64,000 nucleotides of DNA, taken from positions 11,278 to 75,277 of IMG/VR virus record IMGVR_UViG_3300022562_001605; one strand, 5' to 3'. A program made the position numbers and the translations under genes. Shown here piece by piece: positions 1 through 64,000 of this stretch (the first letter of the stretch is position 1; each line of letters opens with the position of its first letter). The notes below the pieces were generated by a model. It had not been told where the DNA came from and did no database searches. It saw nothing but the letters and a program-made list of their open reading frames with translations. The stretch comes from a virus. Taxonomy: Duplodnaviria; Caudoviricetes.

Positions 1-270
1 GTTGAAGAAGATGTTAATCCAGAAGCCCCAGATGTCCGGCTGCCAACAATTAAAACTACAATAACGATTAATTCTAATTTATATGAATTTGACATTGGGC
101 AAGTATTATATTATGAGGAAATAGCGGAATTATTAAATCAAAAAGAACCAATTATCACAGTAACCATGCCTGATGGTTCTTATGAAATGCTTGATTCTGG
201 TGAATATGTTATAGTATCCCCTACAATGTATATCGATTCTTCTGATATAACTTCTACTGATAAACAATAA
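1..270 (+). CDS. 3' end of a gene starting before the window (acidic, possibly virion/baseplate protein)
   Basis: Frame 1 open from base 1 (VEEDVNPEAPDVRLP...) to TAA at 268-270. Confidence 0.6.
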   Translation, partial: VEEDVNPEAPDVRLPTIKTTITINSNLYEFDIGQVLYYEEIAELLNQKEPIITVTMPDGSYEMLDSGEYVIVSPTMYIDSSDITSTDKQ

Positions 271-273
271 AAG

Positions 274-302
274 TTGACATTAGTAACGAATTTTGTTAAA
301 AT
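274..302 (+). promoter_or_regulatory. sigma70-type early promoter
   Basis: TTGACA-17 nt-TAAAAT directly upstream of the + strand small-ORF run. Confidence 0.75.
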
Positions 303-349
303 TTTTTAAATTAGGTTTATTGAAAGTAAATACGATATAACTATCCTTC

Positions 350-532
350 GTGGAGCTTTTGATGAAACCAGACGATTTTGTAGTTGCCCAACATAGACCA
401 ACATGGGGGCACTGTTTAGCTTGTAATAATTGGTCATATTTTCTTGATACACATAAACAAATATGCCCAAAATGTAATGAAAAGCTAGAGGCGGAAACCT
501 TACAAAATATCAAACCGAAAAACGTGTTTTAG
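350..532 (+). CDS. small Zn-ribbon protein
   Basis: CLAC...CPKC; GGAG RBS. Confidence 0.6.
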   Translation: MELLMKPDDFVVAQHRPTWGHCLACNNWSYFLDTHKQICPKCNEKLEAETLQNIKPKNVF

Positions 533-539
533 GTGAAAA

Positions 540-773
540 ATGAATCAAAAGAATTACTTCCTTATATCCCATAGGGGTAAAATTATGGGTATTTTGGAAC
601 AAAAGCAGGAAAATGATAGTATAGGCGCTGAAGCCATGGAAATAGCATGGTCAAATGGCATCAAGCTTAAACAAATCCCATTTAGAGATATAGAAATCTA
701 TTCAGGATATAGACGGGTGTATGCTTGTGATTTTACTGAATTTCTTGAAGACAATAACATATTACCTTGGTAA
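540..773 (+). CDS. hypothetical protein
   Basis: ORF tightly packed in operon. Confidence 0.55.
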   Translation: MNQKNYFLISHRGKIMGILEQKQENDSIGAEAMEIAWSNGIKLKQIPFRDIEIYSGYRRVYACDFTEFLEDNNILPW

Positions 774-780
774 TTAGACT

Positions 781-1566
781 ATGGTTGACTTCCATATCGT
801 AATCCCTTCGCGTTATAATAGTACACGGTTCCCGGGTAAACCGTTAGAATTAATTAATGGCATACCAATGATTAAACGTGTATATGACATAGCTTGTCAA
901 ACACCAGCAAAAACCATCACTATTGCTACAGATAGTGCGCTTATAGAAAGTACATGTAAGGGGTTTGGTGCAGATGTAATGTTCGTTGAAGAATATTGTC
1001 ATACTGGTACGGATCGTTTGGCGCAAATCGCAGATCGGATTGGTTGGGAAGACAATGAAATTGTTGTCAATTTACAAGGTGATGAACCACTCATGCCACC
1101 ATCTTTGTTAGTACAAGTAGCAGAAGAACTCGATTATTTTCAAGGTATTGATTGTGACATAGCCACATTATTTACCTATTGTACAGAATTTAACAATCCA
1201 AATAATGTCAAGGTCGTTTCAGATGAATATGGTATTGCTATGTATTTTAGTAGACATGATATACCACACAATGCTACTAGCCTTAAACGTCATATTGGGG
1301 TATATGCTTATCGTGCAAGATTTTTAAAGAGTTTTGCCGCTATGCGTGAATGTGGTGTTGAACGTGCAGAACACTTGGAACAGTTGCGTGCAATTTACCA
1401 TGGTGCTAAAATACGGGTAGAAGAAGCATTGGAAATACCAGGTCCAGATGTTAACGTTCCCGAAGATATAGTTAAGATAGAAGAAATTTTAAATCAGATA
1501 GAATTGCTAAAGCAAGAAGAATTAGCGAAACAAGATACTTTAACCGAAGAAGGTGAAACGTCATGA
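781..1566 (+). CDS. kdsB: 3-deoxy-manno-octulosonate cytidylyltransferase (CMP-Kdo synthetase)
   Basis: IPSRYNSTRFPGKPL, TGTDRL, VNLQGDEP, PNNVKVV, AMYFSR, RHIGVYAYR, EHLEQLR motifs. Confidence 0.92.
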   Translation: MVDFHIVIPSRYNSTRFPGKPLELINGIPMIKRVYDIACQTPAKTITIATDSALIESTCKGFGADVMFVEEYCHTGTDRLAQIADRIGWEDNEIVVNLQGDEPLMPPSLLVQVAEELDYFQGIDCDIATLFTYCTEFNNPNNVKVVSDEYGIAMYFSRHDIPHNATSLKRHIGVYAYRARFLKSFAAMRECGVERAEHLEQLRAIYHGAKIRVEEALEIPGPDVNVPEDIVKIEEILNQIELLKQEELAKQDTLTEEGETS

Positions 1567-2015
1567 AGATTATAGGATTTACACTTAACGTAGCTGTAAT
1601 ATCTACTACCATTTTTATTTGTAACATGCCGCAAGCTGATGCCGATCCGCAAATGGTACACGCGTATGAATTATCAAAATATGTTGACAAAATGACATCA
1701 GAATTTAAAAAAGAGCGAATTGCGGCGCTTTCAGAAGACATTAAAGCACTTGATAGGCAATTAACAATCCAGCATGATATTAAAAATATTGAATCTGGAA
1801 TCGCGGCGGCAGTTACTAATCATGACGTGAAATTAAAACCATATATTGTAATGCAGTTTTTTGATTATAATAATGATATTCGCGACGATGGTTGGGTAGA
1901 AGTTGATCGATTTGCATCTATTGAAGAGGCGCGTGCAGTTCGCGATAATATTGTGCGCAAATTACGAAGCGTTGGTAGTGATGAAGCCGTCACCATTCAT
2001 GTAGAGGTGTTGTAA
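1563..2015 (+). CDS. hypothetical protein with N-terminal signal peptide
   Basis: hydrophobic N-terminus, ADA cleavage-like site; ATGA overlap with kdsB. Confidence 0.6.
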   Translation: MKIIGFTLNVAVISTTIFICNMPQADADPQMVHAYELSKYVDKMTSEFKKERIAALSEDIKALDRQLTIQHDIKNIESGIAAAVTNHDVKLKPYIVMQFFDYNNDIRDDGWVEVDRFASIEEARAVRDNIVRKLRSVGSDEAVTIHVEVL

Positions 2016-2233
2016 TGTTTAAAAGTGTACTGGCGTATAAAGTTCTTACGGGAGTCTGCGCTGTTGGTGCAATTTTTCTTACGTTTCTCACCTTTGAACT
2101 TTTAAAAATTGAAAAAAATCCCACTGCACTATTTAGCAGCTTTGGAATTTTTCTATGTATTATAGGTTCTGGTTATTTTGCTGGAATGGCTACTTGCAGT
2201 GAAAAAGGTATTTTTGATATTGAAGAAAAGTGA
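2015..2233 (+). CDS. small two-TM membrane protein
   Basis: two hydrophobic segments; TAATG coupling. Confidence 0.6.
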   Translation: MFKSVLAYKVLTGVCAVGAIFLTFLTFELLKIEKNPTALFSSFGIFLCIIGSGYFAGMATCSEKGIFDIEEK

Positions 2234-2577
2234 ATAAAATGGTTGATTTCTTTATAGCATTTGCGTTATCATATGGTATACCTGAAACTTGGAACCTTAT
2301 AAACAGATTTTATGGGTGGAAAAATGATCCTAATAGGGTTCGGGTTACACATGATTGCATCGACGAAGATGAAATTTTCAGTTATTTAAAGACGCATAAG
2401 GATGATATAGAAAAGATAATAGGTGATATTACTAAGGAAACGATTTTTGATGTAAAACAAGTTAAAAAAGAAATTGAAGAAATACAAAAAACTTTTAAAA
2501 CGAACAAAAAAGACAAACAAAAAAAGAAAGGAAGAATACAAATAAGTTTCGGCGGTAAGAACAATAAACAATATTAA
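2230..2577 (+). CDS. hypothetical protein, Lys-rich C-terminus
   Basis: GTGA overlap, operon context. Confidence 0.55.
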   Translation: MNKMVDFFIAFALSYGIPETWNLINRFYGWKNDPNRVRVTHDCIDEDEIFSYLKTHKDDIEKIIGDITKETIFDVKQVKKEIEEIQKTFKTNKKDKQKKKGRIQISFGGKNNKQY

Positions 2578-2591
2578 AAAGAAGGTAATAA

Positions 2592-2927
2592 ATGAATGAT
2601 TATATTTTAGGTATTGATATACCACATAGTAAAATTACAGATTCTGAATTCAACACCAAAACAGTATCAGACTTGACCGGCGCTCCAGGATTTAAAACAC
2701 TTTATGTAGAATATTGTGATCCTAACGATTTATCGTCAACGCTTTTTAATTTTGATCGCGCAAGGGCACAAAAATTTTTCACTGTTGCTAAAGCTAAAAT
2801 GCTTTGTAATAAATTAAACAATAGTGAAGATTTACACGATTGGAAGTCTTATCGTGGTGTTACTTCTAATCTGTGTGTTAAACCAATTCCTGCGCATTAT
2901 GTCGTTGGAAATCATATAAAGATATGA
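2592..2927 (+). CDS. hypothetical protein
   Basis: GAAGG RBS, operon context. Confidence 0.6.
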   Translation: MNDYILGIDIPHSKITDSEFNTKTVSDLTGAPGFKTLYVEYCDPNDLSSTLFNFDRARAQKFFTVAKAKMLCNKLNNSEDLHDWKSYRGVTSNLCVKPIPAHYVVGNHIKI

Positions 2928-3151
2928 TAGAAGGAATATTCGCATTTCTTATAATGGGAATCTTTCCTATTTTAGTTCGCATTCTTTTTATAGAACCAAT
3001 GAATGAAAAGCAAGCGTATCATGAACGTCGGGTTGAAGAAATTGAAGAAGCGCGAATAAAATTACAACTAAAATATGATAAAATATTAAAAGAAAACAAT
3101 GATCGTTATAATAGGTTGCAGAAAGATTTGAGGAAAAAGTATGGTGGATAA
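2924..3151 (+). CDS. membrane-anchored coiled-coil protein
   Basis: N-terminal TM then heptad-like charged helix. Confidence 0.55.
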   Translation: MIEGIFAFLIMGIFPILVRILFIEPMNEKQAYHERRVEEIEEARIKLQLKYDKILKENNDRYNRLQKDLRKKYGG

Positions 3152-3443
3152 ACAAAAAAAGCGGCGAATGACGCTTAAACAAAAACGCGAATTAATGGAT
3201 TTGCTTATTGATTTTGATAAACAACAGCAAAAGATTATACAATCTTACGAACGTTTAGAGCGTCGGGAAAATAAACTTGAAAAAAGACGCAATGAAATAG
3301 CCGCGCAACTCGCAGACGGGTTAAAAATAAACAGTATTTCCAATCCAATAGTCTATAAAGGAAGGGCATTTAATTTTAAAGATTGTGGTTGGGGCGCGAA
3401 CAGGGAATATAGCGTGACTATTAAACAGGTTAAAAAGCTATGA
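3141..3443 (+). CDS. hypothetical coiled-coil protein
   Basis: GAGG RBS, operon context. Confidence 0.55.
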   Translation: MVDKQKKRRMTLKQKRELMDLLIDFDKQQQKIIQSYERLERRENKLEKRRNEIAAQLADGLKINSISNPIVYKGRAFNFKDCGWGANREYSVTIKQVKKL

Positions 3444-3479
3444 ACATCAACTCATACGCAAATATTATATGGTGAACTA

Positions 3480-3656
3480 ATGACTACACTTGAAAAAATA
3501 TTAATCGTTGTTGTAATTGTGTTATCATTGGCTTTGTGTGGAATGGGTTATTATGTACACACAGTTAATAGTACTATCAGTACTACAAAACAGGTAATAA
3601 TTGATTCCGGTAAAGGAATTAAAAACATTATAAAGAAATTTCGGGAGGATGATTGA
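3480..3656 (+). CDS. small membrane protein (58 aa, below ORF-track cutoff)
   Basis: MTTLEKILIVVVIVLSLALCGMGYY...FREDD*, fills gap in operon. Confidence 0.55.
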   Translation: MTTLEKILIVVVIVLSLALCGMGYYVHTVNSTISTTKQVIIDSGKGIKNIIKKFREDD

Positions 3657-3657
3657 T

Positions 3658-3873
3658 ATGGGTTGGTGTAGTGGGACAGAAGTTTTTGATGCGGTGGCAG
3701 AAGCCGTTCTTGAAGAAGGTGAAATGGATGCAAAAGAAATCCTAATGATTGTTGCAGAAGTTTTACGCAATAACGATTGGGATTGTGAAAACGACAGCTA
3801 TTATTGGGATCATCCTGTAGTACAAGAAATTTTTCACGAATTAGAACCAGAGTGGTTTGAAGACGATGAATAA
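3658..3873 (+). CDS. hypothetical phage protein
   Basis: MGWCSG...DWDCE; GGAGG RBS supports ATG 3658. Confidence 0.6.
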   Translation: MGWCSGTEVFDAVAEAVLEEGEMDAKEILMIVAEVLRNNDWDCENDSYYWDHPVVQEIFHELEPEWFEDDE

Positions 3874-4519
3874 AGACAAAGCCTTAAGGCACTTGTTAAA
3901 CAAATTAAATAAAGTAACGGCGTATCATCGTCATGGTAATCCTGTTCCAGATCATATAATGGATGATCTGGCAAATGCGCAACTTGACTACGAACAAGCC
4001 GAAGAATCCACATATGGAAAAATATCCATAGAAGCTGCTAAAGAAGTTTCAGAAAAATATGGACTTGATCAAGTTATTTTACTATGCCGTCATTTAGATT
4101 CAGATACCGTACATCATGTAACATATGGTAAAACTTATGAAGATTGTGGTATGGCGGCGATAGATGGTAAAAAAATCGCAGCCATGTTAAACGCTTGTCC
4201 TACTTCATTGGAAGATGCTGTTGCTGCTGCTAAAAAAGTAAGGCCGAATGATATAACAGGCAAACCCAATTCTAATGGACGTGATGTAAACTTTATAATT
4301 TTGGAAGATGAAGCGGATCATATAACTATCGAAGATATAGGCCCGTGGAACATTTATCTATCTGTAACCAATGGGGTAGAACAGGTTATTGCAGAATTAG
4401 CATATCATAATGCCTTGGGTAATCGTCGGCTTCTTTATGTAGACAGTGAAGGTAGATTAGATGAAATCCTTCATGAAGATGGCAAATTTGTTGGTTTTAA
4501 ACCATTACCACAAGTATAA
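3857..4519 (+). CDS. hypothetical phage protein
   Basis: long ORF in operon; C-terminal SVTNGVEQV...D.EG..DE segment. Confidence 0.6.
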   Translation: MKTMNKDKALRHLLNKLNKVTAYHRHGNPVPDHIMDDLANAQLDYEQAEESTYGKISIEAAKEVSEKYGLDQVILLCRHLDSDTVHHVTYGKTYEDCGMAAIDGKKIAAMLNACPTSLEDAVAAAKKVRPNDITGKPNSNGRDVNFIILEDEADHITIEDIGPWNIYLSVTNGVEQVIAELAYHNALGNRRLLYVDSEGRLDEILHEDGKFVGFKPLPQV

Positions 4520-4528
4520 GGCAATATT

Positions 4529-4885
4529 ATGGGATACATAAGACATCATGCAATTGTAGTAACTACTTGGGAAAGAAAGCTTCTACAAGCAGCACACGAG
4601 AAAGCCTCGGAAATATTTGAATGGGTTTCACCAATATCGGAAGGTGGTATAAATGGTTATGCCTCTTTTTTTATTCCACCAGATGGGAGCAAAGAAGGTT
4701 GGGGAGAATCATTCGCGGGGGACGAACGTCGTCAAACATTTATGAATTGGTGCGACCAACAAGCATACGACGATGGTTCTAGCTCTTTAGATTTTGTTGA
4801 AGTATATTATGGTGATGATTATAATATGGTAGGCGTTTCACGCGCAAATGCTGGTAGCGATTATGGGAATAAAAAAAATGACTAA
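4529..4885 (+). CDS. hypothetical phage protein
   Basis: HHAIVVT...PPDGSKEGW. Confidence 0.6.
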   Translation: MGYIRHHAIVVTTWERKLLQAAHEKASEIFEWVSPISEGGINGYASFFIPPDGSKEGWGESFAGDERRQTFMNWCDQQAYDDGSSSLDFVEVYYGDDYNMVGVSRANAGSDYGNKKND

Positions 4886-5081
4886 AGTAATTATCGAAGA
4901 TATGGCAACTGATCTTTCTATTGAAGATTCTGGCCATGCGAGAATACTTAGATTAGATGGCGAAGAAGATAGTAACATTTTTGTTCGTCTTCAATCATGG
5001 GATGAAGAATGTACCCACGAAGAATTAATGCAATTCTATAATAAGAAAGTTCGCATAACAATCGAAACAGTGGATGAATAA
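4878..5081 (+). CDS. hypothetical protein
   Basis: ORF in operon, start adjusted to ATG 4878. Confidence 0.55.
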   Translation: MTKVIIEDMATDLSIEDSGHARILRLDGEEDSNIFVRLQSWDEECTHEELMQFYNKKVRITIETVDE

Positions 5082-5479
5082 TGGGAAGGAAACTTGAAGA
5101 TTATGATGAAATAAAAGAAGGAATGAAACTTCGTTGTATTTCAGAAAATTATACTGGTGATGTTATTATGGAAAATGGCGTCTTAAAAACCAACTGTTGT
5201 GGTTGGGGGTATGAACCAATTTTCGTTATCGATATAGACGATATTGAAGTTATTAAAGAAAGTGATAAAATGCATTTACAATCTGCGGTGGAAATATATT
5301 ATCATTGTTATAAAGAAGCTGGCAAATGCACCGAACTCCTTTTATCCAATCCAATAGATCCTAAACCAGCTGAAATAATGTGGGCTTTAGAAAATGCAAG
5401 GGTAAATATGTTTGAGTTGGCAGGCATCGACGTTACAGAAGAACGAAATGCAATTGAAGAAGCCGAAAAAAATTCGTAA
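5081..5479 (+). CDS. hypothetical protein
   Basis: TAATG coupling. Confidence 0.55.
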   Translation: MGRKLEDYDEIKEGMKLRCISENYTGDVIMENGVLKTNCCGWGYEPIFVIDIDDIEVIKESDKMHLQSAVEIYYHCYKEAGKCTELLLSNPIDPKPAEIMWALENARVNMFELAGIDVTEERNAIEEAEKNS

Positions 5480-5504
5480 AAAGAAAAACAACAAGGAGGT
5501 TGTG

Positions 5505-5702
5505 ATGGATGAAAGATGGATCTACTTTGTAGAAATTAACGATTATGAATCGTCTTGGTACACAAGTATTTGGGATGATAAAGAAACCGCGCAAAAGGCG
5601 TATAATGAATATGAACTTATAAAAAATAATCACGAGATTGCGAAACGTTGGGGCAAACGATTGTTGAATACTACAGAATTCATTGGTGAATATTTCGAAT
5701 AA
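5505..5702 (+). CDS. hypothetical protein
   Basis: AAGGAGG RBS before ATG 5505. Confidence 0.55.
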   Translation: MDERWIYFVEINDYESSWYTSIWDDKETAQKAYNEYELIKNNHEIAKRWGKRLLNTTEFIGEYFE

Positions 5703-5711
5703 AGGTGATTT

Positions 5712-5987
5712 ATGTCTATGTTTAAAGATATGGTAAGTACTAAAGAAGGAAAAACTATTGTCGGTTTTATTGGATTCATTACATTAAGTATACTTCTTGG
5801 CGTCGGTTGGATTATGTTTGATATTTCACGCAATGGTGGATTTGATGTGGTAGTCGCAAAATATAATAAACGAATGGAACTCCTAAATCATCAATGTGAT
5901 GCGATTGATGACGCATACCCGTTGGGTGAAAGTATTAACAAATCTAACACCGTTTATAATTGTAATGGTAAAATTTTTACGAAATAA
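5712..5987 (+). CDS. single-TM membrane protein
   Basis: IVGFIGFITLSILLGVGWIMF. Confidence 0.6.
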   Translation: MSMFKDMVSTKEGKTIVGFIGFITLSILLGVGWIMFDISRNGGFDVVVAKYNKRMELLNHQCDAIDDAYPLGESINKSNTVYNCNGKIFTK

Positions 5988-5989
5988 TT

Positions 5990-6280
5990 ATGACCGATAT
6001 TATCAAAAATGCGCCAAGTTTAAGTTTTAAAAATAGTGATAAAATCACAGATGAAATAGATTGTGGTTGCTACTTTTGTATGAACACGTTCAAAGGTGTA
6101 GAAATAGAAGATTGGGCGGACGGTGGTCAAACTGCGCTTTGTCCGCATTGTCATGTAGATTCGGTTATACCAAACGAAACTAATGAAAATATTTTAGCGC
6201 GTGCAGCTGAACGTTGGTTCTGTGCAGCATCTGAAGATGATACCGAACATTGGTATAATAAAACAGAAGGTGAGGAATAA
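5990..6280 (+). CDS. Zn-finger protein
   Basis: CGCYFC...TALCPHCHVDSVIP. Confidence 0.7.
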   Translation: MTDIIKNAPSLSFKNSDKITDEIDCGCYFCMNTFKGVEIEDWADGGQTALCPHCHVDSVIPNETNENILARAAERWFCAASEDDTEHWYNKTEGEE

Positions 6281-6283
6281 ATT

Positions 6284-6607
6284 ATGATTGACGCAGAAAT
6301 ATTTAAAAAACAGATAATGGAAAGTAAAATACTCGGATATGCAACGGATGAACTTCTTGAAATGATAGAAGAAATGGTTAAGCAAGAAAGTGCAAGTAAA
6401 AAAATATCTTGGGGACAAAGCGATGCAGTTAATGATTCAATGATGGATTATGCTTTAGAAGCCTTTGAAAGTGCCGTTATCGAAAAAATAATAAATTCAA
6501 CTACACATTCTTCTGACGCAAAGGTAGTGCTTGCCACAACTAAACAAAATTGTGGTTGTTTATTTAACCAATTTAAAAATCAGCTTAAAGCGGATATGAT
6601 GACATGA
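6284..6607 (+). CDS. hypothetical protein
   Basis: GAGG RBS, operon context. Confidence 0.55.
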   Translation: MIDAEIFKKQIMESKILGYATDELLEMIEEMVKQESASKKISWGQSDAVNDSMMDYALEAFESAVIEKIINSTTHSSDAKVVLATTKQNCGCLFNQFKNQLKADMMT

Positions 6608-6939
6608 CAGCAAAAAAGATTACTCCAAAAGAAGAAATTTTAGAAGTACTTGGTGTTGTAAGAGATTTTTTCTTTTATTGTTTGGATTTTAATAAAAAAG
6701 AATCCGATGAACCACCAAAAAAAGATCCTTTGGAAGGGAAACTTTTTAAAAGTATAGAGGATGACAAACTTTATGAATATCTCTTTTCTGCTACGTGCAG
6801 GGATAATGTAAAAAATGAACTTATTGTTATCTATAAAGATATAGAAGATCAAAAAAAGTATTGTAGCCAGTGGAACTATTTCTTTTCATCAACCAAAAAA
6901 GATGGCAAAGATGTGGCACGTTTTCAGGAACAGGTTTAA
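6604..6939 (+). CDS. protein with DUF1653-like SH3-type C-terminal domain
   Basis: KLYEYLFSAT...ELIVIYKD...WNYFFS...ARF resembles DUF1653 pattern. Confidence 0.45.
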   Translation: MTAKKITPKEEILEVLGVVRDFFFYCLDFNKKESDEPPKKDPLEGKLFKSIEDDKLYEYLFSATCRDNVKNELIVIYKDIEDQKKYCSQWNYFFSSTKKDGKDVARFQEQV

Positions 6940-7145
6940 TGTATTACAATACCAACATCACAAAGCATAAATGTCTTGAAGTTATTTTACTTGAACGAGC
7001 ATGGAATTGTATTTTTGATATTGGTATTGAACTTACTTATGGTAACAAACATGACTATGCGGGACTTTATTCATATTTTATTATTTTTGGATTTAAAATA
7101 ATAGAGTTTAATTTATATAATGTAAACTATTCAGGTGAAAAATAA
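6939..7145 (+). CDS. hypothetical protein
   Basis: TAATG coupling at 6939. Confidence 0.5.
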   Translation: MYYNTNITKHKCLEVILLERAWNCIFDIGIELTYGNKHDYAGLYSYFIIFGFKIIEFNLYNVNYSGEK

Positions 7146-7519
7146 TGGAAACTTTACACGAAAGTGCAAATAAACACGAAGCAGATATGGTAGAATTACC
7201 ACAGGTAAATCACGAAGACAGGTTTGCACGTATTGTTGCGGCAGAAATTGCAGGTGCCCTTAAAGTTAATTTCGCAGACCGTGATATTGTAGTTAAACTA
7301 TTAACTACAGAATTAGAACGCGTATTGTCTAAACGCAACGGGCTATTAGAACAATATTTACATACACAATTAGATCGAATTGGTGATACTTTACGCCGCA
7401 GATTTGATCTCGATAATAGCGTAAAGGTAAATTATAATTATGCTACACATGCAAAATTAGAAAACTTTATCGAGGCTATCCAAAATAAAACTAGTAGCGA
7501 TTTTAATGGAAACATATAA
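7145..7519 (+). CDS. hypothetical protein
   Basis: TAATG coupling. Confidence 0.55.
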   Translation: METLHESANKHEADMVELPQVNHEDRFARIVAAEIAGALKVNFADRDIVVKLLTTELERVLSKRNGLLEQYLHTQLDRIGDTLRRRFDLDNSVKVNYNYATHAKLENFIEAIQNKTSSDFNGNI

Positions 7520-7549
7520 TGAATGAAAACATTTCGATTATGTTAAAAA

Positions 7550-8170
7550 ATGATGAATGAAAAAGTAAAACAATTCTTAAAAACAACACAAGAAGAAATG
7601 TCAGCAGCAGGTGTAAGGATGCTAATGGAGAAAGACAAGTCTCACGTATTAGCAGACGGAATCGAATGTAATGGATATTTTGATGATTCGCCGCTAGAAT
7701 TTGCAGTAGGTATGGATAAACCATTTGGACAATGGTTTTCTGTTTACGTACATGAATATTGTCATTTTACACAATTGCGTGATAAAAGTTCAGTATGGGC
7801 GGCGTCACATGTAAAGGGCGACGAAAAATTTTGGGAAATGTGGTTTGATAAAAAACAACCGTATCCACAAGAAGTGATTGATAGATATGTTTTACCTCTT
7901 TTAGAAGTTGAAGCGGATTGCGAACGTCGCGCATTGAAAATACATAGGGAGAATCCCGAATTTGGCATTGACCCAGATGTATATGCACAAAAAGCGAACT
8001 CCTATATTCACTTTTATAATTATGTTCGTTTATTTCGTAAATGGTATACACCGCACAAAGAACCTTATAATATTAAAGAGGTTTGGACACAATTTAATAT
8101 AGACATTGATGATGATTTTGAAGTATCGTATGAATATATTGATTTGTATAAAAAATATTGCATAGATTAG
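7550..8170 (+). CDS. putative Zn metallopeptidase
   Basis: VHEYCH (HExxH) followed by LEVEADC third-ligand-like Glu. Confidence 0.6.
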   Translation: MMNEKVKQFLKTTQEEMSAAGVRMLMEKDKSHVLADGIECNGYFDDSPLEFAVGMDKPFGQWFSVYVHEYCHFTQLRDKSSVWAASHVKGDEKFWEMWFDKKQPYPQEVIDRYVLPLLEVEADCERRALKIHRENPEFGIDPDVYAQKANSYIHFYNYVRLFRKWYTPHKEPYNIKEVWTQFNIDIDDDFEVSYEYIDLYKKYCID

Positions 8171-8182
8171 AGGTATATAAAA

Positions 8183-8398
8183 ATGAAATTAATTTTAAGT
8201 CCTAAAGATAATTTAGGTAAAATGATATTAGATGGCGTAGCAGCATTCGCATTAGAAGGTGACACACTTCTTGTTGTTTTTGAAAATGGAAGAACACGAA
8301 ACTATCCACTTATCCATTTGTGGTATTATGAAAGTCATGTTGATTACCACAAAACTGCACCATTAGTTCAATCAGATGAAATTCTAGTAGAAGGTTAA
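8183..8398 (+). CDS. hypothetical protein
   Basis: GAGG RBS. Confidence 0.55.
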   Translation: MKLILSPKDNLGKMILDGVAAFALEGDTLLVVFENGRTRNYPLIHLWYYESHVDYHKTAPLVQSDEILVEG

Positions 8399-8402
8399 TC
8401 AT

Positions 8403-9011
8403 ATGTCTAATAAAAAAGATACAGGAGTTACTCCGGCAGCATTGTTGGCAGCACTTATGGGCGACTTAGGAAATGCGGCTGTGGCTATGCGACCTGGTGG
8501 GATTGAAGCGCAAGAGGCACAGGGTCAAAAAGACTTTGTGGCGTCGGAAACGTTACCGCGCTTATGTCCACGGGCAGAACTAGAACATCTCGGTTTCGTT
8601 TTCGGTCAAGACGCAGATGAAACTTTTGTTTATGTTACTTTTCCCGAAGGATGGAAAAAGGTACCAACCGATCATTCTATGTGGTCAGATTTATTAGATG
8701 ATAAAGATCGTAAACGTGCTGCAATATTTTTCAAGGCAGCATTCTACGATTATCATGCGGAAATGGATTTGACCCCTCGCTTTTCTTATAGTAGAGTTTA
8801 TGACAACCACGATGAATATATTAAGGGTCAGATTCAATGGTATGTCGCCGATGGGAATGATATCATTTTTAGAACTGATCCTTTAAAATTTGAAAAAGAA
8901 TACGATGAGGAATGGTTTAAATTGGATGGTAATGCAAGTAAGTTAGCACGGTCTTGGTTAGATAAAAATTATCCCGAATGGGAAAATCCTATGGCATATT
9001 GGGAGGATTGA
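8403..9011 (+). CDS. hypothetical phage protein
   Basis: PGGIEAQEAQGQ...PEGWKK..TDHSMWS...RAAIFFKAAFYD. Confidence 0.7.
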   Translation: MSNKKDTGVTPAALLAALMGDLGNAAVAMRPGGIEAQEAQGQKDFVASETLPRLCPRAELEHLGFVFGQDADETFVYVTFPEGWKKVPTDHSMWSDLLDDKDRKRAAIFFKAAFYDYHAEMDLTPRFSYSRVYDNHDEYIKGQIQWYVADGNDIIFRTDPLKFEKEYDEEWFKLDGNASKLARSWLDKNYPEWENPMAYWED

Positions 9012-9235
9012 TGACTGTTGTAAATAATGAACATGATACTAATATTCCCGGGTGTTTAACCTGTCATGTACCAATGACAGATATTATAAAAATGCATGAC
9101 TTATCCATGGAAGCATTGAAACCAAAAGTCACATTTACTGGTGACATGAAGGAAATGTCACAGGAAGCGTCAAATATAGCTTTGCGTAATTTACAGACTA
9201 TTGAAGAAATGCTAAGAAAGATATCAAATATTTAA
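9011..9235 (+). CDS. hypothetical protein
   Basis: GGAGG RBS and TGATG coupling. Confidence 0.5.
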   Translation: MTVVNNEHDTNIPGCLTCHVPMTDIIKMHDLSMEALKPKVTFTGDMKEMSQEASNIALRNLQTIEEMLRKISNI

Positions 9236-9486
9236 TTTACTTTTTTAGCATCTAATGATTTAAGTATTACTATTACCTGTGCATATATTTCTGGTGTTAG
9301 TACTTCTTCATTAATGCGCAGACATGGCTGACCATCAAGCAACACAGGAATTAATCCATTGTTATATTGAAGTCTTTTATCTTTACCAAATGTTGACGCT
9401 AACAAAGCAATTCGTTCTGCCCAGTTACTTGGGCGAACTTTCTTTCCAGCATTGGTAATGCCAGAATAAAATTCGTATTTTTCCAT
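9232..9486 (-). CDS. DUF3579-like protein
   Basis: GIT.AGKK.RPS.WAER...RLQY...P..LDG resembles DUF3579. Confidence 0.6.
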   Translation of the reverse strand: MEKYEFYSGITNAGKKVRPSNWAERIALLASTFGKDKRLQYNNGLIPVLLDGQPCLRINEEVLTPEIYAQVIVILKSLDAKKVN

Positions 9487-9487
9487 T

Positions 9488-10207
9488 TTACCAAATTATA
9501 GTTGATGTTGTACCCGCTGCAAGTCTATCCTTGGCAACTTCGTAATATTCGTTGTCCTTTTCAATACAGATATATTGGCGATTTAAATCACGTGCTGCAA
9601 CGGCTGTAGTTCCCGAACCAGCAAATCCATCAAATACAACATCGTCAGTTTTTGAATGCTTTTCTATACATTGTTTGATTAAATCAAGTGGTTTTTGGTT
9701 TTGATGTAATTGATTAACACCAACAACCTTATCAAACATCCACACGTCCTGAATACGCTTTCCTTGGATTGGTGCTTCACCTTTATTAACTAAAATAATA
9801 AATTCGTGTTTTTTGCCGAACGCATATCGCAAATCACCAGCTGTATGGTTATTTTTCACCCATACAATAATGTTTCGAATTGAAAAATACTTTTCCAGTT
9901 CTGTAACAAAATAAGCGACTTTATTTGAATTACAAAACATATACATTGCAGTATCAGGTTTCATAATTCTGTAACATTCAGCAATATATTTACTGATTAG
10001 TTCTGGATCATCATCGCCTTCAATCGTCGTTTCAAACTTATGTTGTACGGGATCTTTATTAACGTCGTATTTATTAGGTTTTCCGTTACGACGGCCGGTC
10101 TTATAATCCATAAGATATGGTGGATCTGTTACTATAAGATCCACAGATTCATCATCCATTGCGGACATGTAATTTAAACAATCATCATGAATCAATTCTT
10201 CTATCAT
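9488..10207 (-). CDS. DNA methyltransferase (N4-C/N6-A, beta class)
   Basis: DLIVTDPPY catalytic motif, HQNQKP, VFDGFAGSGTT SAM motif at C-terminus. Confidence 0.9.
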   Translation of the reverse strand: MIEELIHDDCLNYMSAMDDESVDLIVTDPPYLMDYKTGRRNGKPNKYDVNKDPVQHKFETTIEGDDDPELISKYIAECYRIMKPDTAMYMFCNSNKVAYFVTELEKYFSIRNIIVWVKNNHTAGDLRYAFGKKHEFIILVNKGEAPIQGKRIQDVWMFDKVVGVNQLHQNQKPLDLIKQCIEKHSKTDDVVFDGFAGSGTTAVAARDLNRQYICIEKDNEYYEVAKDRLAAGTTSTIIW

Positions 10208-10253
10208 AAATCAATAACCTTTATTCTGTATTTCTTACGAATGTGTTCTGGAA

Positions 10254-10532
10254 TTAAATTGAAGTCCAGGTGCGATATCCGGCTGCAATGCCTGTATCGC
10301 TAGGTTCTTTTTTAGGTTTTTCGTTATATTTTTCCATTACTTCTTTTAAACAATATTTAAAACATGTATCCCAACCTTTACCATCACCTGCGGTTGATAT
10401 ACCAGTAGTTAAGAATTCGTGTGCCTGTTTGATAGCGCGTTCAGATTCCCAAATACATATCCACGATAGGGCGTCCAACAACGTCGGTTCTTCACATGCG
10501 CGTTCTACGGCTTCTGTAAATTTAAGAGGCAT
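10254..10532 (-). CDS. hypothetical protein
   Basis: start adjusted to MPLKF to limit overlap. Confidence 0.5.
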   Translation of the reverse strand: MPLKFTEAVERACEEPTLLDALSWICIWESERAIKQAHEFLTTGISTAGDGKGWDTCFKYCLKEVMEKYNEKPKKEPSDTGIAAGYRTWTSI

Positions 10533-10818
10533 TGTGATGTAAAAAATCCTGTATACTTGTGGATTTTCGTTCTGACCAATTAGAAATTTCATATCTATCA
10601 AGGTCTTCATTATCTGTGAGCATTTCTATAGCAAAAATTACATCACCAAGTTCGCGTTCAAGCATTTGACGGTTATTTGGACCTTCTTCAAAAGGGTTTA
10701 CGCTTGCATAACCATGGCGTAAAATTTTTCCAATCGCCTGTTGCGCTTCACCTAATTCTTCAAGTAAAATAGCAAGACGTTCTGCTTCTGCGGGGGTTAA
10801 TTGGTTAAAATGTTTCAT
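10522..10818 (-). CDS. MazG-like NTP pyrophosphohydrolase
   Basis: LLEELGEA.QAIGK...LERELGDV (ExxE/ExxD). Confidence 0.75.
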   Translation of the reverse strand: MKHFNQLTPAEAERLAILLEELGEAQQAIGKILRHGYASVNPFEEGPNNRQMLERELGDVIFAIEMLTDNEDLDRYEISNWSERKSTSIQDFLHHNAS

Positions 10819-10843
10819 GAATATTTCCTATTATTATAGTTAT

Positions 10844-10879
10844 CTTGACATTATATATAATTTTTGATAATATGTCAAG
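10844..10879. promoter_or_regulatory. overlapping divergent sigma70 promoters
   Basis: minus strand TTGACA(10878-73)-17-TATAAT(10855-50); plus strand TTGACA(10845-50)-17-TAATAT; flanked by inverted repeat CTTGACAT/ATGTCAAG. Confidence 0.75.
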
Positions 10880-10908
10880 TTGATAAAAATAAAAAAGGAT
10901 TATAGTAG

Positions 10909-11589
10909 ATGCGAAATGAAGAATTATATAACCTATATGTACGGCAGCGCAAGTGGTCTGATGATGTAATCCAACAAGCCATAGAAATTATAATAGATCA
11001 ATTTGATCTTGATCTTAGTGAATGGCAGATAGAAGAAACTAGCATTTTTGAAGATACAAAACTTTGTGGTGACCTCAAAATCTTTAACGGTAAACGCGAA
11101 TATATGATAGGGCATAGATGCCGCACTGAAGAAATCATGGAACAATATCCTGTAGATGTCACCGTACGCTATTTAAACAAATTTGGTCACAAAACAGAAT
11201 TCGCTAAAATTATGGAAGGGAAAGGTGATTTTAATTTGTACGATTTTCATATAAATGGCAATGTTGTAAGATGGGTTTTAATGGATTTACATGCATTTAG
11301 AAAGGCACACACATATAACTATATGTCTAAAAAATGGGAGGCTGCCGAACCTATCAAATTTACAGTAGAAAGTAACAAACATGAAGAAGATACGGATTTT
11401 AGAGCTTATAAAATGACATCAATACTTGAATATGATAAACTTGTAGATCCTGAAGATAGGATAATAATTTCCCATAGTCCTGGCTATTTTGAGGATATAT
11501 TAACGCACGAAACATATCTTTATGGTAAAACGTTCATAAGTTATAGCATGAAGGAAAAACAACATAGGATAGATCAAGTTGGAAAATAA
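10909..11589 (+). CDS. hypothetical protein, possible PD-(D/E)xK-like fold
   Basis: D...GDLK...R.R and D..VR...TEFAK motifs; fold assignment tentative. Confidence 0.5.
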   Translation: MRNEELYNLYVRQRKWSDDVIQQAIEIIIDQFDLDLSEWQIEETSIFEDTKLCGDLKIFNGKREYMIGHRCRTEEIMEQYPVDVTVRYLNKFGHKTEFAKIMEGKGDFNLYDFHINGNVVRWVLMDLHAFRKAHTYNYMSKKWEAAEPIKFTVESNKHEEDTDFRAYKMTSILEYDKLVDPEDRIIISHSPGYFEDILTHETYLYGKTFISYSMKEKQHRIDQVGK

Positions 11590-11881
11590 AAAACGCGAAT
11601 GGATTTATATTCATAAACCAGATGCATATGATATCGCATGTGACGTATGTGGTGGAACCCACATACACTGGTCCGAATACGAAGGTAAGATTTGGTGCTA
11701 TGATTGTGAAATTGACACGCCAGGAACTGGTGGAATATTTGATGGTCCAGTCCCTCTGAATCTTTGTATGATGATGGGAATTCGTTTTGACCGCATAAGA
11801 TTATCAGACCAGAAATTACTTAAAATGATAAAAAATGAAGATGGTACATTAAATTGGGTTGAAACTACCGATGAAGATTGA
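11579..11881 (+). CDS. Zn-ribbon protein
   Basis: CDVCGG...WSEY...WCYDC. Confidence 0.65.
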   Translation: MENKKREWIYIHKPDAYDIACDVCGGTHIHWSEYEGKIWCYDCEIDTPGTGGIFDGPVPLNLCMMMGIRFDRIRLSDQKLLKMIKNEDGTLNWVETTDED

Positions 11882-12407
11882 GCGCATATGGGCAATGCCT
11901 AATAAAAATACTTTTATCATTCCGCCCATCAAATCACTCATATTACAATATTGTAGTGGGTATTCTATAGACCCATTTGCGAATATTAACAAGCTGGCAT
12001 TAGTCACAAACGATATTGATCCTAATTATCCAACAGATTATCATATGGATGCTTTAGATTTCTTAAAAAGGTTTAAAGATGAAGAAGTCGATTGTGTTTT
12101 ATATGATCCACCATATTCTCCACGCCAAGTTACAGAAGTTTACACAAAAATGGGAATGACAGTAAACATGGAAACAACACAAGCTGCGTTTTGGTCAAAT
12201 ATGAAAAAAGAAATTGGAAGAATTACAAAAATTGATGGAATTGTTATTAGTTGTGGTTGGAATTCTGGTGGAGTTGGTAAAAAATACGGTTTTGAATTGT
12301 TAGAAGTGCTTTTGGTTCCACATGGAGGCCAACATAACGATACAATTGTTACAGTGGAACGTAAAAATCGTAAAATGTATAAGAGTGATGAAACTTTAAT
12401 AGACTAA
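11871..12407 (+). CDS. short adenine-specific DNA methyltransferase
   Basis: WAMPNKNTF, IDPFAN, DALDFL, LYDPPYS, GWNSGG, HGG.HNDTI. Confidence 0.8.
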   Translation: MKIERIWAMPNKNTFIIPPIKSLILQYCSGYSIDPFANINKLALVTNDIDPNYPTDYHMDALDFLKRFKDEEVDCVLYDPPYSPRQVTEVYTKMGMTVNMETTQAAFWSNMKKEIGRITKIDGIVISCGWNSGGVGKKYGFELLEVLLVPHGGQHNDTIVTVERKNRKMYKSDETLID

Positions 12408-12455
12408 TTTTGGTCTATTAATCAATTTTTTTATAGTTAATAGACGATTTTTAAG

Positions 12456-12728
12456 CTATTGTAGATCGCGAAGTGAATTATAACGGTACAATGGTGCAAC
12501 ATATTCGCGTCCGAGCATATTTTCAACTGTAAAATCTTCTTGTTCTACGATTCCTTCTGCAACCAAAGCGCGTAAAGCTGGTCCGGCAATGTCCCAATCC
12601 TTAATTCCCTTGACAGCACAGTGCCAATTTACAAATTTTCCGTGGTGACTTTCTTTTAAATTGGAAATTATGATGATTTTTGCTTCTTCGGCTGTCATTT
12701 TCTGAAATAAGTAAACAACTTCACCCAT
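12456..12728 (-). CDS. hypothetical protein, possible winged helix
   Basis: GAGG RBS; ALRALVAEGIVE helix-wing pattern. Confidence 0.5.
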   Translation of the reverse strand: MGEVVYLFQKMTAEEAKIIIISNLKESHHGKFVNWHCAVKGIKDWDIAGPALRALVAEGIVEQEDFTVENMLGREYVAPLYRYNSLRDLQ

Positions 12729-12737
12729 TTTTAGTCC

Positions 12738-12917
12738 TCAAAAAGAATTTTCAAACTGTCCATAACCCATATCAACACAATTTTTAAGAAATTTATCTAT
12801 CATTTGTTGATTCGGACACTGTAAGTAGATATCCATGGGTTGTATTTTATCATTTTTTGTGATAACATCATCAAGGGTGAGGTCATTTTCACAATTTAGT
12901 ACGAAATTGTTGCTCAT
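12738..12917 (-). CDS. hypothetical protein (59 aa, not in track)
   Basis: MSNNFVLNCENDLTLDD...GQFENSF*, downstream of promoter. Confidence 0.5.
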   Translation of the reverse strand: MSNNFVLNCENDLTLDDVITKNDKIQPMDIYLQCPNQQMIDKFLKNCVDMGYGQFENSF

Positions 12918-12953
12918 AGCAAGATTTCACCTTTAAAAATTAATAATATAACA

Positions 12954-12982
12954 AATATAACCCATAAAAAGACAAAAGTCAA
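12954..12982 (-). promoter_or_regulatory. sigma70-type promoter
   Basis: TTGACT-17-TATATT. Confidence 0.6.
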
Positions 12983-13021
12983 GCCTTTTAGGTTATAAAA
13001 AATAAAAATAAGGTTAAAATT

Positions 13022-13306
13022 ATGAAAAAATCGATATTTTTGGCATTTTTACTGGCTATTTTCACAAACGGCGCACAGGCGTGGGAACACGACCTAGAAT
13101 TAGCAACTGTAGTGTTAAATTCTGCAAATGTATCATATTTGCTGAATTTAAAAGACGATGGCATCCATGTAAGCACTTTTGGCTACAAGATACCCGCAGA
13201 AACATGTGAATTTTTGATTAAAAAGGGTGTTAATGTGAACGATGTTATAGATTATTCACTCGATAACGAAACGCATACAGTCGTTAAAAGTTTTACACGT
13301 TGTTAG
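13022..13306 (+). CDS. secreted/periplasmic protein
   Basis: classic signal peptide MKKSIFLAFLLAIFTNGAQA. Confidence 0.65.
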   Translation: MKKSIFLAFLLAIFTNGAQAWEHDLELATVVLNSANVSYLLNLKDDGIHVSTFGYKIPAETCEFLIKKGVNVNDVIDYSLDNETHTVVKSFTRC

Positions 13307-13805
13307 CTGACAGTTTTCGTTCAGATGCAAGCTTTTTGTTCATAATAGGCTCAATTCGCGTCTGAATTTGTTTAGTGAATGCTTCAATGTGGTGTGGATC
13401 TTCTACAACTTTTAATGCATTAGCTAAAAAAGTTTTAAGTGAAGGTGAACGTCCAATATCGCGTAGACGATGTAAAGCAGCATTACTCGCGTTCTTTTCT
13501 TGACCACCGGCCATGTAAAGAAGGGTGCCAAAATCGCCCTTTTCGTCAAGCGCATCTGCTAAATCAGGGTTTGAAATTGCAGAAAGTGCAGCCAATATCT
13601 GTGCCACATCTTGTTTTTTTGCAGGATTAAGTTTACCAGCCGTTACACTACTTCTTACTTTAGTCAACCATGAAGAAATTGCTTCATTAAGCTGATCAGT
13701 CCCTGTTGAAAGATATTTTGTCAATAAATCAATATTTTTATTGATGTTTTCGTCTTCTACAATAGTACGATTGGCTTGTTCATTAATTTGGAATAATAAA
13801 TCCAT
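13293..13805 (-). CDS. hypothetical protein, possible internal head protein
   Basis: GGGAG RBS before MDLLFQINE; helical. Confidence 0.5.
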   Translation of the reverse strand: MDLLFQINEQANRTIVEDENINKNIDLLTKYLSTGTDQLNEAISSWLTKVRSSVTAGKLNPAKKQDVAQILAALSAISNPDLADALDEKGDFGTLLYMAGGQEKNASNAALHRLRDIGRSPSLKTFLANALKVVEDPHHIEAFTKQIQTRIEPIMNKKLASERKLSANNV

Positions 13806-13834
13806 TATAAATCTCCCTGATATGGAAGTATTTA

Positions 13835-14026
13835 TTATCTGGTCATCGCACGGGCCATTGTTTCTGCTGAACGAAATCCATTTGCCCAACTTTCAAATAA
13901 GCTTCTCTCGTCTTCTTCGTTATATTGGTTTTTTGTAACAATTCCATTATCTTTTTGGTTGAAGAAAGCAGTCCAGCCTTCATGGTATGCGTGTTCTTCT
14001 GCTGTGGGTTTTAGAATACTAGTCAT
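13835..14026 (-). CDS. hypothetical protein
   Basis: AYHEGW...W..GF pattern (RMF-like motif common in phage ORFs). Confidence 0.5.
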   Translation of the reverse strand: MTSILKPTAEEHAYHEGWTAFFNQKDNGIVTKNQYNEEDERSLFESWANGFRSAETMARAMTR

Positions 14027-14037
14027 GAATCACCTTT

Positions 14038-14421
14038 TCAATCATCTAACAAGCTCTTACTTGCTAATTTTTTTAAACTATTTTTAGCAGGATTTTCCTT
14101 TTCATCCGCCGGTATTTTAGCTTCATGCAAAGTTATATTTATTTCTTCCTTGTCAATTTTTAAATCTTTTGTCCATTTTAACGTATTATCTGGATTGTAA
14201 TGTTTCCAAACTATACAAGTAGATTCCCTATATTTCTTATCAAGTATACGATATAAAACTATACCAAGAAAGGCACCTAACGAAGCACCAAGTAAGTTGG
14301 TACCATCGAACGCAACTCCTATAAAAATTACTACCATAAGTGCAAGACAAAGGCTTGTTCCTGTAGCTACAAAAAGATACAGTAAAGCCATATTAAAATC
14401 GTCTTTGATAGACTTACTCAT
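14038..14421 (-). CDS. two-TM membrane protein
   Basis: hydrophobic segments. Confidence 0.6.
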   Translation of the reverse strand: MSKSIKDDFNMALLYLFVATGTSLCLALMVVIFIGVAFDGTNLLGASLGAFLGIVLYRILDKKYRESTCIVWKHYNPDNTLKWTKDLKIDKEEINITLHEAKIPADEKENPAKNSLKKLASKSLLDD

Positions 14422-14423
14422 TG

Positions 14424-14663
14424 TTAACCCTTTTTGTTGCGTTCGCTTCTTTCGCGAATTAATCTTAATGCTTCGAAGGGTTCAAGCGTTGCTAATCTAT
14501 CAACCCAATCTGCATGTTCTTGTTTATTCTTTTCTATTTCTTTATGAAGATTTTCAACTTTTGCGGAAAGTTCTTTATTATTCTTGCTTAATCCTGCTGT
14601 AGTACCATAAAGGATTATAACCGATATAATACATATTACACAAAAAACACCCAACATCCACAT
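14424..14663 (-). CDS. membrane-anchored coiled-coil protein
   Basis: N-terminal TM + charged helix. Confidence 0.55.
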   Translation of the reverse strand: MWMLGVFCVICIISVIILYGTTAGLSKNNKELSAKVENLHKEIEKNKQEHADWVDRLATLEPFEALRLIRERSERNKKG

Positions 14664-14665
14664 AA

Positions 14666-15040
14666 TTAATTTACCAATCCCAATGCTTCTTTATCTTCGT
14701 CGTTTAATTTAGCCAGCGCTTTTTGACGTTTCTTTTCTAAAATATAACTATTGAACGATTCGTTTTCAACAACAGATGTGAAAGTTTCAACAAATAGTGC
14801 CACTGGTTTATAACCGAAGTGTTTGGTGGTAGGTGAATTTATAGCTTCTTCTAAAAGAGCTACCAATTTTTCTTCATTGTCTACAACTGTTGATTTGGTT
14901 AAATCCCCCCATGTTCCGTTTCCAGAACGTGAATAGTAAACATATCCATCTTGTCGTGCATACATTTTACTATCATCGTTTGCATAAGCACCGATAACGT
15001 ATCCGCTATCGACGCGTCTGTACATTCCAGTAGTATCCAT
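14666..15040 (-). CDS. hypothetical protein
   Basis: GAGG RBS; KALAKL..ED.EALGL C-terminus. Confidence 0.6.
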   Translation of the reverse strand: MDTTGMYRRVDSGYVIGAYANDDSKMYARQDGYVYYSRSGNGTWGDLTKSTVVDNEEKLVALLEEAINSPTTKHFGYKPVALFVETFTSVVENESFNSYILEKKRQKALAKLNDEDKEALGLVN

Positions 15041-15048
15041 TTATTGCC

Positions 15049-15333
15049 TCATCTATCAAAAAGTGGTTCGTCGCGTTGTTCACGCGTATCACGCATACCA
15101 GTATTCCATGGATCATTTATTTCTTTAACTTCAATTCCACGACCAAATGGATCTGGTGTTTCGAGTTTTTCCTGTTCCAGGCGCAACCGTTCATCTATTT
15201 TATCTTGTATCGCACGTGCACGCTCTTTAATAGCACGTTGTTTATTACGGTTAATAACGTAATAAACAATGCTTGATGCAACGATCAAAATACCTACGAA
15301 AATAGTAGTGTTTAAATATAGTGCATTCATCAT
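15049..15333 (-). CDS. single-TM membrane protein
   Basis: start adjusted to MMNAL; TM followed by coiled coil. Confidence 0.55.
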   Translation of the reverse strand: MMNALYLNTTIFVGILIVASSIVYYVINRNKQRAIKERARAIQDKIDERLRLEQEKLETPDPFGRGIEVKEINDPWNTGMRDTREQRDEPLFDR

Positions 15334-15445
15334 TTTCACCTGATTTGTTAATAACAATACCAATATATCACACCGTTGACCTATTAGCAAGTAAAAATAA
15401 CCTATTTATTCAAATAATATTGTTAATATTATCAATAAGTTAGGA

Positions 15446-15901
15446 TTATTTTGCGTCGTCGGTGCTATTTTCCTCGTGCATATTAACAATATCCACATAT
15501 CCTTGGCATATTCTATGAACTTCAATTTTTGCAGCCATATATCCACTAATACCTATTAATACATATGCATTGGCGAATGCTGCCACAGTTGATAAAAGTG
15601 TCCAACTAAAAGACAATTGTAAGTCTGGTAGTGAAATATAGAGAAGCATTAACATATTAGCTACAAATGTTGAAAATATAATATACAACATACTTCTTGC
15701 ACTAGTAATATAACTTCTTAATTCGGGTGCATCGTTTTCGACTATTTCATCTATAGCGGGTATATCATTTTTTTCCAATAAAAAATTGTATGCGTATCTT
15801 AGATAATCCAATCCACCACTGGTGAAATATAGAACATGGCTCACGTAAAAAAATACGAGAACGTTCATTATACTTAAACCTACTATAATCCAAAACATCA
15901 T
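15446..15901 (-). CDS. multi-TM membrane protein
   Basis: three hydrophobic segments. Confidence 0.65.
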   Translation of the reverse strand: MMFWIIVGLSIMNVLVFFYVSHVLYFTSGGLDYLRYAYNFLLEKNDIPAIDEIVENDAPELRSYITSARSMLYIIFSTFVANMLMLLYISLPDLQLSFSWTLLSTVAAFANAYVLIGISGYMAAKIEVHRICQGYVDIVNMHEENSTDDAK

Positions 15902-16230
15902 TCTAATCTCAACCGTAGAATTAATGGCGTTACATTTGTAGATATCACATCATATTTTTCAAGCTTTAATATGATTGGTAACTGACTGTCCAGTTCAAAT
16001 ACATCGTCCGTTTTCATGGAAACGCCTTTTACAAAAGATTTTATTTGATTCCATTCCAATTCTGTATATCCAGTACCCATTTGTATATGAACGTTAGCTT
16101 TTGACTTATTCTTCATTGTTACTTCAAAAGTCATATGTGACGTTTTATTAGATTCATTTAATATTGCGCCTGCAAGTATAAGCAACCCTGCGGCCAAAAC
16201 AATATACCAATAAGTTTTAGACTTATTCAA
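15898..16230 (-). CDS. membrane-anchored protein
   Basis: N-terminal TM. Confidence 0.55.
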   Translation of the reverse strand: MNKSKTYWYIVLAAGLLILAGAILNESNKTSHMTFEVTMKNKSKANVHIQMGTGYTELEWNQIKSFVKGVSMKTDDVFELDSQLPIILKLEKYDVISTNVTPLILRLRLE

Positions 16231-16634
16231 CGTTCTGCCCTTATAACAATGCGTTTAAAAAATATTACAGCCCTTTTAATATTCGGCAATTTTTGTAATT
16301 CTGCTTCTGCCAATGCACGCTCATTAGAAAAGTATTTTGAAACTACTTCACGTACTTGTGATTTTGATTTCATGAAACTACTTTTAGCTGGTTTTAATTG
16401 ATATTCTATAACGACCACAACATCGTTTGCATCTTTAAGCATAGCTTCAATAGGCGCGGCATTTTCATAAAGAAATGGTTCATGTGTTGTGGGTCTGGTG
16501 TTTACCATTGGCGGTTGTGTATTTGAAGCAATAGTAGTCAGCGCCATGAAACTAACTAAACACGCGAGCATACTAACCATAATAGCAAATATGGATAGGG
16601 ATCTAAGCTTTATAACATTATCTGACGCTGACAT
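16227..16634 (-). CDS. membrane-anchored protein
   Basis: N-terminal TM. Confidence 0.55.
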   Translation of the reverse strand: MSASDNVIKLRSLSIFAIMVSMLACLVSFMALTTIASNTQPPMVNTRPTTHEPFLYENAAPIEAMLKDANDVVVVIEYQLKPAKSSFMKSKSQVREVVSKYFSNERALAEAELQKLPNIKRAVIFFKRIVIRAER

Positions 16635-17028
16635 CGCGTTTACCCCCATGAATAATACATTTAAGGTCTATAATACGTTGCTTACAACCAAACAAATCAT
16701 CGTTGTCTTGTTTTGGGCATGTACATTTAGGAACATCATACCAACGATGGTAATCTTTATTTGGTTCAAATCTCCACAGCGTTTGCTGGAGATATTCCAA
16801 TTCTTCAAATTTTGCGGCATACTGTCGCAGCAATTCTGGATCTTCTGTTAATTCCATCATACCAAATAGGTAATATCTGGTTATATGTGATATTTTTAAT
16901 AATTCTATTTCTAGTCCAATAAGTTTTTGCTTTCTTACCAGCATGGAATTAAGTGATGTGATATAAGTACCGTCACTTAGTTTTACCTCTAAGTTTTCTG
17001 GACTATAAATTTCATTTTCATCTATCAT
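16618..17028 (-). CDS. hypothetical phage protein
   Basis: LQ.LWRF...YHRW..PKCTCPK.DN...CIIHG metal-binding pattern. Confidence 0.6.
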   Translation of the reverse strand: MIDENEIYSPENLEVKLSDGTYITSLNSMLVRKQKLIGLEIELLKISHITRYYLFGMMELTEDPELLRQYAAKFEELEYLQQTLWRFEPNKDYHRWYDVPKCTCPKQDNDDLFGCKQRIIDLKCIIHGGKRDVSVR

Positions 17029-17070
17029 GGTTAATCCATTGGGTGCCCATATTAATGGGCACCATGTTGG

Positions 17071-18081
17071 TTAATTTTGATCTTCTACCAAAACATTATT
17101 TGGATTTGCTGAAGCCCATCGCCATGCAAATCCACCAGCAGAACGACGTTCGCCGTCACAAACTTTTTTGATACTAGAAGAATCAATATCTGTTTTATGC
17201 ATAGCACTAGTTGGTGAATCAAAAAGTTCAATAACTTTAGGATTACCATCACCCAACAATGCTTCTGCAAGATTCAACTGTTCAACTGCGATGGAAGTTA
17301 CTTCTGTCTTGCTGGTATCAACAAAAGCACCTTCAAGGTTATCAGCCGGAAGATGTCCAGAAGAATCATGATCAACAACCATTTCACGAACAACAACATA
17401 TCGACAAGTGCGACCTTTTGCATTGTTATAATCGCTTGGAATGGCAACTACATCAGCTGGATTGATTTTAACAATAACAACTTTCTTATCACTACCATAT
17501 GCACCATAGTGTGGTAGATATTCCCGTGAACAAAAATGTAATCCTGATGAACAAGTATGATCTTTATCTTCATCTACTTGATTGCGTGGCATTTCAACAA
17601 CTTTACCGGGTGAATTATCAACTTTACTAGTGTAACAATCTGTAAAATCACCATTGACGCGTTTGTATGCAAGGAAACAACCATCTTCGGTGATTGGAAG
17701 CTCTGATGCTTCTAAGAAATCATACAGTTCGTTTACTGCACGATATGAAGGATTTTCCATTAAATTTTCAAGGAAAAGAGCCATCGGTGAAACATCATAA
17801 CCTTCGCTATGCATATCTAGAATTCGTTTTGTAAGTGTATTGTGAAGAGGAACACCATCGTATGTTACATATCCACCTTCTACTGCAACCTTTTCGATAC
17901 CTTTGATTGATTGTTTTACCGCTTCGATTGGCATAGATAATTTTTTAGCCAGATCCCAATCTTTATTACGAACGGCTAGACATACCGCTTCATAATTTGG
18001 ATTGTTATTATATACTGTAGCTGAATCACCATCGTCAAATACAAGGGTAAGATGTGAATCAGATTTGATAAATGACGCCAT
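17071..18081 (-). CDS. rIIB: RIIB-like protein with C-terminal NUMOD1-like domain
   Basis: LENLMENPS, LPITEDGCFLAYK, CSSGLHFC, K.NPADVVAIP.DY...K.R.C; adjacent to rIIA. Confidence 0.85.
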   Translation of the reverse strand: MASFIKSDSHLTLVFDDGDSATVYNNNPNYEAVCLAVRNKDWDLAKKLSMPIEAVKQSIKGIEKVAVEGGYVTYDGVPLHNTLTKRILDMHSEGYDVSPMALFLENLMENPSYRAVNELYDFLEASELPITEDGCFLAYKRVNGDFTDCYTSKVDNSPGKVVEMPRNQVDEDKDHTCSSGLHFCSREYLPHYGAYGSDKKVVIVKINPADVVAIPSDYNNAKGRTCRYVVVREMVVDHDSSGHLPADNLEGAFVDTSKTEVTSIAVEQLNLAEALLGDGNPKVIELFDSPTSAMHKTDIDSSSIKKVCDGERRSAGGFAWRWASANPNNVLVEDQN

Positions 18082-18083
18082 TT

Positions 18084-20375
18084 TTAACTCCTATCTATTA
18101 AATTAATATAATCGAAAAATACCGACCATTTGTTATTATAACCCAAATCATCAACCAATGTCAACATTGGATATTTGGAAAACGCATCATCGTTATAAAA
18201 TGGAGTATCATCGATGTTATCATGACCATACAACTTCCGATATAATGTTTCGATAATATAAGCTATCTTCATGATATCTTCAGAATATTTTTCTTTACCT
18301 TCTATCAGTGGAAGCATAGCCTTTTTAAATTCGGAATTGTTGTCTAATGCTTTAACACCATTAACAAATTCAGGTTTGGTGATTTGTTTTTTAGCATTAA
18401 GTATATTAGATGTATTGAGTTCGCGACGGTGGAAAGATATTTCATCCACGTAACCAGGCAATACTTCCAATGCAAAATCGAAGATATTTTCCCAATTACC
18501 ATTTTTTATCGCCTTTTTATAAGTAGCTACAGGTAAACCATAAATGGTTTTTAAATTATAATCAGTATTATGTTTTTTGTTGTATTCTTTGATTAAAAAT
18601 TCAAGAACTCTGCGCGTTAAATCACCATCACCAATGTTTAATGGGATAAATTCACCGTCTGCATTCACGGTAGCAACGGTAGCACCGAACTTTAATGGGA
18701 AAAATAAACCACCATCTTTGATATTGACTTGCGCTTTATCCCACGAAATTTTATCACTATCATAATAAGAACGGCGTGAAGTACCACTATATTGATAAAA
18801 ATTAAGTTCGCGGACTGTGCCTGTTTCGCGGATAATTTCATCTGTAATTTCTGAAATTAAATGAATATCAGGATTTCCTAATTCTTCACGAAGACGAGAT
18901 AGTTCCTTTTTAAAACCCATATATTTTACTGGTTTATCACCATTAAATTCTTCACGTGGGTTAGCATATTGTGAAACTACAATCGCATCAGAATATTCAT
19001 TATTATTTAAATATTCACGCAGGCGACCTAGACCGCCATTCTTTACATCATTAATAACCCAAAGTGTGGTGGCACTTGGTGAAAATTCATTACCAACACC
19101 ATACTTTTTCAATCTTTTACTTTTTGTATAGTAACCATTGAGTGTATACTTAGTAAGGTCATATCCGCGCAATGGCGAGAGTTTAACATGTCCGTCATTT
19201 TTAATATAACGCTTAAGTATTTTATTTTTAATTTTTTCAGGATTGATTAACTTTCGAATTGCATTTTCGCGCTCGAAAAGCTCACGGGATAATTGCGACA
19301 ATTCTATACAAGCGTACCAATACTTATTATTGATTGCGCCGAGTTTCTTTTCGACTTCACCTGCAAATTCATCACGAATTTGTTTAGAACGTTTAACTAA
19401 TGCGGCAAGTGAACCTTTATCATAACGAATTTCTTCACGGTTTGCCGAAACGTCAAGTTCACCGATGTTAAAAAATGCTACAACATGTGAATGTTCTAGA
19501 AAATGTTTTAAATCGGCATCTTCTATATTATCACGCAACTGTTGTCCATCGACACGATACGCCACATTTCCTTGAACTGCTGTAAAAGACGAATACGAAT
19601 ATCCATTTGTAGATGAAAGCATCCAATCTTTGGTTTCAATTCGATGTTCTGGTAGTTTATCGAATTGAAAATGTAAAGCCCCAGTTACCTTTGGTTTAAT
19701 AGGAAAATATTTAAGTGCTGAAGCGGTTTTTTCCCTGAATTTAGAAAAATCTTCGCGCTTGATGGTAAGTTTAACTTCCAACCCACTGTGTTCATCTGTA
19801 GCTATATCACCCATTAATGCAACCGTAGGAATTCCATCTTCATTTAAAAATATACTGTAAATGTGTTTTTTTCCGCCAAAGCGTGAAACAACTTCAAATG
19901 CATTTGTATAACTAAATGGGCTTTTAGAACCGAGTCCTAGTGCACCAATGAAATCATTAGATTCTGTTTTCGTAGAATCAAAGTAAGTGGTGTATAAACC
20001 GCCAGAACGTACGAAACGCAAATTACCATTATCGTCGATGGCTTGTACTTCTTCATCATTATCATCTTTAACCATGACAGGAATCATAACACCACGAATA
20101 TCTTCGTCTGCCAATCCTGTACCGTAGTCTTTAATAGAAAACCATGGTTCTAAATCGTTTGGAAGGTGAATTTCAAAAGGAGTATTTTTGTTATTTGCTT
20201 TGACGTGCGCATCATATGCATTACAACTAAGTTCACGAACAATCGCCATTATAGGATCAGTATATAATCCACTAGAAAGTATCTTAAAAGACAGTGCGTT
20301 GGTTTTAATGCTGAAATTGGTTTCACCATGAACACCACCACGTTCAATATTTGACTGTTCTGTATGTAATTTCAT
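18084..20375 (-). CDS. rIIA: RIIA-like protein (GHKL ATPase N-terminus)
   Basis: AIVRELSCNAYDAH, IKDYGTGL, GALGLGSKSPFSY, GELD....RE.I.Y. Confidence 0.88.
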   Translation of the reverse strand: MKLHTEQSNIERGGVHGETNFSIKTNALSFKILSSGLYTDPIMAIVRELSCNAYDAHVKANNKNTPFEIHLPNDLEPWFSIKDYGTGLADEDIRGVMIPVMVKDDNDEEVQAIDDNGNLRFVRSGGLYTTYFDSTKTESNDFIGALGLGSKSPFSYTNAFEVVSRFGGKKHIYSIFLNEDGIPTVALMGDIATDEHSGLEVKLTIKREDFSKFREKTASALKYFPIKPKVTGALHFQFDKLPEHRIETKDWMLSSTNGYSYSSFTAVQGNVAYRVDGQQLRDNIEDADLKHFLEHSHVVAFFNIGELDVSANREEIRYDKGSLAALVKRSKQIRDEFAGEVEKKLGAINNKYWYACIELSQLSRELFERENAIRKLINPEKIKNKILKRYIKNDGHVKLSPLRGYDLTKYTLNGYYTKSKRLKKYGVGNEFSPSATTLWVINDVKNGGLGRLREYLNNNEYSDAIVVSQYANPREEFNGDKPVKYMGFKKELSRLREELGNPDIHLISEITDEIIRETGTVRELNFYQYSGTSRRSYYDSDKISWDKAQVNIKDGGLFFPLKFGATVATVNADGEFIPLNIGDGDLTRRVLEFLIKEYNKKHNTDYNLKTIYGLPVATYKKAIKNGNWENIFDFALEVLPGYVDEISFHRRELNTSNILNAKKQITKPEFVNGVKALDNNSEFKKAMLPLIEGKEKYSEDIMKIAYIIETLYRKLYGHDNIDDTPFYNDDAFSKYPMLTLVDDLGYNNKWSVFFDYINLIDRS

Positions 20376-20411
20376 CTTTGTCCTCGTTTGTTGACGTTAA
20401 ACAATAAGGAT

Positions 20412-20440
20412 ATTATATAAAATTAGGTTACAAATGTCAA
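20412..20440 (-). promoter_or_regulatory. consensus sigma70 promoter for rIIA-rIIB
   Basis: TTGACA-17-TATAAT. Confidence 0.8.
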
Positions 20441-20456
20441 GTCTTTTGATTAAATT

Positions 20457-20621
20457 TTACTTTTCGGTATGTTGCTGATTTCTAATATCATTTAAATAAT
20501 CTGCAACGGTTTTTCCACGGTTGACAGTTTCTTCTGCGGCTTTTTGGGCGGCTTCAGCAGCTGCAATGGTAGCTTGTTCATTATCGCGTACGGTACTATC
20601 AATATCTTTTATTAGACTCAT
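20457..20621 (-). CDS. Ala-rich helical protein (54 aa, not in track)
   Basis: MSLIKDIDSTVRDNEQATIAAAEAAQKAAEE...TEK*. Confidence 0.55.
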   Translation of the reverse strand: MSLIKDIDSTVRDNEQATIAAAEAAQKAAEETVNRGKTVADYLNDIRNQQHTEK

Positions 20622-20624
20622 AAA

Positions 20625-20840
20625 TTAATCCATGTAATCTTTTGTGTGTTTTTCTTTACGTTTATATTTTGTTTTATCGTCATGGCTACCAGCACCTGAA
20701 GTTTGGGCAAACTTAGCCACTAGATTGCTTGGGGCATTCAATGTAGGTTTTTTTGCCTTCTTTTTACGTGCACGCTTGGCAGCGCGTACACGCTTTGTTT
20801 TACTTTTAGCCATTTCTATTAAAATTTCAGCGACTTTCAT
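20625..20840 (-). CDS. very basic small protein
   Basis: GGAG RBS; Lys/Arg-rich; C-terminal GAGSH...YKRKEKH. Confidence 0.7.
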   Translation of the reverse strand: MKVAEILIEMAKSKTKRVRAAKRARKKKAKKPTLNAPSNLVAKFAQTSGAGSHDDKTKYKRKEKHTKDYMD

Positions 20841-20865
20841 AGTTGCTCCGATAAAATTATACCTC

Positions 20866-20873
20866 TATTTATA
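20866..20873 (-). promoter_or_regulatory. T4-type late promoter
   Basis: TATAAATA upstream of 20840 start. Confidence 0.6.
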
Positions 20874-20900
20874 AAAAAGGGGGCTAGTGCCCCCTTTTTT
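20873..20900. terminator. intrinsic terminator after hsp20
   Basis: GGGGGC-TAGT-GCCCCC flanked by A6 and T6. Confidence 0.8.
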
Positions 20901-21342
20901 ATTTAAGAAATTTAACTGCTTTATCGTCAGTTAAAATAGGTATTTTTTTAGGTTTCTTTTCTTCTGGTATGACATATTTTAGACGTATATGTAACATACC
21001 GTCCTTCATAGCTGCCCCGACTACTTCCAAATGCTCGTGAAGTGCGAAACTTTTGGTAAATTTGCGAGCTGCAATGCCGCGATGTAGATAAGTAAGGTCA
21101 TCATCCTGCGGCAATTCGCCGGACACTTTTAGCGTGCCAGCTTCTACAGAAATGTCTATATTATCTTCAGTATAGCCAGCGAGTGCCAACGAAAGAACCA
21201 TTTCTTCATCACTAAGTTTTACAAGATTGTGTGGTGGGAAGTTTGTCGGATTAATGCGATTCATGTTATTGAAAAGCCTATCAAATCCGAGGCCGCGTGG
21301 GGTAAAAAAAGTGTCAAAAAGTGTATCAAAATTATCATTCAT
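20899..21342 (-). CDS. small heat-shock protein (Hsp20/IbpA family)
   Basis: NFPPHNLVK, LALAGY, LHRGIAARKF.KSF.L...V.GA.M.DGML; AAGGAG RBS at ATG 21342. Confidence 0.92.
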   Translation of the reverse strand: MNDNFDTLFDTFFTPRGLGFDRLFNNMNRINPTNFPPHNLVKLSDEEMVLSLALAGYTEDNIDISVEAGTLKVSGELPQDDDLTYLHRGIAARKFTKSFALHEHLEVVGAAMKDGMLHIRLKYVIPEEKKPKKIPILTDDKAVKFLK

Positions 21343-21453
21343 GATATTTCTCCTTATTAAGCAAGATTGTTGTGGACCCTTTCGGCATCCAATTGTTTGT
21401 ATCAACCGATACAAATTCTGTTACGGTCTATTAAGCACCGTTTTTGGTATTTA

Positions 21454-21840
21454 TTATTCTGGCTCACCTTGCCACAATAATTCATACCCTAATTCATATG
21501 TATCTGTGCAGAGTTCTTTTAGTCTACTGAATTTTTCATTAAAGACAATATCTGCATGTGAAAGTTCATGTTGATTAAACGATTTCCAATATGTGACAAT
21601 CGCCATGTGATCGCCTGTAGATTCGTGTTCGCCTACAGAACCTTCATCTGATATAAAACCTGCGTATTTAAAAACTTGGCCTGCGATGAATCCACCTTCT
21701 TCGTTACCATAAGTATTTTTAACAGTATTACACATTTCACCAAGGGCAAGCTCGACATCTTCCATCGATACACCATCTTTTAATTTAACAACGTTAAAAA
21801 GCATTACTGTTTCAAATGGAATTTTAATAGGATTAAACAT
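21454..21840 (-). CDS. cellular-type dimeric alpha/beta-barrel protein (probable host-derived gene)
   Basis: MLFNVVKLK, GGFIAGQV, IVTYWKSF..HE.SH pattern typical of ABM-like barrels. Confidence 0.55.
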   Translation of the reverse strand: MFNPIKIPFETVMLFNVVKLKDGVSMEDVELALGEMCNTVKNTYGNEEGGFIAGQVFKYAGFISDEGSVGEHESTGDHMAIVTYWKSFNQHELSHADIVFNEKFSRLKELCTDTYELGYELLWQGEPE

Positions 21841-21853
21841 AGTATCACCCGTT

Positions 21854-22270
21854 TTATAATTTGTTTTTTGTAATCCATCGCACGGCGGCTTTAATAACCG
21901 GTCGATGTAATTCCCTACCAGATTTAGCAAATTCTTCTGGTGACATCCATTCTACCGCACCAGTTTCTTCATCAGGATCGCCGAACATGTCTGGATCTTT
22001 TATTTCCGCCAGATATATTCTTGTTCTTCCGAGAAAATTTCCTAAATCATACTTGTGTAAAATATTTCCACTAAACAAACCTAGTTCTTCGCCTGCTTCG
22101 CGAAATGCGGTTTCTTTATCGGTTTCACCCTGTTCTTGTTTTCCTTTGGCGATCTGAAAATAATCACCGCCGAACTTTGGATTCGACGGTTTCATAAACA
22201 TCATTTTGATTTCGCCATCTGCTACGTAAAAAGGTATTACGCCTGCACGATATATCTTTTGCTTATCCAT
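21854..22270 (-). CDS. Nudix hydrolase
   Basis: KGKQEQGETDKETAFREAGEELG Nudix box. Confidence 0.88.
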   Translation of the reverse strand: MDKQKIYRAGVIPFYVADGEIKMMFMKPSNPKFGGDYFQIAKGKQEQGETDKETAFREAGEELGLFSGNILHKYDLGNFLGRTRIYLAEIKDPDMFGDPDEETGAVEWMSPEEFAKSGRELHRPVIKAAVRWITKNKL

Positions 22271-22321
22271 TGTATTTTACCTATAAACACTAATTTATTG
22301 TATTTATAAGGCATTAAAGGA

Positions 22322-22636
22322 TTAGCTTTCGGATGTTTCGCGCCAGATTTCCATTTTTTTGGTAGCTTTGTTCTTACGAACAAACACTTTACCCTTTTCA
22401 GGATAGCGGTCATGGCGTTTGATTTGACGTAAAACGTTGGTTGAAACACCATGGCTCGTCGCGTATTGTTCAAAATCTACGGGCGTAGTAGGGACTTCAA
22501 GAAAAGCTTTTGCTATTTTATCGCCCTTGCGACCACGCTTTTTTAGAACTCGCGGCGTTTTTGTAGCAGTTTGTGGTTCACCTGATGTTGTACCACCTAC
22601 TCCATTCAAAACATGTGATGTAACATTATCTGACAT
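22322..22636 (-). CDS. putative DNA-binding protein
   Basis: KKRGRKG AT-hook-like motif plus HTH-like segment; GAGG RBS. Confidence 0.55.
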   Translation of the reverse strand: MSDNVTSHVLNGVGGTTSGEPQTATKTPRVLKKRGRKGDKIAKAFLEVPTTPVDFEQYATSHGVSTNVLRQIKRHDRYPEKGKVFVRKNKATKKMEIWRETSES

Positions 22637-22668
22637 ATTAATTTCCTCGTAATGTAGGTTACGATAGC

Positions 22669-22697
22669 AGTATATAACACAAAAACCAAAAAGTCAA
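22669..22697 (-). promoter_or_regulatory. sigma70-type promoter
   Basis: TTGACT-17-TATACT. Confidence 0.7.
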
Positions 22698-22721
22698 TAC
22701 TTTATTGGTTTAAAGAATAAG

Positions 22722-23201
22722 CTATTCGTTCTTAGGTTTAAAATCGATAATTTCGGCATTATTTTTCACAATTTCCGAAGTTAATATATTTGTTTCAGAT
22801 AAGCCTCCGTTTCCAAATCCGAGCTGTCGAAATTTTTTTGCGTTATCTTCCACACCATTCCAAAAAATACTTACCATTTTATTCATTCGTGCCAATGGAT
22901 CTACAATTCCGTTTAGTTCTTGTTCAATGCGCCACTGTTTAGCACGATATCTTTCACGCTTATCTTCGGGTAAACTTTCCATGAATTCTTCTATTAGTGT
23001 TGCAATATATTGTGCAAATTCTTCAGGATCACGTTCATATAAATCTTTCATGTAATCGAAATCATATTTCATATCGATATACCCTCTGTTATCAAGTACC
23101 ATAAGTTGCATTAAAAATCGTGAACGATTAATGCGCCAATTAATTTGTTCAAGTTCATCCTTGAACTTTTCCAAATTGTTTATAACATCTTGCAGTGTCA
23201 A
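22722..23201 (-). CDS. DUF3135-like protein
   Basis: FD.M..L...DPEEF...I...P...R.R..QW.I...L....DP. Confidence 0.5.
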   Translation of the reverse strand: MTLQDVINNLEKFKDELEQINWRINRSRFLMQLMVLDNRGYIDMKYDFDYMKDLYERDPEEFAQYIATLIEEFMESLPEDKRERYRAKQWRIEQELNGIVDPLARMNKMVSIFWNGVEDNAKKFRQLGFGNGGLSETNILTSEIVKNNAEIIDFKPKNE

Positions 23202-23873
23202 TTATTCAACCCCAAATGATCTGAATGCACGGTTTGCTATTTTAGCGTATATGCCTTGGAAGCGATCATATACCCAATTAGCAAGTCGCACGAGTGGATC
23301 ATTTAATATTGTCCAGAACATTGATGTCGGCCACCAAAGTATCCATGTAACTATTTTAGATTTGAAATTCTTTGCTTGTGGAATAACCCATTTTGTTGAT
23401 GTATCGTGATCATCATAACTATAACTAAACTGGCTGCGATATTCTCCACAATAGTCTTCTTTTAAACGTTTGTTAAATTGTTTAATAGCCTCTTTTGGAA
23501 TTTGTGTTTTAACATCTACTGCGAGTTTTTCAACACCTTCGGCTTTATTATAAATGTGTTCAATAAAATAAAGTTTAACTTCTTTGAAAACATCTGCACG
23601 CTTATGAATAAATGAAAACCATTTAATTACTGACCAGCCAGCGCCGATAACATAATAGGCCGTAAGATACATTAATAAATTAAGCGGATGCGCAAATATT
23701 GATATAATATTTGAATATTGCATTAATCCAATAAACGCACCTACAGTTACAAACGCCCAGAAATTCTTTTCATTTTCTGCGAATGCACAAACTAAAGCAA
23801 AGGCAACGATACCCCAAAACCATACTGCCCATATACTAGACACTATAAAAAAAGCTGTAAAAGCTTCCCACAT
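23202..23873 (-). CDS. multi-TM membrane protein
   Basis: several TM segments; ..I..WI.WWP.S..W.L..D motif. Confidence 0.7.
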   Translation of the reverse strand: MWEAFTAFFIVSSIWAVWFWGIVAFALVCAFAENEKNFWAFVTVGAFIGLMQYSNIISIFAHPLNLLMYLTAYYVIGAGWSVIKWFSFIHKRADVFKEVKLYFIEHIYNKAEGVEKLAVDVKTQIPKEAIKQFNKRLKEDYCGEYRSQFSYSYDDHDTSTKWVIPQAKNFKSKIVTWILWWPTSMFWTILNDPLVRLANWVYDRFQGIYAKIANRAFRSFGVE

Positions 23874-23890
23874 ATTACTTTCTCCTGTTA

Positions 23891-24547
23891 TTAACTATAT
23901 GCATTAACACCGACTTTATCATCCCACAGGACGCGAACACGTCTTGCAGAACCTAAAGCTTGTCTTGCATCTTCTAATGCATTATGTGAACCCCTGGTAT
24001 CATATCCCATAGTTTCAAATAGTGCGTCTGAAATATATGCACCTACAGTAGCAAACCCTATTGAATTGGTATCATAGTGTCTACTACCAAATGGTATTTC
24101 AATGCCGTGCCGTCTAAACATTGAACGTAAAAACGGAACATCGAACATGTGCACGTTATGTCCAAGCGTTTTCACTTGTGAAGTTGGTCCCCAATACTTT
24201 ACTATTAAGCTAGCTATTTGCATGACCGCTTCTTCTTCAAAAACACCATTCTTTTCTAAATAATCAAAAGTTAATCCATGAATATTTGCAGCAGCAACAC
24301 CAAACGATGGATCGTTGTCCCGCGCTCGGCGGCTATCATAATTATATTTTATTTCTAAATAAAGTTCTTCGACAGGTTTCAAGGTCATTGCATCTGCTAC
24401 AATAATACCCCACGATACTGCTTGATGTCCATTAGATACATCATCACCATCCCAATCTAATCCTGTTGTTTCACAATCTATCGCTAACAAATATTGAAAA
24501 TAGCCTCTTGGTTTTTCGCGTTTTTCTTCTTGTTGTTCTGGTTTCAT
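23891..24547 (-). CDS. DEDDh 3'-5' exonuclease (DnaQ-like)
   Basis: AIDCETTGL, GHNV.FD..FL, HNALEDA. Confidence 0.88.
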   Translation of the reverse strand: MKPEQQEEKREKPRGYFQYLLAIDCETTGLDWDGDDVSNGHQAVSWGIIVADAMTLKPVEELYLEIKYNYDSRRARDNDPSFGVAAANIHGLTFDYLEKNGVFEEEAVMQIASLIVKYWGPTSQVKTLGHNVHMFDVPFLRSMFRRHGIEIPFGSRHYDTNSIGFATVGAYISDALFETMGYDTRGSHNALEDARQALGSARRVRVLWDDKVGVNAYS

Positions 24548-24551
24548 TATT

Positions 24552-24851
24552 TTACCCTATACTCCAGTTTATTATACCTTTTGACCAGTTCGGCTTTTCT
24601 ACATGAACCCAACATTCAAGTCCATCGTCCCACTTGTACCAAATTTCTTCTTTTGGCATAGCATGAATACCTTGTGGTATTTCTTCTATCACCAACCATT
24701 CATATAGACATTCATGCATATCTGCTAAATTTAGATCAGCCGCCTCACATGCTTTTGGTTTTTCTTCATAATATCCAAAACATCTGGTCGCGCCATGTGG
24801 ATAGTACTTACTATCTGGGTTTGCTTCAAGAATTGCAGTTAAAAAATACAT
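24552..24851 (-). CDS. hypothetical phage protein
   Basis: RCFGYY...D.HE..Y..LVIE....GI. Confidence 0.6.
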   Translation of the reverse strand: MYFLTAILEANPDSKYYPHGATRCFGYYEEKPKACEAADLNLADMHECLYEWLVIEEIPQGIHAMPKEEIWYKWDDGLECWVHVEKPNWSKGIINWSIG

Positions 24852-24872
24852 ATTTTTCCTCTAAACTTCCAA

Positions 24873-25130
24873 CTAGTCATGTTCATCAATATCAGGTGCA
24901 AATTCTATTTGTCCATCAATTAGTATTGGTTTATCACACGCCTTGCGCATAAATTCGAGCGTCCATTTGAGTCCATCTAAAGACATTCCATATGGTGAAA
25001 TAGGTTCTTTGGAAATGAGACATAATTCATCTTCGCTATTGTAATACGCTTCATGCACTTCATAATAGATTCCATTTTCGGTTTCGTCGCGTAAACTTTG
25101 TTTTTGTATTATTCTGTAATCCCAAGACAT
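24873..25130 (-). CDS. hypothetical phage protein
   Basis: MSWDYRII...YEVHEAYY. Confidence 0.6.
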   Translation of the reverse strand: MSWDYRIIQKQSLRDETENGIYYEVHEAYYNSEDELCLISKEPISPYGMSLDGLKWTLEFMRKACDKPILIDGQIEFAPDIDEHD

Positions 25131-25330
25131 TAAATAATCCTACATTTGCGTATTTTGCACCAAAATATTAGAAATAATTTTCGTAATTCTAAAACTTTGT
25201 TACGGGCTTCTTCTTTTTTTATCCCTTCGGGATACCTATGAAACGATTTCAATTCACCATAAGTAAACAACGTTTCTAGTTTAAGGAATTCCTTTTTATC
25301 TTCCAAATAAACAACATCGTACCACATCAA
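25130..25330 (-). CDS. hypothetical protein
   Basis: TAATG coupling. Confidence 0.4.
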   Translation of the reverse strand: MMWYDVVYLEDKKEFLKLETLFTYGELKSFHRYPEGIKKEEARNKVLELRKLFLIFWCKIRKCRII

Positions 25331-25383
25331 GCCATCACATTTTTCTTTTTCTTCTTCGGAGCCACATAATGGTTTTGTGTGAC

Positions 25384-25418
25384 AAAAAAATTCCTAGTTA
25401 TATCCATAACTAGGAATT
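25384..25418 (-). terminator. intrinsic terminator after erpA
   Basis: stem TTCCTAGTTAT/ATAACTAGGAA with 4-nt loop, T-run on minus strand. Confidence 0.8.
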
Positions 25419-25444
25419 CTATAACACAATCTTAAGGATGTCAA
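25416..25444 (-). promoter_or_regulatory. sigma70-type promoter
   Basis: TTGACA-17-TAGAAT. Confidence 0.7.
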
Positions 25445-25447
25445 GGA

Positions 25448-25807
25448 TTAAACGGCGAAACTATTACCACAACCACATGTCGTTGATGCGTTCGGATTGC
25501 TAACAGTAAAATATTGACTAAAGGCTTCTTTTTTAAAATCTAGTACTGCACCATTAAGGTACATAATACTCATTGGATCTATTGCGAATTTGATATCGTT
25601 TTTTTCGATAACTATATCATCATCATTTATATTAGTTATAAATTCAAAGCCATAATTAAACCCGCTGCAACCACCACCTTGTACGTAAATACGCAATCCG
25701 ATAGCGAGGGCTTCTGCGTCTGGTTCTTCGTTTTCGTTAATCAATTCTTTAACACGTAATGCGGCTGCATCCGTAACAACAAATTGTTCGGTAACAATAT
25801 CTTCCAT
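25448..25807 (-). CDS. erpA: A-type iron-sulfur cluster carrier
   Basis: LRIYVQGGGCSGFNY, IDPMS..YL.G..LD, NPNASTTCGCGNSF. Confidence 0.9.
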   Translation of the reverse strand: MEDIVTEQFVVTDAAALRVKELINENEEPDAEALAIGLRIYVQGGGCSGFNYGFEFITNINDDDIVIEKNDIKFAIDPMSIMYLNGAVLDFKKEAFSQYFTVSNPNASTTCGCGNSFAV

Positions 25808-25831
25808 AGTATTCTCCTTATTAGAAAAAAA

Positions 25832-26107
25832 TTAAGATAATAAAATTATTTCTTTTTCTGCTTCAGAAATATCTGCAATTTTTTGATATTCCTTTTCGCG
25901 GTCATCCGTCCATTCACCCAATTGTTGCAAGATGTTTCTTTCTAGTGCATGATTTCCACGACGACCGTGCATAAAAGCAAGTTCACGCTTTTGAATAATA
26001 ACCTGCTCACAGGCTTCCAAATGCGTGATACCATAAATTTCTTGTAAACTTTCTATAATTTCTTCTTCTGGTGGAGAAAAATATACTTCTTTTACAGGTA
26101 TTTTCAT
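25832..26107 (-). CDS. hypothetical protein
   Basis: ORF in operon. Confidence 0.5.
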   Translation of the reverse strand: MKIPVKEVYFSPPEEEIIESLQEIYGITHLEACEQVIIQKRELAFMHGRRGNHALERNILQQLGEWTDDREKEYQKIADISEAEKEIILLS

Positions 26108-26124
26108 GCCCGTATTTATAAAGC

Positions 26125-26310
26125 TTATTTTACGTAAGAAACCCAATTGTTTCTAAATTGGCCACCACCGGTTTTGCAGCGTGCAGTAATTGTCTTTTCA
26201 GAGCCTGGAGTTCCAAGGCCGTTCAATGCTTTACTTGCAGCTCGTGCTGAAGAAAAAACGCGTACCTTGCCAGATTTGAGATTTTTAGATTTAACTTGTT
26301 TGGTTGTCAT
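26125..26310 (-). CDS. stand-alone NUMOD1-like DNA-binding protein
   Basis: VRVFSSARAASKALNG...I...CK. Confidence 0.5.
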   Translation of the reverse strand: MTTKQVKSKNLKSGKVRVFSSARAASKALNGLGTPGSEKTITARCKTGGGQFRNNWVSYVK

Positions 26311-26881
26311 TGTTATTTTCCTTTATATGTTTTATAATTATATCTACCCGTTCAGATAGTTCATCTGTTTCTATTATTGAAACTCTGTCACTATATACCA
26401 TTTGTTTGGTAATGTCAAGCATCGTATGATCTATTAACCTACTGTAATGTCTATTAATACTTCTAACACCGTCGCGTTCAACATCTGATACCAAAAGCGG
26501 TTTTATGTAAAAAACATGCTCGTAGGCATGACAATAATTCTTACAAGTTTCAAAATAGTTATCTAACCATTCATCAAATTTATTATATTGACCAAAGGCG
26601 ATTAAGGCATATGTAAATAAATCTGAAAAAGTTCTTTCAGTAAAATATATTTCGGAACTTAGGGTAGCTTCAATTTCATCGGCGTATTTTCTACGAACTA
26701 ATTCGTCTTGAAAGGCCAGTTTTAGGTCAAAATCTGCATTAACGACATCGAGAGTAACACCCCATTCGTCCAAGATTGACCGTGCGGTTTTTCTTTCAAT
26801 TACAGGATAACCTAATTTCTTAACTTCATTTAAGATAGTAGATTTTCCCGAACCTTGTGAACCTGCTATTGCTATTAACAT
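26291..26881 (-). CDS. P-loop nucleotide kinase/ATPase (AAA_28, NadR/thymidylate kinase-like)
   Basis: IAIAGSQGSGKST, FTERTFSD, DGVR; start moved to MLIAIAG. Confidence 0.8.
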   Translation of the reverse strand: MLIAIAGSQGSGKSTILNEVKKLGYPVIERKTARSILDEWGVTLDVVNADFDLKLAFQDELVRRKYADEIEATLSSEIYFTERTFSDLFTYALIAFGQYNKFDEWLDNYFETCKNYCHAYEHVFYIKPLLVSDVERDGVRSINRHYSRLIDHTMLDITKQMVYSDRVSIIETDELSERVDIIIKHIKENNNDNQTS

Positions 26882-26901
26882 ATTTTTCTTCTTATTATTA
26901 A

Positions 26902-27121
26902 TGGACGTTGATGAAAAGATCAACAAAAGGAAACGGTAACAAAAGGTATACAATCAACACAGATGAAACGGCGGCTCTAATTTTGGGGGACATTCAAAAC
27001 AAGGAACATATCTCCATAAAAGTTTGACCCATAACAATGCCATTATCAACTTAGGTTAACTATCATAGACCGAAGTCTATTGATAGCTGTTTCTTTTCAT
27101 ATCACCAATCAACAACGTCCA
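26902..27121 (-). ncRNA. candidate structured non-coding RNA
   Basis: nested long-range helices (26902-10/27113-21; 26911-19/27092-100) and a C(UUCG)G hairpin at 27060-27086 within a 245-nt gap. Confidence 0.5.
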
Positions 27122-27126
27122 AATCA

Positions 27127-27708
27127 TTAAATAGTTTGTGATTTTTCTAATAATGATACTATATCATCACTTATTTCAATTTTAGTTGTTGCATTTAAAG
27201 CGGCAAGGTTATCATCACATTGATCAACTAACCGCTGTGTTTCACGCAAAGATAAACATGCGTGATCATATAATGAATCTGTTATAGCAACAAAATCAAC
27301 AGAATCCGATCTTCCATAAAAATCATCTTTACCACTTTCCGCACGCATACGCTTTGCAGCGACTGTACGCGTAATAATATCTTCAGATTTTAAATCTTCG
27401 CCTGCGGTAACAATATCATCCCAAACGCAAAGAAGTTTGAGTAATTTATCGCGTTGTGCAATTATAGAATTTATACCGGATTGTTCATTAGCTACCTGAA
27501 TTGCGCGGCGAATATCGGCGCGAGCAGTGATTAACGCGACCATAGTTTCAACGCGTTCTCCAACTGCAACTGCTTCTTTTTCAATTATTTCTTTAACGGT
27601 AGAACCACTAAAAATGTTGATGTGGGAAATAAGGGGGTAACCCTTACGCATTCCTTTTTCTTGAATTCTACGTTCAATTCTACGTGCTTCTTTTAGTGAT
27701 ACTAACAT
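27127..27708 (-). CDS. long-helix hairpin protein
   Basis: SLKEARRIE...IRRAI..AN..GI...LAALNATTKIEI pattern, predominantly helical. Confidence 0.7.
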   Translation of the reverse strand: MLVSLKEARRIERRIQEKGMRKGYPLISHINIFSGSTVKEIIEKEAVAVGERVETMVALITARADIRRAIQVANEQSGINSIIAQRDKLLKLLCVWDDIVTAGEDLKSEDIITRTVAAKRMRAESGKDDFYGRSDSVDFVAITDSLYDHACLSLRETQRLVDQCDDNLAALNATTKIEISDDIVSLLEKSQTI

Positions 27709-28331
27709 TATATCTTTCTCCTGTTATAATCGTCGTAATAATCTTGAAATCTGTCTGGAACTACTAATTTCCAACCCGGGTATTTCAGTTTTAAACGATG
27801 GACGTGATTATCCATCATTCTATAAAATTCTTCTTGTGTCATATCTTGTTGTACGATAGTTAATTCATGATATCTACTATCATACGTAAAATCTGAAGTC
27901 AATCGTAATTTCTTTCCGTTTGAATACGCTTTACATAACCCAATATCAAAATATTGGTTAACGAATTTTTCGGGATTCATGTCTAAAATAATTATGTTAT
28001 AAACTGTACCGTCGTGTTTTTCAATTTCCCATACTAAATCAATATGGTTTCTGTGTGTACAACTGGCATCATCGCTATCCGATGCATTAAAAATAGAATC
28101 ACAAAGGATTCCATCTAAATTAAGGTCTAATAATTCAACCCAAAATTCTTCGTCATAGATATCCTCTTCACATCCCTCAGAAGATATGAAGAAATCATAA
28201 TCTTTTATTTCCTTATTGTGATAGGCGTCACGAATTGCACCGCCTGCTAAAATAACATCCGGTACATATTTTTTTATTTGTTTAAGAATTAAAAAACCGT
28301 GATCTAGTTTTTTTAAATTAGCAGCGTTCAC
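27708..28331 (-). CDS. nucleotidyltransferase (CCA-adding/poly(A) polymerase head-like)
   Basis: ILAGGAIRD...IKDYDFF, FDIGLCK; GTG start. Confidence 0.75.
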   Translation of the reverse strand: MNAANLKKLDHGFLILKQIKKYVPDVILAGGAIRDAYHNKEIKDYDFFISSEGCEEDIYDEEFWVELLDLNLDGILCDSIFNASDSDDASCTHRNHIDLVWEIEKHDGTVYNIIILDMNPEKFVNQYFDIGLCKAYSNGKKLRLTSDFTYDSRYHELTIVQQDMTQEEFYRMMDNHVHRLKLKYPGWKLVVPDRFQDYYDDYNRRKI

Positions 28332-28346
28332 GAATTATTATAACCT

Positions 28347-28562
28347 TTATTGGTCGTTATTCGTGGTATTATAATCCTGTTTGTTTAATTTGTCAAGCGC
28401 CATAACCATGTCTGCGACGAGCATGTTGTTCTTTTTTAGTTTCTTCTTGTAGGTATCGCGTTTAACTTTAGTTTTGGCGGTGTCCACTTTTTCTTTATAT
28501 TCTGTTGATAACCTAATAGCGTCTTGAATTTCTGCTATAAGAGCGTCCTTTACCATACTCAT
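28347..28562 (-). CDS. hypothetical protein
   Basis: AAGG RBS; ATGA overlap. Confidence 0.6.
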   Translation of the reverse strand: MSMVKDALIAEIQDAIRLSTEYKEKVDTAKTKVKRDTYKKKLKKNNMLVADMVMALDKLNKQDYNTTNNDQ

Positions 28563-28891
28563 TTTAATTCATTACCTTTTTTATTTTCTTGTTCTTGTTC
28601 TTGTTCTTGTTCTTGTTCTTGTTTTTTTTCTTCTTCCAAAGCGCGTTGTCTTAAGATAGCATCTATAACATTAATACCATTTTGAACTTGTAATGCAATT
28701 TCAGCATGGCCGACTTGATAAGCCTTCGCCATTCTTTCACCTAAGATGATACGCTGATTCCAAAGTTGATTCACATCCATCAGAGGCCATTTGTCTGGGG
28801 TAACTTGTTCTATTTTTTGACGTGTAACAGGCGTAACTTTTGCTGTAGTGTCAACAGACACAGAACCTGTAAAATCTTTTATATTTGGCAT
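28559..28891 (-). CDS. hypothetical protein with (QE)n tail
   Basis: GGAG RBS. Confidence 0.6.
   Translation of the reverse strand: MPNIKDFTGSVSVDTTAKVTPVTRQKIEQVTPDKWPLMDVNQLWNQRIILGERMAKAYQVGHAEIALQVQNGINVIDAILRQRALEEEKKQEQEQEQEQEQENKKGNELK
28587..28622. repeat. (TCTTGT)6 in-frame microsatellite
   Basis: six perfect hexamers encoding QEQEQEQEQEQE. Confidence 0.95.
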
Positions 28892-28930
28892 TATACTTCT
28901 CCATTATTGTATTATATATTGTAGAAAAAA

Positions 28931-29788
28931 TCAATTAGGCAAGCCAGATATCTTCATCATTTGGGCATTGCCCATAGTAACAAGCTGATATGACTGTGAG
29001 CCGTCTGCTGATTTCGTTTTCTTAACAGGTATATCAGTTCCTGCCAGAATGTCCTTGCGTATATCAAGCTCATCGTTAGTGGCATTGTGAATATTATAAA
29101 TCCACAGTTCTTCAAAAGTTCCGTCTTCGGTTTGGCGTTTGTATATTAGATGGGCGTTGTTTACAACTCTAATAACACCTGCACGGTCTGGATTTTCAAA
29201 TTCCTGTATTTCAGGTTTTTCAGGAATTACTGGCATGTTGCCACCTTCGTCGCCCGGAGCGCCTTGTGGTAATGTATTGCCTTCAGCGCCCATTCCTGCG
29301 GCCATTGGGTTACCTGCTGTTTCGTCTTCGTCACTTAAACCAAATTCTTTTCTGAAACGGGTATAATAACTAACAGCGGTTGAATGTGTTACTTTTACTT
29401 CCTTTTCAAATCTTTCTATAACATCGGTTCTAGTAGATTCTTTATCTGCCATCATTTCTTTAAAAATACGGCGAGCTTGTTCAATTTTTACACCCTTTTG
29501 CTCTGCTTCTTCTTCATATGAATCACCATCATCGTCAAATTGAGTAAGTTGGGCTGAATGATATGGTTTTGTAGCCATGGGCATTGAACCACCCATACCT
29601 TGGAATAATTCAGAAAGTAAGCTTTCACCTATAGCACCGCCGTCGCCCGACATATTTCCACCCGTGCCTGTAGTATACCAACTATCAGCCAATCCGCCCT
29701 TTGTTTTCTTAGGTTTTGGGGGAGTCGCGGCGGTTTTTATGTGCTTTTTTTCAATAAAATCCTTGAGTGAGAATTTGTTTTCAGACAT
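28931..29788 (-). CDS. late protein with low-complexity linkers and HTH-like central domain
   Basis: GAGG RBS; K.EQARRIF...R..VI......T.STA.SYY..F.K. Confidence 0.7.
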   Translation of the reverse strand: MSENKFSLKDFIEKKHIKTAATPPKPKKTKGGLADSWYTTGTGGNMSGDGGAIGESLLSELFQGMGGSMPMATKPYHSAQLTQFDDDGDSYEEEAEQKGVKIEQARRIFKEMMADKESTRTDVIERFEKEVKVTHSTAVSYYTRFRKEFGLSDEDETAGNPMAAGMGAEGNTLPQGAPGDEGGNMPVIPEKPEIQEFENPDRAGVIRVVNNAHLIYKRQTEDGTFEELWIYNIHNATNDELDIRKDILAGTDIPVKKTKSADGSQSYQLVTMGNAQMMKISGLPN

Positions 29789-29811
29789 TGCTATTCCTCT
29801 TGTACATTAAG

Positions 29812-29858
29812 TATTTATACATTTACTGAAAGAGTGCCGTTTTTGTAAGTTATAAATA
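29812..29858. promoter_or_regulatory. divergent pair of T4-type late promoters
   Basis: TATAAATA on minus (29812-19) and plus (29851-58) strands between divergent genes. Confidence 0.7.
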
Positions 29859-29882
29859 AAGGAAAGAATTTTGAGGTAATCT

Positions 29883-30338
29883 ATGACTAAAAAGCGCGTT
29901 CGTGGTAATCCACTCCCATTAATTGTTGAAAATCATCCAGAAAGTTACGACGGATACCCATTTATTACCCTAATCCAATATCGCGATGAAGAAGTCTTGG
30001 GTATTGTTGATAATATAACAGATAAAATGGTAAAAGCCTATATTTTGGACTTGTGTGGTCCGTCGCAAGTTGATGAAGAAAGTATAATTAATGTTGCTAG
30101 TGAATGGTATGCGAAATCTAAGGATAGATATCCACTTTCTTTTGAATTTTCTAAATTAGGAATGTCCGAAACTGTACGTGGAATATATCGTTCATATCCT
30201 GTTGGATTTGTTACACGCGTTATAGGCCCTTTACCACGATTTGAAATGGGTGAGGTTAAAAGCGTCAAGCGTCGTCGAAGAAAGCCAATATCTTCAAATA
30301 TTGAAGTTCAAAATCATAAAATTTTAATAATGGATTAG
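29883..30338 (+). CDS. hypothetical phage protein
   Basis: GAGG RBS; YPFITLIQY...GIVDN...GP. Confidence 0.7.
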   Translation: MTKKRVRGNPLPLIVENHPESYDGYPFITLIQYRDEEVLGIVDNITDKMVKAYILDLCGPSQVDEESIINVASEWYAKSKDRYPLSFEFSKLGMSETVRGIYRSYPVGFVTRVIGPLPRFEMGEVKSVKRRRRKPISSNIEVQNHKILIMD

Positions 30339-30880
30339 GATTTCTTTTGTTTAGAAAGGAATGCTTTCTGTTTTAATTCTTCTTGGATTTGCTGTATCAT
30401 AGACCAAGATTCCCCAAATGCATTTGCAGCATGTACATCTACAGTAGTGCGCGTATCTTGCGCAGATACACCCATTGGTCCAGGTTCTGATGTTGGTTCA
30501 TTAGATGTTGATTGTGGTGCACTAGTACCTCGCGCAGGTGCGTTTTGTGCTGCTATTTTTTGAAGCTCTTCCATATCTCCAGCATATGCGTACTTTTCAC
30601 CTTCAGGTGTCAAGCTGCCAGTTTCATCTGCAAGATTTTCACTCTTTAATGCGGCCATACCTTCATCAGTCAATTCTGCTTCTTCAGCATCGTCATCAAC
30701 GTAAATAAGTCCTAATTCTACAAGCGTATTTCGATCTACTACAACATCCCTATTTGTAGTAATTTGACTATAAACAGCATGGGGGGTTGTTTCAGGCAAA
30801 GCAAGCTTAGCCAGTATAAACTTTTGGGTTTGACTTAATCTAACATTCGTAAGAACGTGAACTTCATTTACTGTATCCAT
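30335..30880 (-). CDS. hypothetical late protein
   Basis: preceded by CATAAATA at 30886-93. Confidence 0.6.
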   Translation of the reverse strand: MDTVNEVHVLTNVRLSQTQKFILAKLALPETTPHAVYSQITTNRDVVVDRNTLVELGLIYVDDDAEEAELTDEGMAALKSENLADETGSLTPEGEKYAYAGDMEELQKIAAQNAPARGTSAPQSTSNEPTSEPGPMGVSAQDTRTTVDVHAANAFGESWSMIQQIQEELKQKAFLSKQKKS

Positions 30881-30897
30881 AGGTGTATTTATGGTTA

Positions 30898-31482
30898 TTA
30901 GATTATTTTTGCTTTAATTAGATGGAGTTGCAATACAATATTTAATGCATAAGCTAACGCATGTGCGCGTTTAAAGTAGTATTTTTCGGGGTCATCGGGT
31001 TTACGATATATCTCTTCCCTGATAATCTTTCTTGTTTGGGGATTGATATATGATTCTAATAAATGACGTTTACCCGGACGAATCAGTGCAATAGTATCTG
31101 CAAGTTCTTCGATAGACTGTGGTTTTATTTTATAAATAATGTCAAAATGCCTGTGTATCTGAAACAATTTTTCAACAGTTTCTTGATTTTCCAATAATGT
31201 CCAATCAGGTTCACGTTTAAGAAGTGCACGAATTTCTTCTTTATTTTCAAAAATATCAAGCAATGAAAGGTGTAAAAAATCAATCTTAAAATAACCTAAT
31301 TCTTCTGCTTGTTCAAATGGTATGGCGGATAATCCTGTAACCTTATCTTTTGCAATATTTTGTAGGTATGCCCCCGCAGGATGTTTTTTTAGTTCACCAT
31401 TATCTACCCGCGAAGCATAGACTGCGGTAGGGAAATATTCAAGTGGGTCAAAATCGGTTTTAAAATCTATATCTATATCCAT
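30898..31482 (-). CDS. minimal DnaE (Pol III alpha) palm fragment, C-terminal half
   Basis: DIDIDF, HPAG, GYFKIDFL, FQ, ALIRPG, YFKRAHALAYA match DnaE motifs in order. Confidence 0.85.
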   Translation of the reverse strand: MDIDIDFKTDFDPLEYFPTAVYASRVDNGELKKHPAGAYLQNIAKDKVTGLSAIPFEQAEELGYFKIDFLHLSLLDIFENKEEIRALLKREPDWTLLENQETVEKLFQIHRHFDIIYKIKPQSIEELADTIALIRPGKRHLLESYINPQTRKIIREEIYRKPDDPEKYYFKRAHALAYALNIVLQLHLIKAKII

Positions 31483-31503
31483 TTAACAAGGATATCAGAT
31501 TGT

Positions 31504-31872
31504 TTACATTTCATCAAGTATTTTAACGGCTTCTTCTACTATTATTTCAATATTGGCGTTTTCATCATGGAGCATAATGTTACCGCGCATACGAATTTCT
31601 TCAATTTCCGCAGCAATGTGTAACCATTTGGCGCGTTGTTCTATAATACCATCAGCAACGTGTTGTGCAGTTTTACCAGTGGCATTAACTTCAGCTTCAA
31701 GCAAAGGATAGCTTGAAAGAAGGTTAACTGGATATCTAGCAGCAACGAAATCAGCCGCTTCATCGGCCTTTTCTTGATACACCATCATTTGACCAATATT
31801 AGAAACGGTGTGCCTACTATGCGCTTTACCTGCGGCATAGTTTATTTGATAGATTGCATCTTTTAATCGCAT
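31504..31872 (-). CDS. tail-fibre-associated (assembly/chaperone-like) protein
   Basis: GQ...Y.EK..EA...YP.L.AE..A.G...A..I......W...IE.IR; downstream of fibre gene. Confidence 0.55.
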   Translation of the reverse strand: MRLKDAIYQINYAAGKAHSRHTVSNIGQMMVYQEKADEAADFVAARYPVNLLSSYPLLEAEVNATGKTAQHVADGIIEQRAKWLHIAAEIEEIRMRGNIMLHDENANIEIIVEEAVKILDEM

Positions 31873-31873
31873 A

Positions 31874-34441
31874 TTAGAATAATAACTTACCTATTACGTT
31901 ACCTTCAACCGCAGAATCGGCAGTACTTGTAATTTGGAATGTAATATCGTTCGATGTTATAGCCGTTGGATTAATCGTACGTCCTGTTGTACTAAACAAT
32001 ACACTTAATGCAAAACCAACTTCTGTAGTTCCAAGATTATGAACGACTGTAAAGTTTCCAACACCGTTGTAGATTGTATACCATCCAGAAGGAAGTGAAG
32101 TTTCGAGTATTCCCAACGTTGGTGAACCTATAGCAGGAGAACCGATGCCCGGAGGTAATGGTGAACCATTTGGTGAACCATATGCCTGTCCTGTTGTTAT
32201 ATTAATATAGTATTCTTTTGGTACACCAACCCATGCAGCACCGTCATAAACTTTAACTTTATTAAGGTCTGTATCATAAACTGTGCCGCCTTCTACACCA
32301 ACAGGAAGACCCGCTGTTGTATAGTTTGGTTGTACATATTGTGCTTTATCACCCGTAAGTGTTAATACACCATTATCGGATAACAACATAAAGAATTCTG
32401 TTGTTGCAGGAGAACCTGTTCCAACTGGCGAACCATATGCACCGATACCAAGCATTACACTATTTGATGTAACGTTTGTTAAATTGTGGCCTATTGTAAT
32501 AGGATGTGTAATAGTAGGTGGCGAGCCTGTCGCTCCAGAAACTACATTCGTACCTATACTTATACTATTATCGGCGTATGCTGCGGCATTTGCACCTAAA
32601 GCAATAGCATAATCAAAATCTGCTATGGCATCTGGACCAATTGCAATTGCGTGATTACCTGGGTTAGTCGTGGCACCCACTCTACCTGCGATAGCACCAG
32701 TCGTACCACTACCTATAGCTATACAACTTGTTTGATATGCCTTAGCGTTATATCCAATGGCAATAGTTTCGTAACCTACAAAAGTATTAGTGCCTGCGGT
32801 TGAACCAGAAAATGCATTTTTACCTATAGCGATATTTCGTTGGTCTTTTGTCTGCGCATCCCTTCCAATACAAACAGAATCTGTACCAGTTGGAATGTTA
32901 TTATATCCTATTCCAACACTATATGCACCACCTGGGCCTGCTCCATAACCAACAGCGGTTGCATAGTTAGCACCACAATCTGAACCTTGACCAATTGCTA
33001 CGCCACCGATTCTATCTGCTATTGCATTTGCACCAACAGCCGTACCACCTTCGTCAGTTATTGCACCATTTGTTTGACCTGCCAAGGCATTATATCCGAT
33101 TGCTACCGTGTATCTTTCTCTTGCAGTTGCAAGATTGCCCACGGAAACAGAAGAAAGACCATATGCAGTACTACTAGTACCCAATGCAACAGTATAACTT
33201 TGTGATGCAACGGTATTACTACCAATAGCTATTGATTCTTGGTAGGTAGGTGAACCAGATCCTGAAACTGCATTATTACCAATTGCAATAGAATTTATTC
33301 CTGGTGCGAGTGGAGCGGTTGTAAAGTTTGCACCTGCGTTTCCTATTAACCAGTTATATGAACCAAGTGGAACCCAAGCAGAACCATTATAAACTTTAAT
33401 TTCAACGGTATCTGTATCAAAAACAGTACCACCCAAAACACCAACTGGTAATCCAGCTGTTGTATAATTTGGGTGTACATATTGTGCTTTTGCACCAGAT
33501 AATGTTAATACACCATTGTCTGACATTAACATGTAGAATGTTTCAATCGGTGAACCGTGTGCGGCCTGTCCGATCATAACACTGCTTGCTGTTGTGTTTG
33601 TAAGATTATAACCAATAGTAGTTGCGTAATCTAAATTTGTCTGTGTTGAATATCCTAATGCTATCGAATTAGTTCCACGACAATCAGCATTTGCACCTAC
33701 TGCTATTCCACCAACGCGTTGTCCTTGTGTTCCACCAACTATTGCATTAGCACCAAGTGCAAGTGAATCTTGTGATTTAGCAGTTGCATATGCACCAAAG
33801 GCAGTTGCGCGTTGTTTATCTGTTGCACTTAGTGGTGAACCCAATGGCGAACCTGTGAATCCAGAAGCAATTGCTTGATAACCAACAGCAGTACAATCTG
33901 TTGCATATGCATTTGTATATGCACCAATTGCGATAGTTCCTGTTAATGTGCTACCAGCATCTTTAATATAACCCGCCTGCGCAGCTTCACCAATTGCAAT
34001 ATTTTCATAACCGCGTGTTATTGCTTGATAACCAATTGCGATAGATGCCCAACCACCAAATGCTTCAACCGAATCGGCGACGGCTTCTTGACCAATTGCG
34101 ATACTATAATTACCACGGGCATGTGCAACTTCACCAATAGAGATTGTACCATCGATTGTTGGTGAACCAAGACCCGCACCATTACCAATAGAAATAGAGC
34201 CTATACCAGGTGCTACCGGTGTAATAGAAAAATCTGCACCATTATTAGCCGTTATCCAATTATTTGCACCTTCAATTCCAGCTTCTGCTAATGTCGCGTT
34301 TCTCCATCCTATTGGCGATCCACCATAAAACATTATTTCTCCAGGTGCAACTGAAGTTATATTAACATCACCAATTGTGTTCAGCGTAAGCGAACCACCC
34401 AATTCCGTAACGTCTATTTGAAATGATTTAATACGTGGCAT
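31874..34441 (-). CDS. tail fibre with two YadA-like head (beta-roll) modules
   Basis: many SIAIG/AVG 14-residue repeats; internally duplicated neck segment. Confidence 0.85.
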   Translation of the reverse strand: MPRIKSFQIDVTELGGSLTLNTIGDVNITSVAPGEIMFYGGSPIGWRNATLAEAGIEGANNWITANNGADFSITPVAPGIGSISIGNGAGLGSPTIDGTISIGEVAHARGNYSIAIGQEAVADSVEAFGGWASIAIGYQAITRGYENIAIGEAAQAGYIKDAGSTLTGTIAIGAYTNAYATDCTAVGYQAIASGFTGSPLGSPLSATDKQRATAFGAYATAKSQDSLALGANAIVGGTQGQRVGGIAVGANADCRGTNSIALGYSTQTNLDYATTIGYNLTNTTASSVMIGQAAHGSPIETFYMLMSDNGVLTLSGAKAQYVHPNYTTAGLPVGVLGGTVFDTDTVEIKVYNGSAWVPLGSYNWLIGNAGANFTTAPLAPGINSIAIGNNAVSGSGSPTYQESIAIGSNTVASQSYTVALGTSSTAYGLSSVSVGNLATARERYTVAIGYNALAGQTNGAITDEGGTAVGANAIADRIGGVAIGQGSDCGANYATAVGYGAGPGGAYSVGIGYNNIPTGTDSVCIGRDAQTKDQRNIAIGKNAFSGSTAGTNTFVGYETIAIGYNAKAYQTSCIAIGSGTTGAIAGRVGATTNPGNHAIAIGPDAIADFDYAIALGANAAAYADNSISIGTNVVSGATGSPPTITHPITIGHNLTNVTSNSVMLGIGAYGSPVGTGSPATTEFFMLLSDNGVLTLTGDKAQYVQPNYTTAGLPVGVEGGTVYDTDLNKVKVYDGAAWVGVPKEYYINITTGQAYGSPNGSPLPPGIGSPAIGSPTLGILETSLPSGWYTIYNGVGNFTVVHNLGTTEVGFALSVLFSTTGRTINPTAITSNDITFQITSTADSAVEGNVIGKLLF

Positions 34442-34451
34442 TATTATTTCC

Positions 34452-36830
34452 TTATGAAATCAATATAGTTTCTATCAAGCTTCCGCTTGGTATTGAATAA
34501 TTAAACAAAAGATAACTAGATTCTGTACCGAAAATAGTTGTATTACCTAAAGAATCTACAAATGCATAATCACCTTCTACACCATTTATAGCAGGTGCAA
34601 CTTGTACAAATTCAACAATAGGTGTAAAATGTACTTGACCATAGTTTGCGGGTGAACCCGTCATTGGTAATGTCATAGCAGGTGAAGCTGTTGGATCATA
34701 TGTCGCCAACAAAGGAACATTAGTATTAGAATTAGCAAGAGATGCTATTGGAACTAATGTAACCGCAGGCGAACCTAAGAATAATGGTCCAATATCATGA
34801 ACTCTATATCCACCATCATAAGAGCCGTAAATTGCTTCAGCAGAGCCGCGTATAGTGAACGATTTACCTGCTGGAAAACTTGCAGTAACATCACCGCTTA
34901 TTATAATATCATCTGGAATAGATGTAAGTGGTGAACCAACTGGCGAGCCAGTTGTTATACTAGATTGGCTTCTAAAGTTTGCGCCTATAATTGTAGTTGG
35001 CGTTGGATCTGTTGCAAATAAGTAAACAGATTCTGGAGAACCTATAGGACCTGGATCGGTAATAGCTATACTACTAGTACCACCAGATGTATTTGCAGTA
35101 AATGCTTCACCATTTGCACCTTCAATAGAAAATACAGCATTTGCTAATACTGGACTAGCAAAAACCATAATACTATTAATCGCGAGGGTCAATGTGTTGT
35201 GCGTTGTAGTATCTGTTCCAGCAGGAATACTTATTGTTACTGGACCACCACCATCGATATTGACTGCAAACGTATATGTTTTAGTTTGATCTAATCCTGT
35301 TAATGTAGCACTTTCAACAATACCCAACGAATCTGTATATAGAATATTTTGTTTAGCATACGAATGCGCATACTGTTTTATTCCATTTATAGATACAGAT
35401 AGTTTGTTATCACCAACGATACTTGTTTGTGTAAGATATGGTAGTGCAGGTGAGCCTATAGGTGAAGGTGAACCTAATGCTTCAAATGTTCTTGTAACTA
35501 TAACATTTGCAGTAGTACTAATACCGCTAATAGCAGTATCAACATAATTTTTAGTTGCTGGATTTGATGCTAATGTTGGTTCTAAAACATTTACCTGGCC
35601 GGTGAATGTACTAGCACCCGATACAACCATCGTATTAATATTAGTTGTACCTGTAAATGTTGGTGATACTATTGGTGCTTTTACTATATCAATATTTTCT
35701 ATAACGTCTTTTACTGTAGCACCAGAAATAGAAAGAGTAGGTGAACCAAAGTTATCGAAAACTATTTCCGAAGCGTTGTGATTGTGTCCAACACGTGTAA
35801 TACCTTTAATATCAATAACAGTATCGATAGTAGGTGAACCACTAAATGGATTAGTTACAGTAAATCTTAACGTATTTTCGTTAACATTTATTACAGGTGA
35901 ACCTGTAAGTGGTGAACCTGTAACGGTTTCAACGCTTTGTAATACACCATCAGCACCAGCCGAAAAGACTAATGCATCAACATATTCTTTAGAGGCAGCG
36001 CCTGTTGCAGATGGTACGGCTGGCAAGCCTAATACTTCACCGCCATTTACATTAACATTTCCACTAACAACAAAATTTATATCACCACCATTTATTGATA
36101 TATCACCACCATTTACAATAATATTAGCTAATGGACTACCGCCACTAGAAACAATTAAAGTACCTGTCATTGTATCACCAGATTTATTAACTTTAGCATC
36201 GAATAAATCTTGGACTGTTATAAATGGTGAGCCGCCAATAGCAAGACCGTCAAGAGCTTGTATTGCGTCAACTAATAGTTGCGGACTTCCAAAACTATCT
36301 AAAAATTGATTTTGTGCAGCAGTAAGGTGGAATATTTGTGGACTTCCCATATCGCTGATGTGTCTATCAACATATTGTTTAGTAACAGCACCGAGCGATT
36401 CCGTAGGATCGCCTGCAAGGATTAATTCCCCCGTCATATGGGAGGTACCTGTTGCTAAAATAACAGCGTCCCATCCAGTTGCAGGAAAGCTATCCGCCGC
36501 CGTATTACGAATATATAATTGCGGTCCAGTCGGTCCAATAGTAGGGCTTCCAGAATAACCTACATTATTATACCACAATTGACCTTCTATAGAATTTAAC
36601 GGACGAACACTATTGGAAAAATTTTCAAGCATGTATATAAGATTCTGCTGAATTCCTTCACCATAATCTTGCATACCCTTACCATATAATTTCAGTGTAG
36701 TTTTTGCTGAAACTGCTTGGGGTATAAATGTACCATTTGTTGGACTCAAAATACCATTAGTGGTATATGGATATACAGAAAATTCAGTTTTCGTACCGTC
36801 CGTAAAATAAAAGGTATATTTTGTTGCCAT
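34452..36830 (-). CDS. tail fibre/virion structural protein
   Basis: YGE..QQN..YMLENF, GQLWY, TKQYVD, GDTMTG.L motifs. Confidence 0.8.
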   Translation of the reverse strand: MATKYTFYFTDGTKTEFSVYPYTTNGILSPTNGTFIPQAVSAKTTLKLYGKGMQDYGEGIQQNLIYMLENFSNSVRPLNSIEGQLWYNNVGYSGSPTIGPTGPQLYIRNTAADSFPATGWDAVILATGTSHMTGELILAGDPTESLGAVTKQYVDRHISDMGSPQIFHLTAAQNQFLDSFGSPQLLVDAIQALDGLAIGGSPFITVQDLFDAKVNKSGDTMTGTLIVSSGGSPLANIIVNGGDISINGGDINFVVSGNVNVNGGEVLGLPAVPSATGAASKEYVDALVFSAGADGVLQSVETVTGSPLTGSPVINVNENTLRFTVTNPFSGSPTIDTVIDIKGITRVGHNHNASEIVFDNFGSPTLSISGATVKDVIENIDIVKAPIVSPTFTGTTNINTMVVSGASTFTGQVNVLEPTLASNPATKNYVDTAISGISTTANVIVTRTFEALGSPSPIGSPALPYLTQTSIVGDNKLSVSINGIKQYAHSYAKQNILYTDSLGIVESATLTGLDQTKTYTFAVNIDGGGPVTISIPAGTDTTTHNTLTLAINSIMVFASPVLANAVFSIEGANGEAFTANTSGGTSSIAITDPGPIGSPESVYLFATDPTPTTIIGANFRSQSSITTGSPVGSPLTSIPDDIIISGDVTASFPAGKSFTIRGSAEAIYGSYDGGYRVHDIGPLFLGSPAVTLVPIASLANSNTNVPLLATYDPTASPAMTLPMTGSPANYGQVHFTPIVEFVQVAPAINGVEGDYAFVDSLGNTTIFGTESSYLLFNYSIPSGSLIETILIS

Positions 36831-36876
36831 GTAATATTTTCCCTAAACCAATATTATTCCAATATTTATTGTTTTG

Positions 36877-37602
36877 TTAACCTATAAACGGTGAAGCGAA
36901 TATTGGTTCTATATCTATATTGTGCGATAATAAAACGCTGTTAACTTCTTCCATTGTAGTAGCCGCATTTATTTCTGCTTCTATACTCCACTTAAGTTGT
37001 GAAAGTGAAACGAGATTTGCTACTATTTCATTATAAACTGTTTGAACATCAGCAAGTGACAATGTGACAAAACTATTATCAAATAATCTGAAATCTATTT
37101 GAGTTAGATTTGCAATCGACATATGTTCTAATAGTGCCGAAACATTATCACGATCTACCGTGCGTGAATCTACTACAATACCCAACGATGTCGTATAACC
37201 TTCATCGCGCTGTTCACGCAAATGACTGCGTAACAATGAAATGGCGGAGGTTTTATAACTTGCTAATGGTGTTGACCATGCATCTAATTGTTCATTATAT
37301 TCATCTTCGGTATAAGTAGGTACTTTTGCGGTAAATCCAGTAGGAATTGGACCAATGTCTTCTACTATTGACATTGCTTTAGATGTCGTATTGTAAATAG
37401 TTTGTCCTCTATGATCTTCTTCAATAGTCCATGTTTCAGTGTCTTCATCAAATACAGCAACTTCACCAATATTAACTGTAGGTGGTGTAAGCGTTGTTGA
37501 AAACGCAGGCATCAATGGCACACCAGGCTCTCTAGGAGAATAGTATGGTTCTACTGATGTAGTGAACTCTTTAGTTTTCTTGTCATAGTTATGAATTAAC
37601 AT
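36877..37602 (-). CDS. tail fibre assembly protein with DUF4376-like C-terminus
   Basis: YD..T.EF...SP.EPG..MPA.ST..PP...W...EDHRG; C-terminal D.R..D..N pattern. Confidence 0.75.
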   Translation of the reverse strand: MLIHNYDKKTKEFTTSVEPYYSPREPGVPLMPAFSTTLTPPTVNIGEVAVFDEDTETWTIEEDHRGQTIYNTTSKAMSIVEDIGPIPTGFTAKVPTYTEDEYNEQLDAWSTPLASYKTSAISLLRSHLREQRDEGYTTSLGIVVDSRTVDRDNVSALLEHMSIANLTQIDFRLFDNSFVTLSLADVQTVYNEIVANLVSLSQLKWSIEAEINAATTMEEVNSVLLSHNIDIEPIFASPFIG

Positions 37603-37613
37603 AAAACACCCTT

Positions 37614-39449
37614 TTAAATATATTTAATTATCCAGTTTAATGCCATGTTCTTTGGTCGTGTTTCTGTTCCACCACCTACTGATACTGAACCAGAAGCAAC
37701 TAGTTGTGTTCCATATCTCCAGTACCTATTCTTAGAACATGAAGTATCCCAACCGCCATCCGGCCAGCCGCAGTAATCATTAGCTGTTAAATACGTATGT
37801 GTATGATCAAGTACGGTATCTGTTTGTAAATCACCAACAGTTCTACCACTTACCCAACCACGGACAAATTGATCACGAAGATCGGGAAGTTTAAATGTTC
37901 CTGCACCACCTATGCCGTATGTCGTTCCTATAACAGCGTACAATTCTGGATAAGATGCTTGTAATAATGTATATCCCCAACAGAAGAAATACCCTGTTGG
38001 TTCGGTTGAAGCACCAGATGGTGAAGCCCATGGGAAAATAGTCCCAATTGGAACACTATCGATTTCTGTTGCTAATTTTACATTAGCAGTTGATCGTCTT
38101 ACATAAACATCAGAGCTAGCGGCCACGCCCCCAACATACACATTATATGCAGCATCTATAGCTACTCGTTCCAAGCTATTGGTATAAACCCTGAAAGTAT
38201 CATCCGCTTGGTTAAGTGAAATATAATCATCGCCATCACCACCAAAGTTTATTCTACCAATACCACCGTTATTAATTGTTAAATTGCCTGTCATGGTATC
38301 ACCAGTGACATTTACATATCTGGCATCATTATAATCACGATCACCTACGTGTGTTCCAGCTGTTGGATCTAATGGACCAGATAACGTTTGATTATTCATC
38401 GCCAAAGCACCTGTCATGGTATCACCAGTGACATTTACGTATCTGGCATCATTATAATCACGATCACCTACGTGTGTTCCAGCTGTTGGATCTAATGGAC
38501 CAGATAGCGTTTGATTACCCATATCAAGGGAACCCGTCATTGCGTCACCAGTGACATTTACGTATCGCGAATCCGCCCAGCCAACATTTACTGCGTCGTT
38601 GGGTTGTGTAATAGAACCTGGAAGCGTATTTGCTGCATCCGTAGGATCGGCTAGATTTTTTATTTGATGTATGGCAGGCGAACCCATATCAAGGGTACCT
38701 TGCATAACTTTACTACCATCGCGTGGTAAAAAATTAGATGATACACGTATCCATGAACCACCTATATAAATTTGTAAATTTCTTCCATATTCATCACTTG
38801 ATGCAGCATATACGGTAGTTTCCCACCACAAGTCACCTGCCACGGCAGAAGTAGGTTGCGTATCTGATATTGTTATACCACCTACGCGTTTCCAATACGC
38901 GGTTTCTGGTGAACCCGCAATATCTGATATGAATAAATGTCCACGTGTTTGATTAAACCAAAGCTGTCCTTGGATAGGTGTTGATGCACCAAATGCACTT
39001 GCTTTATTTGGAACGCCAATTTCACCAGCATATCCTAAGTTTCCGCCAATGGTTAAAGCAGGCGAGCCACCTACAACAACCGTAGTTTCATCTGTTGGTG
39101 TACCAACATAACTAGAAGATTCTACAACATATGAACCATCGTTGTTATCTGAACTGAAAATATCAAATGTTCCAGCTGTAGGAAATGCTAAAGTAACATC
39201 ACCCGAAAATGTAATGGAGTTAGCAGTTACGGCTGTTATAGTATGAATATCTTCATCACTTGAAAAGTTTTCAAGCATATGAACAAGATTTTCAAGCATG
39301 ACTTCACCCCATAAGGAATGTCCCATGCCTATAAGATCTATATCGGTTTGTCTACTATATCCACTTGGACCTGTTATAGCAGCAGGTACGACATTAATCG
39401 TACTTTTACTAGGATCAACAAAATTTATTGTGTAATTTTTCGCAGCCAT
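37614..39449 (-). CDS. tail fibre with C-terminal tail-collar domain
   Basis: VPIGTIFPW, YPELYAVIGTTYG, FKLPDLR..FVRG, ETRPKNMAL.WIIK. Confidence 0.85.
   Translation of the reverse strand: MAAKNYTINFVDPSKSTINVVPAAITGPSGYSRQTDIDLIGMGHSLWGEVMLENLVHMLENFSSDEDIHTITAVTANSITFSGDVTLAFPTAGTFDIFSSDNNDGSYVVESSSYVGTPTDETTVVVGGSPALTIGGNLGYAGEIGVPNKASAFGASTPIQGQLWFNQTRGHLFISDIAGSPETAYWKRVGGITISDTQPTSAVAGDLWWETTVYAASSDEYGRNLQIYIGGSWIRVSSNFLPRDGSKVMQGTLDMGSPAIHQIKNLADPTDAANTLPGSITQPNDAVNVGWADSRYVNVTGDAMTGSLDMGNQTLSGPLDPTAGTHVGDRDYNDARYVNVTGDTMTGALAMNNQTLSGPLDPTAGTHVGDRDYNDARYVNVTGDTMTGNLTINNGGIGRINFGGDGDDYISLNQADDTFRVYTNSLERVAIDAAYNVYVGGVAASSDVYVRRSTANVKLATEIDSVPIGTIFPWASPSGASTEPTGYFFCWGYTLLQASYPELYAVIGTTYGIGGAGTFKLPDLRDQFVRGWVSGRTVGDLQTDTVLDHTHTYLTANDYCGWPDGGWDTSCSKNRYWRYGTQLVASGSVSVGGGTETRPKNMALNWIIKYI
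38287..38566. repeat. 123-bp (41-aa) tandem repeat, about 2.3 copies
   Basis: copies start at 38287, 38410, 38533; near-identical NQTLSGPLDPTAGTHVGDRDYNDARYVNVTGDTMTG. Confidence 0.9.
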
Positions 39450-39459
39450 TTATAAATTC

Positions 39460-40344
39460 CTATACATTATATCCATCAAGTAAAACATGCACGCCTATAA
39501 TCCAAGATTTAGCGCCCGTGCAGCCTGCTGCACCAGACCAATCTAATTGTAATTGATATGATTCTTTTCTAACTGCGACATCTGGTGTACTATCAGGATA
39601 AAAAGTACCCGATTGACTGCCTTGTCCGTTAGTGTGTGGAATTACAGAAAGATTGATTGGAAGGGTATTGTTATTACATTTTGTATAACTGTTGACGCTA
39701 AATTTAAACGCCATTGTATTAATTGGCATAGCAGAATATGTTGAATAATTATCACCCAAAAGGCTGATTCCTGCGCCGCAGTCTTGTGTTAATTCTTTTA
39801 TAATAGTTCCAGAGTCGCCGCCCATTTCTACTTCCATCAAAAGTTCACCCAAATAATTCCATCCTTGTTGGGTTACAGAAGGTTCTGGCATAGCAGTTCT
39901 ATCACCAAGTATAGACCAGCCAGATGAAGTATAAATGTATAATAGTTCGTTATCTACGTTGAACCATGGTTGACCAATTACAGGGAGTGTTATACCGTTC
40001 CCTCTACCAAGATCTTTTTCATCTTTAGGTAATTTTAAATGAATGGCGGGATTATAATCGTACCAAAGTTCTAATGGGTCTGTAGTCGGTGTATGAAATG
40101 GGTTATAATCACCCAATACTTTTTCGGGGCAGGCATTATTTTCTAAAAGTCTGATAAGATTTTGATTAACACCTTCGCCCCACTTAAGCGCTCCAAATCC
40201 ATAGATACGCAAATCTGAATTTCTTGAAACACCAGCAGGCCCATTAAGTTCGCCCGGACCGACTATAAAGGAATTCTTGGCGCGTTGTGATAATGTTCCA
40301 TTATCATTAAACGCGGTTTTTTTGATAAAAAATGATTCTGACAT
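39460..40344 (-). CDS. virion structural protein sharing the fibre N-terminal module
   Basis: YGFGALKWGEG.NQN...LLEN, GQPWFN. Confidence 0.7.
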   Translation of the reverse strand: MSESFFIKKTAFNDNGTLSQRAKNSFIVGPGELNGPAGVSRNSDLRIYGFGALKWGEGVNQNLIRLLENNACPEKVLGDYNPFHTPTTDPLELWYDYNPAIHLKLPKDEKDLGRGNGITLPVIGQPWFNVDNELLYIYTSSGWSILGDRTAMPEPSVTQQGWNYLGELLMEVEMGGDSGTIIKELTQDCGAGISLLGDNYSTYSAMPINTMAFKFSVNSYTKCNNNTLPINLSVIPHTNGQGSQSGTFYPDSTPDVAVRKESYQLQLDWSGAAGCTGAKSWIIGVHVLLDGYNV

Positions 40345-40398
40345 ATGCTATCCACTAAATGTTCAAGTATATGTCTATTTATCATAGGAATATTAACG

Positions 40399-41085
40399 CT
40401 ATAATCCTAATTCTGTAATGTATTGTTTAATAATTTTAAGGTCTTGTGGATGGTTTTCGAATCGCTGTTTCCAATATTCAGGATTAATGATAGTTTCTAG
40501 AATGATTCTTTCTTCTTTAGTGGTGCCATTTATATAAAAATCTGCAAATTTCTTGCTATTCAATAATATCCATGGGGAAAGCCTGCGCTGGTGGAGAAGC
40601 TGGATAAGTTCATTTGGTGTAATAACATCGAATATTTGGCTTACTTCTACACCGGCCGCCTCCGCAATATCGAACATTGTCTTAATGGTTATTTTAGCTA
40701 AATCCTTGGCTGGTACTTTTCTAGTAATGTGTTCGAGATATCTGCGGTAGGCTGCATCTTTAGTCCAAAAATTTGGATCTACACCTATTCGCACCATTAA
40801 GTCTATGAATATCTTAACATCGGGTAGTTGTGTCTTTTTAACGAATTTGGCAAAGTTGAAAAAAGCGTTGAAATATTTAGAATTTTTAAAAGCATCTGAT
40901 GCTGGAAGAACGCTATTGTGTTTTGTTTTCATCCAATCTCTATAATAATGCCATGCAGATTGCCCTGCGGCTGACTTAAAATCTTCTTCGCGCAGCATTT
41001 CTTTACATCTGTGTTTTAGAAATCGTGATTCTGACTTAAACCCGTGTTGACAAAATTCACATCTATACAAAAAATTTGTAGGCAT
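40399..41085 (-). CDS. phage protein with N-terminal Zn finger
   Basis: YRCEFC...F..H.C. Confidence 0.65.
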   Translation of the reverse strand: MPTNFLYRCEFCQHGFKSESRFLKHRCKEMLREEDFKSAAGQSAWHYYRDWMKTKHNSVLPASDAFKNSKYFNAFFNFAKFVKKTQLPDVKIFIDLMVRIGVDPNFWTKDAAYRRYLEHITRKVPAKDLAKITIKTMFDIAEAAGVEVSQIFDVITPNELIQLLHQRRLSPWILLNSKKFADFYINGTTKEERIILETIINPEYWKQRFENHPQDLKIIKQYITELGL

Positions 41086-41086
41086 T

Positions 41087-41563
41087 TTATATTAGCCTTG
41101 TTTTTAATTCTTTCTTAATGGTGGCTATTTCTGGTGGTTGTTTTCCAAGTTGTTCTGCAAAAGAAAGAACATCTTCATTAGAAATTAACAGCAATGCTTC
41201 CATAGCCTCAAGTGTACTATAATGAAAGTATTCTTTTATTACTTCTACCGACTTGGGTGTGCTAGTAGTCTTTTTTGATTTGGCTTTTATAAAGTTATAC
41301 TTGTATTGTTTTCCAGACGTGCACAGTGACATAAGCTGATTTAACAGTTCCTTATGCTTTCCTAAAGTGAAAACAAATGGGTTAACAAGTTCATTTAAGA
41401 AAAAGACTTGTCTTGCGTCACTAGTACCTGACAACCAACGCATTATGATAAGCGGACTAATTTCTTTCTTTTCATCGTCGGAAAGAGAATTATAAAACTT
41501 ACTATTTTTTCTACTAAGATTGTTAAGGTAGGTAAATAAATCTAACTTATATTCTTTAGCCAT
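41087..41563 (-). CDS. clamp loader small subunit (gp62-like)
   Basis: LDLF..L..., P....RW.S, near gp44-like gene. Confidence 0.6.
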   Translation of the reverse strand: MAKEYKLDLFTYLNNLSRKNSKFYNSLSDDEKKEISPLIIMRWLSGTSDARQVFFLNELVNPFVFTLGKHKELLNQLMSLCTSGKQYKYNFIKAKSKKTTSTPKSVEVIKEYFHYSTLEAMEALLLISNEDVLSFAEQLGKQPPEIATIKKELKTRLI

Positions 41564-41891
41564 TTGGTATACTAATTCGCTTATTACAAAACTTACATTC
41601 TATATACCCATCTTTAAGAACTAAATGTTCGTATGGGTGGATACATTCATTAACCATTTCTTTACGCAACATTTGTATTTGATCAAGAATTGGCTGTTTT
41701 TCTTCTTTAATTATATTGAGTATTTTTTGCTGTATAGGTTCCAAATCTTCGATTAACTTTTCCATGTTAGCAAGTTTACGCTTCCAAGCGGTTTTTTCAC
41801 TTCTATCAGCAAAATTGGATATTTTTTCAAAAAGAAGACGAACTTCTGCTTGGTCTTCTGTTTCGTTTTCTGGTTTTTTTCTTCTTGCCAT
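41556..41891 (-). CDS. hypothetical protein with C-terminal Zn-binding motif
   Basis: C.HP...CKFC. Confidence 0.6.
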   Translation of the reverse strand: MARRKKPENETEDQAEVRLLFEKISNFADRSEKTAWKRKLANMEKLIEDLEPIQQKILNIIKEEKQPILDQIQMLRKEMVNECIHPYEHLVLKDGYIECKFCNKRISIPNG

Positions 41892-42844
41892 TATTCTAAA
41901 ATTCCCATTGCTTTATTATATGCATCGGTATTAACTGCATTTGCGTGCCATTTTTCTAGCGCAACACCCATACTTTCGGGAAGTGTTTTACCACCTTCAA
42001 TATTAAAATCAAGATCCAATTGCTCCGCTATTTCTTTTGTTACAGTAAAGGATAGTGGAACATCTAAACCATTTGCAGTTACGTATGCATCGACTATTGC
42101 ATCATATTGTTGCTGTGCTTTTTGCATTTGTTCCGGTACACGCAATCCTGCATATAGTCGTTGTCTAAAATATTCAAGGTCTGCCAATTCAAGATCTTCA
42201 AGAGTTGGAAGCGTTTCTACCAAACTGCCACGTGGTATGCTTCCATCCCTGACGAAAATAAAATCTTCTGTTAAGGATAGTGGATCATATGGATTATATC
42301 CATCGACTATACATGGTGATTTACGGTCTTCTTCATAATCGTCAAGTTTGGCTTTAAGTCTGTCAATTTCCATTACTTGCCATGATATTAATTCCATATA
42401 TTCTTCGTTGGTTTCGCGTAACGATTTAATTTCATCTTTAAGCTCTACGATTCGCTCTCTATCAGAACGCATTATTCCAGCAGGTGTCCACCAAGTACTA
42501 TAAGAATAATCGCCGCCAGCTTGTGCAAAATCAACACCAACTAACGTATTTTTGAAAAAATCTGGATTGGAAAATCCTATAGAGTGTTTTTCTGGCGTAT
42601 TAATTAGTTTTATTTTTTCAATGGCTTCATTTAAAGATTCCATGGAAAATTTTATCGTTTCATCTACAGAAACAGAAGTAGATGTGCAATTTCCACCCGC
42701 AATTTCTGTAATCAAATGATCAGTCTCCAAATCTGCTCCACCCAAAAAACGTTCTAATACGAATTTGCTTGACATATAAGGATAATCATAGTTACCATTT
42801 AATTTAGGTTCTTCTTTTAACATTTTTTCTAATTCATCTAACAT
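41891..42844 (-). CDS. hypothetical protein
   Basis: long ORF, AAGG RBS. Confidence 0.6.
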   Translation of the reverse strand: MLDELEKMLKEEPKLNGNYDYPYMSSKFVLERFLGGADLETDHLITEIAGGNCTSTSVSVDETIKFSMESLNEAIEKIKLINTPEKHSIGFSNPDFFKNTLVGVDFAQAGGDYSYSTWWTPAGIMRSDRERIVELKDEIKSLRETNEEYMELISWQVMEIDRLKAKLDDYEEDRKSPCIVDGYNPYDPLSLTEDFIFVRDGSIPRGSLVETLPTLEDLELADLEYFRQRLYAGLRVPEQMQKAQQQYDAIVDAYVTANGLDVPLSFTVTKEIAEQLDLDFNIEGGKTLPESMGVALEKWHANAVNTDAYNKAMGILE

Positions 42845-42854
42845 TGTTGTTTCC

Positions 42855-43787
42855 TTATATTTGTGATAATCTTATAAACATTCCTGCTGCATTAATTTCA
42901 GGATCTGCAAAAAGTGCATTCTTATAAAGATGGTCGGCCACAACTACTATACCAGCTTCCCACTTTTCTTTTTTACTAAATTTCTTCGATTTGTCGAGGT
43001 TTTCGTAAAGAAAACGATACAAATCTTCCCATTCTTCTGATGCTACATTACTACAAGCAAGTTTACGTGCATTTTCCCAATCATCAATAGTAATCATATC
43101 TAGTAATTTAAACTTATAATCACCAGATTCAGATTCTGCAACCAAAGATTGTAATTTACCATCAATTGTATTCTGTTGTAATAAATTAATTATTTTTCTT
43201 ATATCTGGGTAACCAACTGCTATATATTTGTCTAATAGATCAATGGTAAATTTAACATTTTCTGCTAAAAGGAGTTTTGCAGTTAGTTCCGCAATCTCGT
43301 CACGGTCGGCAGCCTTAAATCTAAATTGTTGACTACGTGATTTAATAGGGGGGATTATTTTACTTTCGTAATTACAAGTAAGGATAAATCGTGCTGGACA
43401 GTTTGGGTCTTCCATATATTTGCGAAGAATTGCTTGCGCATTTAAGGAAAGATAATCTGCTTCTTCTAATTGAATAACCTTAAAACTACCCATAGCGAAT
43501 GTAGTTATAAAGCTCTTAATTTTGTCGCGCATAACATCAACAGAGTTTTCATCTGATGCATTTATAAGTAAAACGTCTGATGGGTCTATATCTAATGCTT
43601 TTATTAAAATTTGGGCTATTGTTGTTTTTCCACTACCTTGGACACCAGATAACAACAAATGTGGAATAGTTCCATCCTGAACCATTTGTTGAAATGATTT
43701 TTTATGTGAAGCATCGTGAAAAACGTATTCATCGAATGTAGATGGGCGGTATTTTTCAACCCATAATATGTGCTTATTAGCTTTCAT
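42855..43787 (-). CDS. clamp loader large subunit (gp44/RFC small subunit-like)
   Basis: WVEKYRP, GVQGSGKTT, INASDE, LEEADYL, FILTCNY, I.SR. Confidence 0.92.
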   Translation of the reverse strand: MKANKHILWVEKYRPSTFDEYVFHDASHKKSFQQMVQDGTIPHLLLSGVQGSGKTTIAQILIKALDIDPSDVLLINASDENSVDVMRDKIKSFITTFAMGSFKVIQLEEADYLSLNAQAILRKYMEDPNCPARFILTCNYESKIIPPIKSRSQQFRFKAADRDEIAELTAKLLLAENVKFTIDLLDKYIAVGYPDIRKIINLLQQNTIDGKLQSLVAESESGDYKFKLLDMITIDDWENARKLACSNVASEEWEDLYRFLYENLDKSKKFSKKEKWEAGIVVVADHLYKNALFADPEINAAGMFIRLSQI

Positions 43788-43815
43788 TTTTTATTATTCT
43801 CCATATTATCAGGGA

Positions 43816-43844
43816 ATAATACTATATCATGATTACTATGTCAA
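43816..43844 (-). promoter_or_regulatory. sigma70-type promoter
   Basis: TTGACA-17-TATTAT. Confidence 0.7.
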
Positions 43845-44791
43845 CTTTTTTTATTTGGGTTTCTGATTTTTTCTGTGACAATTTTTCTTTGAAGCATTTC
43901 TTCCAACATACCTCTTTGTGCTATTTGATCTGGGGACAATTCCTTATCTTGTAGTTCGTTTAAAGCTTTCTTTATTTCATCAACACCTATATTAGCAGTA
44001 GGGTTTATATCTTTCAACTCGATTTTCGCGACATTTACCATAGGTTCGACTTTTGTATAACCCAATTGTTTTTTACGTTCCATAATAGCATTATTTAACA
44101 TAATAGTTAAAGCGACTGCTAATGGATCAAATGCAAACATAATGAATATTATCATCCATTTAGTTGCATCATCTGTGCTTCTAGCCATAGCCTTTGCTAT
44201 AAAAATTATAGGTCCAGTATGAACTTCATTAACTAGTTTTTGTTGTTTTAACTTGGATATTTCAAGTGTTTTTTCATTTATTTGTCGCGTATATAATTCT
44301 ATATCGTCGCGTAATTGTAGCAGTTCTGGTCCATAGGCTTTCATCAATCTTTGTCTACCGGTAATAAAATTATTAGGTAAGGCGGCTATATCCGTATCAA
44401 TTTGTTTCCGACGATTTAAACGTTCTTCTTTAAATTTAAACAGTTCATCTTTTTCTGATTCGAGCAAGTGAATATTTTGCTCTTGTTGTTTTAGTGATAA
44501 TGTATCTTGTTGGTAACCCATGGAAAGAAACCCGAAAATACCTGCGGATGTTATCAACATTAAAACTAGAATAGCAGATACCAAATATACTTTCATGAAT
44601 CCAGACATTGTTTTTCTATAACGATAAACAGCAGAAGCGGCAACCAACTTTCCAGCTTCAAGAGAAGCCCCCATTATAACAACCGGCCAGAATATACCTG
44701 AGAAAATAGCGGCAAGGCCGTAAATACTGAAAAATGCGGCACTTCCAGCAATCGCTAGTGTTACTAATGATAAAATGATGATAAAACCCAT
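43841..44791 (-). CDS. membrane protein with periplasmic coiled coil
   Basis: AAFFSIYGL, LEAGKLV, ITSAGIFGFLS, FDPLAV; TATAAATA at 44814-21. Confidence 0.75.
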   Translation of the reverse strand: MGFIIILSLVTLAIAGSAAFFSIYGLAAIFSGIFWPVVIMGASLEAGKLVAASAVYRYRKTMSGFMKVYLVSAILVLMLITSAGIFGFLSMGYQQDTLSLKQQEQNIHLLESEKDELFKFKEERLNRRKQIDTDIAALPNNFITGRQRLMKAYGPELLQLRDDIELYTRQINEKTLEISKLKQQKLVNEVHTGPIIFIAKAMARSTDDATKWMIIFIMFAFDPLAVALTIMLNNAIMERKKQLGYTKVEPMVNVAKIELKDINPTANIGVDEIKKALNELQDKELSPDQIAQRGMLEEMLQRKIVTEKIRNPNKKS

Positions 44792-44837
44792 AATGTTCCT
44801 TCTATTTAAAAGGTATTTATAGGTTTACGGAAGGTTA

Positions 44838-45161
44838 TTATTGAAAATTTTCGTCTAGGGCAAGAACTTTAGACTCATCTGTACGCCAATATGATTCACC
44901 TTCGAATTTCACGGCTTCTGTCCACTGAAGTGCATCGATTAAAATCCTTGATCCTACATGAATATCTTCTTCTACTTCCGATCCTACAGATGTAACAATA
45001 CCCCATCTTGGTTTTTTTGTACCTTCGTCAAAATTAGATATTTCAAATCCCCAGTCAGTTTTTTCGCTAAATTGCGAACGATTCTTTCCTTGATCTGATT
45101 TATGTACAATACTATCTTCAAATTGGAAGATAATATGATTTTTAATAGCTCTTAATGGCAT
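44838..45161 (-). CDS. groES: co-chaperonin GroES-like
   Basis: LRAIKNHII...WGIVTSVG...VG..IL...ES.VLA. Confidence 0.75.
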   Translation of the reverse strand: MPLRAIKNHIIFQFEDSIVHKSDQGKNRSQFSEKTDWGFEISNFDEGTKKPRWGIVTSVGSEVEEDIHVGSRILIDALQWTEAVKFEGESYWRTDESKVLALDENFQ

Positions 45162-45171
45162 TTTTTATTCC

Positions 45172-45486
45172 TTATTCTTCTGTTTTTTTCTTTCTTGCTT
45201 TTTGTTTAGTAGTAGTTGTTTTTTCTGTTGTAGTAACCTCTTCAACAGACATTTCTTCAGTGGCAGCAATATCCGCAGCCGGCTCTGGAAGTTTTGGTTC
45301 AACATTCACTTCTGCTTTATCAACAGGTACTGTCTTTTTCTTCATTCTACGCTTCAAACGGTTTTCAATAAAGTTCTGACGAGTTTTAACTTCTGTTGGT
45401 GTTGGTGCGGAAGCGATCTGTTCTTTGATTTTAAGCAAATCAAAATCAACAACTTCGCCTTTAGCGCTTCTAACCTTTCGTGGCAT
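45172..45486 (-). CDS. hypothetical protein
   Basis: RSA.G..VDFDLL; GGAG RBS. Confidence 0.65.
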   Translation of the reverse strand: MPRKVRSAKGEVVDFDLLKIKEQIASAPTPTEVKTRQNFIENRLKRRMKKKTVPVDKAEVNVEPKLPEPAADIAATEEMSVEEVTTTEKTTTTKQKARKKKTEE

Positions 45487-45503
45487 ATTAATCTCCTGTT
45501 ATA

Positions 45504-46064
45504 TTATTCGGTTCGTAAGAAATCTTCTATATTTAGTCCATATTGGAAACTATCAATATCATGAACACCTATTAGGTATAAAACGTATGAAGATACGCTA
45601 CTTCCGCGCCCTACCCCCCAAACAAGGTTCTTTTCTATCAATGTATTTATAATATATATGAGCGTTCTAAGTGTATCAAAAAGCTTCAATTTTCTATAAA
45701 TTTCTAGTTCTTTAACGCATCTAAGCTCTCTTTCTTCTATATCGTTCGAACTCCCATCTATTTCAAATAATTTTTCTGCCACATAGGAAATTACGTCCAA
45801 CGACTTATATTCGTCAGGAATATTCCATTCAAATGAACAATCTTGTACGTTTTGTTTTACTAGGATTTGTTCTTTTTTCGGAACATTAGCATTGAACTGC
45901 TTTATTTCATTAGTCAATTCTTCAACAAACAACGAATCTACAGATTTACCTGTCGAAATTCTTTCAATCAAATATTTTGCATTAACTGTAGAATCACCAT
46001 CAAACCATAAAATTCTATCACTTAATTTGGTACTATTATGAGAATGAGCTTTCAAATGTTCCAT
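45504..46064 (-). CDS. minimal DnaE (Pol III alpha) fragment, N-terminal half
   Basis: EL...R......I......N.VWGVGRGSS.SS..LYLIG...ID...Y.L..E.FL. Confidence 0.82.
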   Translation of the reverse strand: MEHLKAHSHNSTKLSDRILWFDGDSTVNAKYLIERISTGKSVDSLFVEELTNEIKQFNANVPKKEQILVKQNVQDCSFEWNIPDEYKSLDVISYVAEKLFEIDGSSNDIEERELRCVKELEIYRKLKLFDTLRTLIYIINTLIEKNLVWGVGRGSSVSSYVLYLIGVHDIDSFQYGLNIEDFLRTE

Positions 46065-46467
46065 TAGTAGTATCAATATCTGGTGTCTTAATTTTTCCAC
46101 CATTTGCGGCAGGATTTAATAATTTCTTAGCCTGTGACGACATTTCAACCGGAGCGCTCATTGGGACGCCACCAGGTACAGGTGGAGCAGGCATAATACC
46201 CGGCACCACTGGTTGCGTCATCTGCGGCATTTGCGTCATCTGCGGATATTGTGGCATCTGCGACAATCCACTATTTCCTACGGTTTGTTTTTCAACGATC
46301 TTTTCAACGGGTTTTTCTTCGATTATACTATCAATCTTTTCACGAATTAATATCCATTGATCGCGATTGGGACACCAATTGTCCGGTTGTAATTCTTCTA
46401 CACCTTGTAACCATGCTTTGAATTCACGTAATGTTTGTTTTTGCTTTCTTTTCTTTATTTTACTCAT
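46036..46467 (-). CDS. hypothetical protein, Pro/Gln-rich C-terminus
   Basis: EFKAWL.G...W.P..QW..I. Confidence 0.65.
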   Translation of the reverse strand: MSKIKKRKQKQTLREFKAWLQGVEELQPDNWCPNRDQWILIREKIDSIIEEKPVEKIVEKQTVGNSGLSQMPQYPQMTQMPQMTQPVVPGIMPAPPVPGGVPMSAPVEMSSQAKKLLNPAANGGKIKTPDIDTTNGTFESSFS

Positions 46468-46482
46468 CTCAGATATCCTATA

Positions 46483-46968
46483 TTATATTATATCCCCTGC
46501 TACCTTTTCCTTTAAATATTTGTTATATGAATCGGATGGGGCTACATTCACCCATGAATCGGGCGATATTGGATGACATAACATCTGGTATTTATTAAGA
46601 CTTGGACCGATGTTGCGGTAGTTAGGCAAATAATCCATAACTACTATAGTTTCCAATTCGACCATAGACATATTCATGCCATATACTAATGCTTTAAATT
46701 CGCGGCCTGCAAGTTCTGATACTTCTACGACATCTAGTTGTAAGGTATCATCATCAACAACTAAGATGTTCCAATGCGCAGGAAGCGCAAACGGGAATCC
46801 CTTAATTGAAATTGCTATTGTTGCACAAACTACTTCTTCAAAAATCAATAATGGAGAAAGTGTAAAATCCATCATATTTAAATCAAGAACATACATATAT
46901 TCCGATGGCATCGGACCTTGTACGTTATCGAGGATTATGGGGTCGTTGTTTTCATTAAAAATTAACAT
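46483..46968 (-). CDS. hypothetical phage protein
   Basis: D......PL.FEE, P..W.I; adjacent to uvsW. Confidence 0.65.
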   Translation of the reverse strand: MLIFNENNDPIILDNVQGPMPSEYMYVLDLNMMDFTLSPLLIFEEVVCATIAISIKGFPFALPAHWNILVVDDDTLQLDVVEVSELAGREFKALVYGMNMSMVELETIVVMDYLPNYRNIGPSLNKYQMLCHPISPDSWVNVAPSDSYNKYLKEKVAGDII

Positions 46969-47001
46969 TATTCTTCTTTTTATTATAATTATAGATGTTC
47001 T

Positions 47002-47030
47002 ATTTTACAATAGAATATATTAATAGTCAA
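47002..47030 (-). promoter_or_regulatory. sigma70-type promoter
   Basis: TTGACT-17-TAAAAT. Confidence 0.65.
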
Positions 47031-48525
47031 CAGTTTTTTTAATAAATGGGTATTTTGCTTCAGTATAATATTTAACCCTTTTTGTTACATGTCTTCTACT
47101 ATATTTTAAATCAGAACAAATATCGTGAACGTGAACAAAATTCTTATCTTTTGCTTTTCTCAATCCACGACCAATAGCCTGAATTACACGTATGAATGAC
47201 TTTCCTACATCTATCAATACAAGGTTAAAGATTCGTTTAATGTCCAATCCCGTTCCTGCAATATTGACTGTTGCTATAACTACAAGATTATCATTATCTT
47301 TAAATTTTTGGTATATTTCTTCACGTACAGTAACATGATCTTGTCCATGAAGGAATACTGAATCGGGAATGTGTTTTGCTAATTTCTTACCAAAAGCAAC
47401 ACCGTTAACAAGACAAAGAACGTTTCCTTTATCTAACATACTAAGATTTTGAATATAGTTTGATATCCACGACAGCCGCGACTTCTCCGTATGTAAAAAT
47501 GATTTCTCTGCTGTAAAATCTGGAAAGTATGCATCTTTAAATTGTTTATAGGTTAATTTTTTAATACTTGGTTCATCTTTAATATCTTCCAAAAACTGTT
47601 TGTATTGTTCGGTAAGATTAACTTCCATTTGAAGAATATCAATCTGAAGATTGGATAGATGACCCTCCGCTATCAATTTGTGTGCAGGTACTTCGTATAA
47701 AACTTCGCCAACGGCGGTTTTTACGGACATTCTGTCACTTTCGCCTTCGGGTAAAGTACCAGTACAACCAAATCTAAATGGAATATGCTTTCCATGGTTG
47801 ATTAACAAATCATTTAATACTGGGCCACGTAACCCTTGACATTCATCGACTATTACCATTTGGAATTGGGTAACAACTACAGGATTATTCTTTAAGGTTT
47901 GCCACGTTGATACGATATGTGTATGTTCTAAATCCTTTGCACTGCCACTATATTCGCCAACATCCAGCCCGAAAAATTCATAAGCCTTTTTTGTTTGATT
48001 GGTTAATGTAGTGTCTGGAACAATTATGACCGATCTAAAACTTGCGTAGCGTTCATATGACAATGCCAAAGCTGCACACATGCTGGTTTTACCTGCACCC
48101 GTTCCAGCAATAACAATTCCGCCGCCGTTTTCTATAAGTTTATTAACTGCTATTATTTGATAATCGCGGACTTTCCATGGCTCATCGGTTTCAGGATCTA
48201 TTATATCGGAAAAGAAATCTTCACCGATTGGTTTAACATTAACGCTTGGCGTTCTTCGATTATCTTCAATTTGTACATTATATCCTAAACGGATTAAACT
48301 GGGGACGATTTCCTGAAGTAAATGTATAAAAGTTTTTCCATTCTTGTGGAAAAATCTAATTTTTCCATCCCATGTTCCCAGCTGATATTTTGGGCTAAAG
48401 TAATAACTTTCAGTAAGGATTCCATATTTTTCGTAATAGTATATAATATGGTCTGCATGAAGTCCTGTTATAACACAGTTGACTTCATCTATAAGAACGA
48501 TTTTGCATGGTCTATTTTCAATCAT
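47020..48525 (-). CDS. uvsW: SF2 helicase
   Basis: RDYQ, GTGAGKT, VDECQ, GCTGT, GTGLDI, Q.IGRGLR. Confidence 0.88.
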   Translation of the reverse strand: MIENRPCKIVLIDEVNCVITGLHADHIIYYYEKYGILTESYYFSPKYQLGTWDGKIRFFHKNGKTFIHLLQEIVPSLIRLGYNVQIEDNRRTPSVNVKPIGEDFFSDIIDPETDEPWKVRDYQIIAVNKLIENGGGIVIAGTGAGKTSMCAALALSYERYASFRSVIIVPDTTLTNQTKKAYEFFGLDVGEYSGSAKDLEHTHIVSTWQTLKNNPVVVTQFQMVIVDECQGLRGPVLNDLLINHGKHIPFRFGCTGTLPEGESDRMSVKTAVGEVLYEVPAHKLIAEGHLSNLQIDILQMEVNLTEQYKQFLEDIKDEPSIKKLTYKQFKDAYFPDFTAEKSFLHTEKSRLSWISNYIQNLSMLDKGNVLCLVNGVAFGKKLAKHIPDSVFLHGQDHVTVREEIYQKFKDNDNLVVIATVNIAGTGLDIKRIFNLVLIDVGKSFIRVIQAIGRGLRKAKDKNFVHVHDICSDLKYSRRHVTKRVKYYTEAKYPFIKKTVDY

Positions 48526-48776
48526 TTCATACTATCTGGAACTAGTGCGGCATATTCTTCTTCTTTTTCCGGAGAATAAAACCCGTGTCCACTAACTTCT
48601 TCGTATAGTTGTCTCATGGTTGCTAGCGTTGCACGAAGAATTTTTTCGTGATTACCCTTTTCAACGTCTTCACCAAATATAGACTGATCATAGTAATCTG
48701 GTGACATTAAAGCATGGTCATAACGAATCGCCATGCTCATTAGCAAGCCTATTGGAGGTTCTTCTGGTAGTTTCAT
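48522..48776 (-). CDS. hypothetical protein
   Basis: PP.GLL.SMA.RYDH. Confidence 0.6.
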   Translation of the reverse strand: MKLPEEPPIGLLMSMAIRYDHALMSPDYYDQSIFGEDVEKGNHEKILRATLATMRQLYEEVSGHGFYSPEKEEEYAALVPDSMK

Positions 48777-48778
48777 TT

Positions 48779-49237
48779 TTATATTTCTATGTATTCTAAT
48801 TGTGCCACGCGTAACTTGGTTATATTAGATAACGCATAGTTACGTGTTGTAAAGGCATTGACTACTGCTTGATACAGTTCGTACATTTCTTCTACTTCTA
48901 TTAAAATACTATGTATTTTTAAATAATCATTTTCACTATCGATATATTTCAATATATCGCGTTCTCCTAATGCACGGGAATAGTTTTCTTTATACGATTT
49001 GTAAAGTGTTCCACGAATACGATCTTCTTCCATTTGAAAAAATTTAACAAGTGATTTTAATTCTGCCCGACGTTGATCATAATAATGAAGCCATGCAGAG
49101 TTTTCACTATTGGAAACTTCTAATTTTTTACCTTTTATTTTTAGGCGCACTTCCGCATCTTCAAGATCTTTGTCATAAACCGCCAAAATTTCTGGCAGGT
49201 TTTGATATTTTTCACCAAGGTCATTTATTTTAGACAT
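48779..49237 (-). CDS. uvsY: recombination mediator UvsY-like
   Basis: helical, KYIDSE..Y, F..RN..L.NI.KLR; next to uvsW. Confidence 0.7.
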   Translation of the reverse strand: MSKINDLGEKYQNLPEILAVYDKDLEDAEVRLKIKGKKLEVSNSENSAWLHYYDQRRAELKSLVKFFQMEEDRIRGTLYKSYKENYSRALGERDILKYIDSENDYLKIHSILIEVEEMYELYQAVVNAFTTRNYALSNITKLRVAQLEYIEI

Positions 49238-49735
49238 TTAACTTTTACCTTTTGTATTAAAAAGCATATATGCTTGTCTTTGTTCTTCTGTTAATTGTGA
49301 TAAATCAAAATCATCATCTGGTGGTGGTGTATCATTAATTGGAGTAGAAAAGCTTTCTACTTTCTGCTTTTCGTGTATCATCTTTAAAAATTCTATTATA
49401 TTCGCTTCGTTTGATGATTCGACTAATTCGAATGGAAGTGACATATGTACTACACGCTGAAAATAATCAAGATTGCTTTCCGTAATTGTTATGGTTTCAC
49501 CTTCTATTTCTATTTGAGTTCCAGGTGTATAATCCACTATTCCTACAATAAGAACCATCCCATCCATAAGGTTGGCATCTTCCCATGCTACTTGTCCAGC
49601 CGCGAAAACAGGATCTATAGAATTAAGATATTCTGTTACGCAAACTAATGTTGTGTGAATTAATTCAAATATTTTGAAGGTTTGTTGTTTAAATGCTTCA
49701 TCCCTTTCTTCGAAGAGTTCTTTCAGCGTTCCCAT
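49238..49735 (-). CDS. hypothetical protein
   Basis: ORF in replication operon. Confidence 0.6.
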   Translation of the reverse strand: MGTLKELFEERDEAFKQQTFKIFELIHTTLVCVTEYLNSIDPVFAAGQVAWEDANLMDGMVLIVGIVDYTPGTQIEIEGETITITESNLDYFQRVVHMSLPFELVESSNEANIIEFLKMIHEKQKVESFSTPINDTPPPDDDFDLSQLTEEQRQAYMLFNTKGKS

Positions 49736-49775
49736 TTTTATACCTTTATAATTATTATTATTTTATTTATTCATT

Positions 49776-50786
49776 TTATAAATCGCAATAATTACCTAAT
49801 TGTACCATTGCTTCATCATAATCGGAAGTCTTTTTTTCTATAATGCTTTTTAAAACATATAACTTCCCGTATTTTTTTACGGCGTCACTCATATCCTTAC
49901 AACTTGAACCTATATCTGGTGTAGATATTGACCAGCCAAATTCCAATGCTTGTTCTGCTGCACGCTTTCCATCACCAAATCTATCTGGTATATAGATTTT
50001 TTCTCTTCGTGAACGATCTAACCACTGGCGTTGATAATCTGTTATAACATTTCCTAACGTAGCCACACCATCAATAGCAAATCCATCAAACCATCCTTCG
50101 GTTACAATTAATGGGGCGTCGGTATGTTCAAACAGTTTTTCAAAACCAAAAATAACCTTTTCTTTTGGCGTTGCAGGCGTTTCGTATTTCTTTGGAGCAT
50201 CATACAATGCTCTACCAATATAAAATATAAGCTTATTATTTTTAAATATAGGCATAATAACACGTCCAAGCCATTTATGCAACTTTGGATTTTCGGCTTT
50301 ATTTGCCAACATAAAAGGGTAACTATCTGGATCTACGCCACGTTCATCTATAAGATATTCACGTGCTGCTTCAGCAACAAAGTCGTCAGGTTTGGCATCT
50401 TTTAAAAAATAAAAGAACGACGGCATTGTTATTTCTTTTGGTTCAATGTTTGATATTGTTTTTTGTTCTTCTTCGCGATGGTGTGCACCGTCACGATATG
50501 CGGGGCTATCTAATATTACCTGTTGCCATTCGTCATCAGGTATACCAAACGCTTGTAAGGTATCTATCATCTTCTTCGGTATATATTCGTGTTCATATGG
50601 ATCATATAAAGATTTATGTCCACAATTCCAACATTTATAAACAACCCTGGCACCATCAAATAGAAATGCACCACGAAATCCCTTTCGTGTGTGATCATTA
50701 CATACGTGACATCTAACTGCTTGCCAGCCTTTGTGGTTTGGTGGTTGGAGTTGAACGTATTGTTTTATTATTTGTTCAAGCGTCAT
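49776..50786 (-). CDS. DNA primase (DnaG/gp61-like)
   Basis: CHVC..H...CWNC Zn domain; VTEGWFDG, IPDRFGDG TOPRIM. Confidence 0.88.
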   Translation of the reverse strand: MTLEQIIKQYVQLQPPNHKGWQAVRCHVCNDHTRKGFRGAFLFDGARVVYKCWNCGHKSLYDPYEHEYIPKKMIDTLQAFGIPDDEWQQVILDSPAYRDGAHHREEEQKTISNIEPKEITMPSFFYFLKDAKPDDFVAEAAREYLIDERGVDPDSYPFMLANKAENPKLHKWLGRVIMPIFKNNKLIFYIGRALYDAPKKYETPATPKEKVIFGFEKLFEHTDAPLIVTEGWFDGFAIDGVATLGNVITDYQRQWLDRSRREKIYIPDRFGDGKRAAEQALEFGWSISTPDIGSSCKDMSDAVKKYGKLYVLKSIIEKKTSDYDEAMVQLGNYCDL

Positions 50787-50792
50787 CCTAAT

Positions 50793-50821
50793 ATTATACC
50801 ATAGGATAATTATATAAGCAA
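50793..50821 (-). promoter_or_regulatory. sigma70-type promoter with extended -10
   Basis: TTGCTT-17-(TGG)TATAAT. Confidence 0.65.
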
Positions 50822-51430
50822 CTATTGTAAGTCTTTTGCTTCTTTTTGTTTAATTTTAATCATCTTATTAAGACGTTTGCGGATTTCATCTGCTTGTAAC
50901 CATAAATCTTCACCGCGAAGAATTGCGCTGAGTTCATCATCGGTTATAAATGGAACATAATAATCAAAAGCCATTTTTTTGAACCATTTAATGGTGGCTT
51001 CCAGTTGCTGATATTGTTCATTACCCTTACCATATGTTCCACTACTAAAATTATGAATCATCATCATACTATTTTCGTGAACTAAAAATTCGTCGGCTGC
51101 TAAAAATATTAATGAACCTAAAGAGCAAGCTTCACCTTCAAGGCTACAAACAATATGTGCGGATGAATAGCGCATGGTATTTACCATCTGAACGCCGGTT
51201 GTTAAATCACCACCTGGAGTATTTAAATGTATATAAACTAAATCTTCTTCGGTAGCTGTCCCCATTTTGTGAAACATGTCAACATATGCTTGTGGTTCAC
51301 GAATTGGACCACTTAAATAAAAATGATGTACTTTCCGCATTACTGCTTGTTCATAGTAATGGAAGGGTTTTGTTAATTCATCTTCTTCATCGAGAATATC
51401 TACGTTGTCATTGTTTGTTTTTTTACTCAT
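50822..51430 (-). CDS. clpP: ClpP-family serine protease
   Basis: HLNTPGG, ACSLGS (Ser), MIHN (His), DLWL (Asp). Confidence 0.85.
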   Translation of the reverse strand: MSKKTNNDNVDILDEEDELTKPFHYYEQAVMRKVHHFYLSGPIREPQAYVDMFHKMGTATEEDLVYIHLNTPGGDLTTGVQMVNTMRYSSAHIVCSLEGEACSLGSLIFLAADEFLVHENSMMMIHNFSSGTYGKGNEQYQQLEATIKWFKKMAFDYYVPFITDDELSAILRGEDLWLQADEIRKRLNKMIKIKQKEAKDLQ

Positions 51431-51477
51431 AAGAATTTTACCAATTTAATTTAATTTTTATTAGGTTATAAATGAAA

Positions 51478-51499
51478 ATGGGAACCATAGGGTTCCCAT
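51478..51499 (-). terminator. probable intrinsic terminator
   Basis: ATGGGAACC-4 nt-GGTTCCCAT followed by TTTTCATTT on minus strand. Confidence 0.65.
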
Positions 51500-51503
51500 G
51501 TAA

Positions 51504-51635
51504 TTATTTCTTTACGTTTCTGAATTCTCGGTATTTTTTCATTGTCCATTCTTGGAACAATTTAGCATATGCTGGCTGCGGAAAATTCCAACCAATGAAC
51601 ATGCCAATAACGAGGATTAATATTGTGTCAAGCAT
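51504..51635 (-). CDS. 43-aa membrane peptide (not in track)
   Basis: GGAGG RBS; MLDTILILVIGMFIGWNFPQPAYAKLFQEWTMKKYREFRNVKK*. Confidence 0.7.
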   Translation of the reverse strand: MLDTILILVIGMFIGWNFPQPAYAKLFQEWTMKKYREFRNVKK

Positions 51636-51683
51636 TTTACTACTCCTCCCTGCTTTCGATAAAGATATTTATTGGGGGAGAAT

Positions 51684-51714
51684 AAAAAAGGGGAAATCCT
51701 AAGATTTCCCCTTT
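51684..51714 (-). terminator. intrinsic terminator of tmRNA gene
   Basis: AAAGGGGAAATC-4 nt-GATTTCCCCTTT with T-run on minus strand. Confidence 0.85.
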
Positions 51715-51716
51715 AA

Positions 51717-51970
51717 GACTATTGGGTTACAAGGCGTCACCCCCGGATGGGCTTACGCAGCTAAGCGAAGTTCCTCATCGTAAAATGCGTCGTTTGCATT
51801 TATGGTTTTTATGCCATTTTCGGTGGTCATCTGCCGTATCATCCACTTACCATTCCTTGCCCCGTCGAATCCAGTTCATCCCCAAAATATCGTCAAATTG
51901 CCAAAAATTGGTGGAGATGGGGGTGTCGAAACCCCGTCCGCAACTTGTACTAAGTTCGCTTCATATGATA
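51717..51970 (-). ncRNA. ssrA: circularly permuted (two-piece) tmRNA
   Basis: acceptor piece ending ...CATCTCCACCA (51909) precedes GGGGATG 5' end (51883); G3-U70 pair; tag ORF ANDAFYDEELRLAA* at 51797-51753. Confidence 0.92.
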
Positions 51971-51979
51971 ATAAATTAT

Positions 51980-52474
51980 TTATTCTTCACACCACCATTC
52001 TTCAAAAGGTTTATAATATTCTTCAATTATTTCAATTTCCCCTTCAAAATTAGGAAGATCCTTACACTGCAATCCCCCCACGTTATAAGATAGGGTTATG
52101 TGTGGTTTATATTTGTCAAAATCGTATGTTGCCCCGTGTTCATTCATTAAAAAGTTGTGTCGTTTGACCAGTTCTGGACATTTATATTTTAAAACGAGGC
52201 ACATATTAACAGTCCCGTCTTTGGTTGGCTGCGATGGCCATTTTACGAATTTGGTAAAATTACCGATCAGCGGGTTTTCAAATGTACCCGCCGGTTCATA
52301 GTCTGGAAGATGCTTTCTACTGAATAAAAGTGTGGTGTGAAGACTATCCGTTCTAACCCTATTGGGAATATTATTATCCTTAATATATTTTCTAATTGCT
52401 TTTTTGGTTTTTTCGCTAAACTTTACACCTGCATATGTACCCGTTTCTTTACTAATCGTTTCCATAATTATCAT
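51980..52474 (-). CDS. acb1: 2H phosphoesterase, T4 57B / anti-CBASS Acb1 homolog
   Basis: [43 protein letters not shown]..W align with T4 57B. Confidence 0.85.
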   Translation of the reverse strand: [164 protein letters not shown]

Positions 52475-52676
52475 ATGCCTTTTCTTTTAATTTACTAATC
52501 GTTCTTTCAACCCATCTTTTAGCAGCTTCACAACCATAAACTTTAACTTCATATACTTCTGATGGTGTTTTAACAGTAGCTGTATATTCACGTAGATGTT
52601 TTGGACCCGCCGTTTCATTTGGGTAAATAAAATAACTAAATGTTCCGATTTTTCCAGAACTGAGCAGCGTTGACAT
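52452..52676 (-). CDS. hypothetical protein
   Basis: ORF in operon. Confidence 0.5.
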   Translation of the reverse strand: MSTLLSSGKIGTFSYFIYPNETAGPKHLREYTATVKTPSEVYEVKVYGCEAAKRWVERTISKLKEKAYDNYGND

Positions 52677-52682
52677 TATACA

Positions 52683-53246
52683 CTATACCCTTTTATATGT
52701 CACGAAATATAATTCGTCGGTCTGTTCGCCTTCAACTATCTTATAGTGCTTATTTAGTAAATCTACTGGGAATCTTTTATCACAATTATACCGCTTATTT
52801 TTAACTATAGTCATATAAATCTTATCCGCATACGCTATAGCTTCGACAAACATTCTAAATCCACCAAGGATGAATATTTCGCGGGGATCTGTCGGATCGA
52901 TAGAATCTGTAGCCTCTCTGATATTTTTAACTACAGTAGCGCCATGGGCTTTGAAATCGGGGTTGCTTGTTACTACAAAAGATAAGCGATTTGGAAGAAT
53001 TTCTGTTGGTTCAGATATATCTAATTCCTTAGAATCTTCCGATTTATTTTCTTCGGCTTGTTTTTTCTTACGTTCCATGTACATGTTGTACATGTCTTCA
53101 TACGTTCTTCTACCCATAATACAAATGCCGCCATCTGTAACCCTTTTAAAATGTTTTAGGTCTTCTGGTATGTCCCACGGGATTTTTCCGTTTTTTCCAA
53201 AACCGCCTTCTTCATCTACGGCTACAATTATCGACACTTGCTTCAT
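52683..53246 (-). CDS. folA: dihydrofolate reductase
   Basis: IVAVD..GGFG..G.IPW..PEDL.HFK, IMGRRTY, LP.R, ILGG, CD..FP. Confidence 0.9.
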   Translation of the reverse strand: MKQVSIIVAVDEEGGFGKNGKIPWDIPEDLKHFKRVTDGGICIMGRRTYEDMYNMYMERKKKQAEENKSEDSKELDISEPTEILPNRLSFVVTSNPDFKAHGATVVKNIREATDSIDPTDPREIFILGGFRMFVEAIAYADKIYMTIVKNKRYNCDKRFPVDLLNKHYKIVEGEQTDELYFVTYKRV

Positions 53247-53734
53247 AATCTCTCCATTATATAAACTTCCGCTAAAAGTTCTTCATATTTGCGCTGTGTT
53301 TCGTGTGTTAAATCTGTAACTATTTTATTATATCTTATACCACGAATTCCCCAAGGAGGCAACAAACTAGGTGCCGTAAAATCATAAAAAATTTTTGTAG
53401 GCTTCTTTGGTGTTTCTATTATATCCAAAAGTTTATCAAGAAAACTTTGGGTTCTGGGAACTTCAGGTAATAATTCTACTACCAATTTATTATTATCTCT
53501 TAAAGTCACCAGATTGCCCGTTTCTTTTATCCAATCTGCAAATACCCTACAAGTATAACGTGCGCAGGTTGCATTTTCAGTTATAAACAAGTAACGGTTT
53601 CCATTGCAATGTGGCCTTAAAAAATAAAGTAAACTAATCAAACGCGCAGTTGTTTTCCCACTACCACGGTGCCAAATTTCACCATTTCTTACTTTTCTAA
53701 GGCGGTCTTTATCTAATTCTTTTAAGGAAGTCAT
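53243..53734 (-). CDS. short P-loop protein resembling terminase/helicase ATPase N-terminus
   Basis: WHRGSGKTT Walker A; IRGIRY..IV.D Walker-B-like. Confidence 0.5.
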   Translation of the reverse strand: MTSLKELDKDRLRKVRNGEIWHRGSGKTTARLISLLYFLRPHCNGNRYLFITENATCARYTCRVFADWIKETGNLVTLRDNNKLVVELLPEVPRTQSFLDKLLDIIETPKKPTKIFYDFTAPSLLPPWGIRGIRYNKIVTDLTHETQRKYEELLAEVYIMERL

Positions 53735-54057
53735 TTATTTTTAATAATATAATTAAGTTCTGTAACGTTAAAACAGTTGCGTTGGCGATAAGTTATATCC
53801 AAATTGGTAATGTTATTAGCAATATCCGATAATTTGTTATTGCGGCCATCACATATCACATTCCATTGGGTTATTTTTTTCTGTTCGACTAATTCTTCTA
53901 GATGCTCGTCTATGACTTCTAATATAGCATCGCGCTGATTATCACTATCCCACATTATTTCGAATGTTTCTATGATTTCATTTATGAGGGTACTTACCTC
54001 TTTCAATAGTGGTTTACTATTAACATGTTTGGTTTTTAACTTATAAGTTGAACGCAT
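53731..54057 (-). CDS. tail-sheath C-terminal-domain-like protein 1
   Basis: ITQWNVICDGRNN...I.NN resembles gp18 IYEYRVVCDTTNNT..I.RN. Confidence 0.5.
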   Translation of the reverse strand: MRSTYKLKTKHVNSKPLLKEVSTLINEIIETFEIMWDSDNQRDAILEVIDEHLEELVEQKKITQWNVICDGRNNKLSDIANNITNLDITYRQRNCFNVTELNYIIKNK

Positions 54058-54370
54058 AATTTTGCCTTTCTATAGTAAATGATAAGTATGTAGTGTTGAA
54101 ACACATCTTATGTTTGTAATATATGTCTATAATATATTTTCCGTTTTTCATGTCGGACGTTTTATTATTTCTTGAATCCGCAATTACGTTAATCTGTTCC
54201 AATTTGTAATTTTCTGCTTCTTCTAATAAAAGGAATTCTATTAACTTAACAATGTCGTCTATTTCTGATGCTATATCAAGTAATAATATAACAGCACCAA
54301 GATGTTCCTGTAACATCTTAAGTAATTTTTTGCTATGTACGTTCCGTTGTATCGATAGCGTGACATTCAT
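54041..54370 (-). CDS. tail-sheath C-terminal-domain-like protein 2 (paralog of previous)
   Basis: NVIADSRNNK.SD..N...DI.Y.H..CFN.T.L shared with 53731-54057. Confidence 0.5.
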   Translation of the reverse strand: MNVTLSIQRNVHSKKLLKMLQEHLGAVILLLDIASEIDDIVKLIEFLLLEEAENYKLEQINVIADSRNNKTSDMKNGKYIIDIYYKHKMCFNTTYLSFTIERQNYAFNL

Positions 54371-54380
54371 AGTATTCTCC

Positions 54381-55244
54381 TTATACTGAAACTTGCAATT
54401 TAATAGCTGGATGACACTCGTAATCCACTATTTCAAAATCCTCAAATTTAAAATCGTCAATTTCCTTAACATCGGAATTAAGTATTAATCGTGGTGATGA
54501 ATACGGTGCTCTTGTTATTTGTTCTTTGAGTGCATCGATGTGGTTCTTATAAATGTGCACATCACCGCCACGCCAAATAAATTCACCAGGTTCTAATCCA
54601 ACAACTTGCGCAATCATATGTGTTAAAATACAATATTGGACAATATTAAAAGGCACACCCAATGCTACATCACAAGACCGCTGGTTTAACATACAGGACA
54701 ACTTACCATCTGCAACATAAAACTGAAAGGTATAATGGCATGGTGGTAATGCCATATTTTCAATTTGACCAACATTCCATGCACTAACAATAATACGTCT
54801 ATCATTTGGATTATTACGTAATTTATTTATAATATCAGCTATCTGATCTATATGTTCCCATTCTATAACAGCTTCTGGTGGATCGGTTTCGTAGTTTATA
54901 TGTGCAGATTTTGCAACAGGCCATTTACGCCACTGGTAGCCGTAAACAGGACCAAGGTCGCCGTTTTCATCAGCCCATTCGTTCCAAATTCTAACGCCAT
55001 TGTCTTGCAGATAATCAATATTTGTTCCTGCTTTCAGATACCACAGAAGTTCAAAGATTATACTACGTGTATGCATTTTCTTAGTTGTTAAAAGTGGTAT
55101 GCTACCGTTTGCAAGGTTAAACCGCATTTCACGGGCAAAAACGCTTATAGTTCCTGTACCTGTTCTATCGCCCTTTTCTACACCGTTTTTAAGTACATCT
55201 TCTACTAAGTTTAAATATTCTCTATCATGATATTGTTTCGTCAT
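54381..55244 (-). CDS. thyA: thymidylate synthase
   Basis: DRTGTGT, ELLW, GPVYG.QWR, ALPPCH, QRSCD..LGVPFN, DVHIY.NH. Confidence 0.95.
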
Positions 55245-55443
55245 TTTCTGCTTCTTTTTCTATTTTATAGAGTTCTGCCCGTCGGACCCACTTTTTCCAG
55301 GAGCCTTCCGCGCTTTTACGTGGGGTAATTTCTACACGTTCATCGATTTTATTATTTTTTAATTCGCGTTTGGCAACGCGACCTGTTAAGACAACTTCTA
55401 CATCATCCAGTAGGAAGGTCTGTTGCTCCGAGGATTCTTGCAT
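55225..55443 (-). CDS. hypothetical phage protein
   Basis: DD.EVVLTGR.A.R...EI.P...WKKWV. Confidence 0.65.
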
Positions 55444-55744
55444 ATTTATTTCCTTTTTTTATCATGGCTATTTTTAATTCAGCCGACAACTCTTCTGGTG
55501 TCTTATTTGGGTAGTGAACCGCCAATGTACCTATTAATACATTTATTATATCTGCCGCTTCTTCGATTGGTGTATCTTTCCAATCTTTATCTTTATGACG
55601 AAGAAATCCAAGTTCGTGAAGCATTACTTCATTAAATTCACCTACTTCTTCTGATAACTTCATTGTTAATGCATACGGTGGTGCATCTTCTTTAGACTGT
55701 GTGATATTAAATAAATGGCTTATTAAATTATCCCAATCAATCAT
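55403..55744 (-). CDS. MazG-like NTP pyrophosphohydrolase
   Basis: KLSEEVGEF...EEAADII. Confidence 0.7.
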   Translation of the reverse strand: MIDWDNLISHLFNITQSKEDAPPYALTMKLSEEVGEFNEVMLHELGFLRHKDKDWKDTPIEEAADIINVLIGTLAVHYPNKTPEELSAELKIAMIKKGNKYARILGATDLPTG

Positions 55745-55961
55745 CGCCTGTTTCATCGTCGCCAGTTAACAGTAAACACTCATCACCTTCTACCATTTCT
55801 TGTACTTTATATAGTATTTCTATTTGCTCATAGTCTAACGCACCAATATGTAAATCATCAGCATGATTAAGAATATAAAACAAAGCATTTTCCATATTTT
55901 TAACGTGAACAAATAATTCTGTGTATCCGTGTTTAGTTAACACGTCTTTTGGATTATACAT
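55737..55961 (-). CDS. hypothetical protein
   Basis: GAGG RBS; TAATG coupling. Confidence 0.55.
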   Translation of the reverse strand: MYNPKDVLTKHGYTELFVHVKNMENALFYILNHADDLHIGALDYEQIEILYKVQEMVEGDECLLLTGDDETGDD

Positions 55962-56698
55962 TATTCTTCCTCTGCAACTAAACAGTCTTCAATATATTCG
56001 CGATGTTTAGAAAAAATTGGAATCGTGTAATCATATGTACCATCTTGGGTAATACAAAATCCACGCTTCTTCCAAACGTCACAATCATTCCAATTAATTT
56101 GGAATTTTTCCATTAACATGTCTTGAACTTGTGATACGTTCTTCCCTTGCAATTCCTTGTGTGAAAAGTAAAATTGCCCCAACATATTGATACTGTTGCG
56201 TGTGGCGTCTTGTTGTCGCCAAATAAAATAATTGGTTACTTCTTCCTTTGGAAGATTAAAAGCGCGTGCATCAAAAAGAGCCATACCCAAAGCAGCTGGC
56301 GATGCTCTATTAAATGTAAAAATTTGGCTATTAAATGCAGCTGTGGCCATAGATGCCGATACCGATGCCATTTTTTGTATATTTGCATCAAACCATGCAT
56401 CCGTGTTTAGTTTTTTCCAATCGTTTAGTAAAATTGAAATTTCATCAGATTGGGAATAAGCCAAAACAGCATTCTGAATATTATCCATTAGATATTGTGT
56501 AGTATTACGCATAAAACTATGCATTAAATTACTATACGGATTTATATCTAATGATTCGTCAACAACTTTTAATTGTTTTGTCCATGTGTGAAAGGCTTTT
56601 CCGTCAAGTCTAATAATAACAGGAGAACGACGAAGCAGCTTCGTTCTTGAAACTGCTTCGTAACCTTTCATGCGATCACCTAGAGCTGTTTTATCCAT
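55961..56698 (-). CDS. tRNA(His) guanylyltransferase Thg1/TLP family
   Basis: RLDGKAFH, YSQSDEIS, FDAR, WRQQDA.RNSI. Confidence 0.9.
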   Translation of the reverse strand: MDKTALGDRMKGYEAVSRTKLLRRSPVIIRLDGKAFHTWTKQLKVVDESLDINPYSNLMHSFMRNTTQYLMDNIQNAVLAYSQSDEISILLNDWKKLNTDAWFDANIQKMASVSASMATAAFNSQIFTFNRASPAALGMALFDARAFNLPKEEVTNYFIWRQQDATRNSINMLGQFYFSHKELQGKNVSQVQDMLMEKFQINWNDCDVWKKRGFCITQDGTYDYTIPIFSKHREYIEDCLVAEEE

Positions 56699-56907
56699 TA
56701 CAATTTTCCATTAATGTGCATCCAGCGTGAAACTATAAGTGCACCAAAATATACATAGCCAAGTAAGCTAATAAGTGCTGTTTCAGATGTAACGAATATT
56801 AAACCTAAAACAGTCAAACCTACCAAAACCCACAAAGCTTTTTCCTGTGTTAGACCATCAAAAAAGACATTAAAATCTTTAATTAGTTTTTTCAATTTTT
56901 GCATCAT
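56698..56907 (-). CDS. small membrane protein
   Basis: GAGG RBS before MMQKL; two TM segments. Confidence 0.55.
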   Translation of the reverse strand: MMQKLKKLIKDFNVFFDGLTQEKALWVLVGLTVLGLIFVTSETALISLLGYVYFGALIVSRWMHINGKL

Positions 56908-57169
56908 AACCTCGCTTTGGAAAACAGAATGTAGAACCTTTGTTTGTACCGACAATAAAAATACATTGCATGTGTGGTGCTGTCTGCGGCGTAAATTCAT
57001 ACAATCGCATATCACCGCCTGCGGCGGAAAGTCTTGTTACTTTATCTGCACTAATAGTTGGTGTAGTAAGTAAAGAACCGTCATCGAACCATTGTTTTTT
57101 TACGTATATTATACCAGAAATTAAAATAAGTATAAGTACTGTAATAGAAGCGATCACAAATTTGTTCAT
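56879..57169 (-). CDS. membrane-anchored protein
   Basis: N-terminal TM; R.YEFTP...C...C. Confidence 0.6.
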   Translation of the reverse strand: MNKFVIASITVLILILISGIIYVKKQWFDDGSLLTTPTISADKVTRLSAAGGDMRLYEFTPQTAPHMQCIFIVGTNKGSTFCFPKRGYDAKIEKTN

Positions 57170-57651
57170 TTTGCTAACCCGAATGTGTTAAGTTTACCCA
57201 TAAGTTCCGCTTCCCATTTGGAATAATGTACAATTTTTTGATTTGGTGTACCATTTAAAATACTAAGTAGCCCTTCTTCTATTAAAGTCGTAGGTGCAGC
57301 GGGATTAGAACGAAGTTCTTTGGAACCTTCGTAAATTTTTTCTGGGAGGATGATACCAATACAAGTTAATGCACCGTCAAGTGCATCTTCACCTTCATAG
57401 AATTCTGCCCATGGGAATGGATTTTCGTAATCGTTGAAAAATCTGATTAAGTCACGAATATTTTCACCATATCCTGCATTTAATAGAACCATTGTTTTGT
57501 GAGAACTTGCCCAATCAATCAAAAGTTCATGTTTTTCTTGGCCAGATGCTGGGGTTAAATATTTTGTAAACATTTCAGCGGTGACATGGGCGGCTTGTAT
57601 GCCCTGTTGAATACTAGACAGGTACATATTTCCGAAATAATAGGCTCGCAT
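57166..57651 (-). CDS. PTH2-like (peptidyl-tRNA hydrolase 2 fold) phage protein
   Basis: QGIQAAH, W...KTMVLL, F.E...L.G.LT.IG.ILP. Confidence 0.5.
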   Translation of the reverse strand: MRAYYFGNMYLSSIQQGIQAAHVTAEMFTKYLTPASGQEKHELLIDWASSHKTMVLLNAGYGENIRDLIRFFNDYENPFPWAEFYEGEDALDGALTCIGIILPEKIYEGSKELRSNPAAPTTLIEEGLLSILNGTPNQKIVHYSKWEAELMGKLNTFGLAK

Positions 57652-57676
57652 GTAAAATCTCCAATTTGCAAAGGAT

Positions 57677-57705
57677 ATTTTACATTAGGTGAATCTTGAT
57701 GTCAA
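57677..57705 (-). promoter_or_regulatory. sigma70-type promoter
   Basis: TTGACA-17-TAAAAT. Confidence 0.75.
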
Positions 57706-57717
57706 GCTAAAAGCTGG

Positions 57718-58479
57718 TTAAATTAAGGTTTCTTCCGTTGCAATTATCCAAGATTTAACAAATTCACTTCGTACAATGTCATATTTGTTAAATTGGACAA
57801 TATCGATTTCTTCCATAGTTTTCATGACTTTAATAGCATCTGCCAAACCACAAGTTCCGTTTTTTCTACCATCAAGGTCTGTTTGCTTAACATCGCCAGC
57901 TATTATAACGCGTGTATTTTCGCCAATTCTTGTCATAATAGAATCGATTTCATGAAAAGTCATATTTTCAGCTTCATCTATAACGATAATAGCATTATCC
58001 CACGTTAATCCACGAATGAATGAAGTTGTCATAAATTCGATGATTCCAGCATCTTTCATATCATGGTATGTGGAAGCCCTACCAACCAATTCCCACATGA
58101 TGTCTTGATATGGTAGCTCGTATAATGCCGTTTTTTCGTCAAGATCGCCGGGTAAAAATCCAACATCTCTGGTAGGCACCGCCGAACGTACAATTATTAT
58201 ACGATTTTGATGTTTCTGGATGATTTCAGTTATTGCGAGATATAGCGCTAGAAATGTTTTTCCGGTTCCTGCTGAACCTGTTGCACATATGTTTTTTTCA
58301 TTGTACCACGCATGAAACATATCTTCTTGCGTTGGTGTAAGGGGTTTAACTAATTTTATATCGTGCTTTGACCACGTTTTTCTTTTTACTTCTTCCGTCA
58401 TTGCTCTCCCATTTTGTACTAAGGCTAATGTTACTTCTTCCAATTGTGCTTTTGCACCGTTGCGGCGTTTTTTTGCCAT
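57718..58479 (-). CDS. phoH: PhoH-like ATPase
   Basis: PLTPTQ, GSAGTGKT, GFLPG...EK, FIRG.T, DEAEN, GD..Q.D, DIVRS. Confidence 0.92.
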   Translation of the reverse strand: MAKKRRNGAKAQLEEVTLALVQNGRAMTEEVKRKTWSKHDIKLVKPLTPTQEDMFHAWYNEKNICATGSAGTGKTFLALYLAITEIIQKHQNRIIIVRSAVPTRDVGFLPGDLDEKTALYELPYQDIMWELVGRASTYHDMKDAGIIEFMTTSFIRGLTWDNAIIVIDEAENMTFHEIDSIMTRIGENTRVIIAGDVKQTDLDGRKNGTCGLADAIKVMKTMEEIDIVQFNKYDIVRSEFVKSWIIATEETLI

Positions 58480-58542
58480 CTATTGCAACCTCCTCTTAAG
58501 TAAAAAGGTTATATTTTTATTTATTTAACTTTTTGACAAACC

Positions 58543-58569
58543 AAAAAAAGGGCGCTATATCAGCGCCCT
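58543..58569 (-). terminator. intrinsic terminator after spoVR-like gene
   Basis: AGGGCGCT-5 nt-AGCGCCCT with T7 on minus strand. Confidence 0.85.
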
Positions 58570-58612
58570 AAGTACTTCTCTTGGATGATTTAACTTATTA
58601 TTTTTTTGAATG

Positions 58613-60151
58613 TTAATCATCTTCTTCCAAGAAAATATCAAGTACCGCTTCATCACCCGCAATATCATATACTGCTCTAACATCATTTGAAGGGTCTACA
58701 GATTCCAATCGTACATTATATCCCCACAAGGATGCAATATAACGAAGTGTATCAGTTGTGGATTCCGATTCCAACGGACGCTTATTTACCATATAATGGC
58801 GAAGAGTCAACGTTCTATCACCCCAACGATCAACATCATATACCTGGATATCTGGAATCTGATATCCAATATTATATTGCTTTGCAAGTATATCGCGGAT
58901 AGTTTGATATCCTTGTTTATTGTGTATGCCGCTGACAAGAAGTTTTGGATCTTGTTCATCATCGTGGATAGCAAACATTCTAAAATCACGAATTAATTTT
59001 GGTGATAAAAATTGTTGTATGAAACTTTCATCTTTAAAGTTTTTAATAGCCCACTTAATATTTTTTAACCAATCTCCATTTCCAACCCATTCTTGATTGC
59101 CAAACCAATCACGGTCTTCTTCTGTTGGATTCATAGAAACACGTTCAATGTCTTGATACATCGCAAAACCTATAGCATACGGATTAATTCCACTATAGTA
59201 AGGACTATCAAAATCGCTTTGTCTAATTACGCCCGTGTGTGAAGCATAGAATTCAAGCATAGCGCCATCATCTAATACGCCACAATCATACAAATCGTGC
59301 ATCAATTTATGATGAAAAAATGTAGCGCATCCTTCATTCATTACCTTGGTTTGACTTTGTGGATAAAAATATTGTGATACTTTTCTTACTATGCGCAATA
59401 TTTCACGTTTCCAAGATTCCATTCTTGGTGCATTTTTTTCAATAAAATACAGAATATTTTCCTGTGGATCTTTCGGAAAACGCTCTTCTTCTTGTTTCGA
59501 TTTTTCTTCCTTGGTTCTTGGAACCGTATTCCAAATTTCGTTAACTTGGGATTGGCGATAAGCTTCACGTTCCTTTCTAAGTTCTTCCGATTTTTCAAAA
59601 GAAAGTGTTTCTGGATGTTTATACTTATCAACACCGTAACGTTGTAAAGCGTGTGCTGCATCTATTACAGCTTCAACTTCATCTTGACCGTAACGTTCTT
59701 CACATTCACGAATATATTTTTTAGCAAATGCGAGATAATCGATAATACCTTCAGGGTCTGTCCATTGTTTAAAAAGATAGTTGTTTGCAAAGAAATGATT
59801 ATGACCAAATGATGCGTGTGCTATAACAAGCGCTTGCATCATCATAGTATTTTCTTCCATCAAATATGCAATACATGGATTAGAGTTGATTACTATTTCA
59901 TATGCCAGCCCCATTCGACCGCGACGATATTCTTCAAGTTCGCGAATGAATTGTTCACCAAACGACCAATGTGGATAGTATAATGGTAATCCAACAGATG
60001 CATATGCATCGAGCATCTGTTCAGAAGAAATAATTTCTAACTGATTAGGATAATATTTCAACTGATATTTTTCGTCAGCAATTTTCTGAAGTTTAAGATA
60101 GACTTCTTCTACTTTATCAAAAGACCATTCTTGACCTGATGTAATTTTCAT
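58613..60151 (-). CDS. ycgB: SpoVR/YcgB family protein
   Basis: YPHWSFG, LAYEIVINSNP, HNHFF.NN, YF.PQ..TKVMNEG.ATF.H, NPY..GF. Confidence 0.92.
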   Translation of the reverse strand: MKITSGQEWSFDKVEEVYLKLQKIADEKYQLKYYPNQLEIISSEQMLDAYASVGLPLYYPHWSFGEQFIRELEEYRRGRMGLAYEIVINSNPCIAYLMEENTMMMQALVIAHASFGHNHFFANNYLFKQWTDPEGIIDYLAFAKKYIRECEERYGQDEVEAVIDAAHALQRYGVDKYKHPETLSFEKSEELRKEREAYRQSQVNEIWNTVPRTKEEKSKQEEERFPKDPQENILYFIEKNAPRMESWKREILRIVRKVSQYFYPQSQTKVMNEGCATFFHHKLMHDLYDCGVLDDGAMLEFYASHTGVIRQSDFDSPYYSGINPYAIGFAMYQDIERVSMNPTEEDRDWFGNQEWVGNGDWLKNIKWAIKNFKDESFIQQFLSPKLIRDFRMFAIHDDEQDPKLLVSGIHNKQGYQTIRDILAKQYNIGYQIPDIQVYDVDRWGDRTLTLRHYMVNKRPLESESTTDTLRYIASLWGYNVRLESVDPSNDVRAVYDIAGDEAVLDIFLEEDD

Positions 60152-61434
60152 TTTGAATCCCGTTTTTCAAATAAGCTTCTAAAAATAGGGTAGATTTCTG
60201 TGACATCCCGAATTATAGCCATTTCAAGATTTTTGAATTCTGACTTTAAGTTAGAATAATGTGGCCACAGATCACTTTCACCACCATTGCGATATTGATC
60301 TACTTCAATATATGCAAAGTATTGGCTTTGTGGTAAAAGGGATTTTTTCATGATATCACAAGATACTATGTTATCATGTCCCCAGTTATCGCCATCAGAA
60401 ATTTGAACACCGAAAATATTCCACTGGTTAGTAGGGTATCTATCAGCAATAATTTCTTTCATCAGCTGCAATGCAGATGATACGACGGTTCCGCCAGTTT
60501 CACGTGAATGAAAAAATTCATCTTCAGTTACTTCCATCGCACGTGTATGGTGGCGTATCCAAACAATGTCTACACGTTCATAATTATAATGAAGGAATAA
60601 AAGCATCAACATAAAAAAGCGTTTTGCCATTTCCTTTTCCCATTCACCCATACTAGCAGAAACGTCCATAATACCGAACATTACCGCCTGTGTGGTTGGA
60701 ATAGGTACTTTTTCCCAGCGATTATAACGCAAATCTACATCGTCAATAAATGGTATTGCTTTTATTTTTCGCTTAAGTAAGTTAATTTTTTCATTGAGTT
60801 CTTCAATGCGATTCTTATTTTTTTCGGTTGGTTCAAGTCCAGCCAATTCTTCAAGAAGGGCTTTTAACTTTTTCTTCTTTGGTGAACGTAAGCCAAGTTT
60901 GCGACCCTTGGCACGCTTCATCGATTGAAGTATATTCAATCTACTAGGATTCCCGTCTACAGAAAAACCAGCACGACGATTTTCAAATTCTTCAAGCTTG
61001 GTTATACTTCTTTTAACGAGATCGGGTAATTCTAAATCTTCAAAAAACAAATCAAGAAATTCATCTTTGGTTAAATGAAATGAAAACTCATCGTCACCTT
61101 CACCAGAATCAGAACCTTCTCTGCCGCCGCCGCCACCTCCACCTTCTTGTGGACGATCTTCACGATCACCTTGATTATATTTCTTATTTCCCGGCATAAC
61201 CCAATCCTTAACTCCACCTTTTTTATCGTGGTGAAAAGTTGGTTGGTCTAATCCTTTGCCTGGAATTTTAATTTTCTTTTCTTTACTATTAACGATATCA
61301 CCAACACTACCATCGCGAATTACTTCTTTAACAGCCTCGCGGACTTGATTTTTTACGCGTTTAACGAAACGACGACGATTATCTGTGCTTTTTCCTTTAT
61401 CGTTCTTTCTGCGGTCTATAATGTTATATGCCAT
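60148..61434 (-). CDS. yeaH: YeaH/YhbH (DUF444, vWA-type) protein
   Basis: IIDRR.N, PFID..DLRY, MDVSASM, ETGGT.VSSA, SDGDNW. Confidence 0.92.
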   Translation of the reverse strand: MAYNIIDRRKNDKGKSTDNRRRFVKRVKNQVREAVKEVIRDGSVGDIVNSKEKKIKIPGKGLDQPTFHHDKKGGVKDWVMPGNKKYNQGDREDRPQEGGGGGGGREGSDSGEGDDEFSFHLTKDEFLDLFFEDLELPDLVKRSITKLEEFENRRAGFSVDGNPSRLNILQSMKRAKGRKLGLRSPKKKKLKALLEELAGLEPTEKNKNRIEELNEKINLLKRKIKAIPFIDDVDLRYNRWEKVPIPTTQAVMFGIMDVSASMGEWEKEMAKRFFMLMLLFLHYNYERVDIVWIRHHTRAMEVTEDEFFHSRETGGTVVSSALQLMKEIIADRYPTNQWNIFGVQISDGDNWGHDNIVSCDIMKKSLLPQSQYFAYIEVDQYRNGGESDLWPHYSNLKSEFKNLEMAIIRDVTEIYPIFRSLFEKRDSK

Positions 61435-61458
61435 GTGGACTCCGTTGATTTAATAGTT

Positions 61459-61478
61459 GGGGGTAGAATCCTACCCCC
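61459..61478. other. intergenic GC-rich hairpin between prkA and yeaH
   Basis: GGGGGTAG-AATC-CTACCCCC, no U-tract on coding strand. Confidence 0.6.
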
Positions 61479-61486
61479 GTTTCCTA

Positions 61487-63439
61487 TTAATTGTTTTTGG
61501 TGTAACGCATATACCATTCGACTGCTAAACGTACTTGCTTTTGGGTATAACCCTTATCCATCATACGTTTTACAAAGTCGTTATGCTTTTCTTCCTCTTC
61601 CTTGGAAGCCTTGGTATTGAATGAAATAACTGGAAGGAGTTCTTCAGTATTAGCGAACATCTTCTTCTCGATGACTTCGCGCAACTTCTGGTAAGATTTC
61701 CAATCTGGACTTTTGCCTTCATTATTAGCTTTGGCACGAAGGACGAATCCAACAACTTCATTACGGAAATCCTTTGGATTAGTAATGCCAGCGGGTTTTT
61801 CCATCTTTTCAAGTTCTTTGTTTAACGCTTCGCGGTCAAACATAGTACCTGTATCTGGATCGCGGTAATCTTTGTCCTGAATCCAAAAATCTGCATATTG
61901 GATGTATCTGTTAAACAGATTTTGACCATATTCGTGGTAAGATTCCAAGTAAGCTTTTTGGAGTTCGTCGCCAAGGAATTCAGCATATTTTGGTGCTAAA
62001 ATGCCTTTAATAAAAGCGATATATCTGTCTTCAATTTCTGGTGGAAGTTGTTCTTGTTGAATTTGCTTACCCAAAACATACATTAAATGAATTGGATTCG
62101 CTGCAACTTCTTCAGAATCGTAGTTGAAAACCTTAGAAAGTATTTTGAAAGCGAAACGTGTAGATGAACCTTCCATACCTTCAGAAACACCCGCAACATC
62201 TTTATATTCTTCTAAAGATTTTGCTTGTGGATCTTTGTCCTTCAGGTTTTTACCATCATAACTTTCCATTTTTGAAAAGATGTTGCTATTTTCTGGTTCA
62301 ACCAAACGGGTCAATACTGAATATTGCGCCATCATTTCAATTGTTCCCGGTGCACATGGTGCGTCTGCGAGTTCTGAAGTAGCAATAAGCTTTTTGTAAA
62401 TTTCCGTTTCCTCCGAAGTACGTAGGCAATAAGGAACTTTGACAATGTAAACACGGTCAAGGAACGCTTCATTGTTTTTGTTGTTGCGGAATGTTGTCCA
62501 TTCTGATTCATTTGAATGTGCAAGAACGATACCTTGGAATGGGATAGCACCAAACTGTTCAGTACCATTATAATGACCTTCTTGTGTAGCGGTCAATAAT
62601 GGGTGAAGCATTTTGATAGGCGCTTTGAACATTTCAACGAATTCCATAATACCTTGTGTGGTAACGTTCAAGCCACCTGCCCAATTGTATGCATCTGGAT
62701 CATGTTGTTCATGTTCTTCAAGTTCACGGATGTTAACTTTACCAACCAACGATGAAATATCTTGGTTATTTTCATCACCCGGTTCTACTTTAGTAATACC
62801 GATTTGTTTTAAAATAGAAGGGTAAATCTTAACAACTTTAAATTGTGAAAGATCGCCGTCTGCTTCTTCTAGGCGCTTAACAGCCCATGGTGAAATAATA
62901 TGTTTCAAGTAACGAACAGGAATACCAAATTCTTTTTTAAGAGTTGGACCGTCTTCTTTGGAACTAAAGATATTAAGTGGTGATTCATAAATTGGTGAAG
63001 TTTCCCACTTTTCGCTTTCTTGATTGTATGCACGTAGTGCGTAAATAGGAACACGCTGCATAAGTTCCTTGAGTCTTTCAGATAAGGATGACTTACCGCC
63101 GCCAACAGGACCAAGCAAATAAAGAATTTGCTTCGACTCTTCCAATCCCTGTGCAGCGTGTTTAAAAAATGAAACGATATTTTCTATAGTATCTTCCATA
63201 CCATAGAAATCTTTAAACGCTTCGTAAATTTTGATTTTACGATTTGAAAAAATACGACTTAGACGTTCATCATTACGCGTATCAACAAGTTTTGGCGTAC
63301 CGATAGCCATTAACATACGTTCTGCGGCGCTGGCGTATGCACCACGATCTGCTTTACACAAATCGAGGTATTCTTCAATGGTCATTTCTTCCGCGTGTTG
63401 AGTTTCGTAACGTTTTTTGTAGTTTGCAAGTATGCTCAT
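61487..63439 (-). CDS. yeaG: PrkA/YeaG family AAA+ ATPase / Ser kinase
   Basis: LLGPVGGGKSS, PGDENNQDIS.LVG, EFVEMFKAPIK.LHPLL, HSNESEW, NEAFLDR. Confidence 0.95.
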   Translation of the reverse strand: MSILANYKKRYETQHAEEMTIEEYLDLCKADRGAYASAAERMLMAIGTPKLVDTRNDERLSRIFSNRKIKIYEAFKDFYGMEDTIENIVSFFKHAAQGLEESKQILYLLGPVGGGKSSLSERLKELMQRVPIYALRAYNQESEKWETSPIYESPLNIFSSKEDGPTLKKEFGIPVRYLKHIISPWAVKRLEEADGDLSQFKVVKIYPSILKQIGITKVEPGDENNQDISSLVGKVNIRELEEHEQHDPDAYNWAGGLNVTTQGIMEFVEMFKAPIKMLHPLLTATQEGHYNGTEQFGAIPFQGIVLAHSNESEWTTFRNNKNNEAFLDRVYIVKVPYCLRTSEETEIYKKLIATSELADAPCAPGTIEMMAQYSVLTRLVEPENSNIFSKMESYDGKNLKDKDPQAKSLEEYKDVAGVSEGMEGSSTRFAFKILSKVFNYDSEEVAANPIHLMYVLGKQIQQEQLPPEIEDRYIAFIKGILAPKYAEFLGDELQKAYLESYHEYGQNLFNRYIQYADFWIQDKDYRDPDTGTMFDREALNKELEKMEKPAGITNPKDFRNEVVGFVLRAKANNEGKSPDWKSYQKLREVIEKKMFANTEELLPVISFNTKASKEEEEKHNDFVKRMMDKGYTQKQVRLAVEWYMRYTKNN

Positions 63440-63480
63440 GTTTAACCTCTTAGTTGATGTAGTCCTGTTGGCATAGAACT

Positions 63481-63509
63481 ATACTATTGTAAAATTTTGA
63501 AGTTGTCAA
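63481..63509 (-). promoter_or_regulatory. sigma70-type promoter of prkA operon
   Basis: TTGACA-17-TAGTAT. Confidence 0.7.
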
Positions 63510-63522
63510 CCGTTATTAACTT

Positions 63523-63999
63523 TTAATTCGTATCCATTCTTTCTAGAATATCGCGTTCTTTATTAAGATCACGATTAATAGCATCTTCAGAAGTAAATTT
63601 ATTTGGGTATCTTGCTTTAAGTTTTTCGATAACTGTTTCAAGAATTGTAACCCAATTGATGCCTAGTTCGTCAACACCGATTGCTTTATACCAATCAATA
63701 TCGCCAAATTCTTCGGCGATGTTTACATTATCCATGTTTTCACCCTTAATGTCAAGTGCTTCTAATAATTCGGTTGATTCTGTTGATATTCCAACAATAG
63801 AATGAAACAATCGTGGATTAATATCTAATTTGATTTTATCGAGTTCGATTTGTTCCAATGGTATGCTACTTAATGCACGGATTGCATAACCTAATTTAAC
63901 GTTATGATCTAAAAACACTTCTACGTTATATGGTTTGTTATAAAAAACATTTTTCTTGATTTGATCAAGAATGTTTCCTGCATGAATTAATATGTTAAT
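63523..63999 (-). CDS. MazG-like pyrophosphohydrolase (5' end outside window)
   Basis: H...GI.TE..EL, EEFGD..WY, KL..RYP; frame stays open to window edge (LDQIKKNVFY). Confidence 0.75.
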   Translation of the reverse strand: MNILIHAGNILDQIKKNVFYNKPYNVEVFLDHNVKLGYAIRALSSIPLEQIELDKIKLDINPRLFHSIVGISTESTELLEALDIKGENMDNVNIAEEFGDIDWYKAIGVDELGINWVTILETVIEKLKARYPNKFTSEDAINRDLNKERDILERMDTN

Positions 64000-64000
64000 T

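Follow-up and report, generated by a model that had tools for sequence, protein, structure and literature searches.

Organization of the locus

In the window, by which we mean the whole 64,000-nucleotide stretch of viral DNA that was analyzed, a noncoding gap lies among genes that are all encoded on the minus strand. Upstream of it, a 207-amino-acid nucleotidyltransferase (27708 to 28331) carries the CCA-adding-enzyme-type head motif GGAIRD and matched phrog_1614 (E = 1e-15) and, weakly and over residues 28 to 52, the PolyA_pol family PF01743. Its stop codon overlaps the ATG of the next gene (27127 to 27708), which encodes a 193-amino-acid helical protein, the proposed RNA partner, with the basic N-terminal helix S-L-K-E-A-R-R-I-E-R-R-I. 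Downstream of the gap, a 196-amino-acid P-loop kinase of the AAA_28 type, NadR-like or dNMP-kinase-like, is encoded at 26291 to 26881 (PF13521, E = 1e-13). The helical-protein open reading frame (ORF) ends with a stop codon at 27127 to 27129 and the kinase ATG lies at 26881, leaving a gap of 245 nt (27126 to 26882); the median intergenic spacing in the window was 10 nt (108 greedily called ORFs).

The kinase ORF can be lengthened to a TTG at 26953, but this extension is spurious, being contradicted by a conserved MLIAI[AS]G start: the N terminus M-L-I-[AS]-I-[AS]-G-S-Q-G-S-G-K was exact in all nine of the kinase homologs fetched. The limits of the gap are therefore as given above, and the 245-nt gap that the preliminary description had obtained by placing the kinase start at MLIAIAG is borne out by these homologs. 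In the gap alignment, an ATG, TTG, or CTG shares one aligned position ahead of UCCCCC. A hidden small ORF was ruled out, the frames downstream in the window and in the syntenic metagenome locus L001 differing through 1- to 2-nt indels, and the gap is taken as noncoding because short ORFs occupy different frames in different loci. The preliminary description had left room for a kinase start at 26953 or a short ORF filling the gap; on examination, neither holds.

Other elements were observed at or near the locus. A T4-late-promoter-like sequence ahead of the kinase, TATAAATA, was present only in L003 and is therefore not conserved. Directly 3' of the kinase and overlapping its stop codon is a gene for a basic protein of 61 to 62 amino acids (26125 to 26310, minus strand), which is conserved in L001 (1400 to 1588), L003 (5390 to 5578), and L006 (2636 to 2824); visual inspection suggests a likeness to the small DNA-binding modules found in homing endonucleases, and it had no Pfam or PHROG match. 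In addition, the window contains a permuted (two-piece) tmRNA at 51687 to 52019 on the minus strand (Rfam RF04321, 125 bits).

Conservation and covariation of the gap sequence

Profile-guided scans identified four syntenic metagenome loci (L001, L002, L003, and L006) in which a helical gene, a gap of 242 to 251 nt, and the kinase gene follow one another, with the nucleotidyltransferase gene upstream in L002, L003, and L006. These four gaps and that of the window make up the marine RNA alignment, which comprises five sequences only and has a mean column identity of 75%. Pairwise identity of the RNA was 0.60 to 0.71, versus 0.40 to 0.60 at third codon positions of the flanking genes. Across 39 consensus pairs, 94.4% of cells were canonical, compared with 41 to 57% in controls slid by 1 to 3 columns; compensatory changes were present in five of the pairs, and the covariation score was equalled by none of 500 shuffles. 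The preliminary description had proposed this kind of comparison downstream of homologous genes, and its outcome favors the RNA, with 94.4% of pairs kept and five of them compensatory. Changes from U-A to U-G and from A-U to G-U suit the gene strand alone, and the RNA is therefore assigned to that strand.

The minimum free energy (MFE) of folding gave z = -2.3 for the window RNA and z = -3.4 for the plus strand. Over 20 RNAs of the family, the mean z was -3.1, versus -0.6 for coding controls of the same length, with values near zero in three of the 20 stretches (L030, L033, and L038). A folded and conserved RNA of about 220 nt is thus genuinely present in the gap.

When the whole window was searched against Rfam 15 at the gathering threshold, nothing was found except the tmRNA at 51.7 kb, and positions 26700 to 27300 at E ≤ 10 gave only snoRNA noise; in the Rfam scan that the preliminary description had suggested, then, the RNA matches no Rfam 15 family. 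ARAGORN found no tRNA or tmRNA in the gap and no tRNA-like module. Furthermore, neither the region nor either protein had a blastn or tblastn match among 50,697 phage records, and a protein search and an RNA pattern search of IMG/VR returned nothing. Matches to the RNA pattern in three genome contigs (L012 to L014) are taken as chance because model R1, a covariance model built from the five marine RNAs, does not match them. No prior description of the protein-RNA pair was found in Rfam, Pfam, or the literature searched, and the RNA belongs to a family absent from Rfam 15.

Architecture of the RNA

The structured domain (26902 to 27121; this and all features below are on the minus strand) spans about 220 nt, begins 6 nt past the stop codon of the helical gene, and is conserved in L001, L002, L003, and L006. 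The elements of the consensus fold described below also appear when each of the five marine RNAs is folded singly by MFE. Its ends are joined by helix P1, in which the 5' strand UGGACGUUGUUG (27110 to 27121) forms 12 pairs with the 3' strand CAUCAACGUCCA (26902 to 26913); 93% of cells were paired, and U-A to U-G changes within the helix are compatible with the gene strand only. The long-range pairing of 27121 to 27113 with 26910 to 26902 that had been noted earlier is thus real, and the comparative data lengthen it to 12 bp. Inside P1, the purine-rich strand AUGAAA-A-GAAACA (27088 to 27100) and the pyrimidine-rich strand CGUUUC-C-UUUUGU (26923 to 26935) form P2, a helix with 12 pairs, two of them with compensatory changes, which was present in the MFE fold of all five sequences. 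A nested helix of AUGAAAAGA with UCUUUUCAU (UCUUUUCAH), described earlier at this level, was not conserved; the MFE and consensus folds use P2 instead, pairing AUGAAA/GAAAC (27100 to 27088) with GUUUC/UUUUGU (26935 to 26923). Together, P1 and P2 make up about 26 bp with internal loops, and in the window RNA no U-tract follows the closing helix.

Three further helical elements lie within the closed domain. P3 (27060 to 27086) is an irregular hairpin of 11 to 13 bp whose C(UUCG)G cap never varies; no two of the five RNAs share a stem sequence, yet the hairpin forms in each, and inner pairs swap between G-C and A-U, so that the UUCG hairpin first noticed in the window alone is real and has a covarying stem. 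The P4 domain (26973 to 27041) consists of outer GGC...GCC pairs and an inner UUAUGGG/CCCAAAA helix, has U-A in the window where other loci have C-G, and encloses P5 (27015 to 27003), a GGAG-loop-UUCC hairpin with a C-G/G-C swap. Between P4 and the 3' strand of P2 is a U/G-rich junction with repeated YUUGUY motifs, UGUGUUGAUUGUAUACCUUUUGUUACC (26935 to 26972), which is predicted to be mostly unpaired. YUGU occurred 2.9 times per 100 nt in the RNA and 0.5 times per 100 nt in the same-strand sequence of the upstream gene, and an enrichment of 5 to 10 times over the upstream gene was found in all clades. The short repeats reported earlier, CCUUUUGUU and CCGUUUC, are each present twice.

The helical protein family

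The AF2 model of the helical protein (pLDDT 88.6) consists of long helical hairpins and two short strands. The protein had no Pfam, NCBIfam, PADLOC, or PDB sequence match and only a weak match to phrog_25230. Beyond 21 close homologs, a profile search of 1.84 billion representatives assigned at least 925 clusters to the family at E ≤ 1e-3, nearly all of them full length. Most members come from large phages, and structural relatives occur in giant viruses: in BFVD, TM scores of 0.7 to 0.8 were obtained with unnamed proteins of about 190 amino acids from CcrColossus, an Erwinia phage, a Vibrio phage, and two giant viruses. The N-terminal helix carries the family signature M-x-[LVI]-[ST]-L-[RK]-x-A-[RH]-[RK]-[LI]-E-x-[RK]-I, and the Arg-rich motif is weaker in the Dolichocephalovirinae proteins.

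Fold searches returned generic helical hairpins and coiled coils and, in addition, 3kdq, a Corynebacterium diphtheriae protein of unknown function. It alone among the structural neighbors spanned the greater part of the model (Foldseek E = 0.02; VIA-align Z = 10.4), at an rmsd of 8 to 10 Å and 18% identity. The nearest named ESM Atlas cluster was that of DUF6847, itself without known function, and this Pfam family was touched by 1 of 122 members of the helical family (E = 0.005). The helical protein is an uncharacterized protein present in many large phages.

Joint presence and absence of the RNA and the helical gene

Related loci without the RNA indicated which of the neighboring genes it accompanies. 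In L009 and L010, the nucleotidyltransferase gene abuts the kinase gene, and the helical gene, the gap, and the RNA are all missing; in L008 and L011, the kinase gene occurs without the nucleotidyltransferase gene, the helical gene, or the RNA. Searches of the contigs of L008 to L011 with R1 and the protein profile found nothing, including in the complete 363-kb genome of L008. Conversely, L004 has the helical gene and lacks the nucleotidyltransferase gene upstream. Because L008 to L011 lack both the helical gene and the RNA, and L004 lacks only the nucleotidyltransferase gene, the unit gained or lost is the helical gene plus the RNA. The two are gained or lost as one cassette, and the module does not require the nucleotidyltransferase, which belongs to its surroundings. 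The proposal that a structured noncoding RNA (ncRNA) is tied to the helical gene upstream of it is upheld by this joint presence and absence and by its recurrence in four protein subfamilies.

Two other features were observed in these contigs. The syntenic block of L008 is closely preceded, on the opposite strand, by a 327-amino-acid ORF rich in repeated CxxC/H motifs (1403 to 2386, minus strand), which may be a mobile insertion. In L005, the stretch of 31 nt that follows the gene of a diverged helical homolog (1252 to 1282) opens with UGGGUGUGUAUUAC, in the position of P1 and with a different sequence; the contig stops short of the P1 partner strand.

Recurrence in distant phages

The same arrangement, a helical homolog, its stop codon, 5 to 10 nt, and then a structured region of 200 to 310 nt, was found in four diverged subfamilies whose proteins are mutually only about 20 to 25% identical. 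The RNA occupies this position in the window, L001, L002, L003, L006, nine Dolichocephalovirinae, at least 11 of 13 IMG/VR loci, L046, and L047.

In the Dolichocephalovirinae, CcrColossus gp272 matched profile A1 (E = 4e-13), and behind its gene, in an otherwise packed region, lie 284 unannotated nucleotides (JX100810, 201299 to 201582); in CcrPW and seven Brevundimonas jumbo phages, gaps of 286 to 314 nt follow the helical homolog. The alignment of these gaps contains a 5' hairpin, UUCG-capped hairpins, and a UGY-rich 3' region, and its closing helix has 14 bp, including seven compensatory pairs. Overall, 91.9% of cells were paired versus 39 to 52% after sliding, with 23 compensatory pairs versus at most seven. 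An Rfam search of seven of the loci at E ≤ 0.1 found nothing.

In 11 of 13 IMG/VR loci of the third subfamily, the stop codon is followed by at least 200 nt free of ORFs. These regions have long helices at their ends, hairpins capped by UUCG, and sequence blocks, GUUCGUUGUU among them, that the window RNA shares. Just after the helical gene of L036, R1 gave a full-length match (36.7 bits, E = 1.8e-7); at the expected position, it reached E = 0.005 in L041 and only E = 0.1 to 0.5 in L031, L038, and L039. The fourth subfamily is represented by L046, in which a 251-nt gap, closed by a helix and containing a UUCG hairpin as well as YUGU motifs, precedes a kinase gene whose product is 48% identical to the window kinase.

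A shared design was thus found, consisting of a long end-to-end closing helix, a UNCG-capped hairpin, and a YUUGUY-rich 3' half. Model R2, the Dolichocephalovirinae covariance model, detected no marine RNA, and the scores of R1 were nonsignificant in CcrColossus (7 bits) and L046 (3.7 bits). Because the covariance models fail to join the Dolichocephalovirinae and L046 to the marine RNAs, homology across the family is shown in part: it is statistical for the marine clade with L036 and L041 only, and for the Dolichocephalovirinae and L046 it rests on position and architecture.

The genes flanking the distant RNAs are otherwise unrelated; they encode an RNA ligase and a metallophosphoesterase, a dNMP kinase, ClpS, an HNH nuclease, endonuclease VII, an 81-amino-acid protein, and tRNAs. 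Several of these neighborhoods are worth recording individually. In L041, an RNA ligase (PF09414, E = 4e-21) and a calcineurin-like phosphoesterase are encoded immediately upstream of the helical gene (20 to 1498), an RNA-repair-type neighborhood that echoes the nucleotidyltransferase and kinase of the window. A suppressor-type tRNA predicted by ARAGORN (anticodon tta) lies just downstream of the RNA in L033 (2362 to 2435), and in L034, L036, and L039, tRNA-Met genes occur no more than 1.5 kb from the module. A phage-encoded homolog of the ClpS adaptor follows the RNA in L036 (2505 to 2837) and L038 (2442 to 2771).

The coupling is not obligatory, because PA5oct-like Pseudomonas phages carry the protein without the RNA: in these phages, the helical gene is followed by a genuine glutaredoxin gene and no structured RNA, and R1 found nothing in the PA5oct genome. 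Four ncRNAs of PA5oct are known from RNA-seq (PMC7318152); two of the four were inspected, and neither resembles the helical-gene RNA. The record of the PA5oct homolog EST35_0180 (L042; MK797984, 107445 to 108008) carries an ESI-MS/MS note, which places the protein among those identified in purified virions (PMC7318152), a possible sign that it is abundant or packaged.

Interpretation of the protein-RNA pair

The helical protein and the RNA look like a new protein-RNA pair. With a probability of about 0.5, the RNA would be a co-transcribed partner of the helical protein and would bind it. The RNA would be transcribed as a 3' extension of the helical-protein mRNA and would fold into a domain closed by the long purine/pyrimidine stem of its own 5' and 3' ends (P1 and P2). 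This stem could protect the RNA or act as an RNase III-type processing stalk from which the RNA is released, and the released RNA would then assemble with freshly synthesized protein into a ribonucleoprotein, with the basic N-terminal helix as the probable contact. The working surface would consist of the UNCG hairpin together with the exposed YUUGUY array, on which the partner protein or an RNA-binding factor of the host might dock at several sites. The neighborhoods, with a CCA-type nucleotidyltransferase, a P-loop kinase, an RNA ligase with a phosphoesterase, and tRNA genes, weakly hint at RNA or tRNA metabolism. A bolder and more tentative proposal, possible rather than probable, is that the protein and RNA represent a widespread, unrecognized class of viral ribonucleoprotein whose YUUGUY array titrates or redirects a host RNA-binding or tRNA-acting factor. 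The UGU core of YUUGUY resembles U33-G34-U35 of tRNAs with GUN anticodons.

Linkage to the upstream gene is equally expected, and exactly as predicted, if the RNA is a cis-acting 3' untranslated region (UTR) element of the helical mRNA, serving as a stabilizer, terminator, separator, or autoregulatory operator with no role in trans. The RNA always begins 5 to 10 nt past the stop codon and so has no room for a promoter of its own, and it resembles a large intrinsic terminator in that a U-rich run follows the closing helix in about half of the loci (e.g., L036, L039, L029, and L001). We nevertheless consider a purely cis-acting element somewhat unlikely: the U-tract is absent from the window and Dolichocephalovirinae versions, PA5oct expresses the helical protein without any such RNA, and a stabilizer or terminator needs neither 220 to 310 nt nor the conserved internal blocks, invariant UUCG hairpin, and multihelix covariation seen across protein subfamilies.

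It is rather doubtful, too, that the RNA is a stand-alone phage small RNA that acts as a sponge on a host factor through YUUGUY and hitchhikes next to the helical gene without binding its product. In every locus examined, the RNA is found only beside the helical family, with the other neighbors varying, and it is missing wherever the helical protein is missing. These observations must be set against the exposed short repeats, which are 5 to 10 times enriched over the neighboring gene in all clades and make the RNA formally like the sponge RNAs CsrB/RsmZ or CrcZ, and against the existence of the protein without the RNA in PA5oct.

A DNA-level element (an origin, a packaging or recombination site, or iterons with inverted repeats) or a decayed mobile-element remnant appears very unlikely. 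The cassette does resemble an insertion between the nucleotidyltransferase and kinase genes, with short repeats, terminal inverted repeats, and a plus strand that folds well (z = -3.4), but many conserved G-U pairs of the gene strand are C-A mismatches on the other strand, the compensatory changes keep pairing and not sequence, it is the gene strand that carries the UNCG tetraloops, and the nucleotides are more conserved than those at synonymous sites. Least probable is a leader or riboswitch of the downstream kinase, which would fit an RNA lying some 20 nt ahead of the kinase start in the marine clade and preceding a kinase gene in L046 as well, but is largely refuted by synteny, since four kinase homologs (L008 to L011) have no RNA, the RNA elsewhere precedes genes for an 81-amino-acid protein, ClpS, an HNH nuclease, endonuclease VII, or tRNAs, and at the RNA in the window neither a terminator nor a Shine-Dalgarno-sequestering platform was found, nor any Rfam riboswitch match.

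A covarying structured RNA that is not in Rfam is thus tied to a large, unannotated phage protein family that is not in Pfam. Because the pair occurs in culturable phages, namely CcrColossus and CcrPW, which grow on Caulobacter crescentus, and the Brevundimonas jumbo phages, the question of whether the RNA and protein interact is directly testable. Even the minimal outcome would be useful: one more RNA family and an initial lead on what a frequently occurring "hypothetical protein" of jumbo phages does.

Comparison with known systems

Individual features of the module recall several known RNAs. Long-range pairing that flanks an RNA inside a polycistronic transcript is typical of the RNase III stalks of rRNA precursors and T7 early mRNAs; here, cleavage is only presumed, and the stem (P1 of 12 bp and P2 of about 14 bp) contains internal loops. 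Several copies of a short motif in the loops and junctions of one RNA are also found in CsrB/RsmZ (GGA motifs) and CrcZ (A-rich motifs), whereas the motif of the present RNA is YUUGUY and the RNA is phage encoded and linked to a specific gene. Ro60 (Rsr) with its Y RNA or YrlA, which also occurs in some phages, likewise has a long stem of the 5' and 3' ends with the functional module distal to it, and the RNA-repair-type neighborhood is a further likeness; in contrast, no TROVE/Ro fold or match was found among the neighbors of the helical-gene RNA, which had no Y_RNA or YrlA match in Rfam and no tRNA-like module according to ARAGORN.

The preliminary description had suggested a toxin-antitoxin-like or ribonucleoprotein system, and the former suggestion is unsupported. 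Type III toxin-antitoxin systems (ToxIN, CptIN, and TenpIN) do combine a protein with an adjacent ncRNA in a phage-bacterium context. In those systems, however, the antitoxin RNA lies upstream, behind a terminator, whereas the helical-gene RNA is a single domain downstream of the gene, with repeats of 7- to 9-nt motifs only and no tandem repeats. Fold searches and Pfam point to no nuclease: no ToxN/AbiQ-type protein was among the fold-search listings, and the helical protein is all-helical in its model and had no PADLOC, Pfam, or PDB match. Furthermore, the module is single copy and resides in lytic jumbo phages, unlike type III toxin-antitoxin systems.

The OMEGA systems offer a further parallel. 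The HEARO RNA (IscB omega RNA) and the omega RNA or reRNA of TnpB are likewise structured RNAs of 200 to 300 nt locked to one adjacent protein family, and as with TnpB, the RNA begins at the 3' end of the ORF, presumably on the same transcript. The differences lie in the protein, a 190-amino-acid helical bundle with no RuvC or HNH domain in Pfam (122 members) and no nuclease in the Foldseek and VIA-align listings, and in the RNA, at which no transposon ends or variable guide segment were identified and which had no Rfam match. Protein-linked orphan RNAs have repeatedly become new machines, as HEARO did when it proved to be the guide RNA of IscB, and as did the retron ncRNAs and ToxI.
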